Positions 1 through 56,994 of a stretch of 56,994 nucleotides of DNA are shown here, piece after piece (position 1 is the stretch's first letter; the number at the start of each line of letters is the position of its first letter). Position numbers and translations under genes: made by a program. A model generated the notes under the pieces. It saw nothing but the letters and a program-made list of their open reading frames with translations. It did no database searches and was not told the origin of the DNA. Source of the stretch: a virus (lineage: Duplodnaviria; Caudoviricetes); the IMG/VR virus record IMGVR_UViG_3300037310_000048, positions 1 to 56,994 of that record; one strand, 5' to 3'.

Positions 1-142
1 CCGTCCGTCCAGTCGTAGATCGGCCGGCAATGCCGAGCGCCAAACGGGTTGGCCTTCGTGAGGTGGCCGCCCGCCGAGATCACGGAGCACGAGCGGATGA
101 TCGACTCCTGCGCGCGCACCCCCATCCAGACGAACAGGTCCC
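1..142. repeat. Terminal direct repeat, left copy (circular assembly overlap)
   Basis: 1-142 matches 56853-56994 except C127 vs A56979; the PAPS-reductase-like gene stays in frame across the junction. Confidence 0.95.
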
Positions 143-587
143 GTCCCTCGGGCGGCGGGAACAGCGCCTTGCTGGTGATCCCCTGAATGTTCTTGTTGGC
201 GATCTCATAGGCGATGCTCGGGGGCTGCCTCACCCAACGGTCGGGCGGAAGCTGCGGATCAAACGCCCAAAAGTAGGGCGCCTCCCGGTTAAACACGTTG
301 ATCACCGGCTGCCGCGCGTACACCCACCGGAAGTCGACCTCGGGACGCTCGGCCACGCGCTCCGCGTATTCGAAGGTCCCCGGGTACATGATCTCGTCGT
401 CCCGCATGACGACCGTCACCGGGAGGTTCCCGGTCATCCGAGCGGCGAGAAGCGTCAGCTCGAGCGTGCAGGTGGAGTCCTTCCCGGCCGAGAACGTCAC
501 CACGAGCCGGTGACCCTGTTCGTACAGCTCCACGATGCGCTGAAGCGCCTGGTGGAACACGTCCATGCCGGTCGGAACGCGCTGCAT
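1..587 (-). CDS. PAPS reductase-like / PP-loop protein (IbrA/YbdN/DndC-like), N-terminal part; continues at 56852-56300 (379 aa total)
   Basis: Manually translated from ATG 587: MQRVPTGMDVFHQALQRIVELYEQGHRLVVTFSAGKDSTC (SxGKDS PP-loop) ... MRDDEIMYPGT; in frame with ORF 56300..56980; missed by ORF track because it spans the ends. Confidence 0.88.
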   Translation of the reverse strand, partial: MQRVPTGMDVFHQALQRIVELYEQGHRLVVTFSAGKDSTCTLELTLLAARMTGNLPVTVVMRDDEIMYPGTFEYAERVAERPEVDFRWVYARQPVINVFNREAPYFWAFDPQLPPDRWVRQPPSIAYEIANKNIQGITSKALFPPPEGRDLFVWMGVRAQESIIRSCSVISAGGHLTKANPFGARHCRPIYDWTD

Positions 588-1283
588 TCAGATCGTCCCC
601 TCGAGCCGTGGAGCGCACCCGGTCGTCGTAACGAGCCGCTCGATCGTCCGCGAGACGCGCCGCGGATGAAGCTCGGTCCCGAGGGATGGGATCCCGAGAC
701 GCTCGGCAGAGACGGCCGCAAGCCCCTGCCCCATGCAGGGATCGAACAGCACGCCGCTGCGACCGTGAAGCGCGGCCACGATCACGTCCGGCTCGTCCAG
801 GCCGGACAGGTCCGGTAGCCGCATCGGTTGTTCACCGACTCGCCCGAGCTGGACGTAGTGGCACTTCGACCGGCCGCCGTTGTAGGTCCCGGGCCAGCGA
901 GCCACCTCGTAGAGCCCTTCCCGCCGGGCCACGTCAAGCACATCGTCGAGGCCGCGCACTCCGTACTCGAGCAGGATCGCGCGCGTCGCCTGCCCGATCG
1001 CGCGGAAGATCGCTGGCATGAGACGACCGAGGAAGTCCACGTCCGACGGGACGCCGGCCTTCTCGCGGAACCCCTCGGCCACGCTCTTTCCCCACGGCGG
1101 ATCGACGTAGGAGAACGATGGCGTCTCGTGACGGCTCAAGAACGCATCGGCGAAGCCGCGCTCGAGGTCCCCGCACCCGATGACGTGGTTCCCGACCCGC
1201 CAGACCTCGCCGACGTTCACGGGAAACCGCTTCCAGGCGTCTCCGTAGGCAGGGCTGTTCACGGATCTGGCCTCCATGTTCAC
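588..1283 (-). CDS. Amino (N6-A/N4-C) DNA methyltransferase-like protein
   Basis: GEVWRVGNHVIGCGD, catalytic-type YVDPPW, C-terminal SAM motif LFDPCMGQG and GTELHP; GTG start overlaps upstream TGA. Confidence 0.75.
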   Translation of the reverse strand: MNMEARSVNSPAYGDAWKRFPVNVGEVWRVGNHVIGCGDLERGFADAFLSRHETPSFSYVDPPWGKSVAEGFREKAGVPSDVDFLGRLMPAIFRAIGQATRAILLEYGVRGLDDVLDVARREGLYEVARWPGTYNGGRSKCHYVQLGRVGEQPMRLPDLSGLDEPDVIVAALHGRSGVLFDPCMGQGLAAVSAERLGIPSLGTELHPRRVSRTIERLVTTTGCAPRLEGTI

Positions 1284-1987
1284 GCCCTCGTCCCGGTGAC
1301 GATCGTCCAGTAGGCGTCCCCGAGCAGGCCGGCAACGGGAGCCTCGAGCCGTGCGAGGCGGGAGATCGTGCGGCGTCCGGCCCGACCGTCGAGCGCGTCG
1401 ATCCGGCGCGACCAGAGCGACCGCACGCGCACGCCGCAGAACGCCGAGCCGCTGAACATGCGCCGAGCGAACCGGCGCGACCACGGGATCCACGGGACGC
1501 CGGAGCCCCGCAGGATGTAGCTCGGCCGGTGCGAGTAGGCCGGGGCGTACCCCATGAGGAAGAACCGGCCGCCGGACCGGAGGTTCCTCGCCACAGACCG
1601 CACGAGCGCGTCCGGCTCGACGTAGGACGCCCCTCCGAACATGGACGTGATCAGGTCGAAGTGCCCCGCCGCGAACGAGCGCACGTCAGCCAAGAGCCAC
1701 TCGGCGTCAGGGTGCTTCTCCTTCGCCCTCGCCAGCATCGCCGGAGAGGCGTCCACACCCACGCTGAACGTCGAGAGCGTCGGGAACCTGTCGAGCAACC
1801 AGCCGGTCCCGCACGCGAGGTCGGCCATGTAGCCGCACTCCCGCACCACCTCACGCACGAGCGGCCCAACGAGACGAGCCACGGCGTCGTCCTCGGCCCG
1901 GTCGATCACTCGAGGGTGCGCGGAGTCGTAGCGGTCAGCCAAGGCGTCGTAGGCCCGCGCCGCGAGCAACGTTTCAGTCCCGTCCAC
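1280..1987 (-). CDS. Class I SAM-dependent methyltransferase
   Basis: YDALADRYD, ADLACGTG, GVDASPAML, FDLIT, LRSGGRF motifs. Confidence 0.88.
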   Translation of the reverse strand: MDGTETLLAARAYDALADRYDSAHPRVIDRAEDDAVARLVGPLVREVVRECGYMADLACGTGWLLDRFPTLSTFSVGVDASPAMLARAKEKHPDAEWLLADVRSFAAGHFDLITSMFGGASYVEPDALVRSVARNLRSGGRFFLMGYAPAYSHRPSYILRGSGVPWIPWSRRFARRMFSGSAFCGVRVRSLWSRRIDALDGRAGRRTISRLARLEAPVAGLLGDAYWTIVTGTRA

Positions 1988-1990
1988 GGC

Positions 1991-2386
1991 CTACTCCGCT
2001 TCCAGCGCAGACAGGTCAAGCACCTTCGGAGCCTTCGACAGCCGAACGTGGTTCCGCTCAAACGTGGCGACGATGGCATCCCCACGGTGCGCGTCCAGGG
2101 TTGGCGCCGTCGGGATACGGACGAACACGAGCCCCTCCGTCTCCTGCACCCGGTAGATCCGCGTCTCCCCGACGGCCGGAGGTGGCTTCCCACGGTGCCG
2201 CCCGTTCAAGAACTCGGCCTCCACCTCGTCCGCAAGGTCGCCCCGCTTCATGCGACGCAGCTCGTCGCACGCCTTCGCCAGCGTACGTCGGCTCGGACGC
2301 TCGGGAAGGTCCGAGATCGCGATCGTCCCGTGTGCGAGCGCGAGCATGGCAACCTTGGTGTACGGGATTGAGCGTGAGTCGGTCAC
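1991..2386 (-). CDS. Hypothetical protein with possible AbrB/SpoVT-like DNA-binding domain
   Basis: C-terminal RVQETEGLVFVRIP...RGDAIVATFERNHVRL resembles the swapped-hairpin pattern. Confidence 0.45.
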   Translation of the reverse strand: MTDSRSIPYTKVAMLALAHGTIAISDLPERPSRRTLAKACDELRRMKRGDLADEVEAEFLNGRHRGKPPPAVGETRIYRVQETEGLVFVRIPTAPTLDAHRGDAIVATFERNHVRLSKAPKVLDLSALEAE

Positions 2387-2429
2387 GCCTACAGCGTGCC
2401 TTCATGCGCCAGCCGCGTCAAGATGCCGT

Positions 2430-2744
2430 CTAGCGGTCCTGCTCTGTCTCGCCCGTCGCCAAGGAAACGACGGCCTCGAGCTTAGGGCGGGGCTCGGCTG
2501 TGCCCTCCACGTTGTAGCCTCGAGCCCGGAGCATCGCCGCAAGCTCCTCGTCAGAGAGCGGACGCCCACGAACGAGGATGCCGCAGCGTTCCAGCTCGGA
2601 GAACATCCACCCGCGCGTCGGGTGCCGCGGATAGCTCGCCGGAAGCGCCGTAGGGGTGGATGCCTCGGGCGAGCACTCCACCACGTCAACGACCCTCTTC
2701 CACCTGCGCGAATCCTTGTTGACCTTGCGAGTCGCCATGCCCAC
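2430..2744 (-). CDS. Hypothetical protein
   Basis: ORF tiles with neighbours on the minus-strand arm. Confidence 0.55.
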   Translation of the reverse strand: MGMATRKVNKDSRRWKRVVDVVECSPEASTPTALPASYPRHPTRGWMFSELERCGILVRGRPLSDEELAAMLRARGYNVEGTAEPRPKLEAVVSLATGETEQDR

Positions 2745-2759
2745 AGCGTAGACGCCGCG

Positions 2760-3089
2760 TCAGCCCGGCCCGTCCTGATCTCCACGCTTCTTCTGCGCGT
2801 CGTAGGCCAGCATCGCCAGGATGCAACCGGAAGCCGCCGTCGTGATCGCATGGATGGGCGGCTTCCCGGTGGCGATCCCGGCGATCACGTTCCCGACCAC
2901 GCACACCCCGAGAGCTGCCGCCTTCTGCAACGGCTTCGGGATGAAGTGCGGCCCCGTGCGCTCGTCGGGACCGTCGGTCGGCGCCCGGCGCCGGAGCGTC
3001 GCCATCGGGAACGCCACGGTGCGCGCGAACACGGCTGTCCCCGCGGCCATGCCGCCAAGCTCCGGGTCCACTCCCTCGAGCACGTTCAC
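2760..3089 (-). CDS. Small membrane protein (possible holin)
   Basis: Two to three hydrophobic segments and charged C-tail (QKKRGDQDGPG); GTGA overlap. Confidence 0.45.
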   Translation of the reverse strand: MNVLEGVDPELGGMAAGTAVFARTVAFPMATLRRRAPTDGPDERTGPHFIPKPLQKAAALGVCVVGNVIAGIATGKPPIHAITTAASGCILAMLAYDAQKKRGDQDGPG

Positions 3090-3346
3090 GTCTCACCTGC
3101 CGGCTTGCGCTTGCGCTTCGGGCTCGTCACCTCGTCGGTGCCCGCCGCCTCAAGCGTGAAGAAACCGGCACCGCCGACGTGCGCGAAGCCGATGACGCGC
3201 CACTTCCCCTCGAGCCCCTCGAGCCCGAGGGCACTCCCGGCTTCATGCGCGGCACGGAGCGCGTCGACGTCGGCACCCTCGGCACGCGCCGTCGCGGTCT
3301 GCGGAGCGCCGTCGAGCGCATCGTTCAGCCAACAGGTCGCGGCCAC
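3086..3346 (-). CDS. Hypothetical protein
   Basis: GGAGG RBS upstream, coupled to next gene. Confidence 0.6.
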   Translation of the reverse strand: MAATCWLNDALDGAPQTATARAEGADVDALRAAHEAGSALGLEGLEGKWRVIGFAHVGGAGFFTLEAAGTDEVTSPKRKRKPAGET

Positions 3347-3390
3347 AGGTCACCTCCGACACGGATCTTCCGCGCCCAGGGCTCACGCGG

Positions 3391-3729
3391 TCAAGCGGAT
3401 TCGCGCGGGTCCTTCCCGCGAGCCTTCACCGCGAGAGCGAGGGCATGAACGCGCTCGGACAAGTCCTTCATGCCGCCCTGGACGGCCTCGGCCAGCCTGT
3501 CCACGTCTCTCTTGAGGGCGTCGACGTCCTTTGACGTCGCCATCGCAACCGTCCCGTGCTCGTTCTTGAGCAGGGCGAGCGCCTTCTCCGCCTCCTCGAG
3601 CTTCTTCGCCAGCTCGTTCACCTTGTCGCGCGCCGCCTCGAGAAGCGCCTCCGTGCGGAAGAACACCCTCCCTGCGACCGCCAGTGTTCCCAGGATCGAC
3701 AGGATGGCGACTACGGTTTCGATGTTCAT
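3391..3729 (-). CDS. Membrane-anchored coiled-coil protein
   Basis: N-terminal TM (VVAILSILGTLAVAG) followed by heptad-rich helix; GGAG RBS. Confidence 0.65.
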   Translation of the reverse strand: MNIETVVAILSILGTLAVAGRVFFRTEALLEAARDKVNELAKKLEEAEKALALLKNEHGTVAMATSKDVDALKRDVDRLAEAVQGGMKDLSERVHALALAVKARGKDPRESA

Positions 3730-3763
3730 GAACTCCGTAGCGTTTCGCGTGAACGCCCGGACG

Positions 3764-4240
3764 TCAAGAACGACCGCGTGGTCCGATCACGAGCGCGACC
3801 CGTCGCAACGTGAAGTCGTCCCGGTTCACGTTGCATGGAGCCTCGGAGATCCACTCCACCGTGAACCATGGGGAGCCGTGGACGTCGGCGTGGCGCTCCG
3901 TGACGATACCGCGCCCGTGTGGGGCAGAGAGGACGGAGCCCACCCGCACCTTCTCCCAAGCCGCCGGCCCGGTGTCCGTGATCATCCCCTCGACGGGACC
4001 CGGGGAGCCCTCGAGCCTGTCGATCTCCCGGCGGAGCGCGCGCACCTCGTCCCGTAGCCCGTCGATCTGGACCGCGTGTTGATCGCGCACGCGAAGGGCC
4101 TCCGCTGCGAGATCGAGGATCTCCACCGTGAGTCGTGTCGCCCGGGAAGCGAGCGCGTCAACGTCTCCGTCCGGCGGATCGCCCGGGTCGGAGAGGCGAG
4201 CGATCCGATCCTCGATCTCGGGGACCGGCTTCCCGTTCAT
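3764..4240 (-). CDS. Hypothetical protein (coiled coil plus small beta domain)
   Basis: ATGA overlap with upstream gene. Confidence 0.6.
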   Translation of the reverse strand: MNGKPVPEIEDRIARLSDPGDPPDGDVDALASRATRLTVEILDLAAEALRVRDQHAVQIDGLRDEVRALRREIDRLEGSPGPVEGMITDTGPAAWEKVRVGSVLSAPHGRGIVTERHADVHGSPWFTVEWISEAPCNVNRDDFTLRRVALVIGPRGRS

Positions 4241-4575
4241 GCCGCCCACGGGATCGCCTGGGAGAGCACGCGGGGCTTCGGTCCGCGCTTCATCTTCTCG
4301 GGCGGAGGGATCCCGACAGGGGGCCTCGAGCGAACAGCTTCATGAACGAGGCTCCGGCCGTGCGCCCGCGCCAGCGTCCGAGCTGCGAGCACCTCCGCGG
4401 CCATCTGCACGGGGTATCCGTCCCGCAGGGCCCGGTTCGCCTCGAGCACGTCGAGCAGATCCCACGGGTCCGAGCCGGACGGCACACGCCAGGCGGGAGG
4501 GTCATCGGGAAGGCAGGTGCGAACGAGGCGCTGAACCTCGCGCTCCCAGGCGAAACGCAGATCGCGGACTTGCAT
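4237..4575 (-). CDS. Hypothetical protein
   Basis: AGGAG RBS, tiling. Confidence 0.55.
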   Translation of the reverse strand: MQVRDLRFAWEREVQRLVRTCLPDDPPAWRVPSGSDPWDLLDVLEANRALRDGYPVQMAAEVLAARTLARAHGRSLVHEAVRSRPPVGIPPPEKMKRGPKPRVLSQAIPWAA

Positions 4576-4586
4576 CGGCTAGTCTC

Positions 4587-5141
4587 CTACGGCTTCTGCG
4601 TGTCGACGCCAAGCGCCTTCCGCGCTCGCTCCATCCACTCAAACGCAGGCGTCGGGAGCCCTCCATCGTCCACCAACTCGCAGAGGAGATCCCTGAACGT
4701 CTTGATCTGACGCGCTGCCTCATCCAAGTAGACTTCCGCGTTCCGCTCCTCGATCGTCGGCAGCGTGCCGTCGCCACCGGGCTTCATCGTCCGTTCAAAA
4801 GCCGCGATCGCCTCCAAGACGGTCCCGGCTGTCTTCTGCGGCCCGTCCATGCGAGCAGCGGCCTTAAGCACATTCCTCGCCTGCAACAACACCCCGCGCG
4901 CACGAGCGAGCTTCACGGAATAGGACGCCACGAGCAGCCGGAGATCCTCGATCTGCTTCACGAGCGCCGGCACCTCGAGCGACGCCAGGCGCGTCTGTTC
5001 CTCCACCTCGTCCGCGAACGACTCGATTTGATCCGTCGCCGGGGCTGCCTCGCGCATCCGCCGCAGGAGAGCTTCCCGCGTGTGTTCACAGACGAGGGCG
5101 TGGCAGATTCCGCACGCCTCCCGATAGGCCATTCTCGTCAT
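4587..5141 (-). CDS. Hypothetical coiled-coil protein with N-terminal CxxC
   Basis: GGAGG RBS, ATGA overlap. Confidence 0.6.
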   Translation of the reverse strand: MTRMAYREACGICHALVCEHTREALLRRMREAAPATDQIESFADEVEEQTRLASLEVPALVKQIEDLRLLVASYSVKLARARGVLLQARNVLKAAARMDGPQKTAGTVLEAIAAFERTMKPGGDGTLPTIEERNAEVYLDEAARQIKTFRDLLCELVDDGGLPTPAFEWMERARKALGVDTQKP

Positions 5142-5407
5142 CGCTCCACCTCCCGGTACTCATAGAGGAACTCCACGAGCACGCCGTTTGAGATCCACCG
5201 TCTGATCACCTCGTCGGCTTCACGCTCGAGGCGCCTCCGCTCGGAGGCCCGAAGATCGGTCCACACCGCGTCCTGAAGCCGTGAGGCTTCGATCGCCAAA
5301 GCACGGGCCAGCGCACGGCGTCGTCCAGACACATACGGCACCGTGGGCGACCGTGAGATTGCACGAGCCGACGGTTGATCGGCTTGCTGTGCGTCGTCCT
5401 GCTTCAT
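5138..5407 (-). CDS. Hypothetical protein
   Basis: ATGA overlaps on both sides. Confidence 0.5.
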   Translation of the reverse strand: MKQDDAQQADQPSARAISRSPTVPYVSGRRRALARALAIEASRLQDAVWTDLRASERRRLEREADEVIRRWISNGVLVEFLYEYREVER

Positions 5408-5865
5408 CCCGCTCGCCTTCGCTCGAATGTCCACGGGGCGGAGTCGTCCGGGTCGGGTGGAGAGAACTCGGCCAGGGTGAGGCTCCGGTGACCGAGCACG
5501 TTGACGATGATGGTGGGGAGGCTAGAGCGGGTGTGCCCGACATGGGCGAGGAAGGAGCGGAGGGCCTCGGGGGTGGGGATGCCGTTCCCTCGTTCGATCG
5601 ACATGCGCCACGCGAGGGCGTCTCCGTGAAGACCGTCGTACAGCTCGCCAGGGTCGAAGCCGTTGGCGCCTTCCTGATCGTCGAAGTAGCGACCCCATGC
5701 CGCGGCTCTCCCAGGGTTTGGTTCCCCTCGCGGGATCATCAGTAGCAGAAAGCAGATCCGACAGCCGTCCAGCGTGCATCGAGCAGCCTCGTGGAACTTG
5801 GCCGAAGTTCGCGCCTTGACGCGCCAGGCTGGGCCGCCACACTTTGGGCACCACCCGCGCTTCAC
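5404..5865 (-). CDS. Hypothetical protein with N-terminal Cys motifs
   Basis: CPKC...CTLDGC; tiling. Confidence 0.55.
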   Translation of the reverse strand: MKRGWCPKCGGPAWRVKARTSAKFHEAARCTLDGCRICFLLLMIPRGEPNPGRAAAWGRYFDDQEGANGFDPGELYDGLHGDALAWRMSIERGNGIPTPEALRSFLAHVGHTRSSLPTIIVNVLGHRSLTLAEFSPPDPDDSAPWTFERRRAG

Positions 5866-5970
5866 GGTTCATCCACGCGAGGGAACAGGGAGTCAAGGAC
5901 GCTCGGGTCCGTTCGACCGTCAAGTGCCTTCCCGAACAGGCGACGTTTCGGGCTCTCGGATGTGGCGTGA

Positions 5971-6324
5971 TCACGCATCGTTGCGCCTATGCTTCGCGGC
6001 GCTCTTGCAGTCCGCGAAGTGGTTGAGCCCGTCGGGCGTGAACGGCGCCGGCTTCCCGGCCTTAGTGCGCACCCACCAGATCGAGCGACCGCAGCTCTTG
6101 CAGGTGCCGGCGTCAGCCCCGATCGACTTCATCAAGAGCGCGATGTTCGAGCGGTAGTAGGCCGCCACCGCACGACGATCGTCATCGATCGCAGCCTGCA
6201 CCGTAGCGATCACCTCGGAGAGCGCCGCAGCGTCGATTTCTTTGCGGAACACACGGACGTCGGGCGAGACGGCCGCGAGGACCTCAACTGCGAGATCGTC
6301 GGATGGACGAGGCTTCACGGTCAC
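5971..6324 (-). CDS. Hypothetical protein with C-terminal Zn-finger-like motif
   Basis: CKSCGRSIWWVRTKAGK...NHFADC; GTGA overlap. Confidence 0.6.
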   Translation of the reverse strand: MTVKPRPSDDLAVEVLAAVSPDVRVFRKEIDAAALSEVIATVQAAIDDDRRAVAAYYRSNIALLMKSIGADAGTCKSCGRSIWWVRTKAGKPAPFTPDGLNHFADCKSAAKHRRNDA

Positions 6325-6581
6325 TTCTGGTTCTCCACCACCAGCGCAAGTCGCCGGAGCTTCTTGGCGTGCCTCCGCAGCACATCGCGCACCCACTCCT
6401 GCGGGGCGCAATCACGACCAGGGTTCAGCTGAACCACGTCGTCGTATCGTCGAGCGTCCTCGTCCAGAGAGTCCGCGACGTCGCGGAGCGTCCCGACGGT
6501 ACCGATCGATCGAGAGAGCCGGATGCGTCCGCGCTTCGCCACCTTGATCACCTCCGCGGCTCCGGCCGCTCTGCTCCCCAT
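6321..6581 (-). CDS. Hypothetical protein
   Basis: Tiling ORF; start uncertain. Confidence 0.5.
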   Translation of the reverse strand: MGSRAAGAAEVIKVAKRGRIRLSRSIGTVGTLRDVADSLDEDARRYDDVVQLNPGRDCAPQEWVRDVLRRHAKKLRRLALVVENQK

Positions 6582-6598
6582 CCTACGCGCGGAGCCGG

Positions 6599-7128
6599 CT
6601 ACGTCGAGGGAGATCCGAACAGATCCGGTCGGCGAGCGAGCGCATCCCTCCATGACTGCCACGCACGCGAGACGGCGCCAGACCCCGGGAACAGGTCAAC
6701 GAGATCATCATCGGGATCGGCCCCGAGCACCTCAAACAACCACCAGCACACCGCCTCCGGTTTGGCGCCAGCGAGCCCGCGCCTCATCGTGATCGGCTCC
6801 GAAAAGAAATCCCGCAACGGACGCACGAGCCTGCCGACCTTCTGCTTCCTCGCCGGAACGATGATCACGGGCTCCCAGGCGTAGGCCACAGGGACGTTCC
6901 TCTTGAACGCAGCGAACGGCTTCACCCATGCCATGACGCGAGCACGGGGGGGGTAAGGGGCAGCACTTGATGAAGTGCCGTCGACGAGGTGTGCAGGAGC
7001 CAACCGTCATAGGTGAGCAAGTCGCGCACGAGCGCAGCGTGATCGACCTCGCCCGCGAAGTCGGGATGGTCCGCGTAGTGCTTCGCGCTCTGCCCAGGGT
7101 AGGGAGGATCGGCGTAGGCGAGCCTCAC
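6599..7128 (-). pseudogene. Amino DNA methyltransferase split by a frameshift at a C8 tract (6946-6953)
   Basis: N-part VRLAYADPPY..., C-part AWVKPF...GAKPEAVCWW...LVDLFPGSGAV in another frame; C9 would fuse them. Confidence 0.75.
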
Positions 7129-7616
7129 GGATCGTTCCTCCTGGCGTACCGCGACCGACGGAGCCCGAGCGCGAGCGCCTCTTTCGGGTGAGCCCCGATC
7201 CAATCGTGACAGCGACGGCAGACCGCAAGCACGTTCTTGTCGTCGAGGATCGAGCCACCAGCGGAGCGGGCAAGCAGCTCATGAACATCGCACGGGAGAC
7301 GAGCGCATTCGCTGAACACCGGGTCCGTCGCCCGGTCGCGCTCTGCGGGATCGAACGTCCCGATCAAGTGTCGGCCGATGCGCCTGCCCGCCTCACAGGT
7401 CGGACGCTCCCGCAGGATGCGAGCCACGAACGCTCTGCGCCCCTCCTGCTTGCCTGTTCCCGCGCAGCGTGAGCAGGCACAGCGAGCGCCCGGCCACCCG
7501 CCCGTCCCGACCATGCCGGAGCCGCCGCAAGACGAGCAGCGCCCCGTGTAGAGCGCCTCGCGCTTCTTGGAGCGCGACTTCATGCGGGATCGCTTCATCG
7601 GAGCGGATCGCTTCAT
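7125..7616 (-). CDS. HNH endonuclease with N-terminal CxxCxGxG zinc-finger repeats
   Basis: CSSCGGSG, CSRCAGTG; DVHELLARSAGG...NVLAVCRRCHDWI. Confidence 0.8.
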   Translation of the reverse strand: MKRSAPMKRSRMKSRSKKREALYTGRCSSCGGSGMVGTGGWPGARCACSRCAGTGKQEGRRAFVARILRERPTCEAGRRIGRHLIGTFDPAERDRATDPVFSECARLPCDVHELLARSAGGSILDDKNVLAVCRRCHDWIGAHPKEALALGLRRSRYARRNDP

Positions 7617-7951
7617 GGCTTCGGCGCGACCTCTCCGCGCTCGAGCCGCCCGATCAGCGCATCAAGCACCACACACTCAAAGGCGGGGCCACCAGCCGAT
7701 GACCGAAATGTCATCGACCTTGCCATCTTCAGGACGGCCTTGACCCCAGGGAGGATGCCCGCAGCTCGCCCGCGCACACGCCGGATCAAGCCGTGGCGCT
7801 CGAGGGCGAGAACGTGATCGGACGCCGCGTTCGTGGAGCGACAGCCGATCGCCTTCATCAACTCGCGGACGGTCATCCCCATCCCGGTCCGGGCGTGGTG
7901 CCGCTCGACGATGTGGGCGATCTCGCGTTGACGTTCGGTCGGCCCCCTCAC
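7613..7951 (-). CDS. LexA N-terminal-like winged-HTH regulator (no peptidase domain)
   Basis: PTERQREI...MTVRELMKAIGCRSTNAASDHVLALERHGLIRR. Confidence 0.8.
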   Translation of the reverse strand: MRGPTERQREIAHIVERHHARTGMGMTVRELMKAIGCRSTNAASDHVLALERHGLIRRVRGRAAGILPGVKAVLKMARSMTFRSSAGGPAFECVVLDALIGRLERGEVAPKP

Positions 7952-8286
7952 GGCATTCGCTCCGCCGGCTGGATGATGGGCGGGGGTTGATCGATCTCCT
8001 TCAGGAGCTTATCGACCGCCGCGCGCGCCACCTGGCCGATCCCGATCTTGGTCTGCATCGGCACCTCACCAGCGCCCGCCAGAGCGACGAGGGCCGCCGC
8101 CTCGAATGCCGCCGCCGCCGTGTAGAGGTAGCGCACCACGTTCTCCGGCCTGACCAACTTGTCGTCGGCAGGGAGCCCGGAGACGAGCACGTTCATGAGG
8201 AATCGAGCCCTGTTCAGCACCTCGTCCTCGACGATCTTGATCTCGATCTGCTTCTTGCTCACCAGCTCCACCACGGCGTCCTCCAT
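7948..8286 (-). CDS. Hypothetical protein
   Basis: Start MEDAVV in TAATG overlap. Confidence 0.6.
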   Translation of the reverse strand: MEDAVVELVSKKQIEIKIVEDEVLNRARFLMNVLVSGLPADDKLVRPENVVRYLYTAAAAFEAAALVALAGAGEVPMQTKIGIGQVARAAVDKLLKEIDQPPPIIQPAERMP

Positions 8287-8483
8287 TAAACTGCGTTTCC
8301 GAGCAGGTCCACACGACCATCGGCCTTGTGCGCTGCGATGATCCGAAGGCAGGCACGGCACGTCACCTGCCACTCGTCGCCCGTGTACGTCGGTCGGCGA
8401 GCAAGCGTTCCGCACAACGGCCGCCCGCCAGCCCGCACCGGGCGGTAGTGCGTCCGAGGTGGCCGGACCTTCTCGCCGATCAC
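8286..8483 (-). CDS. Small hypothetical Cys/His protein
   Basis: THY...LCG...VTCRAC; GTGA and TAATG overlaps. Confidence 0.55.
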   Translation of the reverse strand: MIGEKVRPPRTHYRPVRAGGRPLCGTLARRPTYTGDEWQVTCRACLRIIAAHKADGRVDLLGNAV

Positions 8484-8950
8484 GGTGCCGTCACCCTCCC
8501 GGCGTAGTCGCCGATCCAGAGCGCATCCGCGTGATTGTCGTCCTCGATCGTGAGGAAGCTCCACCGCGCTCGAGCTGCCGCCAGCATCGCGTCCTTCTTC
8601 GCGTTGCCCTTCCCCGTCGCGTGCCGCTTCACCGTCGCCACCGGGATCCCCTCGTATGGGATCCCGTGCCGCTCGCACCACATCGTCACCGTGGCGAGGG
8701 CGCCACCATAGGCGTGAGCTGCGTCCGTCCCGGCGTGCGCCCGGACCTCCTCCACCGCGACCTTCTGCGGAAGCCTCGTGCGGAGGATCTCGTCCAGGCA
8801 GAGCCCCAGGCGGAGCCACTTCATGCCGGCGCCCTCGAACCGGCGCTGGCGATCGCTCTGAAGCGTCCAGACACCGGAGCCGATGTGCTGGCCGGTGTCG
8901 AACAGCGACCACCCGCAGCGGTTGCCGAGGTCGAGCGCGAGAACGATCAC
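8480..8950 (-). CDS. ruvC: RuvC-like Holliday junction resolvase
   Basis: LALDLGNRCGW, VAVEEV, VKRHATGKGNAKK, DDNHADALWI. Confidence 0.85.
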   Translation of the reverse strand: MIVLALDLGNRCGWSLFDTGQHIGSGVWTLQSDRQRRFEGAGMKWLRLGLCLDEILRTRLPQKVAVEEVRAHAGTDAAHAYGGALATVTMWCERHGIPYEGIPVATVKRHATGKGNAKKDAMLAAARARWSFLTIEDDNHADALWIGDYAGRVTAP

Positions 8951-8954
8951 GGCC

Positions 8955-9209
8955 TCACCTGTCGGGATAGTGCACCCCGTCGCCCGGGACCGTGCCCTGG
9001 CCGCGCCAGCGGGCCGCCAGCCAACGATCGCCGCGAGAACAGGTGCACGGACAGCGGAACCGCACTTGCTTGCTCACGATGGCGTGAGATGCGTCCCCTG
9101 GCCGCTTCCAGTGCGTCCCCGTCTGCTCCACGGCAGAGAGCCACACCCACCCGATCCCGTTGCACGTCTCGCATGTCCCCTCCGCGGATTCCCCGCTCAT
9201 CGGATGCAC
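8955..9209 (-). CDS. Hypothetical Zn-binding protein
   Basis: CETCNGIG...CPCTC. Confidence 0.55.
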   Translation of the reverse strand: MHPMSGESAEGTCETCNGIGWVWLSAVEQTGTHWKRPGDASHAIVSKQVRFRCPCTCSRGDRWLAARWRGQGTVPGDGVHYPDR

Positions 9210-9211
9210 GA

Positions 9212-9739
9212 TCAGTCCTCGTCGATCCAGATCACGATCTCGACAGCGGCGCCGTCGCGCGTGAAGTCCGCCCGCTCCCGCAGGTCATCCATCGTGACGC
9301 CCAGGCGCCCGGCCACGACGTTCAAGATTCCCGTCAACATGCCCTCGTCCGTGACCGAGCGCGAGACGCGACCGGCCGACGTGTCCTCCACGAACGACAC
9401 CCGGAACGACGACACGGGACGATCTGCATCCCGCACCTCACGGTGGGCGCGATTGGCGATGCCCTCGAGCAGATCCCACGAGAGCCCGGGAACCCGCTCG
9501 AGCAGGATCGTTTGCAGCTCGTGACGCGCGGAGCCGTTGATCGGGAGGTCGACCACCTGCGCGTCGTGCCCGGCGTTGACCTCGAGCCACTCCGCCGCCT
9601 TCGACGCGCTCGCCTTCGGCCATCCCCATCGCCGCATGATCAGGCGTTGCAGGTCGAGCGGGCGCCCGGTCGCGTCCACGACCTCACCCACGCGCACGAC
9701 CTCCGGCGCCTCACGCCTCCAAAGCTCGTCAATCTTCAC
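9212..9739 (-). CDS. Hypothetical protein
   Basis: Start VKIDEL after AAGGA, GTGA overlap. Confidence 0.6.
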   Translation of the reverse strand: MKIDELWRREAPEVVRVGEVVDATGRPLDLQRLIMRRWGWPKASASKAAEWLEVNAGHDAQVVDLPINGSARHELQTILLERVPGLSWDLLEGIANRAHREVRDADRPVSSFRVSFVEDTSAGRVSRSVTDEGMLTGILNVVAGRLGVTMDDLRERADFTRDGAAVEIVIWIDED

Positions 9740-10047
9740 GCTGCGTTCCTTCCGGCTGTGCCCGCCGTCGTCGCGTGGAACAGGGACAACCTGTGTCGCC
9801 CCTGCGTGACGCTCTGCTCCACCCCGAGATTGTACGCACACCACGGCCCGGAGTAGAGGGCGTGGATCCCGATGATCGCCACCTCGTCCAAGAGCGCGTC
9901 GAGATCCTTGTCGCTGTGTGGGAGCTTCGCCACTCGAGCTGCCTCCCGGTCAACCCTGAACGCCAGCCGGTAGGCGTGCCCAAGGTTGCGGCGCTGATCG
10001 TCCCCTGGAACGCGGCGCACCACCACGTCGAGCCGGTAGCCGCGCAC
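9736..10047 (-). CDS. Hypothetical protein
   Basis: Tiling ORF; frame open up to ~10119, start uncertain. Confidence 0.5.
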   Translation of the reverse strand: MRGYRLDVVVRRVPGDDQRRNLGHAYRLAFRVDREAARVAKLPHSDKDLDALLDEVAIIGIHALYSGPWCAYNLGVEQSVTQGRHRLSLFHATTAGTAGRNAA

Positions 10048-10115
10048 CTCGAATGCGCGCGCCTCCGTCCCGCGCAGGCAACTCCGCGCCGCTTCCAGGG
10101 TGGCGACCTCGGGCG

Positions 10116-10709
10116 TCAGATTGCCGCCTCGCCCGACTCGCCGTTCGGCGGCGTCTTGACGCGCTTACCCGCCTTCTTCTTGGCGGGCTCAGCCTTCGCC
10201 TCCACGATCTCCGCCATGTCGACCTGCGCCGGAGCAGCCGTCATCCAGACGTCCGCTTCGATGTAGTGCGTCAGACGAGCGAGATCGTCCTTCTGGAAGC
10301 GACCCGAGAGACGGAGCGCCATCGTCGCCGTCCCGTTCTCGTCGATCTTGAGCTTCGGACGACCGCGACAGGTGGCCGCTGGCAGGTGGAACACAGGCTT
10401 GCCGCCCTCGGGCATCGCGTACAGGTCCACCGTCAGATCCGGCAGCTTCCCCCGCGCCGTCGAATCCTGCCCGGTCGCGCTCTCGTCCGAGCCGATGCGC
10501 TTGCAGACGTCGGCCGCGCCAGGCCACAGCACCTCGATCGCCTTGTCGAACGACGGATCGACGTCGCCTTCCCCGCCGATCTCGAGGTTCACTTCCACCT
10601 CGGAGACGTGGCGGACAGCGCCCTTCTTCCCGGTCGCCTCCGTCGTCGCACGCACCACCCTGAACGGCCGCATCCGGCCCTTGACCCTCTCGACCTTGAA
10701 CGTCGTCAC
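10116..10709 (-). CDS. Hypothetical protein
   Basis: AGGAAGGA RBS, GTGA overlap. Confidence 0.65.
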   Translation of the reverse strand: MTTFKVERVKGRMRPFRVVRATTEATGKKGAVRHVSEVEVNLEIGGEGDVDPSFDKAIEVLWPGAADVCKRIGSDESATGQDSTARGKLPDLTVDLYAMPEGGKPVFHLPAATCRGRPKLKIDENGTATMALRLSGRFQKDDLARLTHYIEADVWMTAAPAQVDMAEIVEAKAEPAKKKAGKRVKTPPNGESGEAAI

Positions 10710-11788
10710 GATGCTTCCTTCCTCTCCTCACCGGAGAACTTGTCCACGTCAGCGCCCCACGATACCCACCCGGGTCGCGGCTGGCGTGCGAACAACTCGC
10801 ACTTGGAGCCGGGGCACAGCGACTCCACCAGCGCATAGAACTCGTCCGGCTTCCTCGAGTGCTCCCGAAGCGGGGCGTCGAGCCGCGTCGACTGGCCGGA
10901 GAGGAGCACGGTGGGTGCCCCCTTCACAGCGAGGATCGCGTGTTCCGTCTGGCCGCGAAGCCAGTCGCCCATCCCGATCCGATCCTTCACCCAGGTCAAC
11001 ACGGTCTTATGCTCGAATCCCCACCGTCGCACGAGATTGAAGGCGTCGGGCAGGTGAGCGTTCGTCGTCCAGAGCCACAGGATCGAACCCGTCGCGTCCG
11101 CCATGTCCGGCACCGGAAGGCTGGCGATCTCGTCGTGCCCCATGTCGGGGTAGTCCACCTCACCCCGGCGGTCCTCCACCGCCCGGGTGTTCTTCTCGTA
11201 ACGCCAGGGCGGATCGATCACGATCACGCGGAACGGTCCACGAGGTGGTGGCGTCGGCTCTGCGCGCAGCTTCGCCGCCGACTCGTCGCGCCGCATTTCA
11301 CGCACGGCCCGATCGAGCTTCTTCTCCCCGCGGGCCACCGCGTCGTAGAGGTCTGTTCGCCCCGACTCTCGGAGCGCGCGCGCCTTCTGCACAGAGCCAC
11401 GTCCGACCCGGAGAAGGTCCGCCGCCTCCGTCTGTGAAACTGCTCCCGGCCGAGCAGTTGCCGCAGGGCGTCCGGGGACGAGCTGCGCAAGGCGATCGGC
11501 CACGATCGCCCGCTCCGAGACGGAGAGGTGCCGGCGCGTCAGGTTCCGCGCCACGATGAACGCGGTCGGGTCGGCCAACTCGATCACGTTCGTCTCCGGC
11601 TCGATCCCAAGCTCGAGGCAGGCGCGCGCCCGGTTCCGCCCGTCGAGGATGACGCCGGAGCCGTCCACCGAGATCGGCTCAATGAGCCCGTCAGCCCGAA
11701 TGCTGTCCACCAGGGCTATGAACGGAGGCCCCTCGAGCAGCGGGAATGCGTCAGCCGCCGGGTGCGTCTCGCGGTTGCCGATCTTCAT
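10706..11788 (-). CDS. ParB-like N-terminal domain fused to MT-A70 family adenine methyltransferase
   Basis: HPAADAFPLL...LVDSIRADGLIEPI...ILDGRNR (ParB); VIVIDPPW, LWLWTTN, TVLTWVK, HSRKPD, ELFAR...GWVSWG (MT-A70). Confidence 0.88.
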   Translation of the reverse strand: MKIGNRETHPAADAFPLLEGPPFIALVDSIRADGLIEPISVDGSGVILDGRNRARACLELGIEPETNVIELADPTAFIVARNLTRRHLSVSERAIVADRLAQLVPGRPAATARPGAVSQTEAADLLRVGRGSVQKARALRESGRTDLYDAVARGEKKLDRAVREMRRDESAAKLRAEPTPPPRGPFRVIVIDPPWRYEKNTRAVEDRRGEVDYPDMGHDEIASLPVPDMADATGSILWLWTTNAHLPDAFNLVRRWGFEHKTVLTWVKDRIGMGDWLRGQTEHAILAVKGAPTVLLSGQSTRLDAPLREHSRKPDEFYALVESLCPGSKCELFARQPRPGWVSWGADVDKFSGEERKEAS

Positions 11789-13758
11789 CGGGTGCCCCCG
11801 AACAGATCGGGCGTCTCGGCCGCCGCGTAGGCGTCGGGCTCCCTCTCGCCCCACCGCGCCGCCTCCGACTCGGATTGCGGTTCTGCCGTCTCCTGATACG
11901 ACAGGCAGCGTCCATCGTACTTCAGCACCGCCATGCCCTCCCGCGCATCGTCGTGTCGTGCCTTCCAGACGTACAGGAGAACATCGCTCGGTTCTAGCGG
12001 GATCTCTACACGGCGTCCCGCCGCATCCTTGAGCTTCACCTGTCCGGCCGCGTCTGCGCCCCCTGCATCCGTGACACGGTAGACCGTCACTCCATTGTGG
12101 GCCACCTGCTTGATGCTCGAGCTCCCCTTGAGGGCGTCTCCGGTCGGGATGGTCGCCAACTCGATCGCGCCCCGGGGATGGGCAATCAAGAAGATGTGGA
12201 TCCCGAGCTGCACCGCGAGTTGCACGAGGTCCATGCAGACCCGATCGAGGTGCTCGCGCTCCTCCACGTCGGGGTGCCGGCTGATGAAGTGCAGGTGATC
12301 GATCTCGACGTACTTGCAGCCGAGCCGGCGAGCCGCGTAGGTCACGGCGTCGACCACCTCGGAGAAGCTAACACGCCCGTAGTGGTCGAAGACGTAGATC
12401 GGATCCTCGTTCAGCCTCCCGATCGCGCGCATCGCGTCCTCGCGGTCCTGCTCCGTCACGATGGACGAGATCGGGCGCCCGAAGATGCGCTGAAACACCT
12501 TCCGGGCCAGGGCGTCCGGCCCGTCCTCAAGCGAGGAGAGGAGCACCGGATAGCCACGCCGCGCCAGGAGCCCGAGCGCGAAGCTCGTCCACGTCGACTT
12601 CCCGTGCGACGTGTGCCCCGTGACGACGGTCAGCTCGCCGGGGCGCCAACCGCGAAGCAGCTTGTCTAGGCCGATCCACCCCGTCGGCTCCCCAAGCGAC
12701 GCCGCACCCCGATCGATCAGGCCGGTCAGGTGATCCGAGTAAGCCCCTGGTTGCACCACGCGGGCCGTCTCGAGCGGGACCGCCGCATCCACCACGGCAC
12801 GGATGCGCTCCGGGTCCACCTTGGCGCGCACGAGATCGTTAACGTCCTTCGGCCGCTTCCCTGTCGCGGCGGCCACTTCGGCGGAGAGGTCGGGAGGGAC
12901 CGAGGCGATGCGGACCCGGTGCGTCCCGAGCGCCGTGGCAAGCCCGTCCACCGCCTCGTCTCCGGCCTCGTCGTCGTCGTACCAGAGCACAACATCGTCA
13001 GCGTCCGCGAGGATCTCCTTCCAGGCTTGCGGAACGTCGCCCTTCGCGCCGAGCGAGGTCGAAGCCGTCTCCGTGATGCCGGATTGCCAGAGCGAGATCG
13101 CATCAAGCTCACCCTCCACGAGCACCACGCGCCGCCGGTCCCTCACGCCGGCCGCGTTGAACAGGGCGCTCTCACCGCCCTTGGTGCGCTGGAAGCGCCG
13201 CTTCTCCTTGTCCTCCTCGAGATTCCGCATCTTCACGAGGAGCACAGTTTCCCCGTCGACGTAGGGGATCCCAACCGCGCGCTCCTTCCCGCCGCCCGTC
13301 TTGATGTACGCCACCCCAAGCCGGAAGTGCTGTATCGCCGCATCGTCAATCCCTCGCCCATGCAGATAGGCGAGCACCGCGGCCCCGTCATCGTCGCCCT
13401 CAGCGTAGATCCGCATCGCAGCTCGTTCGACGTCCACGAGCGCCACCCCGCAGGACTTGACCCGCGTCGGCATGAACCGCTTCCCTGGCATCGTGACCGC
13501 CGCCATCGCAGAGCGAACCACGGTACGGTCCCGAAGCCGGATGCCGAGCCGATCAGCGAGCTTCCAAATCGAGCCTGCCTCGCCACACCGCTTGCAATCC
13601 CACAGGCCGGAGCCGAGGTTGAGGTACAGGTGCTTCTGCTTCCCGCACGCCGGACAGTCACAGATCGCGTGCAGGCCGCTCGACTCTTTCACCCGCTTTC
13701 GCACCACCAGAGCGGAAGCGATCCGGTCAATCTCGTCCTGGGTTGGCTCTCGGTTCAT
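11785..13758 (-). CDS. Primase-helicase (Zn finger + TOPRIM + DnaB/SF4 helicase, T7 gp4/Twinkle-like)
   Basis: CPAC...CKRC; LVEGELDA, WYDDDEAG, KDVND; Walker A TGHTSHGKST; IDHLH; AHP; LKGSSSIKQ. Confidence 0.9.
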   Translation of the reverse strand: MNREPTQDEIDRIASALVVRKRVKESSGLHAICDCPACGKQKHLYLNLGSGLWDCKRCGEAGSIWKLADRLGIRLRDRTVVRSAMAAVTMPGKRFMPTRVKSCGVALVDVERAAMRIYAEGDDDGAAVLAYLHGRGIDDAAIQHFRLGVAYIKTGGGKERAVGIPYVDGETVLLVKMRNLEEDKEKRRFQRTKGGESALFNAAGVRDRRRVVLVEGELDAISLWQSGITETASTSLGAKGDVPQAWKEILADADDVVLWYDDDEAGDEAVDGLATALGTHRVRIASVPPDLSAEVAAATGKRPKDVNDLVRAKVDPERIRAVVDAAVPLETARVVQPGAYSDHLTGLIDRGAASLGEPTGWIGLDKLLRGWRPGELTVVTGHTSHGKSTWTSFALGLLARRGYPVLLSSLEDGPDALARKVFQRIFGRPISSIVTEQDREDAMRAIGRLNEDPIYVFDHYGRVSFSEVVDAVTYAARRLGCKYVEIDHLHFISRHPDVEEREHLDRVCMDLVQLAVQLGIHIFLIAHPRGAIELATIPTGDALKGSSSIKQVAHNGVTVYRVTDAGGADAAGQVKLKDAAGRRVEIPLEPSDVLLYVWKARHDDAREGMAVLKYDGRCLSYQETAEPQSESEAARWGEREPDAYAAAETPDLFGGTR

Positions 13759-14969
13759 GTCGCCGTCCTCCGTGCTGTCTCCGCCATCGCGCTGTTGAAG
13801 TCACGCACACAGTCCTGCACCCGCATCGCGCAGAACTTCGACTCGTGCTCGCCCTCGCCAGAGATCATTTTCTGGACGGCCACCGCAGCAGCGAGGTTCC
13901 CCGCCATCGCGTCGAGCCTGTAGTCGTCGAAGCGGGGAATCTTCACGCCGTCCACCACGGACACGGCCTCGGGCATGATCGGCCAACCGCGGCCCCACGG
14001 GTCGCCCACGAGGGGCATCTTCGGCGAGGCCACGATCCGCTTAATGTGCGCCACGTAGCCCGCCATCCAACGTTCGTCGAACACGCGGCGCTTCGCCTCC
14101 GACCACGCCCGCGGACGTTGCGCGGCCCGGTGCAGGCCGGCGAACCGCTCCACGAGGTCGTCCCGCAGCGCCCATTCGAGATCAGTTCGGCCGTGGTCGC
14201 GTGCCCACTCGTCGAGCCAAACCCCGTGTACGGCCGCCCTGCAATCGTCGACCCCGAACACCGCGATCGCCTCCACGATCGTCTTGATCCTCCGCCCCCC
14301 TGGCCGTGGAGCTGTCGACCTCCCGTGCGCCCTCCCCGCCTCGGCGTAGGCCGCCCACACCTCGAGCACCTCGGGCGACGCTTGCGGGACAGGTTGCGTA
14401 TCCTTCACCCTCGCGCGCGCGCGTTGCTGATCAGCACGATCAGGATCGGGAGTGCGATCGGACGATCCAGATCGTTCAGAAGAAGATCGATCCGATCTCG
14501 TACTCCTGATCTGATCCTGATCTGAGGGCCGATCGGGCGACCTCGATTTCTCCGCGTCAGGACGCCGAAAAACACGCCTTTTCGGTGTAGGCGACGGTGG
14601 CACCGTTGCTACCGTCGACGGTAGCACGGTTGCTACCGTGGCACCGTTGCTACCGTCCAGGGTAGCACGGGTGCCACCGTCCGACGCTGGCTTGCTACCG
14701 TCAGGCTCGAGCGCGGCGTTCGGTGGGATCACCCGCCAGCGCTGGCGACCAGCGGGACCGATACGAGCCGTCCACCCTGCAACCTCGAGCACGCGGAGCC
14801 CACGGCGCACCGTGTCCACGGATCCCCCGATCGCCTCGGCCACCTTCGATAGCGGCACGTTCAGCTCGCCCGTGGTCCAGTTGGAGAAGCGCCGGATCGT
14901 GGCGTAGACGTAGACGGCGTTGGCGTCATGGAGATCGAGGACTTGATCGGGGATCTTCTGCCAGGCCAC
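13755..14969 (-). CDS. Replication initiator-like protein (N-terminal wHTH, central repeat region)
   Basis: AVYVYATI...LSKVAEAIGGSVDTVRRGLRVLEVAGW; upstream of primase-helicase; internal repeats as in lambda O-type genes; start uncertain. Confidence 0.7.
   Translation of the reverse strand: MAWQKIPDQVLDLHDANAVYVYATIRRFSNWTTGELNVPLSKVAEAIGGSVDTVRRGLRVLEVAGWTARIGPAGRQRWRVIPPNAALEPDGSKPASDGGTRATLDGSNGATVATVLPSTVATVPPSPTPKRRVFRRPDAEKSRSPDRPSDQDQIRSTRSDRSSSERSGSSDRTPDPDRADQQRARARVKDTQPVPQASPEVLEVWAAYAEAGRAHGRSTAPRPGGRRIKTIVEAIAVFGVDDCRAAVHGVWLDEWARDHGRTDLEWALRDDLVERFAGLHRAAQRPRAWSEAKRRVFDERWMAGYVAHIKRIVASPKMPLVGDPWGRGWPIMPEAVSVVDGVKIPRFDDYRLDAMAGNLAAAVAVQKMISGEGEHESKFCAMRVQDCVRDFNSAMAETARRTAT
14429..14701. 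repeat. Putative replication origin: GATC cluster plus iteron-like repeats
   Basis: 13 GATC in 14429-14534; TTGCTACCGT at 14606, 14630, 14647, 14692; 20-bp palindrome 14607-14626. Confidence 0.65.
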
Positions 14970-15241
14970 CGCATCACCAAAAGACCCCGAGCAGGTGTTG
15001 AGGGCACCTGCGCGGAGTAGCTCCACGGGTGAGCGAATCGGGTGGTAGGCCCTCAACCTCCCACCCGCAGAGCGACCCCGACCGAGGCCGGGTGACGATC
15101 GAGGGAGCGACCCGCCGACCGACGCGCGAGACGTACCGCGGGCCGATCGGATCCGTCAACGACTTCCTGCGCGGTCGCATCGTGACGCGAAACCAGACCC
15201 GCACCCGTCAAGGCGTGCGGATCTGCCTCGCGCCGAGCAGT

Positions 15242-16237
15242 TCAGGAGATCCGATCGAGGATCTCCCACGCGCGACCGGCGACACCGAAGCCGGAGAGAA
15301 CATTCAGCTCCCGCCGCGCCTGGCGATCCTCGGGGTTCTGACCGCGGACGGGAACGAGGTGCGCGTCGTAGGCCGTGAACGCCTCGAGCAGCGTATACGC
15401 GGTGACGTCGCCCGCCGGGACGAACCGGCCGTCTCGGTGCTCCACCATGTCGATCACCGAATCGATCTTCGCCTGGGCCTGCGGAGTGATCTTGGCCTTG
15501 GGAGACTCGGGCACGAACACCTCCCCGATGATCGCGTTGACCTCCGCGCTCCCCATGACCCGCCGATCGAAGCGGCGCGTCTGCTCACCGAAGGACGCGA
15601 GACGCTCACCGCTGGCCTTGAGCCACACGGCCATCTTCGCGGAGAGCGTCTCTATCTGCTTGGTGTGCTTCATGCGGAACGGACTGGAGAGGCTCACCTT
15701 CCTGAGCATCAGCCCGTTCTCGCAGAGCGCCCGGAACGTGGCGATCTCCGCCGTGATCGCCGTCGAGCCGTCATGCGACCACTTCACGACGATCCGCGCC
15801 TTCTTGTCCGAGTCGTCCCGACGCACCCGCAGGAGCGACGAGAGGGCCGGAGGCAGGTCGAGCAGGAGCGAGCACACGCGCCCGCCGTCGAAGGCGCGCA
15901 TCCGAGACGGCGCCGCCAGGCGGATGCCGCCGAGCGGCTTCATGATCTCGTCGAGCGTCGCGCCGACCTCGGTGTTCTGCACGATCCGGTAGTCGGGACC
16001 GACGCACCCGAGCTGCTTCCCGGTCTTGGCGTTCCGGGTGCCCCGCGTGTACCACGCCTCCCCGGAGTCGAGGGCGACGAGCGGGACGGCCTGCACGTCG
16101 AAGGCGAGCGCCCCGCCGCGAATCGCCTCCGCGTAGCTCTGCGCCCACGGCGTCGACAGCGTGGAGTTATGGAGCGCGACGAGCGCCGTCATCGCATCGT
16201 TGAGGTTCTCGGCGATCTCTTTGGTCTGCGTCAGCAT
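15242..16237 (-). CDS. DUF932-family protein
   Basis: LGCVGPDYRIVQN, FDGGRV, WSHDGS...FRALCENGL, RMKHT; AGGAG RBS before MLTQ. Confidence 0.75.
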   Translation of the reverse strand: MLTQTKEIAENLNDAMTALVALHNSTLSTPWAQSYAEAIRGGALAFDVQAVPLVALDSGEAWYTRGTRNAKTGKQLGCVGPDYRIVQNTEVGATLDEIMKPLGGIRLAAPSRMRAFDGGRVCSLLLDLPPALSSLLRVRRDDSDKKARIVVKWSHDGSTAITAEIATFRALCENGLMLRKVSLSSPFRMKHTKQIETLSAKMAVWLKASGERLASFGEQTRRFDRRVMGSAEVNAIIGEVFVPESPKAKITPQAQAKIDSVIDMVEHRDGRFVPAGDVTAYTLLEAFTAYDAHLVPVRGQNPEDRQARRELNVLSGFGVAGRAWEILDRIS

Positions 16238-16448
16238 GGCTTCTCCTGTGCGGTCCTGGCCGCTGGTTGATGCTGTCCGCACCCTGGCTTCTTCCTCCTC
16301 CGGGTCAGGCCACCACTTCACTCGCGGCCCACAGGACGCGCCCGACTCGTTCGGGTGGTGACAGGGTGCGGACACCCCGGAGTCGCGCCTTCTGGTTACC
16401 CCTCCCCTCCCGCCGCGGTGCGCGTCGCCGGGGTCCAAACGGGGTGAC

Positions 16449-16761
16449 CTAGACCATGCCGTCGTCACCTCCCGCCTTCTCGTCGAACCCGATCGCACAC
16501 CGATCCTCGTGGGTGCCGTCCTCGCGCTCACACACGCGGCACAGGATCTCCTTGCCGTCGAGTCCCCACACGCGACCGTTGTAGGAGACGTGCGCGACCT
16601 TCTTGCGGCCGTTGTACACGTCGCCGAACCCACGGCGCAGATCGGACGCACCCAGGCCGTTCATTTCGATCTCGCGCCGGGCGACTTCAGACGCTTCCGC
16701 CAGGGAGGCGACTTCCTGAAATAGCGAGTGAGCCGGAGCGAGTGTAGTAGGCGGTCAGCAT
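16449..16761 (-). CDS. Small hypothetical protein, apparently frameshifted near its 5' end
   Basis: AAGGAG RBS + ATG 16761 (MLTAYYTRSG); main body (QEVASLAEASEVARREIEMNGLGAS...VAHVSYNGRVW) in another frame, or start at 16664. Confidence 0.5.
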
Positions 16762-17113
16762 CGTTCTCTCCTTCGCGGCGCTTGTCGCTTGTAGACTGTA
16801 TCAGCAAAACTTCTGCCAGCCTGGATATAGTTTGCCGGTCGCGTCCTGACGCGGACCTCTCCGCGCACCACCCGTCACAGATCGACAAATAACGTCACTG
16901 TCGCATCACCATGCGGGACGCATTTTGTCACCCTGTATGGTTACACGGTGTTAGGTGCCGAACTCCGTGCTCTGCGTGCTCGATCGCCCATGAATAGTGA
17001 CGTGAAACGTCACCAGGGCGTCTGCATGCCACATACAGATGCGAGCAATCACAGGCACAGATCGTGATACAGATAGCGACATGAGCGGCACATCACCGCG
17101 AAGGAGAAGCCCG
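16762..17113. promoter_or_regulatory. Divergent promoter/operator region
   Basis: Lower GC, non-coding, between divergent arms; three GAC-N7-GTCAC sites at 16882, 16915, 16997. Confidence 0.65.
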
Positions 17114-17344
17114 ATGAACGACACCATCTCGCCCGCTGACGTGCGCACTGCCCTCCTCGCCGCGATCCGGCTCAAGGAGCGCATCGTCGACGTGTCGGAA
17201 CGCGCCCGCGTCGAGGGCATGATCTCGACGGCGCTCCGCTTCATGCCCGAGGGTGACCGCGGCCCCTGCCTGAACGCCGCCGTGTGCGCCGACGAGGCCT
17301 ACGCGGCGGCCGTCGTCGCCCTCGCCATGCAGACCCGCGCCTAG
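17114..17344 (+). CDS. Hypothetical protein
   Basis: AAGGAG RBS, MNDTISPAD. Confidence 0.65.
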   Translation: MNDTISPADVRTALLAAIRLKERIVDVSERARVEGMISTALRFMPEGDRGPCLNAAVCADEAYAAAVVALAMQTRA

Positions 17345-17399
17345 CCCCGATCGTCCACCACAGCCCGTCACAGCTCGTCACACACAGGAGCCCCGCACC

Positions 17400-17759
17400 A
17401 TGTCCCGCACCGTCCCCGCCTCTCCCCTCGCCGTCGCTCGCGTCCGTCGCGCCCGCGCCCTGGGCTTCAAGCTCGTCTTCATGCCAGCCGGCACCCTGGA
17501 CGATGACAGCGGCGCCCCCATCCTCGCGGACGCGACGCGGCTCAAGGACGGCCGCTGCGAGGTGGTCCGCCTGTTCGCGGACGGCACCGCGAAGCGCATG
17601 TTCAACCTCCCCGTCGTCCCCGTCGAGTACGTCGGCCCCGAGTACGATGGGTGCAGCGAGGCCGCGATCGAGCGGCGCAACCACGATCGCACCGTGGCGA
17701 CGTGGAGCCGGGAGGAGTACGACGACGCGATCGGGAGCAACGACCCGTGCCTGCTCTAG
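17400..17759 (+). CDS. Hypothetical protein
   Basis: AGGAG RBS. Confidence 0.65.
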   Translation: MSRTVPASPLAVARVRRARALGFKLVFMPAGTLDDDSGAPILADATRLKDGRCEVVRLFADGTAKRMFNLPVVPVEYVGPEYDGCSEAAIERRNHDRTVATWSREEYDDAIGSNDPCLL

Positions 17760-17814
17760 CAGGTACGGCACTGGCAGACGATCCGAGAAACCACCGCCAA
17801 CAAGGAGATCCGAC

Positions 17815-19350
17815 ATGGCGTTCCAGACCACACCCGCACACGAAGCAATCTTCCAGGCCATCCGCGAGAAGGCCCGCAACGTCGTCATCGAAGCCGTGGC
17901 CGGGGCCGGTAAGACCACGACGATCGTCGAGGCCCTCCGCCTCGTGCCCACGTCCGAGCGATGCGTGTTCCTCGCGTTCAACGCGAGCATCGCGAAGGAG
18001 CTGGGCCGCCGCGTCCCCTCCCACGTCGAGGCCCGCACGCTGAACAGCCTCGGACACCGCGCGTGGGGGCGGCACGTCGAATCCACGCTCGGCCAGGGCC
18101 GGAACGCTGTGAAGGTCGACGGCGACAAGCTCATGTCGATCCTGCGCGCGGAGGAAGACAGGGGCACGCTGTCGACCGCCGAGAGCAAGTGCGGCATGGC
18201 CGCCCTCAAGCTCGCCCGGCTCGGCAAGTCGAACGGGATCGTGGTCGACAACACCCCGCGCCCTGGGCTCGTGGCCGACACACCCGACGAGTGGGTCCGC
18301 CTCGCGGACCACTTCGACGTCGAGCCCCCCGAGGACGTCCCGGGTTCGCTCGAGATCGCGATCTCTCTCGCCCGACGACTGCTCAAGGCAAGCACCGAAG
18401 ACCTGCTCGTCATCGACTTCGATGATCAGCTCTACCTCCCGTTCGTCTACAACGCCGACTGTTTCCGGTACGACCGGGTGTTCGTCGACGAGACGCAAGA
18501 CCTCTCGCCCCTGCAACACGATTTGCTCGCTCGCTCGCTCCGGGCCGGCGGGCAAGTCGTCGCGGTGGGCGATCCCTGCCAGGCGATCTACGGATTCCGC
18601 GGCGCCGACAGCCGCAGCATGGCGACGATGAAGGAGCGGTTCAACGCGATCACGCTCCCGCTCCACGTCTCCTACCGCTGTCCGCAAGCGGTGACCGCCC
18701 TCGCGCAAACCGTCGTGCCGCACATCCAGCCGCACGCGGACGCGCCCGCCGGGCTCGTCGAACAGAAGATCCATGACGCGGACAAGGCCGACCTCCGACC
18801 GGGGGACCTCGTGGTGAGCCGAACGAGCGCGCCCGTGGTCGCCCTCGCCTACCTGCTCCTCCGTCGTCGGGTTCCGGTCGAGGTGCTCGGCCGCGACGTG
18901 GGGAAGGGCCTGACCGCCCTGGTGAAGCGCCTCCGTGCGTCCACCGTGGCGGACCTGCTCGCCAAGCTCGACAGGTGGGAGAAGCGCGAGGTCGAGAAGG
19001 CCCGCGCACGCCACGCCGACGCCAAGGCCGCCGCGATCGAGGACAAGGCGGACACCCTCCGGGTGCTGTGCGACGACTCCGAGACGGTCGCCGACGTGCT
19101 CGACACGATCGAGCACCTGTTCAGCGGCGAGCGCAGCGAACATCGCGTCACGCTCGCCACCGTCCACAAGGCGAAGGGGCTCGAGGCCGAACGAGTCTGG
19201 ATCCTGAACCGCCACCTCATGCCGCACCCAATGGCGAAGCAGGCGTGGCAGCAGGAGCAGGAACGGAACCTGCTCTACGTCGCTATCACGCGCGCCAAGT
19301 CCGAGCTGCGGTTCGCCACCTACGACGTCAAGGATCGGAGGCCCGCGTGA
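17815..19350 (+). CDS. UvrD/Rep-like superfamily 1 helicase
   Basis: AVAGAGKTT, VDETQD, VGDPCQAIYGFRGA, SYRCP, TVHKAKGLE, NLLYVAITRA. Confidence 0.92.
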   Translation: MAFQTTPAHEAIFQAIREKARNVVIEAVAGAGKTTTIVEALRLVPTSERCVFLAFNASIAKELGRRVPSHVEARTLNSLGHRAWGRHVESTLGQGRNAVKVDGDKLMSILRAEEDRGTLSTAESKCGMAALKLARLGKSNGIVVDNTPRPGLVADTPDEWVRLADHFDVEPPEDVPGSLEIAISLARRLLKASTEDLLVIDFDDQLYLPFVYNADCFRYDRVFVDETQDLSPLQHDLLARSLRAGGQVVAVGDPCQAIYGFRGADSRSMATMKERFNAITLPLHVSYRCPQAVTALAQTVVPHIQPHADAPAGLVEQKIHDADKADLRPGDLVVSRTSAPVVALAYLLLRRRVPVEVLGRDVGKGLTALVKRLRASTVADLLAKLDRWEKREVEKARARHADAKAAAIEDKADTLRVLCDDSETVADVLDTIEHLFSGERSEHRVTLATVHKAKGLEAERVWILNRHLMPHPMAKQAWQQEQERNLLYVAITRAKSELRFATYDVKDRRPA

Positions 19351-19568
19351 AGGTCTGTCGCGCGTGCGGCGGGGACCTGCGCGTGCTCGGCATGCTCGGG
19401 TCCCGCGCGCACTATAGGTGCCGCTCGTGCGGTCTGGATTCCAGCAACTTGCGCGAGTTGTGCCAGGCGCACGCGATCGAGGAACCGTGTCGGTGGTGCG
19501 AAGTCGGGGTCGAGCCCGATGAAGACCTGATCGACGATCCGCCGCCGCGAGATTGGGGTGACCTGTAG
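19347..19568 (+). CDS. Small zinc-ribbon protein
   Basis: CRACGG...CRSCG...CQAH...CRWC; GTGA overlap. Confidence 0.55.
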   Translation: MKVCRACGGDLRVLGMLGSRAHYRCRSCGLDSSNLRELCQAHAIEEPCRWCEVGVEPDEDLIDDPPPRDWGDL

Positions 19569-19663
19569 ATCAGCACTCGGCGCCGAGATCAGGGCTCGAC
19601 GCGCGGCCGGTGCGCGTCTACGGTGCATGGCAGAGCGGCGAGAGCTGCGAAGGAGAACGACGG

Positions 19664-20935
19664 ATGATCGGTATGGGCAAGCGTCGCTCTCTCCTCCGTG
19701 TGCTCACCAACAGCGAACGCAGCGCCTTCGCCTGCCCTCGGCTCTGGTGGTTCGGCTACCACGAGGGGCTCACCCAACAGGTGACGCCGGCCCCCCTGCG
19801 CCACGGCTCCTTGATCCACAACGGGATCGCCGCGTGGGCTCGAGCTGCGTGCCGGCTCACGCTCGCCGAGATCGAAGCGGCCGTGATCGAACCGTGGATC
19901 GAGAAGCGGCGTGCGTGGGCGGACGAGCAGGAGAGCGATACCGTCGAGGCAGCGTTCGCCGAAGACATCGAGTTCGCCGATTTGGCCCGTGGCATCCTCC
20001 GCGGCTACCTGACCGAGCACGCCAGCGACGCCGAGGCGTGGGAGTACGTCGCCGTGGAAGCCCAGGTGGCCCGGTGGCTCGAGCACCCTGTCACCGGAGG
20101 GCAGATCGAGGACCGCCCCCGCATCGGCGGTGCTCGCCGCCGTCGGCGGTGGGCTTACGGGGGAAGCGTCGATCGCGTCGGCAGGCGCCGCAGCGACGGG
20201 ACGTGGTGGCTCTTTGAGACCAAGACCGCGAAGATCGCGTCGACCGGCTTCGACTCGTACCTGCGCAAGCTCCACTTCGATCCGCAGATCCGTGGCTACG
20301 GGTGGGCGCTGCAACAGCCGATCGTGGAGCACGTCCATCCGGCGCTCGCCCACCCGATCAAGATCGAGGGCGTGATCTACGACGTGGTGCGGAAGTCCGT
20401 CCCGAGAAAGCCCGAGGTGCTCAAGAGCGGCAAGGGGCTCTCTCGCGCCGCCTGTGACACTACCAGGGCGATCTACCTGTCCACGCTCCTCGAGCACGGC
20501 TTCAACCCGGACGACTACGCCGACCAGCTCGAGGCCCTCGAACACGCTCGCTTCTTCCACCGCGAGAGCTACACGTTCACCGACCGCGAGATCGACGACT
20601 TCGGCCGGGACGCGGCTTGGTCCGCCCTCGACGTGATTCGCGCCGAGGCCGCGACGTACCACCCGCGACAGGTGCAGGTCTGCCGAGGTGGAGCCGGGTT
20701 CGGGTGCCCGGGAGGATTCGAGAGCGTGTGCCTGGAAGACGGCCCGATGGCGCGCGCGAGCTACCGCACGATGACGATCCGGCACCCCGAGTTGACGGGC
20801 GATCTCGCCGAGCCGTGGATGGGGCCGCAGCGCGGCCAGGAAGCATCCAAGCCCATCGGCAGGCCGGACGACTTCCAGAGCAACGCCGAGCAGGCGGCAA
20901 ACACGCCTGACCTGTTCGGACCGCCGGAGGAGTGA
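19664..20935 (+). CDS. PD-(D/E)XK exonuclease (Cas4/RecB/AddB-like)
   Basis: SERSAFACPR, GSLIH, GSVDRV, FETKT, QIRGY; C-terminal three Cys consistent with an Fe-S staple. Confidence 0.82.
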   Translation: MIGMGKRRSLLRVLTNSERSAFACPRLWWFGYHEGLTQQVTPAPLRHGSLIHNGIAAWARAACRLTLAEIEAAVIEPWIEKRRAWADEQESDTVEAAFAEDIEFADLARGILRGYLTEHASDAEAWEYVAVEAQVARWLEHPVTGGQIEDRPRIGGARRRRRWAYGGSVDRVGRRRSDGTWWLFETKTAKIASTGFDSYLRKLHFDPQIRGYGWALQQPIVEHVHPALAHPIKIEGVIYDVVRKSVPRKPEVLKSGKGLSRAACDTTRAIYLSTLLEHGFNPDDYADQLEALEHARFFHRESYTFTDREIDDFGRDAAWSALDVIRAEAATYHPRQVQVCRGGAGFGCPGGFESVCLEDGPMARASYRTMTIRHPELTGDLAEPWMGPQRGQEASKPIGRPDDFQSNAEQAANTPDLFGPPEE

Positions 20936-21801
20936 CGATGGCGACCAAGAAGGCAGAGAAGGCGGCGGAGCCGGCAGACGTGAAGCAGGAGAGCGCGGAC
21001 CCGTGGGCGGACGTGAAGCCCGCGTCCGAGTTCGGCGTCTACGATCGGATCAAGGTGTTGCTCTACGGGCCGTCCGGTGCCGGCAAGAGCAGGTGCGCTG
21101 CGCTGTTCAAGCGCCCGCTGATCGGGCTCACGGAGCAACAGGCGATCCCGACCATCCGCAGGGCCAATCCCAACGCCCTGATCAAGCAGATCCACACCGC
21201 GAGGGACCTGACGGACTTCAAGGCGCTCGCCCGCCATCCCCGCACCGTGAAGGAGTGCGACGCCGTGGTACTCGATTCGCTCACAGACGCGCAGCGAATC
21301 ATTCGCTCCTACTACACGGGCCGCCAAAGCGAGAAGGCCGGCCGAGAGAAGACCTCGCAAGAGTCGTGGGGTCTGGTGATCGACGCGACCGCGCGCTACG
21401 CCCGCGAGCTGCGCGATCTCCCGATGCACGTCTGTGTGATCACCCTGGACGATGAAGCAACCGTCGAGGGCACCGGCATCGTGCATCGCCCTGGCGTGAG
21501 CGGGAAGCGTCTCCCGAACGACCTCGCGCAGTACTTCAACGCGGTCGGCTACGTCCACGTCGCCGAACAGGAAGGCGGGCTTCGCCACCAAGTCCTGTTC
21601 CGCGGCAACGACCGCTATCGCGTGAAGGGGATCGAGGGGCTCGAGGATCTCGAGCCGCCGGAACCCCTCGCGTGGATCGCACGCACGTCCGGCGGAGACG
21701 TTCCCGCCGACGTGCGTACCCGTATCGAGCGGTGGACGGCCCTCGGGACGTCTGCCGACGATGACAGCGGCTCCGAGACTGGCGCCGCTGCCGACGACTG
21801 A
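20932..21801 (+). CDS. AAA ATPase / Sak4-like single-strand annealing recombinase
   Basis: KVLLYGPSGAGKS, VVLDSLT, between exonuclease and SSB-like gene. Confidence 0.8.
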   Translation: MTMATKKAEKAAEPADVKQESADPWADVKPASEFGVYDRIKVLLYGPSGAGKSRCAALFKRPLIGLTEQQAIPTIRRANPNALIKQIHTARDLTDFKALARHPRTVKECDAVVLDSLTDAQRIIRSYYTGRQSEKAGREKTSQESWGLVIDATARYARELRDLPMHVCVITLDDEATVEGTGIVHRPGVSGKRLPNDLAQYFNAVGYVHVAEQEGGLRHQVLFRGNDRYRVKGIEGLEDLEPPEPLAWIARTSGGDVPADVRTRIERWTALGTSADDDSGSETGAAADD

Positions 21802-21821
21802 ACGCAGCACAAGGAGAGGAC

Positions 21822-22490
21822 ATGGCGAAGATCAACCCCAAGCAGCACACCGAGACGTACAAGGAGCAGAAGGCGTTCGACCGCACCGTCCCCGTGAGCG
21901 GCACGTTCGACGTGGTGGGCGTGAAGATGCAATGGCAGAAGGTCGGCCAGAAGGGGACCGAGCGCCTCCGCATCGTGACGCACGTCCTCCGCGTCGTGGA
22001 GGCCGCCGACGAGGAAGGCGCCCGCAAGATGGTCGGCGGGAGCTTCGGCCGCGATGTGTGGTGGAACCTCTACAAGGACGACGGAGAGACGCTCTCGTTC
22101 AACGGGGTGCAACTCGTGAACGCCGCGATCGCCTGCGGGTGCTCTGAGGAGTTTGACCCCGATGATCGGGACGAGCTGGTGAAGATCCTCACCGGCACGC
22201 CCTACCGCATCAAGATCGACGTCAAGAAGGGCGGCTCCGACGAGCGGCCGTTCTACAACGTCGACGTGATCGAGGTGAAGCACCTCTCGGCGGACGCGCG
22301 GAAGCGGTACACCTCCGCGCCCGACTGGAACAAGACCGTTCCGAAGCTCGAGGACCGGCTCCTCGATGACGCCGACTACTCCAAGCCGAAGGACGGCGGC
22401 AACGGCAAGTCTGACAGCAAGCCCAAGGACAAGTCCGACGCGGGATTCATCGACGACGACCTCCCTTTTGACGGTGCGATCGCCGCCTAG
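21822..22490 (+). CDS. SSB-like protein
   Basis: Follows Sak4-like gene; acidic tail FIDDDLPF. Confidence 0.65.
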   Translation: MAKINPKQHTETYKEQKAFDRTVPVSGTFDVVGVKMQWQKVGQKGTERLRIVTHVLRVVEAADEEGARKMVGGSFGRDVWWNLYKDDGETLSFNGVQLVNAAIACGCSEEFDPDDRDELVKILTGTPYRIKIDVKKGGSDERPFYNVDVIEVKHLSADARKRYTSAPDWNKTVPKLEDRLLDDADYSKPKDGGNGKSDSKPKDKSDAGFIDDDLPFDGAIAA

Positions 22491-22634
22491 AGCGCCTGCA
22501 AGGGTGCGGCGATCGCCAGGAGAGGCCACGAAACCAGACCCGTTCTGATCTCGCGCTCGAGGCGCCCCCTCCTCGAGCAACAGCCGCGACGAGCGCCCGC
22601 GGTCGGTGGCGCTCCCTCTCTCTCCGAGGCCAGC

Positions 22635-22919
22635 ATGAACGAGATCCTCGACGCTGCCACCAAAGCGATCGCGTCCTCCCAGGAGCACACGCGCGCGCTC
22701 TACAACCTCGTGGGCGCGAAGTGGCCCATGAACCAAGTGCCGGAGGAAATCGCCAGGGCCGCGGCGTCTCTCATGCGTTCCGCCTCCGAGACGGAGGCGC
22801 GCATCGTGGACCTCTCCGAGAAGGTCCGGCTCGAGCTGCGGTCACCGTCCGAGGTGGCCGCGGAAAACGAGGCCGCCGATCTCGCTGAACGCTCCTCGCA
22901 TCGCCCCGTGAGCCGCTAA
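22635..22919 (+). CDS. Hypothetical protein
   Basis: GAGG RBS, helical ORF. Confidence 0.55.
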   Translation: MNEILDAATKAIASSQEHTRALYNLVGAKWPMNQVPEEIARAAASLMRSASETEARIVDLSEKVRLELRSPSEVAAENEAADLAERSSHRPVSR

Positions 22920-22920
22920 C

Positions 22921-23265
22921 GTGGCCGTCAGGCGCACGCGAGGAACAGCCGTCGTCGACCGTCTCCGAGTCGAGGCGAGAACCCAGGAGATTCTTGTGGG
23001 CGAGCCGTTGCCGGGGCTCGGCCACAGGATCCCGGCCCGCCTCGTGATCGAGGGCGTCCGCGATCTGACGATTCACCAGAACGTGGATCCGCTCGACGTG
23101 AGCGTCAACGACAGCCGCGGAGCCCGAGAGTACCTCATGCCGCGCGCCGTTGACGTGCGCGTCGAAGCCGAGGCGATGCAGCTCCGGGTGGAGTACGCAC
23201 CCACGATCGCCGAGCTGGACTTCGGGTTCAGTTACGAGGCCGCCAATAAGCCGCGCACGGAGTAG
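22921..23265 (+). CDS. Hypothetical protein
   Basis: Tiling ORF. Confidence 0.55.
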   Translation: MAVRRTRGTAVVDRLRVEARTQEILVGEPLPGLGHRIPARLVIEGVRDLTIHQNVDPLDVSVNDSRGAREYLMPRAVDVRVEAEAMQLRVEYAPTIAELDFGFSYEAANKPRTE

Positions 23266-23275
23266 AGTCGGTGGG

Positions 23276-23650
23276 ATGATCCCCACGCTCAACTTCTTCT
23301 GCTACCGTGCCAAGCTGATCGCCGTGGTCGATGGCGACACCGCCGACCTTCTCGTTGACCTCGGCTTCCACGTCACTGTCTCATTGCGGTTCCGCCTGTT
23401 CGGGGTCGACGCGCCCGAGAAGCGCGGAGCTGCGTCCGTCGCCGGCAAGGCCGCGCAGGACGCGCTCGAGGCACTCCTGCGGGGCGCGAACGAGATCGTG
23501 GTCGAGACGATGAAGGACAAGACCGAGAAGTACGGGCGGTTTCTCGCCAGGATCTACGTCCGTCCCGTGGCCGGGGCGCCGTGGATCGACGTCAACGCGG
23601 TCATGATCGAGCAGGGCCACGCGACCGCCTATGAGGGGGGCGCCCGGTGA
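23276..23650 (+). CDS. Thermonuclease (staphylococcal nuclease-like)
   Basis: VVDGDT, DLGF, RLFGVDAPE, KYGRFLA, VNAVMIEQGHA. Confidence 0.88.
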   Translation: MIPTLNFFCYRAKLIAVVDGDTADLLVDLGFHVTVSLRFRLFGVDAPEKRGAASVAGKAAQDALEALLRGANEIVVETMKDKTEKYGRFLARIYVRPVAGAPWIDVNAVMIEQGHATAYEGGAR

Positions 23651-24108
23651 ACCTGTCCCCACACTTCACCCTCCGCGAGCTGTCGCGTTCGGAAACCGCT
23701 CTGCGGCGAGGGATCGACAACACGCCGAGCCAAGGCGTGATCGAGAACCTTCGGGCGCTGTGCGTCGCCGTGCTCGAGCCGCTCCGTGAGCACTTCAGCG
23801 TGGTTCGAATCTCGTCCGGCTACCGCTCGCCCGAGCTGAACCGGCTCGCCGGAGGGAGCGTCTCGAGCCAACACGTCCGCGGAGAAGCCGCCGACCTCGA
23901 GATCGACGGGGTGGACAACCTCACCGCAGCCAGGTGGATCGCTGCGAGCCTGCTCCCGTTCGACCAACTGATCCTCGAGTTCTACGTGCCGGGCGATCCG
24001 ACGAGCGGATGGATCCACCTCTCGCACAAGGCGACCGGCAACAGGCGACAGGTGCTCACCGCGAGCCGTAGCGGTGGAGCCGTGCACTACTCGCCCGGCC
24101 TCCCGTAA
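23647..24108 (+). CDS. Peptidase M15A (probable endolysin)
   Basis: LSPHFTLREL, ISSGYRSPELN, SQHVRGEAAD, WIHLS. Confidence 0.88.
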   Translation: MNLSPHFTLRELSRSETALRRGIDNTPSQGVIENLRALCVAVLEPLREHFSVVRISSGYRSPELNRLAGGSVSSQHVRGEAADLEIDGVDNLTAARWIAASLLPFDQLILEFYVPGDPTSGWIHLSHKATGNRRQVLTASRSGGAVHYSPGLP

Positions 24109-24228
24109 CGCCGAAGCCGCCCGGGGCGCACCCGAGCGGCTCTCACTTCTTCACCTGGCATGGCCCGCCTCCCTGCACGATAGACGCGAACACAGGGACG
24201 TGCTGACAACTGCTCGGTCCCGAGCAGA

Positions 24229-24423
24229 TCAGATCGTGGCGACCGCCCACCCGCGCAAGAGCAGCGTGCGGAGCTGCGGCGCGTTGTCGGCGATGACGTC
24301 GTTGGCGTTCACGGTGGAGCCCGTGATCTTGCTGCGCGCCTGGAAGTTGTAGGTGGCGAGGTTCAGGAGTTGCGTCCGCACGTCCGCGGGACGCTGACGA
24401 CGGCGGTTGTTCACGACGGCCAC
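24229..24423 (-). CDS. Small hypothetical protein
   Basis: GGAGG RBS then GTG, last gene of late arm. Confidence 0.5.
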   Translation of the reverse strand: MAVVNNRRRQRPADVRTQLLNLATYNFQARSKITGSTVNANDVIADNAPQLRTLLLRGWAVATI

Positions 24424-24433
24424 GGAGCACCTC

Positions 24434-25234
24434 CTATCGAGCGGAGATCCACTTCTCCGCCGACCTTCGACCATCTTCCCACCGCGCACGGACCTCGTTC
24501 AAGTCCAGGCCGAACTTGAGCCCGTCGCTCTTGGTTTCGATGCGGATCACCTCGGAGCCCTGCTTCCTGCTCGGGTGCGAGAGGTTCGCCGCGTCCATGC
24601 GGAGATCGAACAGGGCCGCCGCGTAGTCGTCCACCCCGCGCACCGGGACCGGCTCTGCGTCGTCCTGATCGGCGAAGCGGATCCCGACCGTCGGGGACGG
24701 ATAGTCGTCGAACAGGCCGTGCGGGAAGTTGTCGGTGGTGCCGCCGTCGACGTAGAGGCGAGCGTTGTTCGGCTCGAGGCGCGCAGCTCGGAAGAAGATC
24801 GGGATCGCCATCGTGCACCTGGCCGCGTCCTTCACGAGAACGTCCGGGTGGGAATCGCGCCCGACTGAGACGGCCCGCCTCGTCCACAGGTCGCAGACGA
24901 CGACGCGGCACGGGAGCACGAGATCCTTCATGCGCCGATCGCCGAACGTCTCGCCGAGGAGCTTGTAGATCGCGTCCCCTTTGTAGATCCCCCATCGGTC
25001 AAGGGGCCACCACGACTTGTCGAGGAGATCGCGGCGCGTGAGCATCTTCTCGCACAGCGCCTTGATCTCGCTGACGCCCATCCCGACCGCCACAGCGAGC
25101 GCGAGAATTCCGCCGCCTGACGCCCCGCCGACCGCGACAGGGCGAAGCCAGTCGGAGAGCGCCTCCCATGCGCCACCGTGGCACGGGATTCTGGTTCCGC
25201 TCCCCGACCACACCAGGCAGGAGTCTCGCTTCAT
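24434..25234 (-). CDS. Patatin-like phospholipase
   Basis: Oxyanion-like SGSGTR, nucleophile GASGG, catalytic YVDGG. Confidence 0.85.
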   Translation of the reverse strand: MKRDSCLVWSGSGTRIPCHGGAWEALSDWLRPVAVGGASGGGILALAVAVGMGVSEIKALCEKMLTRRDLLDKSWWPLDRWGIYKGDAIYKLLGETFGDRRMKDLVLPCRVVVCDLWTRRAVSVGRDSHPDVLVKDAARCTMAIPIFFRAARLEPNNARLYVDGGTTDNFPHGLFDDYPSPTVGIRFADQDDAEPVPVRGVDDYAAALFDLRMDAANLSHPSRKQGSEVIRIETKSDGLKFGLDLNEVRARWEDGRRSAEKWISAR

Positions 25235-25246
25235 CGATCGCCCTCG

Positions 25247-25714
25247 TCAGCTCAGGATCAGGATCGCCGCCGTGACCGTGGCCGGCGAGACTTCCGCCGC
25301 CGGGAGCGCGAGGACCACGGCGCGAACGGCGTCCGCCGTCGGAGCTGCCTCCACATCGTCGCGGAAGTCCGCGTAGGCCGCGAGAACGGTCTGGACCCAA
25401 TCCAGGGCCGGCTGGATGTACGCCTTGCGGTCGTTCTTCCCGTTCGCCACCGCATCCGCGTAGAGCGCGAGCAGGGACGATTGCGCTGCGACCGAGTACG
25501 ACGCTGCGATGTGCCTGGACACATCGTCCTTCGCAGCCGTCAACGCGGCCTCTCGAGCGAGAACCACGTCCGACGACTTGGCGGCTTGGCATGCCGCACA
25601 CAGGTAGCCCGTCACGCCGTCCTTGTCGGACGTGCCGAGCGTCGCCGCCCATCCGGGTTGTGCTGAACGCCCGGCGTGCCCGGGATCTTCACAGACGATG
25701 TTGAACGTGGGCAT
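25247..25714 (-). CDS. Hypothetical protein (possible fibre assembly chaperone)
   Basis: After fibre genes; C-terminal helical ...VEAAPTADAVRAV pattern. Confidence 0.5.
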   Translation of the reverse strand: MPTFNIVCEDPGHAGRSAQPGWAATLGTSDKDGVTGYLCAACQAAKSSDVVLAREAALTAAKDDVSRHIAASYSVAAQSSLLALYADAVANGKNDRKAYIQPALDWVQTVLAAYADFRDDVEAAPTADAVRAVVLALPAAEVSPATVTAAILILS

Positions 25715-25723
25715 GAAGATCTC

Positions 25724-26632
25724 CTAGTCGAGAAGTTGAACGACATTCCCAACGGAGCCTGCCACACCAGCACCGCCTCCGTTGGCGCCGCTCCCTGCGG
25801 TCCCCCCCGTGGCGGTGGCCGACCCGCTCCCCGTGATCGAACGCGAGACGAGAAGGATGAACCCGCCACCGCCTCCACCACCACCACCCACCGCGTTGGT
25901 CAGGTGGACGCCAGGGTTCCCGTTCCCGCCGTTGGCCGAGATCACGCCGTTGTTGACGATGGTCTTGGCGAGGATCATCACGACGCCACCGCCGCCACCG
26001 CCGCCGCCACCCGCGGATCCTCCGCTGCCAGCCCCGCCACCTCCGCCACCTCCGCCGAACCACCGTCCATTGGAGCCGGCGGTCGGAGCCAATGGGAACA
26101 GAAACGGGAGGGCTCGAGCTGCGCCGACAGTCGACGTGCCCCCCAACGCCCCCGTCCCGCCCGCGCTGCCGGTGGCTCCGCCGTTCCCGCCGGAGCCGCC
26201 CATCGGAGGTTGCGTGGCCGTGTTATAGGCGGTCGCATTGCCTCCCGCGCCCGATCCGCCGTTAGCACCGGCCAGAGCACCGCCGAGCGAGCGCGACGTT
26301 GACGTGAGCGCAGCTCCGCCGGCATTGAGCCCCGTCGCGTTGTTTCCGTTCCTGGCGATCGTTCCGTTGTTCGTCAGCGTGCCCTTGACGAAAATGCGGA
26401 ATCCGTTCGGGTTGAGGGTCGCGCCCACGTCGACCGTGAGGTTGTCATAGAGCATGTCCCTGGTGAGCGTGGTGTTCACCGAGATCGTGACGTTGCCGTC
26501 CGAGCCGTCTCCGAACCATGCGTCGTCACCGAGCAGGAGCGGATCGGGGACCCAGGCCGAGCCGTCCCACCGAAGCCCGTCGTTGGTGGCGGCCCCCTCC
26601 TGGGCGATCTGTTTGAGCCTAGGGTTTGTCAT
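25724..26632 (-). CDS. Glycine-rich virion protein, paralog 3
   Basis: KQIAQEGA, WFGDGSDGNVTI, LTRDMLYDNLTV, poly-Gly tracts. Confidence 0.75.
   Translation of the reverse strand: MTNPRLKQIAQEGAATNDGLRWDGSAWVPDPLLLGDDAWFGDGSDGNVTISVNTTLTRDMLYDNLTVDVGATLNPNGFRIFVKGTLTNNGTIARNGNNATGLNAGGAALTSTSRSLGGALAGANGGSGAGGNATAYNTATQPPMGGSGGNGGATGSAGGTGALGGTSTVGAARALPFLFPLAPTAGSNGRWFGGGGGGGGAGSGGSAGGGGGGGGGVVMILAKTIVNNGVISANGGNGNPGVHLTNAVGGGGGGGGGFILLVSRSITGSGSATATGGTAGSGANGGGAGVAGSVGNVVQLLD
25947..26011. repeat. 65-bp perfect direct repeat, copy 1 (copy 2 at 27764-27828)
   Basis: ccgttgttgacgatggtcttggcgaggatcatcacgacgccaccgccgccaccgccgccgccacc at both sites. Confidence 0.9.
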
Positions 26633-27541
26633 CTAGGCCGCCGTCGCCAGGTTGAGGATCGTTCCCGCCACGCCGGCACCACCCGCAACGCCAGTGCCGA
26701 CGCCCGCACCACCCGCGCCGCCTGCGGCCTCGAGCGTGCCGCTGTTGGTGAAGGTCCGGCGGATCAGGAAGATCACCCCGCCGCCTCCTCCACCGCCTCC
26801 GCCGACGTTGCCGGCCACCTGCGTCCTGCCGTTACCCCCGTTGGCGCGCATGATGCCGCCAGACTCGATCACGACAGAGCGGGCCGCAACATAGAGCGAG
26901 CCACCTCCGCCCCCACCGCCGCCGCCCTGGTTCGCGCCGTCGCCACCACCACCGCCGCCACCACCACCGCCTGAAAGAGCCTGGAAGTTGTCGTCGCCTG
27001 ACAGCGCGCCGTGGAACGCCGCGAGCCCGTAGCGGAACGCGCCTCGCCCGGCGGTCGGAGCGACGATGTTCCCGACGCCACCACCGGCCCCGGTGCCGCC
27101 AGCGCCACCGGCGCCGCCCGTGCCACCGAGCCCTGTGTTCGTCCCAGCGGCCGTGTTCCCGGCCCCCGTGTTGCCGTTGGCACCGTTGACCCCGGGGCTC
27201 AAGCTGGATTGAGCGGAGCCGCCGGTCGCCCCGAGGTTGCTCGTCGCGCTCGTGCCGTCGTTGTGCAGCACGCCGCCGCTCTGGATTGTGAGGGCGCCCT
27301 TCACCTGCACACGGAACCCGGCCGTGCGAAGCGTGCCGCCGCTTGCGATCGTGAGCGAGTTATAGCGCATGTCCCGCGTGAGCGTGACCGACGTCGAGAT
27401 CGTGACGTCGCCGTCCTCGCCAGTGCCGAACCAAACGGTGTCGCCCGCCGGCAGAAACACAGGCCCCCACGTCGAGCCGCCCCACTCGATCACGTCGCCG
27501 ACAGAGGCGCCCGATTGCGCGAGCTGCTTCGGGCGGATCAT
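26633..27541 (-). CDS. Glycine-rich virion protein, paralog 2
   Basis: KQLAQSGA, WFGTGEDGDVTI, LTRDMRYNSLTI. Confidence 0.75.
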   Translation of the reverse strand: MIRPKQLAQSGASVGDVIEWGGSTWGPVFLPAGDTVWFGTGEDGDVTISTSVTLTRDMRYNSLTIASGGTLRTAGFRVQVKGALTIQSGGVLHNDGTSATSNLGATGGSAQSSLSPGVNGANGNTGAGNTAAGTNTGLGGTGGAGGAGGTGAGGGVGNIVAPTAGRGAFRYGLAAFHGALSGDDNFQALSGGGGGGGGGGDGANQGGGGGGGGGSLYVAARSVVIESGGIMRANGGNGRTQVAGNVGGGGGGGGGVIFLIRRTFTNSGTLEAAGGAGGAGVGTGVAGGAGVAGTILNLATAA

Positions 27542-28437
27542 GTGATCACCCACGAGCGCACGGAGCCCGTGCCTGTTGCGGCCGACCCGGCAACGCCAGT
27601 GCCGCCACCGCTCGCCCCTGGCGTTCCGTTGCTCACGTCGGTTGAGCCCGAGCCGGAGAGCGAGCGATAGCCGAGAATGATCCCGCCACCGCCGCCGGCT
27701 CCACCGCCGCCGCTGTTGAGGGCCTGTCCCGGCTCTCCGTTGCCACCCTTGGCGGAGATCGTCCCGTTGTTGACGATGGTCTTGGCGAGGATCATCACGA
27801 CGCCACCGCCGCCACCGCCGCCGCCACCGATGACGCCACCACCTCCACCCCCACCCGTGCCCCCCGAAACCATCACGGTCGCTTCAACGACGTGTCCCGC
27901 CATCGGCGTTGCAAGCCCGAGAAGCCCGCTGCCGTTGCTGCCGCCCGTGCCGCCCGCTCCGCCGGTCCCTGCCCCGCCATTCCCGCCTCGAGCACCGAGC
28001 GAGCCTGCGTCACTCGTTGTGCTTCTGGTGGCCGATCCCGCTCCGGCACCGGCCACGCCACCGTTGCCTCCGCCGCTTCCACCTTGGAGGTTGTTGGTGT
28101 TCGTCCCGTTCCCGCCGGCCCCGGCACTCGCGTTACTGCCGTCGCATCGAATGGCGCCGCCGACGTCAATCGTCAGCGTCCCCTTCACGTAGATGCGGAA
28201 CCCGTTGGTGTTGAGCGTCCCCGTCGCGTCGACCGTGAGGTCATCGTAGAACATGTCCCGGGTGAGGTTGACGGTCCCGAGGATGGCCTGGTTCCCATCG
28301 GACCCGTCCCCGAACCACCCTGTCCCGACCGTGGCGAACCCCGTCGGCTTATTCGCCGCCGCCCAGGTAGAGCCCGACCAGCGCACGGCCTGTTCAGCCG
28401 CGGCTCCGTCCTGTGCGAGCTGCTTTAGCGCGACCAT
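27538..28437 (-). CDS. Glycine-rich virion protein, paralog 1
   Basis: KQLAQDGA, WFGDGSDGN, LTRDMFYDDLTV. Confidence 0.75.
   Translation of the reverse strand: MVALKQLAQDGAAAEQAVRWSGSTWAAANKPTGFATVGTGWFGDGSDGNQAILGTVNLTRDMFYDDLTVDATGTLNTNGFRIYVKGTLTIDVGGAIRCDGSNASAGAGGNGTNTNNLQGGSGGGNGGVAGAGAGSATRSTTSDAGSLGARGGNGGAGTGGAGGTGGSNGSGLLGLATPMAGHVVEATVMVSGGTGGGGGGGVIGGGGGGGGGVVMILAKTIVNNGTISAKGGNGEPGQALNSGGGGAGGGGGIILGYRSLSGSGSTDVSNGTPGASGGGTGVAGSAATGTGSVRSWVIT
27764..27828. repeat. 65-bp perfect direct repeat, copy 2
   Basis: Identical to 25947-26011. Confidence 0.9.
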
Positions 28438-28449
28438 CGGGCTCCTCGA

Positions 28450-29658
28450 TCAGACCTCGTAGACGAGATCGATCCGGTCGGTGGCGGCAAGCTGGTAGCC
28501 GGAAACGCTCCCATTCCAGTGCAGCGTGTCGCCCGCGACGATGGCTGAGATCGCCCGTGCCGTGACACCCCCGTCGCCGGAGAAGTAGCAATCGACGGAC
28601 ACCTTGGTTCCATCGCCGACGTGGACCGAGACGCCGTTCACGAGCACCGCGACATGCCCATCGAGTGCAGGCGTCGAGGCCACCGTGGTCGCGGTCGCCT
28701 GATCGTTGTCTGTCGTGGTCGTGCTCGCCGTCATGTTCTTGTTGGACGACGTGGGGGCCGGTGAGTCGTGGACGTGATCCGCGCGCGCGAGGCTCGAGGA
28801 CGAGCCCTGCGCGTTCGCCGTCCCGACCGCGACAGGTGTTGCCGTCGCCGCCTGGATCTGCGCGTCAGAGCGGAGCAGAGTCGACGCCGCGCCCTGTGCC
28901 GCAGCGGTCGCCTCGGACTTGATCGTGGTCGACGGAGCGGCCGTGGCCGCCTGAATCTGCGCATCGCTGCGCAGCGCCGTTGCCGCCACGCCCTCGGCCG
29001 CCGCTGTCGCCTCCGACTTCACCGTTGTCGTCGGCGCCGCGAACGAGGTCGTCGCCGGGCTCGAGAACTGCGAGAACGTGAGCAAGGTCGTGTCGACCGT
29101 GATCGGATCGGCCGTCGTGAGCACCCACCCGGTTTGCGCCAGGGTGGAGCCCGCGAGAACGATGCAGAACATTCCGGCCGTGACCTCGCCGTCGGGCGAG
29201 TCGTCCGCGTCAGTTGCGCGCGTGAGCACGTAGGGGTTGGAGCCGTCACCCGTCGCCGTGACGACGTAGATCCCGTTGTCGCTGGCCGGCGTCTCGTTCT
29301 TCACGAGAACGCGATCGCCGACCGCGACCGCTACCCCGTCGACGGAGAGCGCACCGTTCGCGTCGCCCGTCAGGGTCTTGCCCGCGCCGGAGCCCGCCGC
29401 GGTGTTCGCAGGGAGCGCCGCCGCCGTGGCGAGGCGGACAGACGCCTTCACGTCGAGGCCAGCGGCCACGGCGTCGACGTAGCCCTTGGTCGAGGCGTCC
29501 GCCGCCGCAGTCGGCGTCCCGAGAGAGGTCAGCTTGAAGCCGCCCATGCTCTGATCGGCCGTGAACGCGCGCGAACCGTCCGCCGCGATGATCTCGGTCG
29601 TCGTCTTGGCCTTGGTGACGGTGTTGTCGCGAAGCTGCTTGCCGCTGATCTGTGCCAC
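28450..29658 (-). CDS. Tail/head fibre-like structural protein
   Basis: DASTKGYVD, GLDVKASVRLAT, DRVLVKNE...NGIYV...LTRATDAD; internal 33-aa repeats. Confidence 0.75.
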   Translation of the reverse strand: MAQISGKQLRDNTVTKAKTTTEIIAADGSRAFTADQSMGGFKLTSLGTPTAAADASTKGYVDAVAAGLDVKASVRLATAAALPANTAAGSGAGKTLTGDANGALSVDGVAVAVGDRVLVKNETPASDNGIYVVTATGDGSNPYVLTRATDADDSPDGEVTAGMFCIVLAGSTLAQTGWVLTTADPITVDTTLLTFSQFSSPATTSFAAPTTTVKSEATAAAEGVAATALRSDAQIQAATAAPSTTIKSEATAAAQGAASTLLRSDAQIQAATATPVAVGTANAQGSSSSLARADHVHDSPAPTSSNKNMTASTTTTDNDQATATTVASTPALDGHVAVLVNGVSVHVGDGTKVSVDCYFSGDGGVTARAISAIVAGDTLHWNGSVSGYQLAATDRIDLVYEV

Positions 29659-29678
29659 GGTGCTCTCCTATGGGTGCG

Positions 29679-30107
29679 TCAGGATTCGTAGACCGCGATC
29701 AGCTCGTCCCCGGCCTCAAGGTCAACGGCTGTGCCGCTCCCCGCGAGCCAGGTGATCGTGGTCCCTGAAATGGAGTAGTCCGCCCCCGCTCCCTGGCGCT
29801 GAAGCACGCCGTTCAGGAACAGCTCGAGCGCGGCGTTGGTCGTGGGCGAGAAGTTGAGCGTGTCGGCTAAGGCCGTGTCGACGCCGGAGACGTTCTGTGC
29901 CGCGATCGTCTCCTGCCGGGCGGTGCCGCCGCCACCGCCTCCACCTGCGAGCAGGTCGTGAACCGTGCCGCCGTCGTCTCGGTAGTAGAGCTTCCCGTCG
30001 TCCCTGGCGTAGATGAACCCGATCTGATCGTTCACGTCCGGGTCTGCCGGAAGCTCCTCGAGCCCCAGATAGCCGTTGACGATCTTCGACCCGATCCGCT
30101 CCGTCAT
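29679..30107 (-). CDS. Structural protein (C-terminal domain paralogous to 34859..35299)
   Basis: LFLNGVLQRQGAGADYSISGTTITW. Confidence 0.7.
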   Translation of the reverse strand: MTERIGSKIVNGYLGLEELPADPDVNDQIGFIYARDDGKLYYRDDGGTVHDLLAGGGGGGGTARQETIAAQNVSGVDTALADTLNFSPTTNAALELFLNGVLQRQGAGADYSISGTTITWLAGSGTAVDLEAGDELIAVYES

Positions 30108-30140
30108 GCCCCGTACCAAAGCACGGAGGGATTCTGGCGT

Positions 30141-33100
30141 CTACTCGTTCAGCAGATGAACGCCGTGCAAGTAGCTGTAGTCGTTGTTGCCGGGATCGAG
30201 TGCGTTCCCATCCGCCACCGTGAGCGTCTTAGGTGCCGCCGATCCGAAGTTGCGGAGGTCCACGCTCACCCTGTCCCCCACCACGAGGCGCGTCTCCACC
30301 GCCGCCCTGAATCCGCAGATGGCGCCGGCCTGCACGAAGTCTAGCGGCCTGAACCTGAACGAGTCTATGATCGTCCCGCCCGTCCGCTGCCCCGTCGCCA
30401 GGCTGTAGGTCGCGTTCTTCACGAACTCGATCGCCGCGAAGTCGGTCGCTGCGAATCCGATCTGCGTGAACCACACCTTAGTAGCGAACCGCCAGATCCC
30501 GGGATCGGCGATTTGCGCGTACCCACCGTTGACGGTCGGGACCACCTGCAACGGGAAGATGCGCCCCACGTCGTAGGGATCGGGCGTGGCGAGCACGACG
30601 CGCCCCGCCAGGTCGATGAATGGAACATTCGACGCGATGGCACCGCCCCCGGGGATAGGGAGCCTGAACAACGGCCAGGCCGGACGAGTACCGAGATCGA
30701 CGACGCCGGTCTTTCCCTTGCGGGACGCACGGAAGAACCCCACGTCGTCCACGACGATCGGATTGAAGCCGCCGCCGACCTGCCGGCCGCGCACCACGAG
30801 CCGGGCGAACCTGCCCGTCCCAGCGGCGGGAGGGACACACCCCTCCGCCCTAGAACGGAACCACGTCCCAACCGCAGCGGAGACGACCGGAAAGTTGTCC
30901 GAGTTGATCCCGCCGTTCACGGGGCCACCCGGGTAGAGTACTTGCGTGGAGATCAGCGCTTTGTTCACGTCGAACCACTCGATGTCGACCTGAACGAGAT
31001 CGTCGCCCGCCGTCCGCTGCCATGAGACTTCAATGCTGTAGGGCGTGTCCACCGCTCCCGTGATCGGGATGAAGTCAGAGCGAAGTTGTGCCGTCGTCGA
31101 CAGGAACCGGATCGCCTTCCCGCCGGACAGGTTGGTCGCCACGTCGACGTTAGCGTCCGTCGTCCACACGCCCGCGCCCATGCTCCACCCGTCAGGCGGG
31201 TTCCGCAGGCCGGCCGAGAACGAGGCGAAGTCGCTGTTGCGCACCTGCACGAACTTGCCGCCCGTCAGGTACGACGAGCGATCGAGGATGTTCCGGTACA
31301 CCTGAAGGAGCGAGCCCGTTACCTCGTCGGTGAGGGCCGCCGTCGGGTCGAGCACGCCAGGGTTCCCGTTCCCGGGCCGGGCCTCGAGACGGAGCCACCG
31401 CTTGAAGCCGACGGACGGCTTCCCGCGGAGCTGCACCGAGGTCGTCGCCTGCTCCCCCCATGAGTGCGTCACCTGTCGCACGGCAAGCGTCTGCGCCGCC
31501 GTGAACAGGTCGCGGATCGGGCGGAAGCGCAGCATGTCGTTCAGCTCGGTTTCCCAGGCGAGCGGGAGCGAGATCGACTTCTGGATCCCGGGGTCCTCGA
31601 GATCGCGGAGCGAGCCGAACGCCATGTCGAACGCCTCGCCCACCGTGTCGACCTGTGTGGCGGCCTGCTCCGTCACCTCCATGAACTGTCGCTTGCCCGT
31701 CACCGCAAGCGCGGTGTCGCTCTGCACCTCGACGTAGGCGACCATCCGATTCCCGTCGCCGTCGATCGAGTACCACCCGGACGACACCGTGTAGCCGGCG
31801 CCCGGAGAGGGAGGGACAGGGAGCGTCGTCTCGGACGACGGGTAGATCACCCGTACGTTGGTGCGTCGGCCGAACGTGGACCTCTTGAGGTTCCGCACGT
31901 CGAGAATGTCGTCAGGGTCGATCACCGCGTCGGCGTGGATGCGCGCGCGGTCCGGCTCGTAGAGCGTCAGCCTCCACGCCCGTTGCGCTGGATCGGGGTC
32001 GTAGCGGTAGCGGCACTCCCAACCGATCTGTGCGGCCAGGGAGCGCAGCGCGGAGAGCACCGGCTCTCGCCGTTGCCTCCACCCGAGTACCGCCCACCCC
32101 GGAGACGTAGGCGTGAACAGCACGATCGGGACGTAGGAACCCGTGCGAAGCGTGAGCCCGACGACGGAGTTGTTCCCGGCGTCGTTGTCGTTGTCGTTGA
32201 GGAGAAACTGCATTTCCCCTTCGACGGCGAACGGCGTCACCGGGTCGGAGTAGGCGACCTCCTGCTCGATGTAGGTGTCGATCAGGCGCCCACCGAGATC
32301 GCGCGCGTCGACAACGATCGCCTCTCCGCCATCGTCGATCTCGTCGATCTCACCCGAGAACACCGAACCGAGCGCCAGCTCGTCAGGGGTTGCGCTGACC
32401 CCGAGCGGGACACGGGCGCTGAACACCTCGAGCGGTGCCGTCTCCCGCAAGAGGGAGAGGATGAAGCTCGAGGGCACTTCGACGTTGGCGAGGTTGAGCT
32501 TCGACTGTGTGACGAGGCCGGCGAGGGAGAGGGCCTCCTGTTCACGAAGCAGCGTCACCTTGGCGTTCATCGTCGCCTGATCGATCTCGTCCGAGACGTC
32601 CACCGCGTCCACGAAGTCCACGCCGTCCAGATCGGTCAGGTTGCGCGTGGCGCCGTTCACATCCGTCGTCACCACCGCCAGGTCATGCCGCGTGAAGAAC
32701 GCGGACCTCCTGAACCGCCGTGCGTCCTCCTCGATCTCGAATGCGGAGAGCGCCTCCGCGTAGACGTTCACGCCCGCGAGATCGATTGGTCCTTGTGCGT
32801 TCGTCGCCGCCCCACCGGCCGCCAGCTCGGCCCCCATCCTCCACACGCCCGTCTCTCCGTTGCTCGCGTTCACGAGCCCCGGGAGGGTCGATACCAGGGC
32901 ACCGTTCACGAACAGGTCGGCCGTGACGGAGCCGCCAGGGCCGGGGCCGGTGACGTCCCTGAATCTGACGTGCGCGAGCGTCCACACGAACGGCTCGAGG
33001 GTGAACCCCGGGAAGTCGTTGGAGCCGACGTTCACGCCGACCGAGTGTTCCCAAAACACGCGGAGCAGGCCGGCAGAGGAGAGCCGTAACGCGCGCACGA

Positions 33101-33485
33101 AGTTGGTCGCCGCCGAGGCATCATTCTGCGGGCCGGAGTAGGACCAGATCGCCGTGCTGACGCCGGGGAGCGTCCGGCTGTTCCGCCGGATGATGCACGC
33201 CACCGTGCATTCCTCGAGCAGCGTGTTGCGAAGCTCCTCGTCTGACGCTGCCTCCACCAGTGAATCCAGGCGCGCGGACGTGAACCGGCGCGCGCGTGGA
33301 GTCGCGGCCTGAATCACGACAGGGGCACCGTCCGCCAGCGCCGGAACGGACATCGCTCCGCGAACCGTGTCGAAGGCTGTCCCGGCCGTCGGACCCGAGA
33401 GACTTGCCTCGTCGAGCGCGTAGGAGCGCACCGAGGACGGGCGAAGCCTCGGATAGCAAGCACGGCCGGAGTCGGGGAGCCTCAC
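30141..33485 (-). CDS. Large minor tail protein (LamG-like N-term, tail tip/hub region, carbohydrate-binding-like C-term)
   Basis: 1114 aa downstream of tape measure/Dit-like genes; WTLAHV...LFVNG LamG-like; VRNSDF...PPDGW CBM-like. Confidence 0.7.
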   Translation of the reverse strand: MRLPDSGRACYPRLRPSSVRSYALDEASLSGPTAGTAFDTVRGAMSVPALADGAPVVIQAATPRARRFTSARLDSLVEAASDEELRNTLLEECTVACIIRRNSRTLPGVSTAIWSYSGPQNDASAATNFVRALRLSSAGLLRVFWEHSVGVNVGSNDFPGFTLEPFVWTLAHVRFRDVTGPGPGGSVTADLFVNGALVSTLPGLVNASNGETGVWRMGAELAAGGAATNAQGPIDLAGVNVYAEALSAFEIEEDARRFRRSAFFTRHDLAVVTTDVNGATRNLTDLDGVDFVDAVDVSDEIDQATMNAKVTLLREQEALSLAGLVTQSKLNLANVEVPSSFILSLLRETAPLEVFSARVPLGVSATPDELALGSVFSGEIDEIDDGGEAIVVDARDLGGRLIDTYIEQEVAYSDPVTPFAVEGEMQFLLNDNDNDAGNNSVVGLTLRTGSYVPIVLFTPTSPGWAVLGWRQRREPVLSALRSLAAQIGWECRYRYDPDPAQRAWRLTLYEPDRARIHADAVIDPDDILDVRNLKRSTFGRRTNVRVIYPSSETTLPVPPSPGAGYTVSSGWYSIDGDGNRMVAYVEVQSDTALAVTGKRQFMEVTEQAATQVDTVGEAFDMAFGSLRDLEDPGIQKSISLPLAWETELNDMLRFRPIRDLFTAAQTLAVRQVTHSWGEQATTSVQLRGKPSVGFKRWLRLEARPGNGNPGVLDPTAALTDEVTGSLLQVYRNILDRSSYLTGGKFVQVRNSDFASFSAGLRNPPDGWSMGAGVWTTDANVDVATNLSGGKAIRFLSTTAQLRSDFIPITGAVDTPYSIEVSWQRTAGDDLVQVDIEWFDVNKALISTQVLYPGGPVNGGINSDNFPVVSAAVGTWFRSRAEGCVPPAAGTGRFARLVVRGRQVGGGFNPIVVDDVGFFRASRKGKTGVVDLGTRPAWPLFRLPIPGGGAIASNVPFIDLAGRVVLATPDPYDVGRIFPLQVVPTVNGGYAQIADPGIWRFATKVWFTQIGFAATDFAAIEFVKNATYSLATGQRTGGTIIDSFRFRPLDFVQAGAICGFRAAVETRLVVGDRVSVDLRNFGSAAPKTLTVADGNALDPGNNDYSYLHGVHLLNE

Positions 33486-33495
33486 GAGGGAGCCT

Positions 33496-34062
33496 TCACG
33501 CCGGAGTGATCGCCAGGATCGAGCCGGTCGCCAGGAGCCCGACGCCGCCGTGCACCGAGGTCGCGCGCAACTCGTTCGACACGCCCGGAGCGGCTCCGTC
33601 CGCCAGCGTGACGCGCACGACCGCGCCCCGCGTCACGGGATCGAGCGTCGCCGAGTAGGCGATCCCCGTCGTCAGGTTCTCGAGGATGACGCGCGAGAAG
33701 TCCGGCCCGTCCGTCACCAGCACGGACACGTCGACCTGTTGCCCGGGAATAGCCGCATCCGTGTCCACATCCACGGACGCGGGCAACCCGACGAACGTCA
33801 GGGTCGGCACCGGGACAGCCGGGGGAGGAACGGGCGGAATCGCGCGCGGTGCCAGCGTCGCCTTCTTGGCCTTGAGGCGCACCCTCACCTCCTCGGAAGC
33901 GACTTTATTCTCGTAGGCAGCCCCCACGACGGCAACGATCCCGTCAATGAAGGCTTCCTCGATCGAGGCGACATCCACCGGAACGCCGACGACGTTCATC
34001 GTCGTGAGGTAGGGGAGCAGCACATCATCGGAGCATTCGATCTCGAGAACCTTCTTCGCCAT
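33496..34062 (-). CDS. Hypothetical tail-region protein (Pro linker, Ig-like C-term)
   Basis: GAGG RBS; PPVPPPAVPVP linker. Confidence 0.6.
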   Translation of the reverse strand: MAKKVLEIECSDDVLLPYLTTMNVVGVPVDVASIEEAFIDGIVAVVGAAYENKVASEEVRVRLKAKKATLAPRAIPPVPPPAVPVPTLTFVGLPASVDVDTDAAIPGQQVDVSVLVTDGPDFSRVILENLTTGIAYSATLDPVTRGAVVRVTLADGAAPGVSNELRATSVHGGVGLLATGSILAITPA

Positions 34063-34065
34063 CGC

Positions 34066-34851
34066 TCACCTCACCACGCCGCGCCGGCCAGCGTTCCAGA
34101 TCGCGTTCACCTGCCGAGCCGAGAGCACGCCTGCGTAGAGTGCCACGGTTGCGATCTCGCCAGTCCACGGATTCACGATCCCGTTGGACACCCCGATCGC
34201 CGACTCTGCCGCGTGTGCCTCCGCAGTAAACTCCGACGATGCGAACGCCGCTGCCGCCGTCTGGTAGAACCCGACAGGAACAGCCGCAAGCCCGGCATCG
34301 TCGAGGAACACACCGAGCCGGTCGCCCACCACGTCCGCGAACCCTCCGATCAGGTGCATCCGCCCGAAGTCGGTCAGAGCTGCGCCGGCCGCGAGCGTCT
34401 GAAGCGCGTCTGTCGACGCCCCTCGAGCGCGGACCTGCACATTCACGCCGGCAGCCAACGAGAGGTCGAGCTTCCTGTTGCCGGCCGCGTGGGCAAGCGT
34501 GAGCACCCCGCGCTCCACGCCGGAGTTGTTCCGGCGCACCCATGCGAGCACCGTCACGGAACCGAGCCCGGCCAGGACAGCCGCGTGCTGCGCGGAGAGA
34601 GCTACGCGATCGGTGACGCTGGCATTGATCAGGCGAGAGCGACCGGACAGGTACGGGCCGACCCTGAACGAGCCGGCCGCCACCAGCGCCCCATTAGGTA
34701 CGCCACCCTCGGCAGGACGAACCGAAAGCCCGTCCACGAACACCTCGTCGAGCGCGAACGCCCACAGCGGACGCGGGAGCCTCTCCGTCTCCTCTTGGCG
34801 CACCTGCATCGCCTTGAATGCGACGTGACGCGAGTTGTTCACCCACACCAT
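34066..34851 (-). CDS. LamG/concanavalin A-like tail protein
   Basis: SVTVLAWVRR...WTGEIATVALYAGVLSARQVNAIWNAG. Confidence 0.7.
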   Translation of the reverse strand: MVWVNNSRHVAFKAMQVRQEETERLPRPLWAFALDEVFVDGLSVRPAEGGVPNGALVAAGSFRVGPYLSGRSRLINASVTDRVALSAQHAAVLAGLGSVTVLAWVRRNNSGVERGVLTLAHAAGNRKLDLSLAAGVNVQVRARGASTDALQTLAAGAALTDFGRMHLIGGFADVVGDRLGVFLDDAGLAAVPVGFYQTAAAAFASSEFTAEAHAAESAIGVSNGIVNPWTGEIATVALYAGVLSARQVNAIWNAGRRGVVR

Positions 34852-34858
34852 GCGAGCC

Positions 34859-35299
34859 TCACGAGAGATAGAAGGCCACGAGGACGTCCGCGGTCGTCAT
34901 GTCGACCGCGGTTCCCGTCGCTGCAAGCCAGGTGATCGTCTGCCCGGCGATCGTGTAGTCGAAGCCAACCCCCTGTCGCTGCACCACACCGTTCAGGATC
35001 AGGAGCACGCCGGCCGCGGAGACGGGCGCGAAGTTGAGCAGGTCCGCCAGAGCCACGTCTGCCCCGGTAATGTTCTGCGTGGCGACCGCCTCTTGCCGCG
35101 GCGTCGAGCCGGCGAGCGCGGCGAGCCGAGCCGCCACGTCCGCGTAGGCACCCTGCGGATTCACGCCGAGCGTGGCCTCCACCGCCTCCACCGCATCGTT
35201 CACGTTCGCGTGCTGCGCAGCGTGCGAAGGCGACGTCATCGGGGATGACGGAGACGGGTTAGCGAAGGAATCGAGCGCGCCAGGGTACACGGTTGCCAC
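34859..35299 (-). CDS. Structural protein
   Basis: YPGALDSF...HANVNDAVEAVEATLG; shares C-terminal domain with 29679..30107. Confidence 0.7.
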   Translation of the reverse strand: MATVYPGALDSFANPSPSSPMTSPSHAAQHANVNDAVEAVEATLGVNPQGAYADVAARLAALAGSTPRQEAVATQNITGADVALADLLNFAPVSAAGVLLILNGVVQRQGVGFDYTIAGQTITWLAATGTAVDMTTADVLVAFYLS

Positions 35300-35310
35300 G
35301 CTTCACCTCG

Positions 35311-36822
35311 TCAGCAGTTGTAGGGGGTGGACGAGTCGTAGAAGTCGGAGGAGTCGTACACGCAAGCGGCCACGCCAGCCTTCTGCCCGTGCTGCACGTA
35401 GGGCTGATCGGTCACTTCCGCGACCACCGCCCGAGGCCGGTAGCCGACGGCTGCACCGTCGAGCACCACGCGAGGCAGCGCAGAGAACGGCCTCGGCTCT
35501 TGCCCGGGGACACCCTCGAGCCCCGCCCGGTGGGCGTCGATCGCCTCGTCGTCCGTGAGCGCAAGCCGGTAGAACCGGATCCCCGAGAGCCTCGCGTTCG
35601 CCGGGACAGCAAGCGTGCTGTCGTTCCCGAGGTAGGTCGCCGCACCGCCGTCGTTCAGAGGAGCAGAGCCGGGCTGATCGGTGAACGAGCCCGCCACTCG
35701 AGGGACCGAGCGACCGTTCACGCGCAGCGCCACACGTCCGGAGCTGCGAACCCAGGTGAACAGGACGTGGTTCCATGTGCCAGGGACGAGACTGTTCTCC
35801 CTATCGAGAGGAGCCGTTGCGTGCTCTGCCGTCCCCGTCGCCGTGTGCACGCGCGCCCGCACCCCGACACGTCCCGCCGGAGTCGACGCCAACAGGTCGA
35901 GGCGCCACCCGGCACCCCCGGCGATGTGAGCTGCGACCGTCCCGGCCGGAGTCGCCGCGAGCGGGTAGACCCACGCTTCGAACGTAATCTCGGTCTTGCC
36001 GAACACGTCCGTCTCCGCGGCGGAGAACAGCGAGACGGCCTCTCCTGCGGCGTCCGCGATGATGCAGCCGCCGACCCTGCCACCAGTGCGAACGACAGAC
36101 ACGCCGCCCAGGAGCGTCGGGGGAAGCAGGATCAACCCGATCGTGTCCCGCGGCGTTCCGTCGAGGACGGGAACGTGGAGCGAAATGTGCTTCTCGGTTG
36201 TCCAGCGGTAGAAGTCCTCAACGAATGAGTCGGGAGCGTGCCAGGGCAACAGAACGAGATCGTCGTAGTCCCCTGCGGTCAGGGCCACAGCTCCGAGATC
36301 CTCGTCGACCACAAGCTCCGTCGTCACGAGCGCATCGTTACGGACGCCGTTGAGCCACTTCGCGCCGTCGGCTCGGACCGCGACGTGCTCCGCTGTCGAT
36401 GTGCTGTTCACGTTGCGCCAGTAGAGGATCGTCCACAGCCCCCGCGGAAGCTGCGCATCCCATACGATCGAGGTCGTCACCGTCAGGAAGCCGGCCCCGA
36501 GAATACCGTTCGCCCCGAGAGTGCGGTAGGTGATGCTCCACGCACCCGCCGCCGGGGTGTCAGGGCCAAGGCCGCTCTCCGAATGGGCGTCAATGTTGAA
36601 CGGGAAGTGGTGCCCGCGTCCCTCGAGCAGCGCCACCAGAGCGTTCGCGTCCTGCTCGAGCATGAAGATCGCGTTGAAGCTCGGATCTCGCACGACCGCG
36701 CGCCGATGTCTGAGCGGTCGCCCGTCCCTCGAGCGCGGGACCTCGCCCCATGTGACAAGCTCCTCCGAAGCGCCGCGATCGCGCACCGGGATCCGCCATC
36801 CGTTGACGCGAAGGAACGTCAT
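35311..36822 (-). CDS. Distal-tail-like protein with LamG insertion, paralog 2
   Basis: MTFLRVNGWRIPV; ITFEAWVYP...WNHVLFTW...IRFYRLALT. Confidence 0.65.
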   Translation of the reverse strand: MTFLRVNGWRIPVRDRGASEELVTWGEVPRSRDGRPLRHRRAVVRDPSFNAIFMLEQDANALVALLEGRGHHFPFNIDAHSESGLGPDTPAAGAWSITYRTLGANGILGAGFLTVTTSIVWDAQLPRGLWTILYWRNVNSTSTAEHVAVRADGAKWLNGVRNDALVTTELVVDEDLGAVALTAGDYDDLVLLPWHAPDSFVEDFYRWTTEKHISLHVPVLDGTPRDTIGLILLPPTLLGGVSVVRTGGRVGGCIIADAAGEAVSLFSAAETDVFGKTEITFEAWVYPLAATPAGTVAAHIAGGAGWRLDLLASTPAGRVGVRARVHTATGTAEHATAPLDRENSLVPGTWNHVLFTWVRSSGRVALRVNGRSVPRVAGSFTDQPGSAPLNDGGAATYLGNDSTLAVPANARLSGIRFYRLALTDDEAIDAHRAGLEGVPGQEPRPFSALPRVVLDGAAVGYRPRAVVAEVTDQPYVQHGQKAGVAACVYDSSDFYDSSTPYNC

Positions 36823-38390
36823 CCCGGGAATCTCCCGTACTTAGCCGCCAGATAGGCGTCCACCTCGTCGAGATCGATCGCTCCCTGCCAGACGAGCACT
36901 TCCGCGAGGTCGCCGTTCATCGGGTTGACGCCGCCGTCGCTCGCCCCGAGCGTGAACCCGGACGTGCCCGCCGGGTCTGAGAGGTCGGCCGTCTCCGTCT
37001 CCTGCACTCCGTTCAGGCGGTGCAGCGAACCCGACGCCGCGAGCTGCGCGGACGAGAGGTTCCAGGCGTCCGCCACAACAGGTGTTGCGTGCGTCGCCGT
37101 CGTGGCCTCGGCACCGATGGTCTGCACGGCCGCCGCCCTGAACAGGCGCGCTCTGAACGCTGCTCCCGCCGCCCGGTCGAGGATTCCGGCGGTCCCCGCC
37201 ACCGTGAACGTCCGCCACACCGCCGCGATCGTGGTCGGGCTCGAGACGTTCGGCGCAGCGACAGGGGTCACCAGCACATCGTTAACCCCGTCGAACCTGA
37301 TCGCTGCCGACGACTCGAGGCGACGACGGGAGGCGATACGCTGGAACGTCGGCCTGTTCGCCACAACGGCCTGGACCGCCGGGGTGGCGCGTGAACCACG
37401 GTCGAACCACGACGCCACCGCAGCCCCTTGCGCGATCGTGGTGCTGCGTCGCCCGTCGACGTCTCCGGCGTCGAACCAGGCAATCGGAGAGCCGGGCGGA
37501 GTGGGCGTCTCCGTCTCCTGATCCTCCAACGCCAGCACGTAGGACGGCTCCAACTCGTCGAGGTCGAACGAGACGACCTTCGCGTTATTCACCCACCCGA
37601 GGACAGGCAGGAAGCTCGGCTTCTGGATCAGGTCGATCCCCGTCACCGCGCCGACCGCGATCGAAGCGTCGTCCCCGATCATGTCGCCGTCCACACGGAG
37701 CACCGGGAGCGCGCCCCACTTCGGGACCGTCGACGTTGGGGAGGTCCACGCCGCGAGCATCGAATCGGACGCCCGCCACGGAAGGATCACGAGATCGTCG
37801 ATCACCTCGTTCTGCACCACCAAGTCCTTCACCAGCTCGAGCACCCCGTCTCGCACTGTGAACAGGAGCCCGTCGCCCCCGGCCGCCCCCGGGAACCCGA
37901 ACAGAGTCGACGGAGCGCCACCCACATAGGCCGTCCCCTCAGACCGGAGGGCGTGCCCGATGAACGAGCCCGCCACGAGCCGGCGAACGATGATCGTCCA
38001 ATCTCGCCCGAGCTGCGCATCCCACGAGGCGGCCACGCCAGAGAACGCTTGCGGGATGGCCGCTAGGCCGCGCCCGTAAGCGCCCCACGAGCCCGGGAAG
38101 AACTGCAAGCCCGGGGAGAAACCGGGCCGTGGAAGAAGGCTTGTCGACGCCTCGGGTCCGCGAGCGAGATCGATCAAGTGACCTTCACCAGCAAGGATGT
38201 GCTCGAGCGCGCGCGCGGAGTCATGATCGAGGAAGCACGCCCGCGCGCTCCACGAGCGCCGGACGTGCCGGCGAGCGTCGCGCGCCTGCCCCCTGAACGA
38301 TCGCCCGCGACGCCCGGAGCGGATCACCTTCCGCGTCGGCGTGGAGTCGAACACCGGGACGGTCCACCCGTTGATGCGGAGGAACGCCAC
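36819..38390 (-). CDS. Distal-tail-like protein with C-terminal lectin-like domain, paralog 1
   Basis: MAFLRINGWTVPV; immediately after tape measure; AWFDAGD...FDGVNDVL...YLAAKYG. Confidence 0.65.
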   Translation of the reverse strand: MAFLRINGWTVPVFDSTPTRKVIRSGRRGRSFRGQARDARRHVRRSWSARACFLDHDSARALEHILAGEGHLIDLARGPEASTSLLPRPGFSPGLQFFPGSWGAYGRGLAAIPQAFSGVAASWDAQLGRDWTIIVRRLVAGSFIGHALRSEGTAYVGGAPSTLFGFPGAAGGDGLLFTVRDGVLELVKDLVVQNEVIDDLVILPWRASDSMLAAWTSPTSTVPKWGALPVLRVDGDMIGDDASIAVGAVTGIDLIQKPSFLPVLGWVNNAKVVSFDLDELEPSYVLALEDQETETPTPPGSPIAWFDAGDVDGRRSTTIAQGAAVASWFDRGSRATPAVQAVVANRPTFQRIASRRRLESSAAIRFDGVNDVLVTPVAAPNVSSPTTIAAVWRTFTVAGTAGILDRAAGAAFRARLFRAAAVQTIGAEATTATHATPVVADAWNLSSAQLAASGSLHRLNGVQETETADLSDPAGTSGFTLGASDGGVNPMNGDLAEVLVWQGAIDLDEVDAYLAAKYGRFPG

Positions 38391-38392
38391 GA

Positions 38393-41300
38393 TCAGAACC
38401 CTCGTCCACGACGTTGCCCGTCCGTCGAGCCCGTCGTTCCCCTAGTGCGGAAGCTCTCCTTCTCGGCGGCCTCCTTCACCTCGGCGACCAACTCGTCCAT
38501 GCTCGAGGCCGTGATGTAGACCTCTTCGATCGTGATCGGTGCTCCGCTGCCAGCCGCCGCGGGGGTGAGCACATCGGCCGCGACCGTCCCGCCGCCCATG
38601 TCATTGGCCACGATGGCGCGGAACCTGGCCGCTGCGACCTTGAAGCCCTGGGGCACGTTCAGCATTTCCTCGGCCATGTCCTTCTCTCGAGCAAGCAGGC
38701 GCCCACGAGCATCCGCTTCCTCAAATGACAGGTCGATCATGGCCGCAAGCGCCTCCTCCATCGCTGCGACGTCCGGCGTCATCGCCCCGGCCGCCTCCGC
38801 CACGTCACGCAGCCCGGCCGAGAGATCCTCCGCCGCCGTCCCCGTGCCCACCCGAGCGAACGCAGCATCGATCGCTTCGCTGAACGCCGCCGCCCCCGCC
38901 TCCGAGAGCATCCCGATCCCCGCGAGGAAGTCGCGCGCGCCCGTCAGGATGTAGGCGACCGCCGTGTTGAACCCGTCGGAGACGAGGTTGATCCCGTCCT
39001 GCAAAAACCCGAACGAGTCGATCAACCCCGCCATAGCCGATGCAGCTCCGGCGACCATCCCGAGAAGGAACTTCGCCAGGTGCCCGAACGCAACGAACAG
39101 CACGCCAAGCACGATTGCGCCGGCCTTGGCGACCTCAAACAGCACCCGAGCCACAACCTCCGTGTCGGCAAAGGCTGACGCAAGCGGGAGCACCACCGAG
39201 ACGAGCGCGTCGAACAGGCCGGCGAGCGCCATGAAGTGATCGAAGAACGGCTCGAGGGCGAGCACGACGCGATCGATCGACGCAGCGAAGGCGTCCTGCA
39301 GCGCCGCGAAGCTCTTGGTGGACGTCGCCAGCTTGGCGAAGAACAGGACGAGCGCCGCGCCCGTCGTCACCACCGCGGTCAGCGCCAGGACGGCCGCAGC
39401 GAGCGCCACGAACGGCGCCATGAGGATCGCCGCGACCGTCCCGAGGAACGCCACGAGCAGCGCGATCCCGAGATAGAGCGACCCGAGAACGACGGTCACC
39501 GGCAAGAACAGAACGGACAGGCCCGCGAACAGCGTCCCAAGGCTGAGGGCCGCCAACAGGAGCGCCCCTCCGAGGACAGCCGCCACAGGAGCAATCGCCA
39601 CCGCCAGGGCCGTGAAGGCGCCCACGAGCAGGAACGCGCCGATCGACGCCGGATCGAACGCTGCCTTCACGGCGTCCGTGAGCCGCTGATCGCCCGTCAC
39701 CTCCGCGAGCCCGCCGAAGAACTCTTGCAGGGCGCGCGGAACGGCCTGTGCTGCGTCCACGATGGCGCCCGCCACCGATGCGAGAGCGTCCGCGATCATC
39801 GGCGCAGCGGCCAACACGATCGCTCCGGCCGCCGCCCCGATGACGGCACCCATCGGGCCGCCGAGCAGGCCCGCCGCGCCTCCACTGGCCGCGCCAGCGG
39901 CCCCGCCCGCAACCGCGGCGCCGCCGCCTGCCGTCGCCGCTCCACCGCCGATGCCAAGGATCGGGCCGAAGAAGTCCAGACCGCCGCCGGCACCGATCAT
40001 TTGCCCGAGTGCGCCGGAGAGCTTCCCGAAATCGAGCTGTCCACCCGAGAGGAGATCGCCCAGGCCGTCCGCGATCGCCTTGGTGATCTCCCCTTTGTCC
40101 GCGTCCCCGAGCGCGATCCCGAGCGAGTCGACGATCTCGCCCACCCGCCCGGTGAGCAGGTCGCCGATGCCGGAGAACGACGGGCGGATCTGACCCTCGA
40201 CGTCCGAGAGCGACACGCCGAGCGCGTCGAGGTTCGGCACGAGCGCGGCGAGCCCGAGGTTGAACGAGCGGACGTCGGTCGCGCCCGCATTGAACTCGCG
40301 CACGAGGTCGAACGCCGTCGTCTTGGCGATCAGATCCATCGCCTCCGCGGTCGTCTCGGCGGACGCACCCACGGCCTTGAGCTTGTCGCGCGTGTCGTCC
40401 ATGTCGCGCGCCGCGTCGCCCATGATGGTCCCGAACGCTGCGAACGGAGCCGCTCCCTGCGCTGCCTTCTCGAGCTTCGACCGGAGATCCTCGAGCACCT
40501 CTTCAAGCTGTTGCGCCTTCTTGGCCGCCTTCTTGTCCACGCCCTCCGTCACCCCGGGAGCTGCGCCGATCGTGCCGAACCCTCCGGCCTTCTTCGCCTG
40601 CTCGGCGGATGCGAACAGGGAGTCGACGTCGATGCCCATGTCCTTGAGGATCAGCTTGAGCCCGTCTCCCACCGCGCCGAGCGCGTTCAGAGCCCCGTCC
40701 TTGATGGTCGAGCCGATCTCGAGCGCGCCGTCCTTCACGCCCGAGATCCACTCTTGCGTGAGCGAGTCGGAGAGGATGCCGCCGAGCGCCTCCTTCAGCT
40801 CGCCAGGGAAGCGCATGACCTGATCGGCGATCTTCTCGGGATCATCCAGCTTGAATTGGAACTGCCGCACGTCCACAGGGGCTTCAATCTGCGCCGCCAC
40901 CTCACGGAGCGCGCCCGTGTCGATCCCGAGCGAGGTCCGCACGCTCTCCGGCAGGACGTCGAGCGCGTCGGCGATCTTCTTCACGCCCGCCGCCGCCGTC
41001 TCGTACATCGTGTTGAGCACGTCCTCCCACCCGCCCACGAGCAGATCGAACAGGCGCAACGGAGCCGTGACGACGGTAAAGAACGCTCCCAGGACAGCGC
41101 GAACGCCGCTGTCGGTGGCCGACTTGATCGCCTCCCACGCCTGCGCCACCGCCTCGCGGATGCCGCCCCAATCCTCCTCCCACGCCTTCCTGGCGATCCC
41201 GATGATCGCCACGAGCCCACCCACGATCAGCACCACCTTGGCGACAACGATCAGGGCCGGGAGAGCTGCCGCGGAGATCGCCGCAAAGGCGGCGGTGGCG

Positions 41301-42319
41301 AGGGGGGCGAGCACGGACATCGCGGACGCGACGGAGCCCGCGGCCACAGCGAGCGCACCGAGCGCAGCGACGAGCCCGGCCGCGATGCCAGCGGCCACCC
41401 CCGCGTAGGTGATGAACTTCTGCACCGTTGGCGAGAGGCTCGTGAACCATTTCACCAGGCCGGTGATCTTCTCGACGATCGCCGTGACGGCAGGGAGCAG
41501 AGCTTGACCGATCGAGACAGCAGCGTTCTTGAGCGCACCCTGCATCGCCTTCAGGCTGTTGGCGAACCCGTCCGCCGTCCGCACCGCGTCACCCTGTGCG
41601 AGCTTAGTCCGCTCCATGATGAAGGCGTAGCGGAGAGCCTGTTTGCTCCCCTCGTCCATGTCCTTAACGTTCGTGCGGATCCCCTGCGAGAGCGCGAACG
41701 CCTGCAACGTGTTCTCGTTCATCAACACGCCGAACCGCTTGAGCGGCTCTGCCTCTCCCGAGAGGCCCGAACGAAGCGCGGCGAGCGCATCGTCGTCCGC
41801 GACGTTGAAGAACGATCCGAGATCGACCGCGAGCTGCGCGAGGTCCGTCGACATGCGCGCCGCCTCGCCACGCGACTTCGCCATCGGGGCGAGCATTGCT
41901 TGGAGCGTTCCAGCGAACATCCGCATGTCCTGGGTGGACCGCCCCATCGCGTCCCCGGTGTCCTTCGCCCACTTCTCCACGCTCGGCCCGAGGTCGCCGA
42001 ACGCCACCGAGATCACGTTGCTCGTCTCCTCGAAATCGCTCGCCTGCTTCACCGCGATCGCGCCGAGCCCCGCGAGCGCAGCAGAGGCAACGCCAGCCTG
42101 GACCGCGACCTGACCGCCGAAGTCCTTCAGCGCCGAGAACTTCGATGCGTTCTTGCTGGCCCTCTCGATGCTCGACGAGAGCTTCTCGAGAGCCGACCCG
42201 GCCTTGCCGGCCGCCGACGGGATCACGTTCAGGACGGCCGCAGCCTTCGCGATCGCCGCCGTGAAGGCGGACGCGTTCGCCTCGAGCACGACGCGAACCG
42301 TTCCGGCTGTGATCGGCAC
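38393..42319 (-). CDS. Tape measure protein
   Basis: 1308 aa Ala/Gly-rich, LAVDLGSFFN...SGEAEPLKRFG, hydrophobic segments, after chaperones. Confidence 0.92.
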   Translation of the reverse strand: MPITAGTVRVVLEANASAFTAAIAKAAAVLNVIPSAAGKAGSALEKLSSSIERASKNASKFSALKDFGGQVAVQAGVASAALAGLGAIAVKQASDFEETSNVISVAFGDLGPSVEKWAKDTGDAMGRSTQDMRMFAGTLQAMLAPMAKSRGEAARMSTDLAQLAVDLGSFFNVADDDALAALRSGLSGEAEPLKRFGVLMNENTLQAFALSQGIRTNVKDMDEGSKQALRYAFIMERTKLAQGDAVRTADGFANSLKAMQGALKNAAVSIGQALLPAVTAIVEKITGLVKWFTSLSPTVQKFITYAGVAAGIAAGLVAALGALAVAAGSVASAMSVLAPLATAAFAAISAAALPALIVVAKVVLIVGGLVAIIGIARKAWEEDWGGIREAVAQAWEAIKSATDSGVRAVLGAFFTVVTAPLRLFDLLVGGWEDVLNTMYETAAAGVKKIADALDVLPESVRTSLGIDTGALREVAAQIEAPVDVRQFQFKLDDPEKIADQVMRFPGELKEALGGILSDSLTQEWISGVKDGALEIGSTIKDGALNALGAVGDGLKLILKDMGIDVDSLFASAEQAKKAGGFGTIGAAPGVTEGVDKKAAKKAQQLEEVLEDLRSKLEKAAQGAAPFAAFGTIMGDAARDMDDTRDKLKAVGASAETTAEAMDLIAKTTAFDLVREFNAGATDVRSFNLGLAALVPNLDALGVSLSDVEGQIRPSFSGIGDLLTGRVGEIVDSLGIALGDADKGEITKAIADGLGDLLSGGQLDFGKLSGALGQMIGAGGGLDFFGPILGIGGGAATAGGGAAVAGGAAGAASGGAAGLLGGPMGAVIGAAAGAIVLAAAPMIADALASVAGAIVDAAQAVPRALQEFFGGLAEVTGDQRLTDAVKAAFDPASIGAFLLVGAFTALAVAIAPVAAVLGGALLLAALSLGTLFAGLSVLFLPVTVVLGSLYLGIALLVAFLGTVAAILMAPFVALAAAVLALTAVVTTGAALVLFFAKLATSTKSFAALQDAFAASIDRVVLALEPFFDHFMALAGLFDALVSVVLPLASAFADTEVVARVLFEVAKAGAIVLGVLFVAFGHLAKFLLGMVAGAASAMAGLIDSFGFLQDGINLVSDGFNTAVAYILTGARDFLAGIGMLSEAGAAAFSEAIDAAFARVGTGTAAEDLSAGLRDVAEAAGAMTPDVAAMEEALAAMIDLSFEEADARGRLLAREKDMAEEMLNVPQGFKVAAARFRAIVANDMGGGTVAADVLTPAAAGSGAPITIEEVYITASSMDELVAEVKEAAEKESFRTRGTTGSTDGQRRGRGF

Positions 42320-42322
42320 GCG

Positions 42323-42778
42323 CTACTCCTCCGGCTCTCCGAGCAACGAGAGCATTCTACGGCCCTCCGCGCCGGACCAGAAGCGTTCTTGATCTTCGCG
42401 CTCTACTCGAGCACGCACCCGTCGCTTGAGGGCCTCCATGCGTGCTTTCGGATCGGAGCCCGTGCCCTCCTCCACCCGCTCGATCGCGGTGTCGTCCGTG
42501 TCCGCCCGGCGTCTCCGGGTGGAGCGTGGAAGCAGGGTGTCCGGCCGCACCCGAGGCTTCCCGCGTGGGATGTGGATGTTGATCAGGTTCGCCTGAACCC
42601 AGGCGAGTACCTCGAGCAGCCAATCGTCCCGGTCGCGCTGCCCCTGCGCGTACAGTTCGATCTCGCGGAAGGTCATCCCGTAGACCTGATCCGGGGTGAG
42701 CCCGACGGAGGCCGCCACGCGAAGGATCTCGTCCCTCTCGTGAGCGACCGCGAGCCGTCGAGCTAGCGGGCCTTTCCC
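42323..42778 (-). CDS. Tail assembly chaperone gpT part (via -1 frameshift)
   Basis: -1 frame from GGGAAAG is open into MAASVGLTPDQVYGMTFREI. Confidence 0.8.
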   Translation of the reverse strand, partial: GKGPLARRLAVAHERDEILRVAASVGLTPDQVYGMTFREIELYAQGQRDRDDWLLEVLAWVQANLINIHIPRGKPRVRPDTLLPRSTRRRRADTDDTAIERVEEGTGSDPKARMEALKRRVRARVEREDQERFWSGAEGRRMLSLLGEPEE

Positions 42779-43155
42779 TCGGAAGCCGCCTCCGACGATG
42801 TTCCGAACGCCTCGTCGAGCGCACGGACCATCTTGTCCGCCTCCGCCTTCGACTTGCCACGAGCGACCGCGTAGAGAACGTCCTTCTGGAACTGCTCACG
42901 ATCGAGATGTTCCGCGTCGTCGAGCCACTGTGCGACCTTGCCGGGCGTGAGCTTCAGCCCTCGATCGTAGGAGAGCCCGGACAGCACCGCGTCGATCAGA
43001 AACTTGGTCTGCCCGCCACCACGCGCCAGATACGCGAGGGGATCCGACCCAAGGCGGTCCTCGAGAACCATCGACTCCTGCGCACGGAACCGGAGCGTCC
43101 GGGTCTGCTCGCCCAGGTGAACGTCCAACTCGCCCCGATCAGCGTTCGCCGCCAT
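42763..43155 (-). CDS. Tail assembly chaperone (gpG-like)
   Basis: Between tail tube and tape measure; GGAGG RBS. Confidence 0.8.
   Translation of the reverse strand: MAANADRGELDVHLGEQTRTLRFRAQESMVLEDRLGSDPLAYLARGGGQTKFLIDAVLSGLSYDRGLKLTPGKVAQWLDDAEHLDREQFQKDVLYAVARGKSKAEADKMVRALDEAFGTSSEAASEGKAR
42772..42778 (-). other. Programmed -1 frameshift slippery site GGGAAAG
   Basis: G GGA AAG shortly before the gpG stop; same heptamer as lambda G/T. Confidence 0.85.
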
Positions 43156-43219
43156 GCTTGCCTCCTGCACTTTCGGTGCACATGGAAGCTACACGACGAA
43201 CGCCGATCAGAGCAACGGC

Positions 43220-43639
43220 CTACTGCGTGGTCAGCGTGACGCCGGAGCCGCGCAGCGAGACGTCCACGGCGCCCGTGTCGTCCAGGGGACCGGACGGGCT
43301 GAACGAGGTCGCGAAGGCCACGCCTTCGAACTTCTTGCGCTGCGGAGCCGTCTCCATCGTGAAGTCGAACGGGAACACCGTCTTGGCGAACACGGCGCCA
43401 AGGACGATCTCTTGCCCCGGGTCGCCATCGAGCCACCGGGCGCTGATGTCGAACGTCACGTCGGAGTGGTTCGGCAGGTATTCCCGCACACCGTTGCTGT
43501 CGTGCGTGGTGCACTCCAGCTCGTCGATGTTCAGGTTCAGCGTCACGTCGACGATGCCGCCGAAGTTTTCGAACGTCAGGCCGCCGTCCGGGCTCACCCT
43601 GACCTTGGCGAGCCGTCCGGGGATGCACATTCCGGGCAT
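43220..43639 (-). CDS. Major tail tube protein
   Basis: IDELECTTHDSNGVREYL...FATSFSPSGPLDD...VSLRGSG. Confidence 0.85.
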   Translation of the reverse strand: MPGMCIPGRLAKVRVSPDGGLTFENFGGIVDVTLNLNIDELECTTHDSNGVREYLPNHSDVTFDISARWLDGDPGQEIVLGAVFAKTVFPFDFTMETAPQRKKFEGVAFATSFSPSGPLDDTGAVDVSLRGSGVTLTTQ

Positions 43640-43697
43640 GGAATCCTCCTAGGGGGAAGGGTGAAGACGGCCTCTCAGAGTCCGCCGAGGGATGGGA

Positions 43698-44060
43698 TCA
43701 GCGCAGCTTGCGGAGGCGGATCACGCCGATCTTCACCGAGGCGGTCGCCGACAGGGTGAACGTTGTCTTGCCGCCGCCGTTGAACATGGCGGGGTTGAGC
43801 AGGGAGTAGATCCCGATCTTGCCGGCCGGGACGATGTTCGCCACGTCGCCGACACCGGCACCGCCCCGCGAGTACGGGTCGGGCTGGCCCTTGACGGTCG
43901 CCGTGACGGGGCCGCCACCGCCGTTGCTCACGACGAGCACGAGGTTGCCGTCGTTGAAGAAGTCGTTGGTCAGGTCCACCGCGGCGGCCAGGGCGGCGTC
44001 CAGATCGGTGATCGCCTCGCCGAAGTCGTCGAGGGTGTTCGCGGGGTTGAGAGTCGCCAT
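43698..44060 (-). CDS. Hypothetical structural protein
   Basis: GAGGAGG RBS, within neck/tail module. Confidence 0.65.
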   Translation of the reverse strand: MATLNPANTLDDFGEAITDLDAALAAAVDLTNDFFNDGNLVLVVSNGGGGPVTATVKGQPDPYSRGGAGVGDVANIVPAGKIGIYSLLNPAMFNGGGKTTFTLSATASVKIGVIRLRKLR

Positions 44061-44086
44061 GTTCTGTCCTCCTCTTGCTGTGATGC

Positions 44087-44521
44087 TCAGACGGTGGAAC
44101 GTCGAAGCCCCACGTTGATGATCCACTCGTGGTGGTTCTGCTCATCCTCGCGCAGATAGCTCGGACCACCCGAGAACGCCCGCGCTTCGAAGTACCCCGC
44201 CGGGGGCTTGAGGTTGATCGCCTCATAGGCGCCCTGCGCCAGCTCCCGGCCAGTATCGTAGTCCCGAGGGGGCGAGCGAACGACGATCTGCACCGTCGGC
44301 CGTTCCTCTTCGCCTTTCGCGCCGCCATCCACGAACGGGATCGAGACGAACCCGCCCGTCGGCACCACGAAGATGCAGCGAGACGGGATGGCGCCAGGGA
44401 CCGACGTGTTCTTCGACACCGGACGCACCGGCCCGGGGCGAACGTCGTCCGCCGTGACGCCCCACGGAGGGCCGGCGAGAGCCGATGCGAGGTGGCCCGC
44501 GACGTCGGATTCGACACTCAC
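44087..44521 (-). CDS. Tail terminator-like protein
   Basis: PTVQIVVRS...PSYLREDEQNHHEWIIN; position. Confidence 0.7.
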   Translation of the reverse strand: MSVESDVAGHLASALAGPPWGVTADDVRPGPVRPVSKNTSVPGAIPSRCIFVVPTGGFVSIPFVDGGAKGEEERPTVQIVVRSPPRDYDTGRELAQGAYEAINLKPPAGYFEARAFSGGPSYLREDEQNHHEWIINVGLRRSTV

Positions 44522-44904
44522 ACGGCCTCCTTCATGGCCGCGGCGGCTTCACGGGCAACCGTCTCGGTCATCTGCGGCTCGAGGCGCTTGAACGGGTCCT
44601 CGAGATACTTCCACTTCCCGTTGCTGAGAGGTCCACGCGGGACCTCGTGCACGATCGCCGCGTAGGGCGCCGTGTATTCGATCTCGCCGTGCACCGGAGT
44701 CGTCTGCTTCACCGCAATCCGCATGGACCCGGCCAGGCGGCCCGTCTTGCGCGGGACCTCGGCTTGGCTCTCCGCGCCCACAGCCTCGAGCCACACCCGG
44801 ACGCCACGGATCACGCCCATGTGGACGCCGCGCCCGAGAGCACCGAACGTCTTGACCGTCTCGTCCACGCCGAACACACGGGTCTGGAAGCGAACGCTTT
44901 TCAT
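44518..44904 (-). CDS. HK97 gp10-like neck protein
   Basis: VPRKTGRLAGS, YTAPYAAIVHE, KYLEDP. Confidence 0.75.
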   Translation of the reverse strand: MKSVRFQTRVFGVDETVKTFGALGRGVHMGVIRGVRVWLEAVGAESQAEVPRKTGRLAGSMRIAVKQTTPVHGEIEYTAPYAAIVHEVPRGPLSNGKWKYLEDPFKRLEPQMTETVAREAAAAMKEAV

Positions 44905-45260
44905 AGCGTCACCTCGTAGTGCGAGAGCGCGTTCGTGAGGGGGTCCTTGTACGAGGTGACGTTCTCCGGCCTGCGCGAGAACGTCTCGTCGGTGTCGGGC
45001 TCGTCCTCGAGCCAGAACCGATCATCCGGCGAGATCGTCCCGAGCGCCGACGGGGCGACGTCCCGCACGTCCAGCACGACGAGGTGCCGCGTGCGACGCT
45101 CCGTGCCCGCAGGTGCCCCGGCGTTGTCCCGGCGCACCTCGACGTAGGCCGGGAGCGTGACCGCAGACCCGAGCACCTCGGAGCCGGCAGGACTGAACGA
45201 GGTGACGCGCTTCACGGTCACCGTCGAGTTGAGCAGAGCGCGAAGGGCGGTGTCCATCAC
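44901..45260 (-). CDS. Head closure protein
   Basis: Position and beta-rich pattern ending HYEVTL. Confidence 0.65.
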   Translation of the reverse strand: MMDTALRALLNSTVTVKRVTSFSPAGSEVLGSAVTLPAYVEVRRDNAGAPAGTERRTRHLVVLDVRDVAPSALGTISPDDRFWLEDEPDTDETFSRRPENVTSYKDPLTNALSHYEVTL

Positions 45261-45724
45261 GGACCCCCCTCGAGATCCTCGGATTCCGTGAAGGTCCCCG
45301 GATGATCGTCGCGCCCGAGTCGGAAGCTCGGTTGGATCGCGTCCGTGTCGTCCGCGAGCTGCTCCCGCTCCACGCGGGAGATCCCGCCGACGAACATCGG
45401 GTCGAGCGTCGCAACTCCCGTGCCGTCCCCGCCGCCGATGGAGCCGCCGGCTTGACGGAGGTTGTGCGCCAGGAGCTTGTAGTGCGCCATGAGGTCGGCG
45501 CCGCTGACCGAGGTCTGGCCGATCGTGATGTTCGGGCGAGCCGCGAAGCGCCCCGCGAGGCTCTCCGCGATGGCAGCCGCCGCGAACGTCTCGATCGGCT
45601 GAACCGAGAGGATGAAGGTGATCTCCTCGTTCTCGACGAGGTGCCCCACGTCCACGACGTCGCCGATCAGGAACCGCACGCGGTCCAGCGACGTTGCCAG
45701 GGTGGGGGAGTAGGTGAAGCTCAC
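45257..45724 (-). CDS. Head-tail adaptor
   Basis: LDRVRFLIGD...NEEI...AAAIAESLAGRFA. Confidence 0.72.
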   Translation of the reverse strand: MSFTYSPTLATSLDRVRFLIGDVVDVGHLVENEEITFILSVQPIETFAAAAIAESLAGRFAARPNITIGQTSVSGADLMAHYKLLAHNLRQAGGSIGGGDGTGVATLDPMFVGGISRVEREQLADDTDAIQPSFRLGRDDHPGTFTESEDLEGGP

Positions 45725-46104
45725 GGGCTCACCGAAGCGATCGCCGCCGCCCGGAGAAGGAGCAGCTCGTCCTTGGTCGCGCCCGACGGGACGGACACAC
45801 CCGCGGCCTCGAGCGCGTCCTTGATCGCTTGCTTCTTGGTCCCGGTGCCGAGCGCATACAGCCCCTCGAGCGCAGAGGTCTTGCGCTTCGCGCTCGAGGG
45901 GTCACGAACCACGGCCAGGTAGCCGCGCTTGACGTGCGTGCGAAGGACACCCTCCGACCACGCCTTCGCCCTCTCTGTCACGTCCGCCCCGGGCTCGAGC
46001 GTCTCGCCGTCCGCGGGAAGTGCGCGCGTGACGACGAAACGGAGCCCCGCCGGGTCTGCGAGGACCCGGGCGAGCTGACGGACGGAGAGGATGCGGCGAG
46101 TCAT
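45721..46104 (-). CDS. Hypothetical protein with C-terminal HeH-like motif
   Basis: IKDALEAAGVSVPSGATKDELL, directly after major capsid gene. Confidence 0.6.
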   Translation of the reverse strand: MTRRILSVRQLARVLADPAGLRFVVTRALPADGETLEPGADVTERAKAWSEGVLRTHVKRGYLAVVRDPSSAKRKTSALEGLYALGTGTKKQAIKDALEAAGVSVPSGATKDELLLLRAAAIASVSP

Positions 46105-46115
46105 GGCGTCAGGCG

Positions 46116-47096
46116 CTAGGCCACCGCCGCCGAGAAGAACACACCGAGGATGGACGAGACGACCTTCTGATCCCAGGCGCTCTCGCCCTGGATCTGATCG
46201 CTGTCCCGCACGTCACGGCGGAACCGCTTCATGCGGACGCCCGTCCCCTGCGCACCCGTGAGGCCGGTCCACGCGAACGTGTAGCCCGCGCTCGGCATGT
46301 CGATGCCCGCCGCCGGGGGTGAGTACGTGAGCAGGGCGCTCTTGCCGTGGATGTACGCCATCGTGGCCGTAGCACCCTCCGCCGCCGTGTTGTTCACGGA
46401 CATGGGCACGACCACCTCGCCGATGCCGAGCACAGAGGCCATGAGCTGTTCGTTCAGGATCGACGCCTGGACCTGCTCGAACCGCTCGATGAACTTCGGG
46501 TGGTCGAGGAGCTTCAGGAACACCTCGGCCCCGACCGTGAGCTTCATGCGCAGCGGGTTCACGCCGAGCTTCGCCATGTGGAAGATCTGCGCGCGAATGT
46601 CGGTCACGGGATCCGACGCCGCGTAGTTGCTCCACACCGTGAAGTCGACGCCGCCCACGAGATCCGCCGCCGTGGTGGAGCCGGTCCACACGCCGGTTGT
46701 GAAGTACTTGGTCGCCCAGTCCTTCTCGCGGCGGATGAGCAGCTTCCGCATGACGTCTTCGGTCTTGGTCCGGTCGAGGTCGATCACCTCGTCCTGATTC
46801 GCGCGCTCCTGATCCGAGATCAGGTGCGCGAACTTGTAGACCTTCGCGTTGTAGTTGTCGGTCGAGAGGCGCAGCGCACCGATCGGGGCCTCACCACCGG
46901 GGCCGACCTCGCGCGCTTCATCGCGGTGGAAGTCCGCGCGATCCCAGATGTAGTAGGAGTCGCTCTGCTTCGCGACCGGCACGGTGGGGAACACCCGACC
47001 GGCCACGAAGTTGCGCTCCTCCTGCATGAAGGCGATCGCGATGTTGGTGAGCGGGCGGTTGACGTGAACGTCGCCCGGAGTGGGAAGGCTCGGCAT
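46116..47096 (-). CDS. Major capsid protein
   Basis: LTNIAIAF...VFPTVPVAKQS...WSNYAASDPVTDI...PSAGYTFAW; AAGGAG RBS. Confidence 0.88.
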   Translation of the reverse strand: MPSLPTPGDVHVNRPLTNIAIAFMQEERNFVAGRVFPTVPVAKQSDSYYIWDRADFHRDEAREVGPGGEAPIGALRLSTDNYNAKVYKFAHLISDQERANQDEVIDLDRTKTEDVMRKLLIRREKDWATKYFTTGVWTGSTTAADLVGGVDFTVWSNYAASDPVTDIRAQIFHMAKLGVNPLRMKLTVGAEVFLKLLDHPKFIERFEQVQASILNEQLMASVLGIGEVVVPMSVNNTAAEGATATMAYIHGKSALLTYSPPAAGIDMPSAGYTFAWTGLTGAQGTGVRMKRFRRDVRDSDQIQGESAWDQKVVSSILGVFFSAAVA

Positions 47097-47161
47097 CTGT
47101 CTTTCTCCTTGTCCGGGCGGTCACACCGCCGGCAGCGAAGCAGGGTGGAAGGTGATCGGGA

Positions 47162-47536
47162 CTACGGGAGCGGCGCCCCGCCCATCTGCAGAAGGACGGT
47201 GATGATGTCCCCGTCGGCCGCCGCCGCGGTGAGGGCCACGCCCAGAACGTGCTGCGTCGTCGCCGCGGTCTGGACCTTGCCGGCCGCGGTGCACGCGACC
47301 TTCGCACCGACCGCGATCGCCGCGCCGGCCACCGCGCGCGTCACGCCGTCGTGCATGACGTCCGCGACGCCACCGGAGGCCGGGTCGTTCTGCAGGACGC
47401 CGATCGGGACGTCCGTGATCGCGTTGGTGCGCTGGACGTTGCCCGAGGACAGCTCCATGACCTTGAACTGGTGGGTGGACAGATCCTCGGCGGCCAGGAA
47501 GCTGGTGACGAGAACGGGGTGCTCACGATTCGCCAT
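47162..47536 (-). CDS. Capsid cement/decoration protein (DUF2190-like)
   Basis: IGVLQNDP...AGAAIAVGAKV...GVALTAAAADGDII. Confidence 0.78.
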   Translation of the reverse strand: MANREHPVLVTSFLAAEDLSTHQFKVMELSSGNVQRTNAITDVPIGVLQNDPASGGVADVMHDGVTRAVAGAAIAVGAKVACTAAGKVQTAATTQHVLGVALTAAAADGDIITVLLQMGGAPLP

Positions 47537-47614
47537 GTTCGATCTCCTGAGAGGTGAGGGTGAGGCAGGAGCGGGAGAGGAAGCTTGGCCGGCGCCACCT
47601 CCCGCACCGCGACG

Positions 47615-48994
47615 TTACTCGCTGGCAGCCGCCGCCTTGCGGACCGCGTTCTTGGCGAGATCCGGGTTGCGCTCCATCGCGCGGCTGTAGCCGACGTGGA
47701 AGGAGACGTTCTCCGCGGTGGCGATCGCCTTGGCCTTCGCCTCGAGCTGCCCCTCCGGCGAATCGGCGCCGCCGGTCGCCTCGGAGCCGACCACGCGCAG
47801 CAGGACGTTCGACTTCTTGATCTGCTCCGCCATCGCGCGGAGCGTGCGCTCGAGCGTCTCGCCCTCCTTCTGGTCGCGCCCATAGGCGGCCTTCAGGAGC
47901 GTGGCGACCTCGTTCACGTCGCCCGCACCGATCTCGCGCGCCTTGGCCGTGAACTCCACGGTCAGCTTCTCGTCCTTCATCTTGGCGATCGTCGCTTCCG
48001 CATCGGAGACACGCTTCGCCAGGTCGGCCTTCTCGGCGTCCGCCTTGGCGGTGGCGACCTTCTCGGCCTCGGCCTTCGCCTTGTCCGCGTCCTCCTTCGC
48101 CTTCGCGGCCTCCTCGAGCTGCGTCTTCACCGCGGCGCGGTCGGCCTCGGGGAGCGCAGCGAGGATCTCATCGACAGTCTTGGGGGCGGGGGTGCTGTTC
48201 TTCTGCGACACGTTCTCCTCCGTGGTCTTTCTGTTTGGCGTGAGGCTGTCGAGAGCCGCCGCCGCCTTGGTGATCTCCCCGCGAATGGCCGCGGGCTCTG
48301 CGGTGCACGCCTGCTTCAGCGACTCCACCACCTCGAGCGCGTGAGCCGCGAGCCCAGGTGACGCCTTCGCGATCGAGTCGATCAGGACGCCCACGGCGTC
48401 CGAGAACTCCGCGGTCGTCTTGGCGAGAAAGCCGCCCATCTGGCCGGGCTCGACGCCGGACAGGATCGACGAGATCGAATCCTGATAGGCCCACTTCAAC
48501 TCGCAGAACTCGTCTCGGAACTCGCGCTCCGCGATGATCTCCGCCGTCGTGCGGGGGGCGATCGGGTAGAGCGCACCGCCGTTCATCGGCATCGCGTACT
48601 CCTTGCGCGTCTCCTCGAGCATCGCCTTCGCCTTCCCAGCCGCCTTGTCCTTGGCGCCCTGCGGAAGCTTCGACTGAGGGATCCGGGCGAGCGCGTTCCG
48701 CAGGTGCGGGAGGTCGACCTTGCCGTCTGCGTCCTTCACCGGGAAGTGGCGCAGCGAACGCGGAGTCGTCTTGCCACCCGCGTCCTTCTTGCCACCGCCC
48801 TCGACGTGCAGGAACGAGGAGTCGGGAAGGTCGTTGACGTAGGCCGTCGTCCACGTCGCCTTCTCGGTCGGCTCCTCCTCGGAGTCGCCCGACTTCATCT
48901 TGAACAGCTTGATGTGGGCCTCGGGGTTGTCCCCGGCGTCCACGAGCGAGCCTTCATCGATCGACAGGTCGGAGAGTTGGAAGCGCGCGGTCAT
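47615..48994 (-). CDS. Scaffolding-like protein with extra N-terminal domains
   Basis: IDEGSLVDAGDNPEA; LPDSSF...HLRNALAR; long Ala/Lys/Glu coiled coil. Confidence 0.65.
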   Translation of the reverse strand: MTARFQLSDLSIDEGSLVDAGDNPEAHIKLFKMKSGDSEEEPTEKATWTTAYVNDLPDSSFLHVEGGGKKDAGGKTTPRSLRHFPVKDADGKVDLPHLRNALARIPQSKLPQGAKDKAAGKAKAMLEETRKEYAMPMNGGALYPIAPRTTAEIIAEREFRDEFCELKWAYQDSISSILSGVEPGQMGGFLAKTTAEFSDAVGVLIDSIAKASPGLAAHALEVVESLKQACTAEPAAIRGEITKAAAALDSLTPNRKTTEENVSQKNSTPAPKTVDEILAALPEADRAAVKTQLEEAAKAKEDADKAKAEAEKVATAKADAEKADLAKRVSDAEATIAKMKDEKLTVEFTAKAREIGAGDVNEVATLLKAAYGRDQKEGETLERTLRAMAEQIKKSNVLLRVVGSEATGGADSPEGQLEAKAKAIATAENVSFHVGYSRAMERNPDLAKNAVRKAAAASE

Positions 48995-49431
48995 GCGGCA
49001 CCCAGAGCGCGACGGATCGCCCGCCCGCCAAGCGAGAGCATCTTGAACTTGCCGGACTTGACGCCCTCCCAGGCGGCGTCATCGTCGATCTTGAAGCCGA
49101 CCCACGTTCCGTCAGGAACGATGCCGTCGGGGATGCCGAGCGCCTTGCGCTTCTCGGGGGTGAAGCAGATCACCTCGGCCAGCCGGCCCACCTGCTCCAC
49201 GCCGTCGACCGTGCGGCCGTGCATCTTGCCGGCTTTCCGCGAACGGAGCGCGAAGTCGTAGGTGGCCGCCTCGAGATCCTCGATCGCGATCGTCTCGCCG
49301 GAGTGATCCACAACGGGCGTGCCGTCGACCTTCCGGCAGACGTAGAGCCACCCGAAAACGAGACGCTTCTCCATGTCGACCTTGGAGATCGTCACGTCTG
49401 CGCGCCATGTTGAGACGGCCGGATCCGACAC
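48991..49431 (-). CDS. XkdF-like prohead serine protease
   Basis: KRLVFGW, VDHSGE, GKMH, WVGFKIDDDAAWEGVKSGKFKMLSLGG. Confidence 0.82.
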   Translation of the reverse strand: MSDPAVSTWRADVTISKVDMEKRLVFGWLYVCRKVDGTPVVDHSGETIAIEDLEAATYDFALRSRKAGKMHGRTVDGVEQVGRLAEVICFTPEKRKALGIPDGIVPDGTWVGFKIDDDAAWEGVKSGKFKMLSLGGRAIRRALGAA

Positions 49432-49465
49432 GTCTTGCCGTAGAGCATGAGATCGGGCGGTTTGT

Positions 49466-50353
49466 CTAGCCCTGCGAGCGCACCAGCACGACAGAGCACT
49501 TGCAGTTGGGGTGCCGGGGAGGCTTCATGACCTGTGTCCCCGTGTAGTCCGTGAAGGGCTCGTCCAGAGCAACCGGGGCGTGCGCGGCCAGGCTCACGCA
49601 CAGACGACACGGGTCCTTGGCGATCCACTTCCGCTTCATGTCCCGCGGAAGCTCACCCGACGACACCGCGATCTGCCACTCCGCGGCGCGCGCCTCGTTC
49701 ACGGCGAACTGCAACTCCGTCCTGGCGATCGTTCGCGCGCGCCGGTTCACCATCGCCTGTGCCCGACGGGCAAGCCGAGCCTCGATCGCATGGGACGGGA
49801 TCTTCATTTCGCGCAGCTCCCGCCGCATCCTGCCGATCGCCTTCGCGTCTCGAGGTAGGAGCCCCACCACGTCCCGCACAGAGCGGGCGAGCTGATCGAC
49901 CGTGAGGTTCTCTCGGATCCCCTCCGCCACCATGTCGCGGATCGCCTCGCGCACACTCGCCGACACGCGCGCCACAAGCTCGGCCGCTTGCGTCAGGGCG
50001 TAGTCGTGGGCGAGCTGATCGACGATCAGGAGCCGCGCCGCAACGTCGTCCTCGCCGAGAACTGCTCCGCCCCGAGCAGTTACCTCACGGGCGGCCTCGC
50101 GCGCCGACGCCTTCGCGCCCTGCTCGAGCGCGGCAGCGGCGGCCTCCTCGAGATCCTGAAATGCCTGTTCGATCGGGAGCGACGGCAGGACAGCCCCGAC
50201 GTCCAGCAAGGGGCTCTTGGCCGCCTGATCGACGACGACTTGCAGTAGCGCCCGGAGCGCCTCCACGCCGGCCATGAACGCTCGCTCGATCGCCTTCTCT
50301 GCCGGCCTACGCCGTCGAGCCTCCGCCGTGCGGATCTGCTCGCGCGTCGGCAC
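49466..50353 (-). CDS. Head morphogenesis protein (Mu gpF/SPP1 gp7-like)
   Basis: RARTIARTE, KRKW...CRLC, PPRHPNCKC. Confidence 0.85.
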   Translation of the reverse strand: MPTREQIRTAEARRRRPAEKAIERAFMAGVEALRALLQVVVDQAAKSPLLDVGAVLPSLPIEQAFQDLEEAAAAALEQGAKASAREAAREVTARGGAVLGEDDVAARLLIVDQLAHDYALTQAAELVARVSASVREAIRDMVAEGIRENLTVDQLARSVRDVVGLLPRDAKAIGRMRRELREMKIPSHAIEARLARRAQAMVNRRARTIARTELQFAVNEARAAEWQIAVSSGELPRDMKRKWIAKDPCRLCVSLAAHAPVALDEPFTDYTGTQVMKPPRHPNCKCSVVLVRSQG

Positions 50354-50356
50354 GGA

Positions 50357-51853
50357 TCAGCCGTCCTCACCAGGCGGGGGAACGCCCATCGCCGCCGCCA
50401 GGGCTCGCCTGACGTGCCCGGCCATTTCCGTGTCGCCGGCCGCGTTGAATTGGTTCATGGCGGCCATGAGATCGGCCGTGCTCATGCCCTCGATCATCCC
50501 GGGAGACGGAGCCGGCTTCTCCGGTGCCGGCATCGGCTCGCCCTCCTCACGCTCCGGCAGGCGCCCCTCCTTGCGAAGATAGTCCTCGAGCGTGGAATCC
50601 GGCGTGATCAGGCCACCGTCGACGAGCTTCACCAGGGCTTCGGCCAGCGGTCTAATGTCCTGCCGCTCGAGGTCGCCGTGTCGGAGCCTCGGCCACGCCT
50701 CGGGAGCATAGCCGTTGAGCTGCATCAACTCCGCGGTGGCGAAGCGGTGGAACGTCTCCTCGATCGTGTCGAGCATCGCACCAAGCGCGGTGGCGAACAG
50801 GCTCGTCATATCCGACGAGAGCGAGAAAGAGCCGACCTTCTCCATGCCCAGGAACAAGAACTGCGTCAGGAGCACCTGTGCGATCCGCTTTTCGTACCGC
50901 TCCACGGCGCCCGAAATGTCGAGCGCGCGTGAACCGCCCGACGAGAGCAGCTCGAGCTTGAAGCCCGTCGGCATGTTCTTCTCGTCCACCTCCGTAGGCA
51001 GCGTCACGCCCTCGTGCTCGTTCCGCCTGATCTGGACGAGCAGCCGCGTGTAGTCGGCCAACGCCTGCTTCTTCGCCTGCGGAGCGTTCTTGTCGAAGTA
51101 GCTCAACGGCATGTGGAGCACCGGGAGCCCCACGAGATCGCGTTCGATGCCGATCGCCTCAAGCTCTTGCAGGCGCTTCAGGAAGAACCACGAGCGATAG
51201 GCGTTCCGCAGGAGCGAGCGACCCTCCGGGTTGTTCTTGGCGATCTGCGGACGGAACAGGATCGCCTTCTCGATCGGGATGAACACGCGGATGAAGTTGG
51301 GGGCGGCCACCTGCCACATCCCCTTGACGCCGCCGTCCTCGTCGAAACTCCATCCGTCGAGCGTCTCCTGTGCGCGGATCGCGATCTTCCGCCATCCGAG
51401 CTTCCCGTCCGAGTACCTCGAGCGCGTCGACGGATCGGTGCCGGGACCACCGCGGCGCTTGTAGACCTTCTCGAAAAGCGACCACCCGAACCAGATGAAC
51501 GAGAGCACCTCGGACATGAAGTCCTGCCAGGTGTGACTCATGTCCCCGACGCACGACTCAAGGAACTCCGCGGCGTCCTCGGTCTGCGGATGGTCCTGCG
51601 TCGCGGGCTCGACGCGCCAGGGCACTTGCCGAACGAGGGAGTCGGTGACGTAGAGGGACGCTCCGATCGTGGAGTCGTTGTCCCGCATTTCTCGGAGCGC
51701 GCGGACACCCTGGCGTCCACGGAGCGCGTTGTGCCACTCCTCGAAAACGTCGGTCCCGTAGCGGACGAGGCCCGTGTAGCCGACCTCCTCAGTCGGGCGC
51801 TGCTTGGACGTCACCGCAACGATGCCGCCCTCTCCCTGTGCGTCGTCCAGCAT
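50357..51853 (-). CDS. Portal protein (DUF935/Mu gp29-like)
   Basis: GWSLFEKVY, NNPEGRSLLRNAYRSW, GIERDLVGLP, GSFSLS. Confidence 0.88.
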   Translation of the reverse strand: MLDDAQGEGGIVAVTSKQRPTEEVGYTGLVRYGTDVFEEWHNALRGRQGVRALREMRDNDSTIGASLYVTDSLVRQVPWRVEPATQDHPQTEDAAEFLESCVGDMSHTWQDFMSEVLSFIWFGWSLFEKVYKRRGGPGTDPSTRSRYSDGKLGWRKIAIRAQETLDGWSFDEDGGVKGMWQVAAPNFIRVFIPIEKAILFRPQIAKNNPEGRSLLRNAYRSWFFLKRLQELEAIGIERDLVGLPVLHMPLSYFDKNAPQAKKQALADYTRLLVQIRRNEHEGVTLPTEVDEKNMPTGFKLELLSSGGSRALDISGAVERYEKRIAQVLLTQFLFLGMEKVGSFSLSSDMTSLFATALGAMLDTIEETFHRFATAELMQLNGYAPEAWPRLRHGDLERQDIRPLAEALVKLVDGGLITPDSTLEDYLRKEGRLPEREEGEPMPAPEKPAPSPGMIEGMSTADLMAAMNQFNAAGDTEMAGHVRRALAAAMGVPPPGEDG

Positions 51854-51888
51854 GGCGGACCTCCGGCGTCTATCCTACACCGTGTCGT

Positions 51889-52098
51889 TCAGCCGTCATC
51901 CGGTGCCGGGTAGCGGCGAAGGGCACGCTCCGCCACGTTCAGAGCCACGTTCACCTTGAGCCCGAGCGAGTTGCGCACGCCGGCCGCAGCTCGGATCTCC
52001 ACCACGAGGTTCTCGAGCGCGCCCCGCACGGTGCGGAACTGCTCCTCCTGCGGATCCATTGCGTTCGGCCGGTGCGTGTTGGGCGCGTCGTCGTTCAT
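51889..52098 (-). CDS. Hypothetical protein
   Basis: ATGA overlap; MNDDAP... Confidence 0.5.
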   Translation of the reverse strand: MNDDAPNTHRPNAMDPQEEQFRTVRGALENLVVEIRAAAGVRNSLGLKVNVALNVAERALRRYPAPDDG

Positions 52099-52403
52099 GG
52101 TTCCCATCCTGCTCCGTTCACGGGCGACGCCTCGCGCCGCGCCCTCTTGTAGCTTTCTCGTCGCTCGTCGTCCGTCCAGAAGTGCACCGTCTCCGGCCCT
52201 GGATCGGGACAGAGCCCCGCCTTGCTGTGCGCCAGCGGGATCCACACGCGACCGAACCGCTCGGAGGCACGAAAGATCAGCCGGGCGATCGCCTGCGGCT
52301 CCACAGCCGAGTGCGGGAGAGTCGCTCCACAGAGCGCGCACGGCATGAGGAGCGATCCGAGGTGGCGGACAGCGTGCACCTGCCTTCCAACGTCGAGCGT
52401 CAT
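52095..52403 (-). CDS. Hypothetical protein (CxxC)
   Basis: ATGA overlap with terminase stop; GGAGG RBS. Confidence 0.5.
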   Translation of the reverse strand: MTLDVGRQVHAVRHLGSLLMPCALCGATLPHSAVEPQAIARLIFRASERFGRVWIPLAHSKAGLCPDPGPETVHFWTDDERRESYKRARREASPVNGAGWEP

Positions 52404-53908
52404 CCATCCCTCCACGGATTCCCGGTGCGAAGCGCGTCGGTGTCCACCGCAGGGATCCCACGGTCGGAGAAGCGCGCGTTCGCGTAGGCCACCGCGTCCG
52501 CCTTGTCGGGGCTGTGACCAAGGCGCACCTTCAGATCGTCCTTCGGCTCCACCGCGATCAGGCCACGGCTGTTCAGATCCCACCGCATCGCCACGAGCTG
52601 CCGATGAAGCGCCGGATCGGGCGGGAGCGCGATCGGCTCGTCCCCGTTCGGGTCGAGCGCGAGCCGGAGCTGCCAGAACATTTCGGAGCGGCGGTTGACG
52701 TAGCGGTCCCCGTCGTCCGCCCGGATGCCGCCGCGGACCTCCACGGCAAGGTCGCCGTGGATCTGCCGGAGCCGATCGAACACGCCGGCCCCGAGCCCGT
52801 CGGCGTCGATCCGCACCTCGTCCACCGCCACCCCCTGCGACCGCAGCTCCACGAGGTCCCCTTCCAGGGTGGCGACGGTCGCCATCGTGTCCTGCTTCGG
52901 CGCCGTTCGGATGGTGCGCACGCCGGCACCAGGGCGGAAGTCCACGCGCTCCGTCGAGTCGTCTCCGAGCCGCGCGACGTCCACACCAAGGCGTGACCTC
53001 CGCGGCCAGGTCTGCCCTTCCTCGATCGAGCGCCACCGCTCCACAGCCTCGTCAATCCACGGGCTCGGGATCAGCGCACGATCGGCGTCCTTCGGGAACT
53101 GCGCCATGACGCGCGCCTGCCACCGCGGATCTTCCTCGCCCCATTCGAGCCACTTCTCCCTGACCCACAGGGGAGAGACGAGCTGCGGGAAGGGGAGCGC
53201 ACCCGTCACCTTCTCGAACCACGGCCCGGAGTCGAGCCCGTCACCGCGCCTGACGTCCTCGAGCGCGACCCCGAACTTGCTGAAGTTGGGCGTGTCGAAC
53301 GCAGAGACGATGAACTTCTGCACCCCGGCGCGCTTGAACGCCGCGCCGAACGGGCCGCTGTCGTCGGTGGGGTTCCCGATCATCAACATCCGCGCGTGCC
53401 CCGATGCGATCGCGGAGTCGAGGCCCTCATAGACCGTCGGAACGACACCGGCCGCCTCGTCCACCACCACGAACACGTAGGGAGCATGGAAGCCCTGGAA
53501 CTGCGTCGCGTCGTACTCCCGAGCCGTGAAGCCCCACGCCCACCAGTCGTCGGCCATCTTAAGCATCGTCGCCGATGGAGGAAGTGAGCCCCCGAGCGGG
53601 AAGCGGGCATTCTTATAGAGCGTGCGCAGCTCGCGCCACAGGATGCCGCTCACCTGCCGGTGGCTCGAGGCGGTCGTGATCACGATCGCCCGTGGATGGT
53701 TGGCAAGGAACCAGAGCACCGCCGCCGCTGCGACCGTCGACTTGCCGATCGCGTGGCACGAGCGAACAGCCGTGATGCGGTGGTCGCGGATCGACTCGAG
53801 GATCTCGCGCTGCTTCCTCCACGGCCGGAAGCCGAGCACCGTCTCCGTCCACCAAACCGGATCGACGGAGGCGCGCTCTACAGCGTCAAGCTCGTCTGCC
53901 GAGAGCAC
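52400..53908 (-). CDS. terL: Terminase large subunit
   Basis: VRSCHAIGKS (Walker A), VVDEAAG, IGNP, LGVDVARLGDDST, IDADGLGAG, SPDKADA. Confidence 0.93.
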   Translation of the reverse strand: MLSADELDAVERASVDPVWWTETVLGFRPWRKQREILESIRDHRITAVRSCHAIGKSTVAAAAVLWFLANHPRAIVITTASSHRQVSGILWRELRTLYKNARFPLGGSLPPSATMLKMADDWWAWGFTAREYDATQFQGFHAPYVFVVVDEAAGVVPTVYEGLDSAIASGHARMLMIGNPTDDSGPFGAAFKRAGVQKFIVSAFDTPNFSKFGVALEDVRRGDGLDSGPWFEKVTGALPFPQLVSPLWVREKWLEWGEEDPRWQARVMAQFPKDADRALIPSPWIDEAVERWRSIEEGQTWPRRSRLGVDVARLGDDSTERVDFRPGAGVRTIRTAPKQDTMATVATLEGDLVELRSQGVAVDEVRIDADGLGAGVFDRLRQIHGDLAVEVRGGIRADDGDRYVNRRSEMFWQLRLALDPNGDEPIALPPDPALHRQLVAMRWDLNSRGLIAVEPKDDLKVRLGHSPDKADAVAYANARFSDRGIPAVDTDALRTGNPWRDG

Positions 53909-53910
53909 GC

Positions 53911-54156
53911 CTACTCCTCCGGTGGGCTCCAACAGGAGCAGGCAACGTCCTGCGCAACCAGGGCGTCAGCACAGGAGCCGAGCAGATGAACGCACACCGC
54001 GGACACCTGCCTGTCCCTGCTCCACCCGTCCACACATCGGCCAGCGAGATCGACAGACTCGCGGGAGATCCGAACGGCGTCGCCGCGCCACGCGAGGGTC
54101 AGGACGAGCCCCACGAGCAGCACCATTGCGCAGAGCCAACCGCCGACCTCTCTCAC
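53911..54156 (-). CDS. Small Cys-rich membrane protein
   Basis: N-terminal TM segment, six Cys, between terminase subunits. Confidence 0.5.
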   Translation of the reverse strand: MREVGGWLCAMVLLVGLVLTLAWRGDAVRISRESVDLAGRCVDGWSRDRQVSAVCVHLLGSCADALVAQDVACSCWSPPEE

Positions 54157-54701
54157 ACGTCCCCCTCGTCGCGCTTATTCTGCCGACGTGCGGCGTCAAC
54201 GATCTCGCTCCACGTCATGTTCACGCGCTGCGTCTCCTCGTGCGTCGTCTCCGGCTCGCCACGGTTCAGGCGCTCGAGGCGAAGGCCGCGCTCTGCCAGG
54301 TCGGCCGCCGTGCGAACCTCGATCGTCGGCTTCTCCTTCTCGGCCTGGGACTTCTTCGCGTACTTGCCGATCTCGGTCATCCCGAGGGCTTGGAAGGTCT
54401 GCGCCATCTTGATGTGGCGCTCCCGCATGTCGCGGATCGCCTTGAGGTCTGCTTCCCGCTTCACCCGGTCGACGTGGGCATCCCAGGCAGCTGAACGTTC
54501 GCGCCAGCGGTAGCGGTAGCTATTATTGGCGACGGTGATCCGCTTGATCCCGGTCAGCTCCGCCACCTTCGCGTGCGTGCGACTGCCCGGCCCGAGGTCA
54601 CGCCACGCCTGGAATGCGCGCCATGCGTTGTCGTTCTCGCCCGGCTGCCGCGCCCACGGCTCCCGATCGTCGGCAAACTTGGCGAAGGCGCGCTTCCCCA
54701 C
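54153..54701 (-). CDS. terS: Probable terminase small subunit
   Basis: PWARQPGE...AFQAWRDLG...RS/T...WRERSAAWD; upstream of TerL. Confidence 0.7.
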   Translation of the reverse strand: MGKRAFAKFADDREPWARQPGENDNAWRAFQAWRDLGPGSRTHAKVAELTGIKRITVANNSYRYRWRERSAAWDAHVDRVKREADLKAIRDMRERHIKMAQTFQALGMTEIGKYAKKSQAEKEKPTIEVRTAADLAERGLRLERLNRGEPETTHEETQRVNMTWSEIVDAARRQNKRDEGDV

Positions 54702-54704
54702 GGA

Positions 54705-55523
54705 CTACCTCCGGCACCATTCGAGGATGCGTTCCGCCGGGCGGTCGCCGAGCTTCTCGCGCACCAGCTTGCCCTCGGCACCCGTGAACACCACCTGCAA
54801 CTTGTAGATGGCCGCGTCCCGCTTGGCCGCGTCCTTCTCCTCCTCCGAGCGGGCCTCGGCAAGCCGCTTCTCGAGCGCGCGCTGTGCCTCGATTGCCGCC
54901 CCGGATGCCGCCGTGACCTCGGTCCCGTGGTCCCCCTGGTGAACCCTGGCCTCGGTCGAGCCCGACGCCATGACGCCATCCACCGCCGCGTTCTTGGCCG
55001 CCTCCGGCACCCACGCTTGCGAGAACTCCGCTCCGGCGAGGGCCTCGGGTGCCGACACGTCCGAGAGGAGCCGGTTCAGCTCGTCATCCGAGATCATGAG
55101 AGCGTCCGCCGCCCAATCGAGGGCGCCGAGCTTTTGCAGATCGCGGAGAACCTCGGCTTCCAGCTCGATATCGTGGGAGCCGCGCGCCCGGTTGTGCCTG
55201 ATCGTAGCGATGCGCGCCTGCGCCGCGTCCATGTCCACGCGAACGACGGGCACCTCCTTGTAGCCGAGCGCCCGTGCGGCTCGCCAACGGTGCTCGCCGT
55301 CCACGATGACGTCCCCGCGCCCGACCACGATCGGTTGCGTGAAGCCATCCTCCTCGATCGACCGAAGAAGCAGCTCGAAATCGTGCTCGCTCTGCCGGTT
55401 CGGGTTGTAGTCGTTGGCCTTCACGGCGTCGATCGGGAGGTACTCCACCGCGAGCCGCTCGAGCGCCTTCGCCTTGTTTTCGACCTTCGCCTTCCCCTTC
55501 GACCTGACGCGCTTCTCCGTCAC
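54705..55523 (-). CDS. ParB/Sulfiredoxin-domain protein (IbrB/YbdM-like); true start may be ATG 55584 across a G6 frameshift
   Basis: VKANDYNPN, SIEEDGFTQPIV, IVDGEHRW, ATIRHNRARGSH. Confidence 0.88.
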   Translation of the reverse strand: MTEKRVRSKGKAKVENKAKALERLAVEYLPIDAVKANDYNPNRQSEHDFELLLRSIEEDGFTQPIVVGRGDVIVDGEHRWRAARALGYKEVPVVRVDMDAAQARIATIRHNRARGSHDIELEAEVLRDLQKLGALDWAADALMISDDELNRLLSDVSAPEALAGAEFSQAWVPEAAKNAAVDGVMASGSTEARVHQGDHGTEVTAASGAAIEAQRALEKRLAEARSEEEKDAAKRDAAIYKLQVVFTGAEGKLVREKLGDRPAERILEWCRR

Positions 55524-55580
55524 GGTCGCGGCCGTGTCCTCGGGGGGTGAGCTTCTCGATCTTGCCGGCTTCCGTGTCGC

Positions 55581-56303
55581 TCATGTCGTCGCTCTCCTGT
55601 CGTGCACGCCAGGGATCGGCGGGCCGCGGTACATCATCCAGTTTTTCAGCGTGAACGCCTCGGGCCTGTTCAGCACCTCAGGCGCAGCACGGCCAGCGTG
55701 CCAATCCACCGGAGAACCATCCCAAAGGCGCGAAGCCGTCCTCGAGATCGGAGGGTTGTTCCCCTGGACCGACTTCACCCCGACGTGCTCGACGAGGGAC
55801 GGGTTCGTGATCCACCACGACACCCCACGCGCCACGGACCAAAGGCGCATCCGATCATCGTCGTGCGGTGCCGCAGGGTCGACGTGTGCACGCTCCCACC
55901 GCAGGAAGTCCTCCACGAGCCCGGCCGGCATGGCGAGCGCGCACCCCGTCCCGGGAGAGGGTGAGACGATCCACGAGGAACCGGAGGCTGTGGCCTTCTT
56001 GACCGAGGACCCGTGAAACGAGAAGAATGCGACCGGGTTCTCGCTGGCGACCTCGAGCACCCGAGCCACCTCGACGGCGAATCCTGCGCACAGTCGAACG
56101 TCGTCCTGAAGGACGAGGTGGTGGGAGGCCCACGACTGTCTCTGAAGCCAGGACCGACGAGCGGTGTGCCAGAGGTTCCGCCGTGTGTCCTTCACCACGG
56201 CCGGCGTGATGCCGCCCCGGCGCAGCTCGCGCACCATGTCGACGACGCACGCGCGCCGCTCCGGCACCCAATCACAGTGCATGATGGCAACGGATAGGTT
56301 CAT
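55581..56303 (-). CDS. GT-A fold glycosyltransferase-like protein
   Basis: SVAIMH...ERR, HHLVLQDDV, HDD, PSLVEHVG; ATGA overlap with upstream gene. Confidence 0.65.
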   Translation of the reverse strand: MNLSVAIMHCDWVPERRACVVDMVRELRRGGITPAVVKDTRRNLWHTARRSWLQRQSWASHHLVLQDDVRLCAGFAVEVARVLEVASENPVAFFSFHGSSVKKATASGSSWIVSPSPGTGCALAMPAGLVEDFLRWERAHVDPAAPHDDDRMRLWSVARGVSWWITNPSLVEHVGVKSVQGNNPPISRTASRLWDGSPVDWHAGRAAPEVLNRPEAFTLKNWMMYRGPPIPGVHDRRATT

Positions 56304-56994
56304 GCCGCCGGGTTCCCTCCCCACGTCCCCGCACCTAAGCGGAAGAACTCGGGCTCGACGTAGGGCAGGAAGCTCGCCTTCTGCGCGAACGGGTCGCCCA
56401 GGAACATCGCCTGCGTCAGCTTGCGCCAACTGTTTGTCGAGGCGTTGCAGGAGTTGCACGTCTCCCGCTCGGGGAACGGCGTCGTGGCGTGCGCCCGGTG
56501 CGCCTTGAGCATCCGACCTCGCGCCAGCTCCGCACGGGCCGCGATCCACTTCGGCGCCTCCACCATGCAGACGCGCGTGAAGCACTCCTCCCACGTCTCG
56601 CCCGCGCGTCGGTGCGGCTGAACAGCCTTCGGCCCGTAGTGCGCGATCGCTCGGAACCCTGGTAACCGCTCGTCCACCCTATCGAACCACGACGGCCACG
56701 CCTGTTGCGCGATGCGAATCTGATCGGCGCCCGCCGGGCTCTGTGACGGAGGAGCGATGCGGAGCTTCCGCGCCGGCATTCCATGGCGGTGGAACACGTC
56801 GTAGGCGTGGTTATAGTCCCACCTGTTCGTGCCGATCGCGCGCCACACGTCGCCGTCCGTCCAGTCGTAGATCGGCCGGCAATGCCGAGCGCCAAACGGG
56901 TTGGCCTTCGTGAGGTGGCCGCCCGCCGAGATCACGGAGCACGAGCGGATGATCGACTCCTGCGCGCGCACCCCCATCAAGACGAACAGGTCCC
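56300..56994 (-). CDS. PAPS reductase-like protein, C-terminal part (begins at 587)
   Basis: GVRAQESIIR, RPIYDWTDGDVW, WDYNHAYD, LRIAPP, CNSC. Confidence 0.88.
   Translation of the reverse strand, partial: DLFVLMGVRAQESIIRSCSVISAGGHLTKANPFGARHCRPIYDWTDGDVWRAIGTNRWDYNHAYDVFHRHGMPARKLRIAPPSQSPAGADQIRIAQQAWPSWFDRVDERLPGFRAIAHYGPKAVQPHRRAGETWEECFTRVCMVEAPKWIAARAELARGRMLKAHRAHATTPFPERETCNSCNASTNSWRKLTQAMFLGDPFAQKASFLPYVEPEFFRLGAGTWGGNPAA
56853..56994. repeat. Terminal direct repeat, right copy
   Basis: Copy of 1-142 with one mismatch. Confidence 0.95.

Follow-up and report, generated by a model that had tools for sequence, protein, structure and literature searches.

An uncultured caudoviricete phage carries, immediately ahead of its terminase genes, a five-gene form of a conserved cassette: a class I methyltransferase (MT1), an IbrA-like PP-loop enzyme, an optional glycosyltransferase (GT), an optional DPPW methyltransferase (MT2) and a ParB-like protein, followed by the terminase small subunit (TerS). 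The five genes are real and translationally coupled, and the co-occurrence of the gene set exceeds chance, as it recurs in 42 IMG/VR groups and 18 binned-genome loci. We infer that the product of the cassette is hypermodified DNA. Throughout, "the window" denotes the whole 56,994-nucleotide stretch analysed (IMG/VR record IMGVR_UViG_3300037310_000048), which comes from a phage of high GC content.

Locus layout and junctions

On the minus strand the genes run in the order MT1, MT2, IbrA, GT, ParB, and then TerS and the terminase large subunit (TerL), with the following coordinates.

1280-1987, minus strand: MT1, class I SAM-dependent methyltransferase, 235 aa (Pfam Methyltransf_25, 2.2e-13; Methyltransf_11, 2.8e-13)
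588-1283, minus strand: MT2, divergent beta-class (motif IV before motif I) amino-methyltransferase-like protein, ~229-231 aa (DPPW and FDPCMGQG motifs)
1-587, minus strand (in frame from 587 down to 3): IbrA-like PAPS-reductase-family PP-loop ATPase, N-terminal part (phrog_2302, 6.5e-36)
56300-56994, minus strand (56853-56994 duplicates 1-142): IbrA-like protein, C-terminal part (phrog_2302, 1e-23)
55581-56303, minus strand: GT, GT-A fold glycosyltransferase of a family absent from Pfam, 240 aa (phrog_854 'glucosyltransferase', 1.2e-11)
55524-55584, minus strand: probable N-terminal extension of ParB, broken by a 1-nt frame change (comparison with homologue N-termini)
54705-55523, minus strand: IbrB-like ParB/Srx protein, 272 aa from GTG 55523 (Pfam ParB_N, 3.7e-13; phrog_2159, 4.3e-40)
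54153-54701, minus strand: TerS (phrog_6299, 5.2e-20)
52400-53932, minus strand: TerL (phrog_2, 1e-35)

The original prediction described five minus-strand genes with coupled start and stop codons; all of the open reading frames lie where it placed them and the junctions are mostly as it described, with the exception of the ParB start. The MT1 stop codon TGA (1280-1282) shares bases with a GTG (1281-1283), a candidate start of MT2; the gene-caller start is ATG 1275-1277. The IbrA ATG (585-587) directly abuts the MT2 stop codon TGA (588-590), and ATGA at 56300-56303 holds both the IbrA stop and the GT start. TerS begins with a GTG at 54701, a 3-nt gap past the ParB stop codon TAG (54705-54707), and TerS and TerL are identified by their phrog_6299 and phrog_2 matches. 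Judged by gene position, the cassette is perhaps coupled to packaging.

The PP-loop gene does span the contig ends, as had been proposed, but the ends do not simply abut: positions 56853-56994 form a 142-base terminal repeat of 1-142 with one mismatch, so that one IbrA codon reads W or L. Because of this end overlap the record is classed as linear and 65% complete. With the overlap counted once, IbrA is ~379 codons long; as the gene spans the contig ends, it was analysed as two halves, together with a 55-56% identical homologue (L014/L079). The ParB start had been placed at 55584. The ATG at 55582-55584 overlaps the GT stop codon (ATGA), yet it is out of frame with the ParB reading frame (54705-55523), whose first start is GTG 55523, and a run of six cytosines (C6, 55542-55547) lies between the two. 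Since the ParB frame upstream of GTG 55523 encodes PPEDTAATVTEK, which is similar to homologue N-termini, the sequence likely has one base too many in the C6 run, either through an assembly error or as a real frameshift.

The encoded proteins and their relatives

The PP-loop and ParB proteins form a pair of the IbrA/IbrB type, as originally proposed, given their phrog_2302 and phrog_2159/ParB_N matches. The two halves of IbrA jointly span positions 10-298 of the 381-position phrog_2302 profile, and the N-terminal part matches Pfam PAPS_reduct at 1.9e-4 (22.0 bits, slightly below the 22.5 cut-off). Its catalytic motifs are nearly invariant despite identities of 20-56%; across 18 aligned rows the PP-loop block S[GA]GKD[ST], which reads SAGKDS in the window, is nearly invariant, and GxRxxES and PIYDW are invariant. 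The C-terminal region is conserved inside the subfamily, and the DUF3440 C-terminal domain of YbdN/IbrA was not detected by Pfam at E<=0.01 in the window C-terminal part or in full-length L079. A weak NCBIfam match links IbrA to CysD (1.4e-5); CysD and the eukaryotic FAD synthetase of the PAPS-reductase family are adenylyltransferases.

No cysteine is invariant or nearly invariant among the 18 aligned IbrA rows, and a CxxC motif is confined to the close subfamily, being missing in L047, Phlyer gp4 and RHph_I4. DndC, in contrast, is described as having a three-cysteine 4Fe-4S site and a cysteine dyad (PMC10853773); lacking an invariant cysteine, the window IbrA is therefore not DndC-like. Genes for a cysteine desulfurase, DndD/E or SspB/C-type proteins were not found among the further window ORFs, 60 of which were scanned with PHROGs and 18 with Pfam. 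The analogy with phosphorothioation in the original prediction is weakened because IbrA has no invariant cysteine and the window no desulfurase or DndD/E-type partner. Host IscS could replace the missing desulfurase; with cysteines unconserved and partner genes absent, phosphorothioation was set aside as the chemistry of the cassette. DndC/DndB, SspD and BrxP, as described, resemble the window pair in joining a PP-loop ATP pyrophosphatase of the PAPS-reductase family to a partner from the ParB superfamily (DndB); in these known systems the two act on DNA.

In ParB, the motifs DGEHR (with a GxxR-type nucleotide-binding motif) and RHN are invariant in 33 homologues. The best PDB folds for the predicted model (pLDDT 77.9) are pNOB8 ParB-N, Noc, ParB-CTP and KorB, at 1e-7 to 1e-5 and with CTP- and CDP-bound forms included; the SerK and Srx folds follow at ~1e-3, and there is a weak NCBIfam sequence match to the serine kinase SerK. 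In the model, residues 119-154 are helical, 161-187 form a disordered linker and a conserved beta-hairpin with four helices lies at the C-terminus; a Pfam scan of the window ParB gave no HTH match. ParB also matches the ParB domain of the phrog_498 DNA methyltransferases (3.3e-29).

The best PDB sequence matches of MT1 are small-molecule and dTDP-amino-sugar methyltransferases, and four of its 19 matches are chains of dTDP-3-amino-3,6-dideoxy-glucose N,N-dimethyltransferase. MT2 had no match in Pfam, PHROG or NCBIfam, PF01555 being absent even at E<=1, and a word-index search for its homologues returned 3 proteins. In an alignment of 10 homologues, D61-P-P-W64 and D181xCxGxG187 are invariant, and MT2 has the beta-class motif order of PF01555, with DPPW (61-64) upstream of DPCMGQG (181-187). 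Its similarity to the motif I region of the TTHA0409-type methylase 2zie is weak (E 0.7). The MT2 profile matches the ParB-methyltransferase fusions of phrog_498 and also the C-terminal half of P0027, a single ORF uniting GT and MT2, which itself matches PF01555 at 4.5e-9 over its motif I region. The methyltransferase found at the equivalent position in Rhizobium phage RHph_I4 was considered as an MT2 relative and rejected, there being no similarity between the two. A complex prediction for GT and MT2, both entered as alignments and run without controls, scored 0.00 against a mark of 0.32 and is neutral on binding.

The AlphaFold2 model of GT (mean pLDDT 93.5) matched GT-A enzymes in Foldseek, namely Mimivirus R655 (3.9e-7), POMGnT1, GnT-I and GalNAc-T2, and in BFVD it matched Ardmore gp87 and a Hendrix glycosyltransferase. 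Acidic DxD-type motifs, QDD and HDDxR, are conserved in the family. An exhaustive HMMER search with GT found 1507 representatives at E<=1e-3, where a word-index search had found only 5 proteins. Two further fusions involve the cassette families: P0010 is a single ORF made of two GT domains and a weak ParB domain, and L147 is one 671-aa ORF uniting MT1 with a PAPS_reduct domain. Each fusion is known from one ORF and is possibly artefactual, because the stop and start codons overlap and one sequencing indel there could create it.

Conservation of the cassette

Related IMG/VR loci were collected with narrower alignments, the broad ones having no conserved stretch. Of the 42 dereplicated groups that hold close relatives of IbrA, 40 have ParB, 34 an MT1 homologue, 19 GT and 16 MT2, and TerS comes next after ParB in 16 by a narrow TerS profile. 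In the binned-genome loci, which span many phyla (n=18), MT1 is present in 18, ParB in 15, MT2 in 9 and GT in 2. Gene order differs among the loci, and the GC of the GT-bearing groups ranges from 0.32 to 0.72. Co-occurrence of these genes in other phages, on which the original prediction depended, was thus found, with the set conserved and reshuffled across widely differing GC.

As 23 of the 42 groups have no GT, the core does not need it. Where present, GT is flanked by IbrA and a ParB in 13 of 19 groups. The idea that it had been inserted between the pair holds as to position, but GT has long belonged to the cassette and is no one-off insertion. A quick maximum-likelihood tree (68 rows) groups the IbrA-linked GTs together: their label changes 4 times, whereas shuffled labels change 21.1 times on average, and 0 of 500 shuffles gave so low a count. 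The GTs of cultured phages lie in a well-supported 29-row clade (SH-aLRT 97) without any IbrA-linked row, outside which the window GT falls.

Like the window pair, the known IbrA/IbrB pairs (E. coli IbrAB, YbdN/YbdM; phage phrog_2302 with phrog_2159) consist of a PAPS-reductase-family PP-loop protein and a ParB_N protein, and hundreds of phage and prophage genomes have such a pair annotated. In Mycobacterium phage Phlyer the pair (gp4/gp5) likewise lies immediately ahead of the terminase, and in RHph_I4 it stands alongside a further ParB and a methyltransferase. Identity between the window and the cultured examples is just 22-31%, and the window subfamily differs from plain IbrA/IbrB in what has been added between the pair: a class I methyltransferase almost always, and in many cases also a GT-A enzyme and a DPPW methyltransferase. 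The window and its relatives are therefore a richer form of the pair, in which five enzyme families are tied together by neighbourhood, variable order and fusions. No biochemical function for any IbrA/IbrB member was found in the literature searched.

Proposed function and alternatives

We propose, with confidence that is evenly balanced, that after replication the cassette modifies the double-stranded DNA of the phage itself by a ParB-guided, adenylation-based reaction, with the option of adding sugar and methyl groups. The cassette would act as one IbrA/IbrB-type functional unit expressed at the head of the packaging operon. The ParB-like protein, probably a nucleotide-dependent clamp or activator, would bind DNA and give the enzymes access; the IbrA PP-loop enzyme, with ATP, would adenylate an oxygen of the base or backbone, and the adenylated site would then be substituted by a nucleophile other than cysteine persulfide. 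MT1 would methylate the newly added group and, where present, the GT-A enzyme may add a sugar and the DPPW methyltransferase may methylate an amino group. A bolder form, which we regard as possible but tentative, is that this is a chemically new DNA modification, in which a ParB-recruited PP-loop enzyme adenylates a base or backbone oxygen and substitution, methylation and, in ~45% of lineages (19/42 groups), glycosylation follow, with no hydroxymethyl-pyrimidine precursor, just before packaging and in phages of many bacterial phyla. If DNA is the target, the cassette would open a new way of making hypermodified, and possibly glycosylated, DNA, with a bearing on restriction evasion, virome sequencing artefacts and enzyme sourcing.

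Published descriptions offer precedents for several of these steps. The PAPS-reductase-family proteins DndC, SspD and BrxP are reported as DNA modifiers, and the ParB homologues DndB and DpdB act with DNA modifiers; ParB homologues play the part of giving access to DNA for DpdA and for phage thymine dioxygenases. Phage hypermodification clusters (a C5-methyltransferase or 5mYOX with a GT, some with ParB activators) are described as likewise working stepwise, an activation being followed by the transfer of a sugar to DNA. There are GT-A enzymes that have DNA as their substrate, the surroundings of 5mYOX are enriched in ParB-like genes, and one phage ParB is reported to activate a thymine dioxygenase and to be required for its activity on double-stranded DNA. 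The window differs from these clusters in being without a dioxygenase, C5-methyltransferase or hydroxymethylase, and a PP-loop ATPase would do the activating, a role without a DNA-base precedent in the literature searched.

Several signals point towards DNA. The predicted ParB fold is nearest to ParB, Noc and KorB, and the protein matches phrog_498; MT2 carries amino-methyltransferase motifs and is kin to ParB-fused DNA methylases; and the distant IbrA/IbrB pairs of cultured phages stand apart from structural genes, that of Nebkiss (gp103/104) between a helicase and a GIY-YIG nuclease and that of CHPC877 after the lysis genes. Other observations count against the DNA reading. PHROG and Pfam scans of the window ORFs found no C5-methyltransferase or dioxygenase and none of the makers of a hydroxyl acceptor (5mYOX/TET, thymidylate-synthase-like hydroxymethylase). 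The best PDB matches of MT1 act on small molecules and dTDP-amino sugars. The phage DNA GT-A enzymes known so far are described as having a TarP/JGT-like structure and R...DDD...EDY/F motifs; TarP, reported as their top PDB match, does not appear in the PDB matches listed for the window GT model. Those relatives of GT that have been studied functionally act on virion proteins and not on DNA. Members of the GT family are found within 3.2 kb of head, tail or terminase genes in 9 of 15 non-IbrA representative loci; the PHROG annotation took in these 15 of the 33 loci and 75 of their 232 neighbour ORFs. Both the ParB/Srx fold and the PAPS-reductase family include small-molecule enzymes, among them kinases and adenylyltransferases.

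Glycosylation of virion proteins, which the original prediction named as its alternative, gains support from the GT family and is a serious rival. The GT profile matches Corndog gp38 (2.2e-23), Ardmore gp87 (5.1e-26) and phiAsp2 Pas35 (1.7e-48), and window GT matches Corndog gp38 directly in BLASTP (3.7e-6). Ardmore gp87 is of the F1 gene-110 type, with 97% identity to DillTech15 gene 110, and Che8 gp110 and Corndog gp38 are described as essential to capsid glycosylation. By profile and predicted fold these actinobacteriophage virion GTs belong to the same GT-A family as window GT, and those of Corndog and phiAsp2 also have a methyltransferase inside the late operon. The IbrA-linked GTs, however, branch apart from the clade of these virion GTs. 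Window GT shares ~27-29% identity with the virion GTs, which have further GTs and genes of the head or tail beside them and not IbrA/ParB.

One version of this rival divides the operon into two units, with IbrA, ParB and the methyltransferases acting on DNA and GT, placed here only because both units are late accessory genes ahead of the terminase, glycosylating capsid or tail proteins like its cultured relatives. The groups without GT would fit such a division, as would the matches to the virion GTs and the scarcity of IbrA and ParB in GT-family loci (only 6 of 40 groups). We nevertheless consider it unlikely: GT lies between IbrA and ParB in most groups that have it, with overlapping codons in the window; the IbrA-linked GTs are separate in the tree from the cultured-phage clade; GT-MT2 and GT-GT-ParB fusions were found; and the family occurs in 45% of IbrA cassettes (19/42 groups), far above the ~1.4% of cultured phage records with a gp87 relative (734 of 50,697).

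It is distinctly improbable, in our estimate, that the whole cassette makes an activated sugar or small group and transfers it to virion proteins, with ParB/Srx as kinase, IbrA as adenylyltransferase, MT1 tailoring a nucleotide-linked donor and GT as transferase. The amino-sugar methyltransferase chains among the MT1 matches, the CysD match of IbrA, the SerK and Srx resemblances of ParB and the reported action of GT relatives on virions are compatible with it, and in L038 a non-IbrA member of the GT family adjoins a heptose-1-phosphate adenylyltransferase-like gene. ParB is, however, far nearer to the DNA-binding ParB, Noc and KorB (1e-7) than to SerK/Srx (1e-3), MT2 and its ParB-methyltransferase relatives point to DNA, no GT accompanies the distant IbrA/IbrB pairs, which are found in replication or early regions, and more than half of the cassettes have no transferase. 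A search of the window's capsid, tail-tube and fibre-like proteins for a glycosylation tail gave nothing interpretable. With a virion target, the PP-loop/ParB pair would be tied to phage glycan shields, which are reported to affect immune recognition of therapeutic phages; a DNA target and a virion target alike would explain the widespread gene set.

It is highly improbable that IbrA and ParB are regulators or packaging-specificity factors, activating late transcription or marking the packaging start, with the transferases as unrelated passengers: the original genetics of IbrA/IbrB reportedly described a co-activator of prophage (eib) gene expression, databases call the pair 'co-activator of prophage gene expression', the cassette stands at the start of the packaging operon and in cluster B3 mycobacteriophages an IbrB-like gene immediately precedes TerL with TerS unannotated, but the PP-loop and GxRxxES motifs are nearly invariant at 20-56% identity, MT1 is an almost constant partner, once fused to IbrA, and the window encodes a separate TerS.

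Layout of the cassette and the genome ends

The cassette extends a known, uncharacterised kind of gene pair, IbrA/IbrB, as a conserved multi-enzyme variant. Its five minus-strand ORFs are present where the original prediction placed them, and the tight coupling claimed for them is borne out by overlapping or abutting codons at the MT1/MT2, MT2/IbrA and IbrA/GT junctions.

Cassette genes and junctions
1280-1987, minus strand: MT1, class I SAM methyltransferase
1280-1283: MT1/MT2 junction, GTGA
588-1283, minus strand: MT2, DPPW amino-methyltransferase-like protein
585-590: MT2/IbrA junction, TGA then ATG
587 to 56300 across the ends, minus strand: IbrA, PP-loop PAPS-reductase-family protein
56300-56303: IbrA/GT junction, ATGA
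55581-56303, minus strand: GT, GT-A glycosyltransferase
54705-55523, minus strand: ParB, IbrB-like ParB/Srx protein
ParB/TerS junction: gap of 3 nt

The IbrA gene does span the record ends, as had been proposed, but these ends do not simply abut; they overlap by 142 bases. This direct terminal repeat (window 1-142 = 56853-56994) carries a single mismatch, which alters one IbrA codon (W or L). Of the 381 positions in the phrog_2302 profile, one IbrA half covers 10-205 and the other 163-298. Because the first 142 bases recur as the last 142, the window, an entire IMG/VR virus record (56,994 bases, 67.7% GC), is probably a complete genome, circularly permuted or terminally redundant, despite its database status of linear and 65% complete.

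The ATG at 55584, put forward as a ParB start overlapping the GT stop, proved to lie in a different frame from the ParB ORF (54705-55523), whose first start codon is GTG. Upstream of this GTG the ParB frame encodes PPEDTAATVTEK, which is similar to the N-termini of ParB homologues, and this N-terminal extension switches frame at a C6 homopolymer (55542-55547, minus strand). One surplus C in the run would explain the out-of-frame start; the frame change may reflect an indel introduced by the assembly, or the frameshift may be genuine, with translation starting again at GTG 55523.

PHROG and Pfam scans indicate a siphovirus-like gene layout.

Other genes in the window
Packaging and structure (PHROG/Pfam): TerS, TerL, Mu-type portal, MuF, major head protein, tape measure
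46116-47096: major head protein
43220-43639: tail-tube candidate
Replication (PHROG/Pfam): primase/helicase, helicase, exonuclease, Sak4-like annealase, SSB, RuvC
10706-11854, minus strand: ParB-MT-A70 fusion (PF05063, 2.3e-32; phrog_359)
23647-24108: endolysin

The ParB-MT-A70 adenine methyltransferase fusion sits in the replication module, adjoining the primase/helicase; this second ParB-domain protein brings the phage's methyltransferase genes to three and its ParB domains to two. The same scans found no DNA polymerase, dioxygenase, thymidylate-synthase homologue or cysteine desulfurase in the window. Near the endolysin lies a patatin-like phospholipase (24434-25234, minus strand; PF01734, 8.6e-27), possibly a lysis accessory enzyme against a lipid-rich envelope. 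A gap of 547 bases between TerL and the portal (51854-52399, minus strand) contains two small high-GC3 ORFs, one of 72 aa and one of ~100 aa whose CxxC...H spacing is reminiscent of small HNH endonucleases beside terminases.

Conservation of the gene set

A first search, with the N-terminal half of IbrA as query, retrieved 12 IMG/VR loci at 44-59% identity and with GC from 0.29 to 0.72. The cassette genes in these loci are always on the same strand; in tblastn searches with the window proteins as queries, MT1 was detected in 11 of the 12, ParB in 10, TerS in 9, MT2 in 8 and GT in 2. A wider search with an alignment of eight first-search IbrA proteins gave 60 loci, forming 42 groups at 85% DNA identity, in which local HMMs detected ParB (40 groups), MT1 (34), the GT family (19), MT2 (16) and TerS (16). 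MT1 is present in 32 of the 37 groups having room upstream, and in 13 of the 19 GT-bearing groups the GT has IbrA on one side and a ParB on the other. Among the homologous loci, L096 and L101 are natural all-in-one variants of the five-gene cassette. An independent set of 18 loci from species-representative genomes, in bins of Ignavibacteria, Kapabacteria, Dehalococcoidia, Planctomycetia, Gemmatimonadetes, Actinomycetota and others, has MT1 throughout (18/18), with ParB in 15, MT2 in 9 and GT in 2.

When the search was started from the GT, 59 IMG/VR loci (40 groups) were recovered; seven of these (6 groups) hold both IbrA and ParB, in gene orders that differ from that of the window, and some of the seven have an IbrA of a divergent type, at 23-25% identity. 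The close IbrA subfamily has no cultured-phage member at 60% identity or more among the 214 cultured-phage records matching the IbrA of homologous locus L079, all of which fall below that value (29% for the best among the matches listed).

Three single-ORF fusions unite cassette functions, namely MT1 with PAPS_reduct (671 aa, locus L147), GT with MT2 (P0027) and GT-GT with a weak ParB domain (P0010); each is one case, of a sort that could arise from a sequencing indel where two genes overlap. In GT-less cassettes the slot after IbrA is taken by a small ORF of 107-120 aa (L008 7098-7460; L013 5579-5902), and neither of these two ORFs has a Pfam match.

IbrA, ParB and known systems

Over 18 aligned rows at 20-56% identity, IbrA keeps the PP-loop S[GA]GKD[ST], GxRxxES and PI[YF]D motifs and has no conserved cysteine. 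DndC is described as having a three-cysteine 4Fe-4S site plus a cysteine dyad (PMC10853773), and IbrA is ruled out as a DndC-type sulfur inserter because no cysteine is conserved in the 18 rows. Nor does the window cassette represent a system of the Dnd, Ssp or BREX-4 type. In the aligned ParB homologues the DGEHR and RHN motifs are invariant, the linker is variable and the C-terminal domain is conserved.

Like the IbrA/IbrB kind, the window pair joins a PP-loop protein to a ParB, although the DUF3440 domain of that kind was not detected in the window IbrA; judged by sequence, the pair is a member. The openly searchable literature yielded neither a biochemical function for the IbrA/IbrB pair nor a described link between it and a GT of the window type. 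The original interpretation holds in part: the genes form a conserved multi-enzyme cassette centred on IbrA/IbrB, and the likeness to Dnd phosphorothioation is weakened.

The glycosyltransferase family and the target of the cassette

We put the chance that the cassette is an integrated DNA-modification pathway at about even, and consider DNA a more likely target than the virion, with virion glycosylation a live rival. The nearest folds to the ParB model (pLDDT 77.9) are pNOB8 ParB-N, Noc, CTP-bound ParB and KorB (1e-7 to 1e-5), while the serine kinase SerK and sulfiredoxin match only near 1e-3; this modelled likeness would favour DNA. MT2 matched nothing in any family library scanned (including Pfam, PHROG and NCBIfam); it has an invariant DPPW upstream of DxCxGxG, and its profile matches the phrog_498 ParB-methyltransferase fusions. 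These amino-methyltransferase motifs and ParB-fused relatives suggest a DNA target, as would, by analogy, precedents in the PAPS-reductase family (DndC, SspD, BrxP) and among ParB proteins (DndB, DpdB, the 5mYOX activator). Distant IbrA/IbrB pairs of cultured phages, located away from structural genes, point the same way: Nebkiss gp103/104 is flanked by a helicase and a GIY-YIG nuclease, the CHPC877 pair lies downstream of lysis genes, and a helicase adjoins the IbrA-type gene in other cultured-phage records.

A division of labour, with the GT acting on virion proteins and the other enzymes on DNA, is unlikely, and an integrated virion-glycan pathway is more doubtful still. Both draw on the GT, a predicted GT-A fold (pLDDT 93.5) in a large family without a Pfam model (1507 representatives at E<=1e-3). 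None of the 89 members scanned has a convincing Pfam match, the commonest being Glyco_tranf_2_3 (2/89, best E 0.0029). The family profile matches phiAsp2 Pas35 (1.7e-48), Ardmore gp87 of the cluster F1 gene-110 type (5.1e-26) and Corndog gp38 (2.2e-23). The only studied relatives act on virion proteins; a 2025 paper states that capsid glycosylation depends on two glycosyltransferases, Che8 gp110 and Corndog gp38. For the non-IbrA GT loci, annotation covered 15 of 33 representatives and, with them, 75 of 232 neighbour ORFs. Nine of these 15 have a head, tail or terminase gene within 3.2 kb of the GT, and 6 have nearby either further GTs or methyltransferase or GT genes of phrog_2675/8156/14775.

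MT1, a generic class I enzyme, has its best PDB sequence matches in UbiG (5.1e-10) and an N,N-dimethyltransferase (5.8e-10); four chains among its 19 PDB matches are dTDP-3-amino-3,6-dideoxy-glucose N,N-dimethyltransferase, and this resemblance to sugar-nucleotide methyltransferases may favour the virion. A second pointer that way is that small-molecule kinases and adenylyltransferases occur in the ParB/Srx fold as well as in the PAPS-reductase family. The enzymes that accompany known DNA-glycosylating clusters are missing beside the window GT, and PHROG and Pfam scans of the window found no pathway to a hydroxyl-bearing base precursor, a further point for the virion.

The window GT belongs to the same sequence family as the Che8 and Corndog enzymes but falls outside their clade. 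A quick maximum-likelihood tree was built from 68 dereplicated GT domains (26 IbrA-linked, 38 not linked, three cultured and the window). In it, a clade of 29 rows (SH-aLRT 97) contains all three cultured proteins and zero IbrA-linked rows. Shuffled labels need 21.1 changes on average and the real IbrA label only 4 (0/500 shuffles as low), a clustering inflated by near-copies, and the rows nearest the window GT are all IbrA-linked, in an unrooted tree that places the window without starred support. On this phylogeny the IbrA-linked GTs are long-standing members of the cassette, inherited together with it, and not virion GTs captured recently. A regulatory or packaging role is improbable, and what remains of the odds falls to none of these four readings.

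Elsewhere in the family, a non-IbrA member (L038 5472-5876) directly follows TerS and TerL and adjoins a heptose-1-phosphate adenylyltransferase-like gene (phrog_7878, 2.5e-29), which hints that some members use ADP-activated sugars. Further architectures (P0009, P0015, P0019, P0049, P0077; P0039, P0095, P0125) include tandem GT-GT proteins of ~490 aa and GNAT acetyltransferase fusions.
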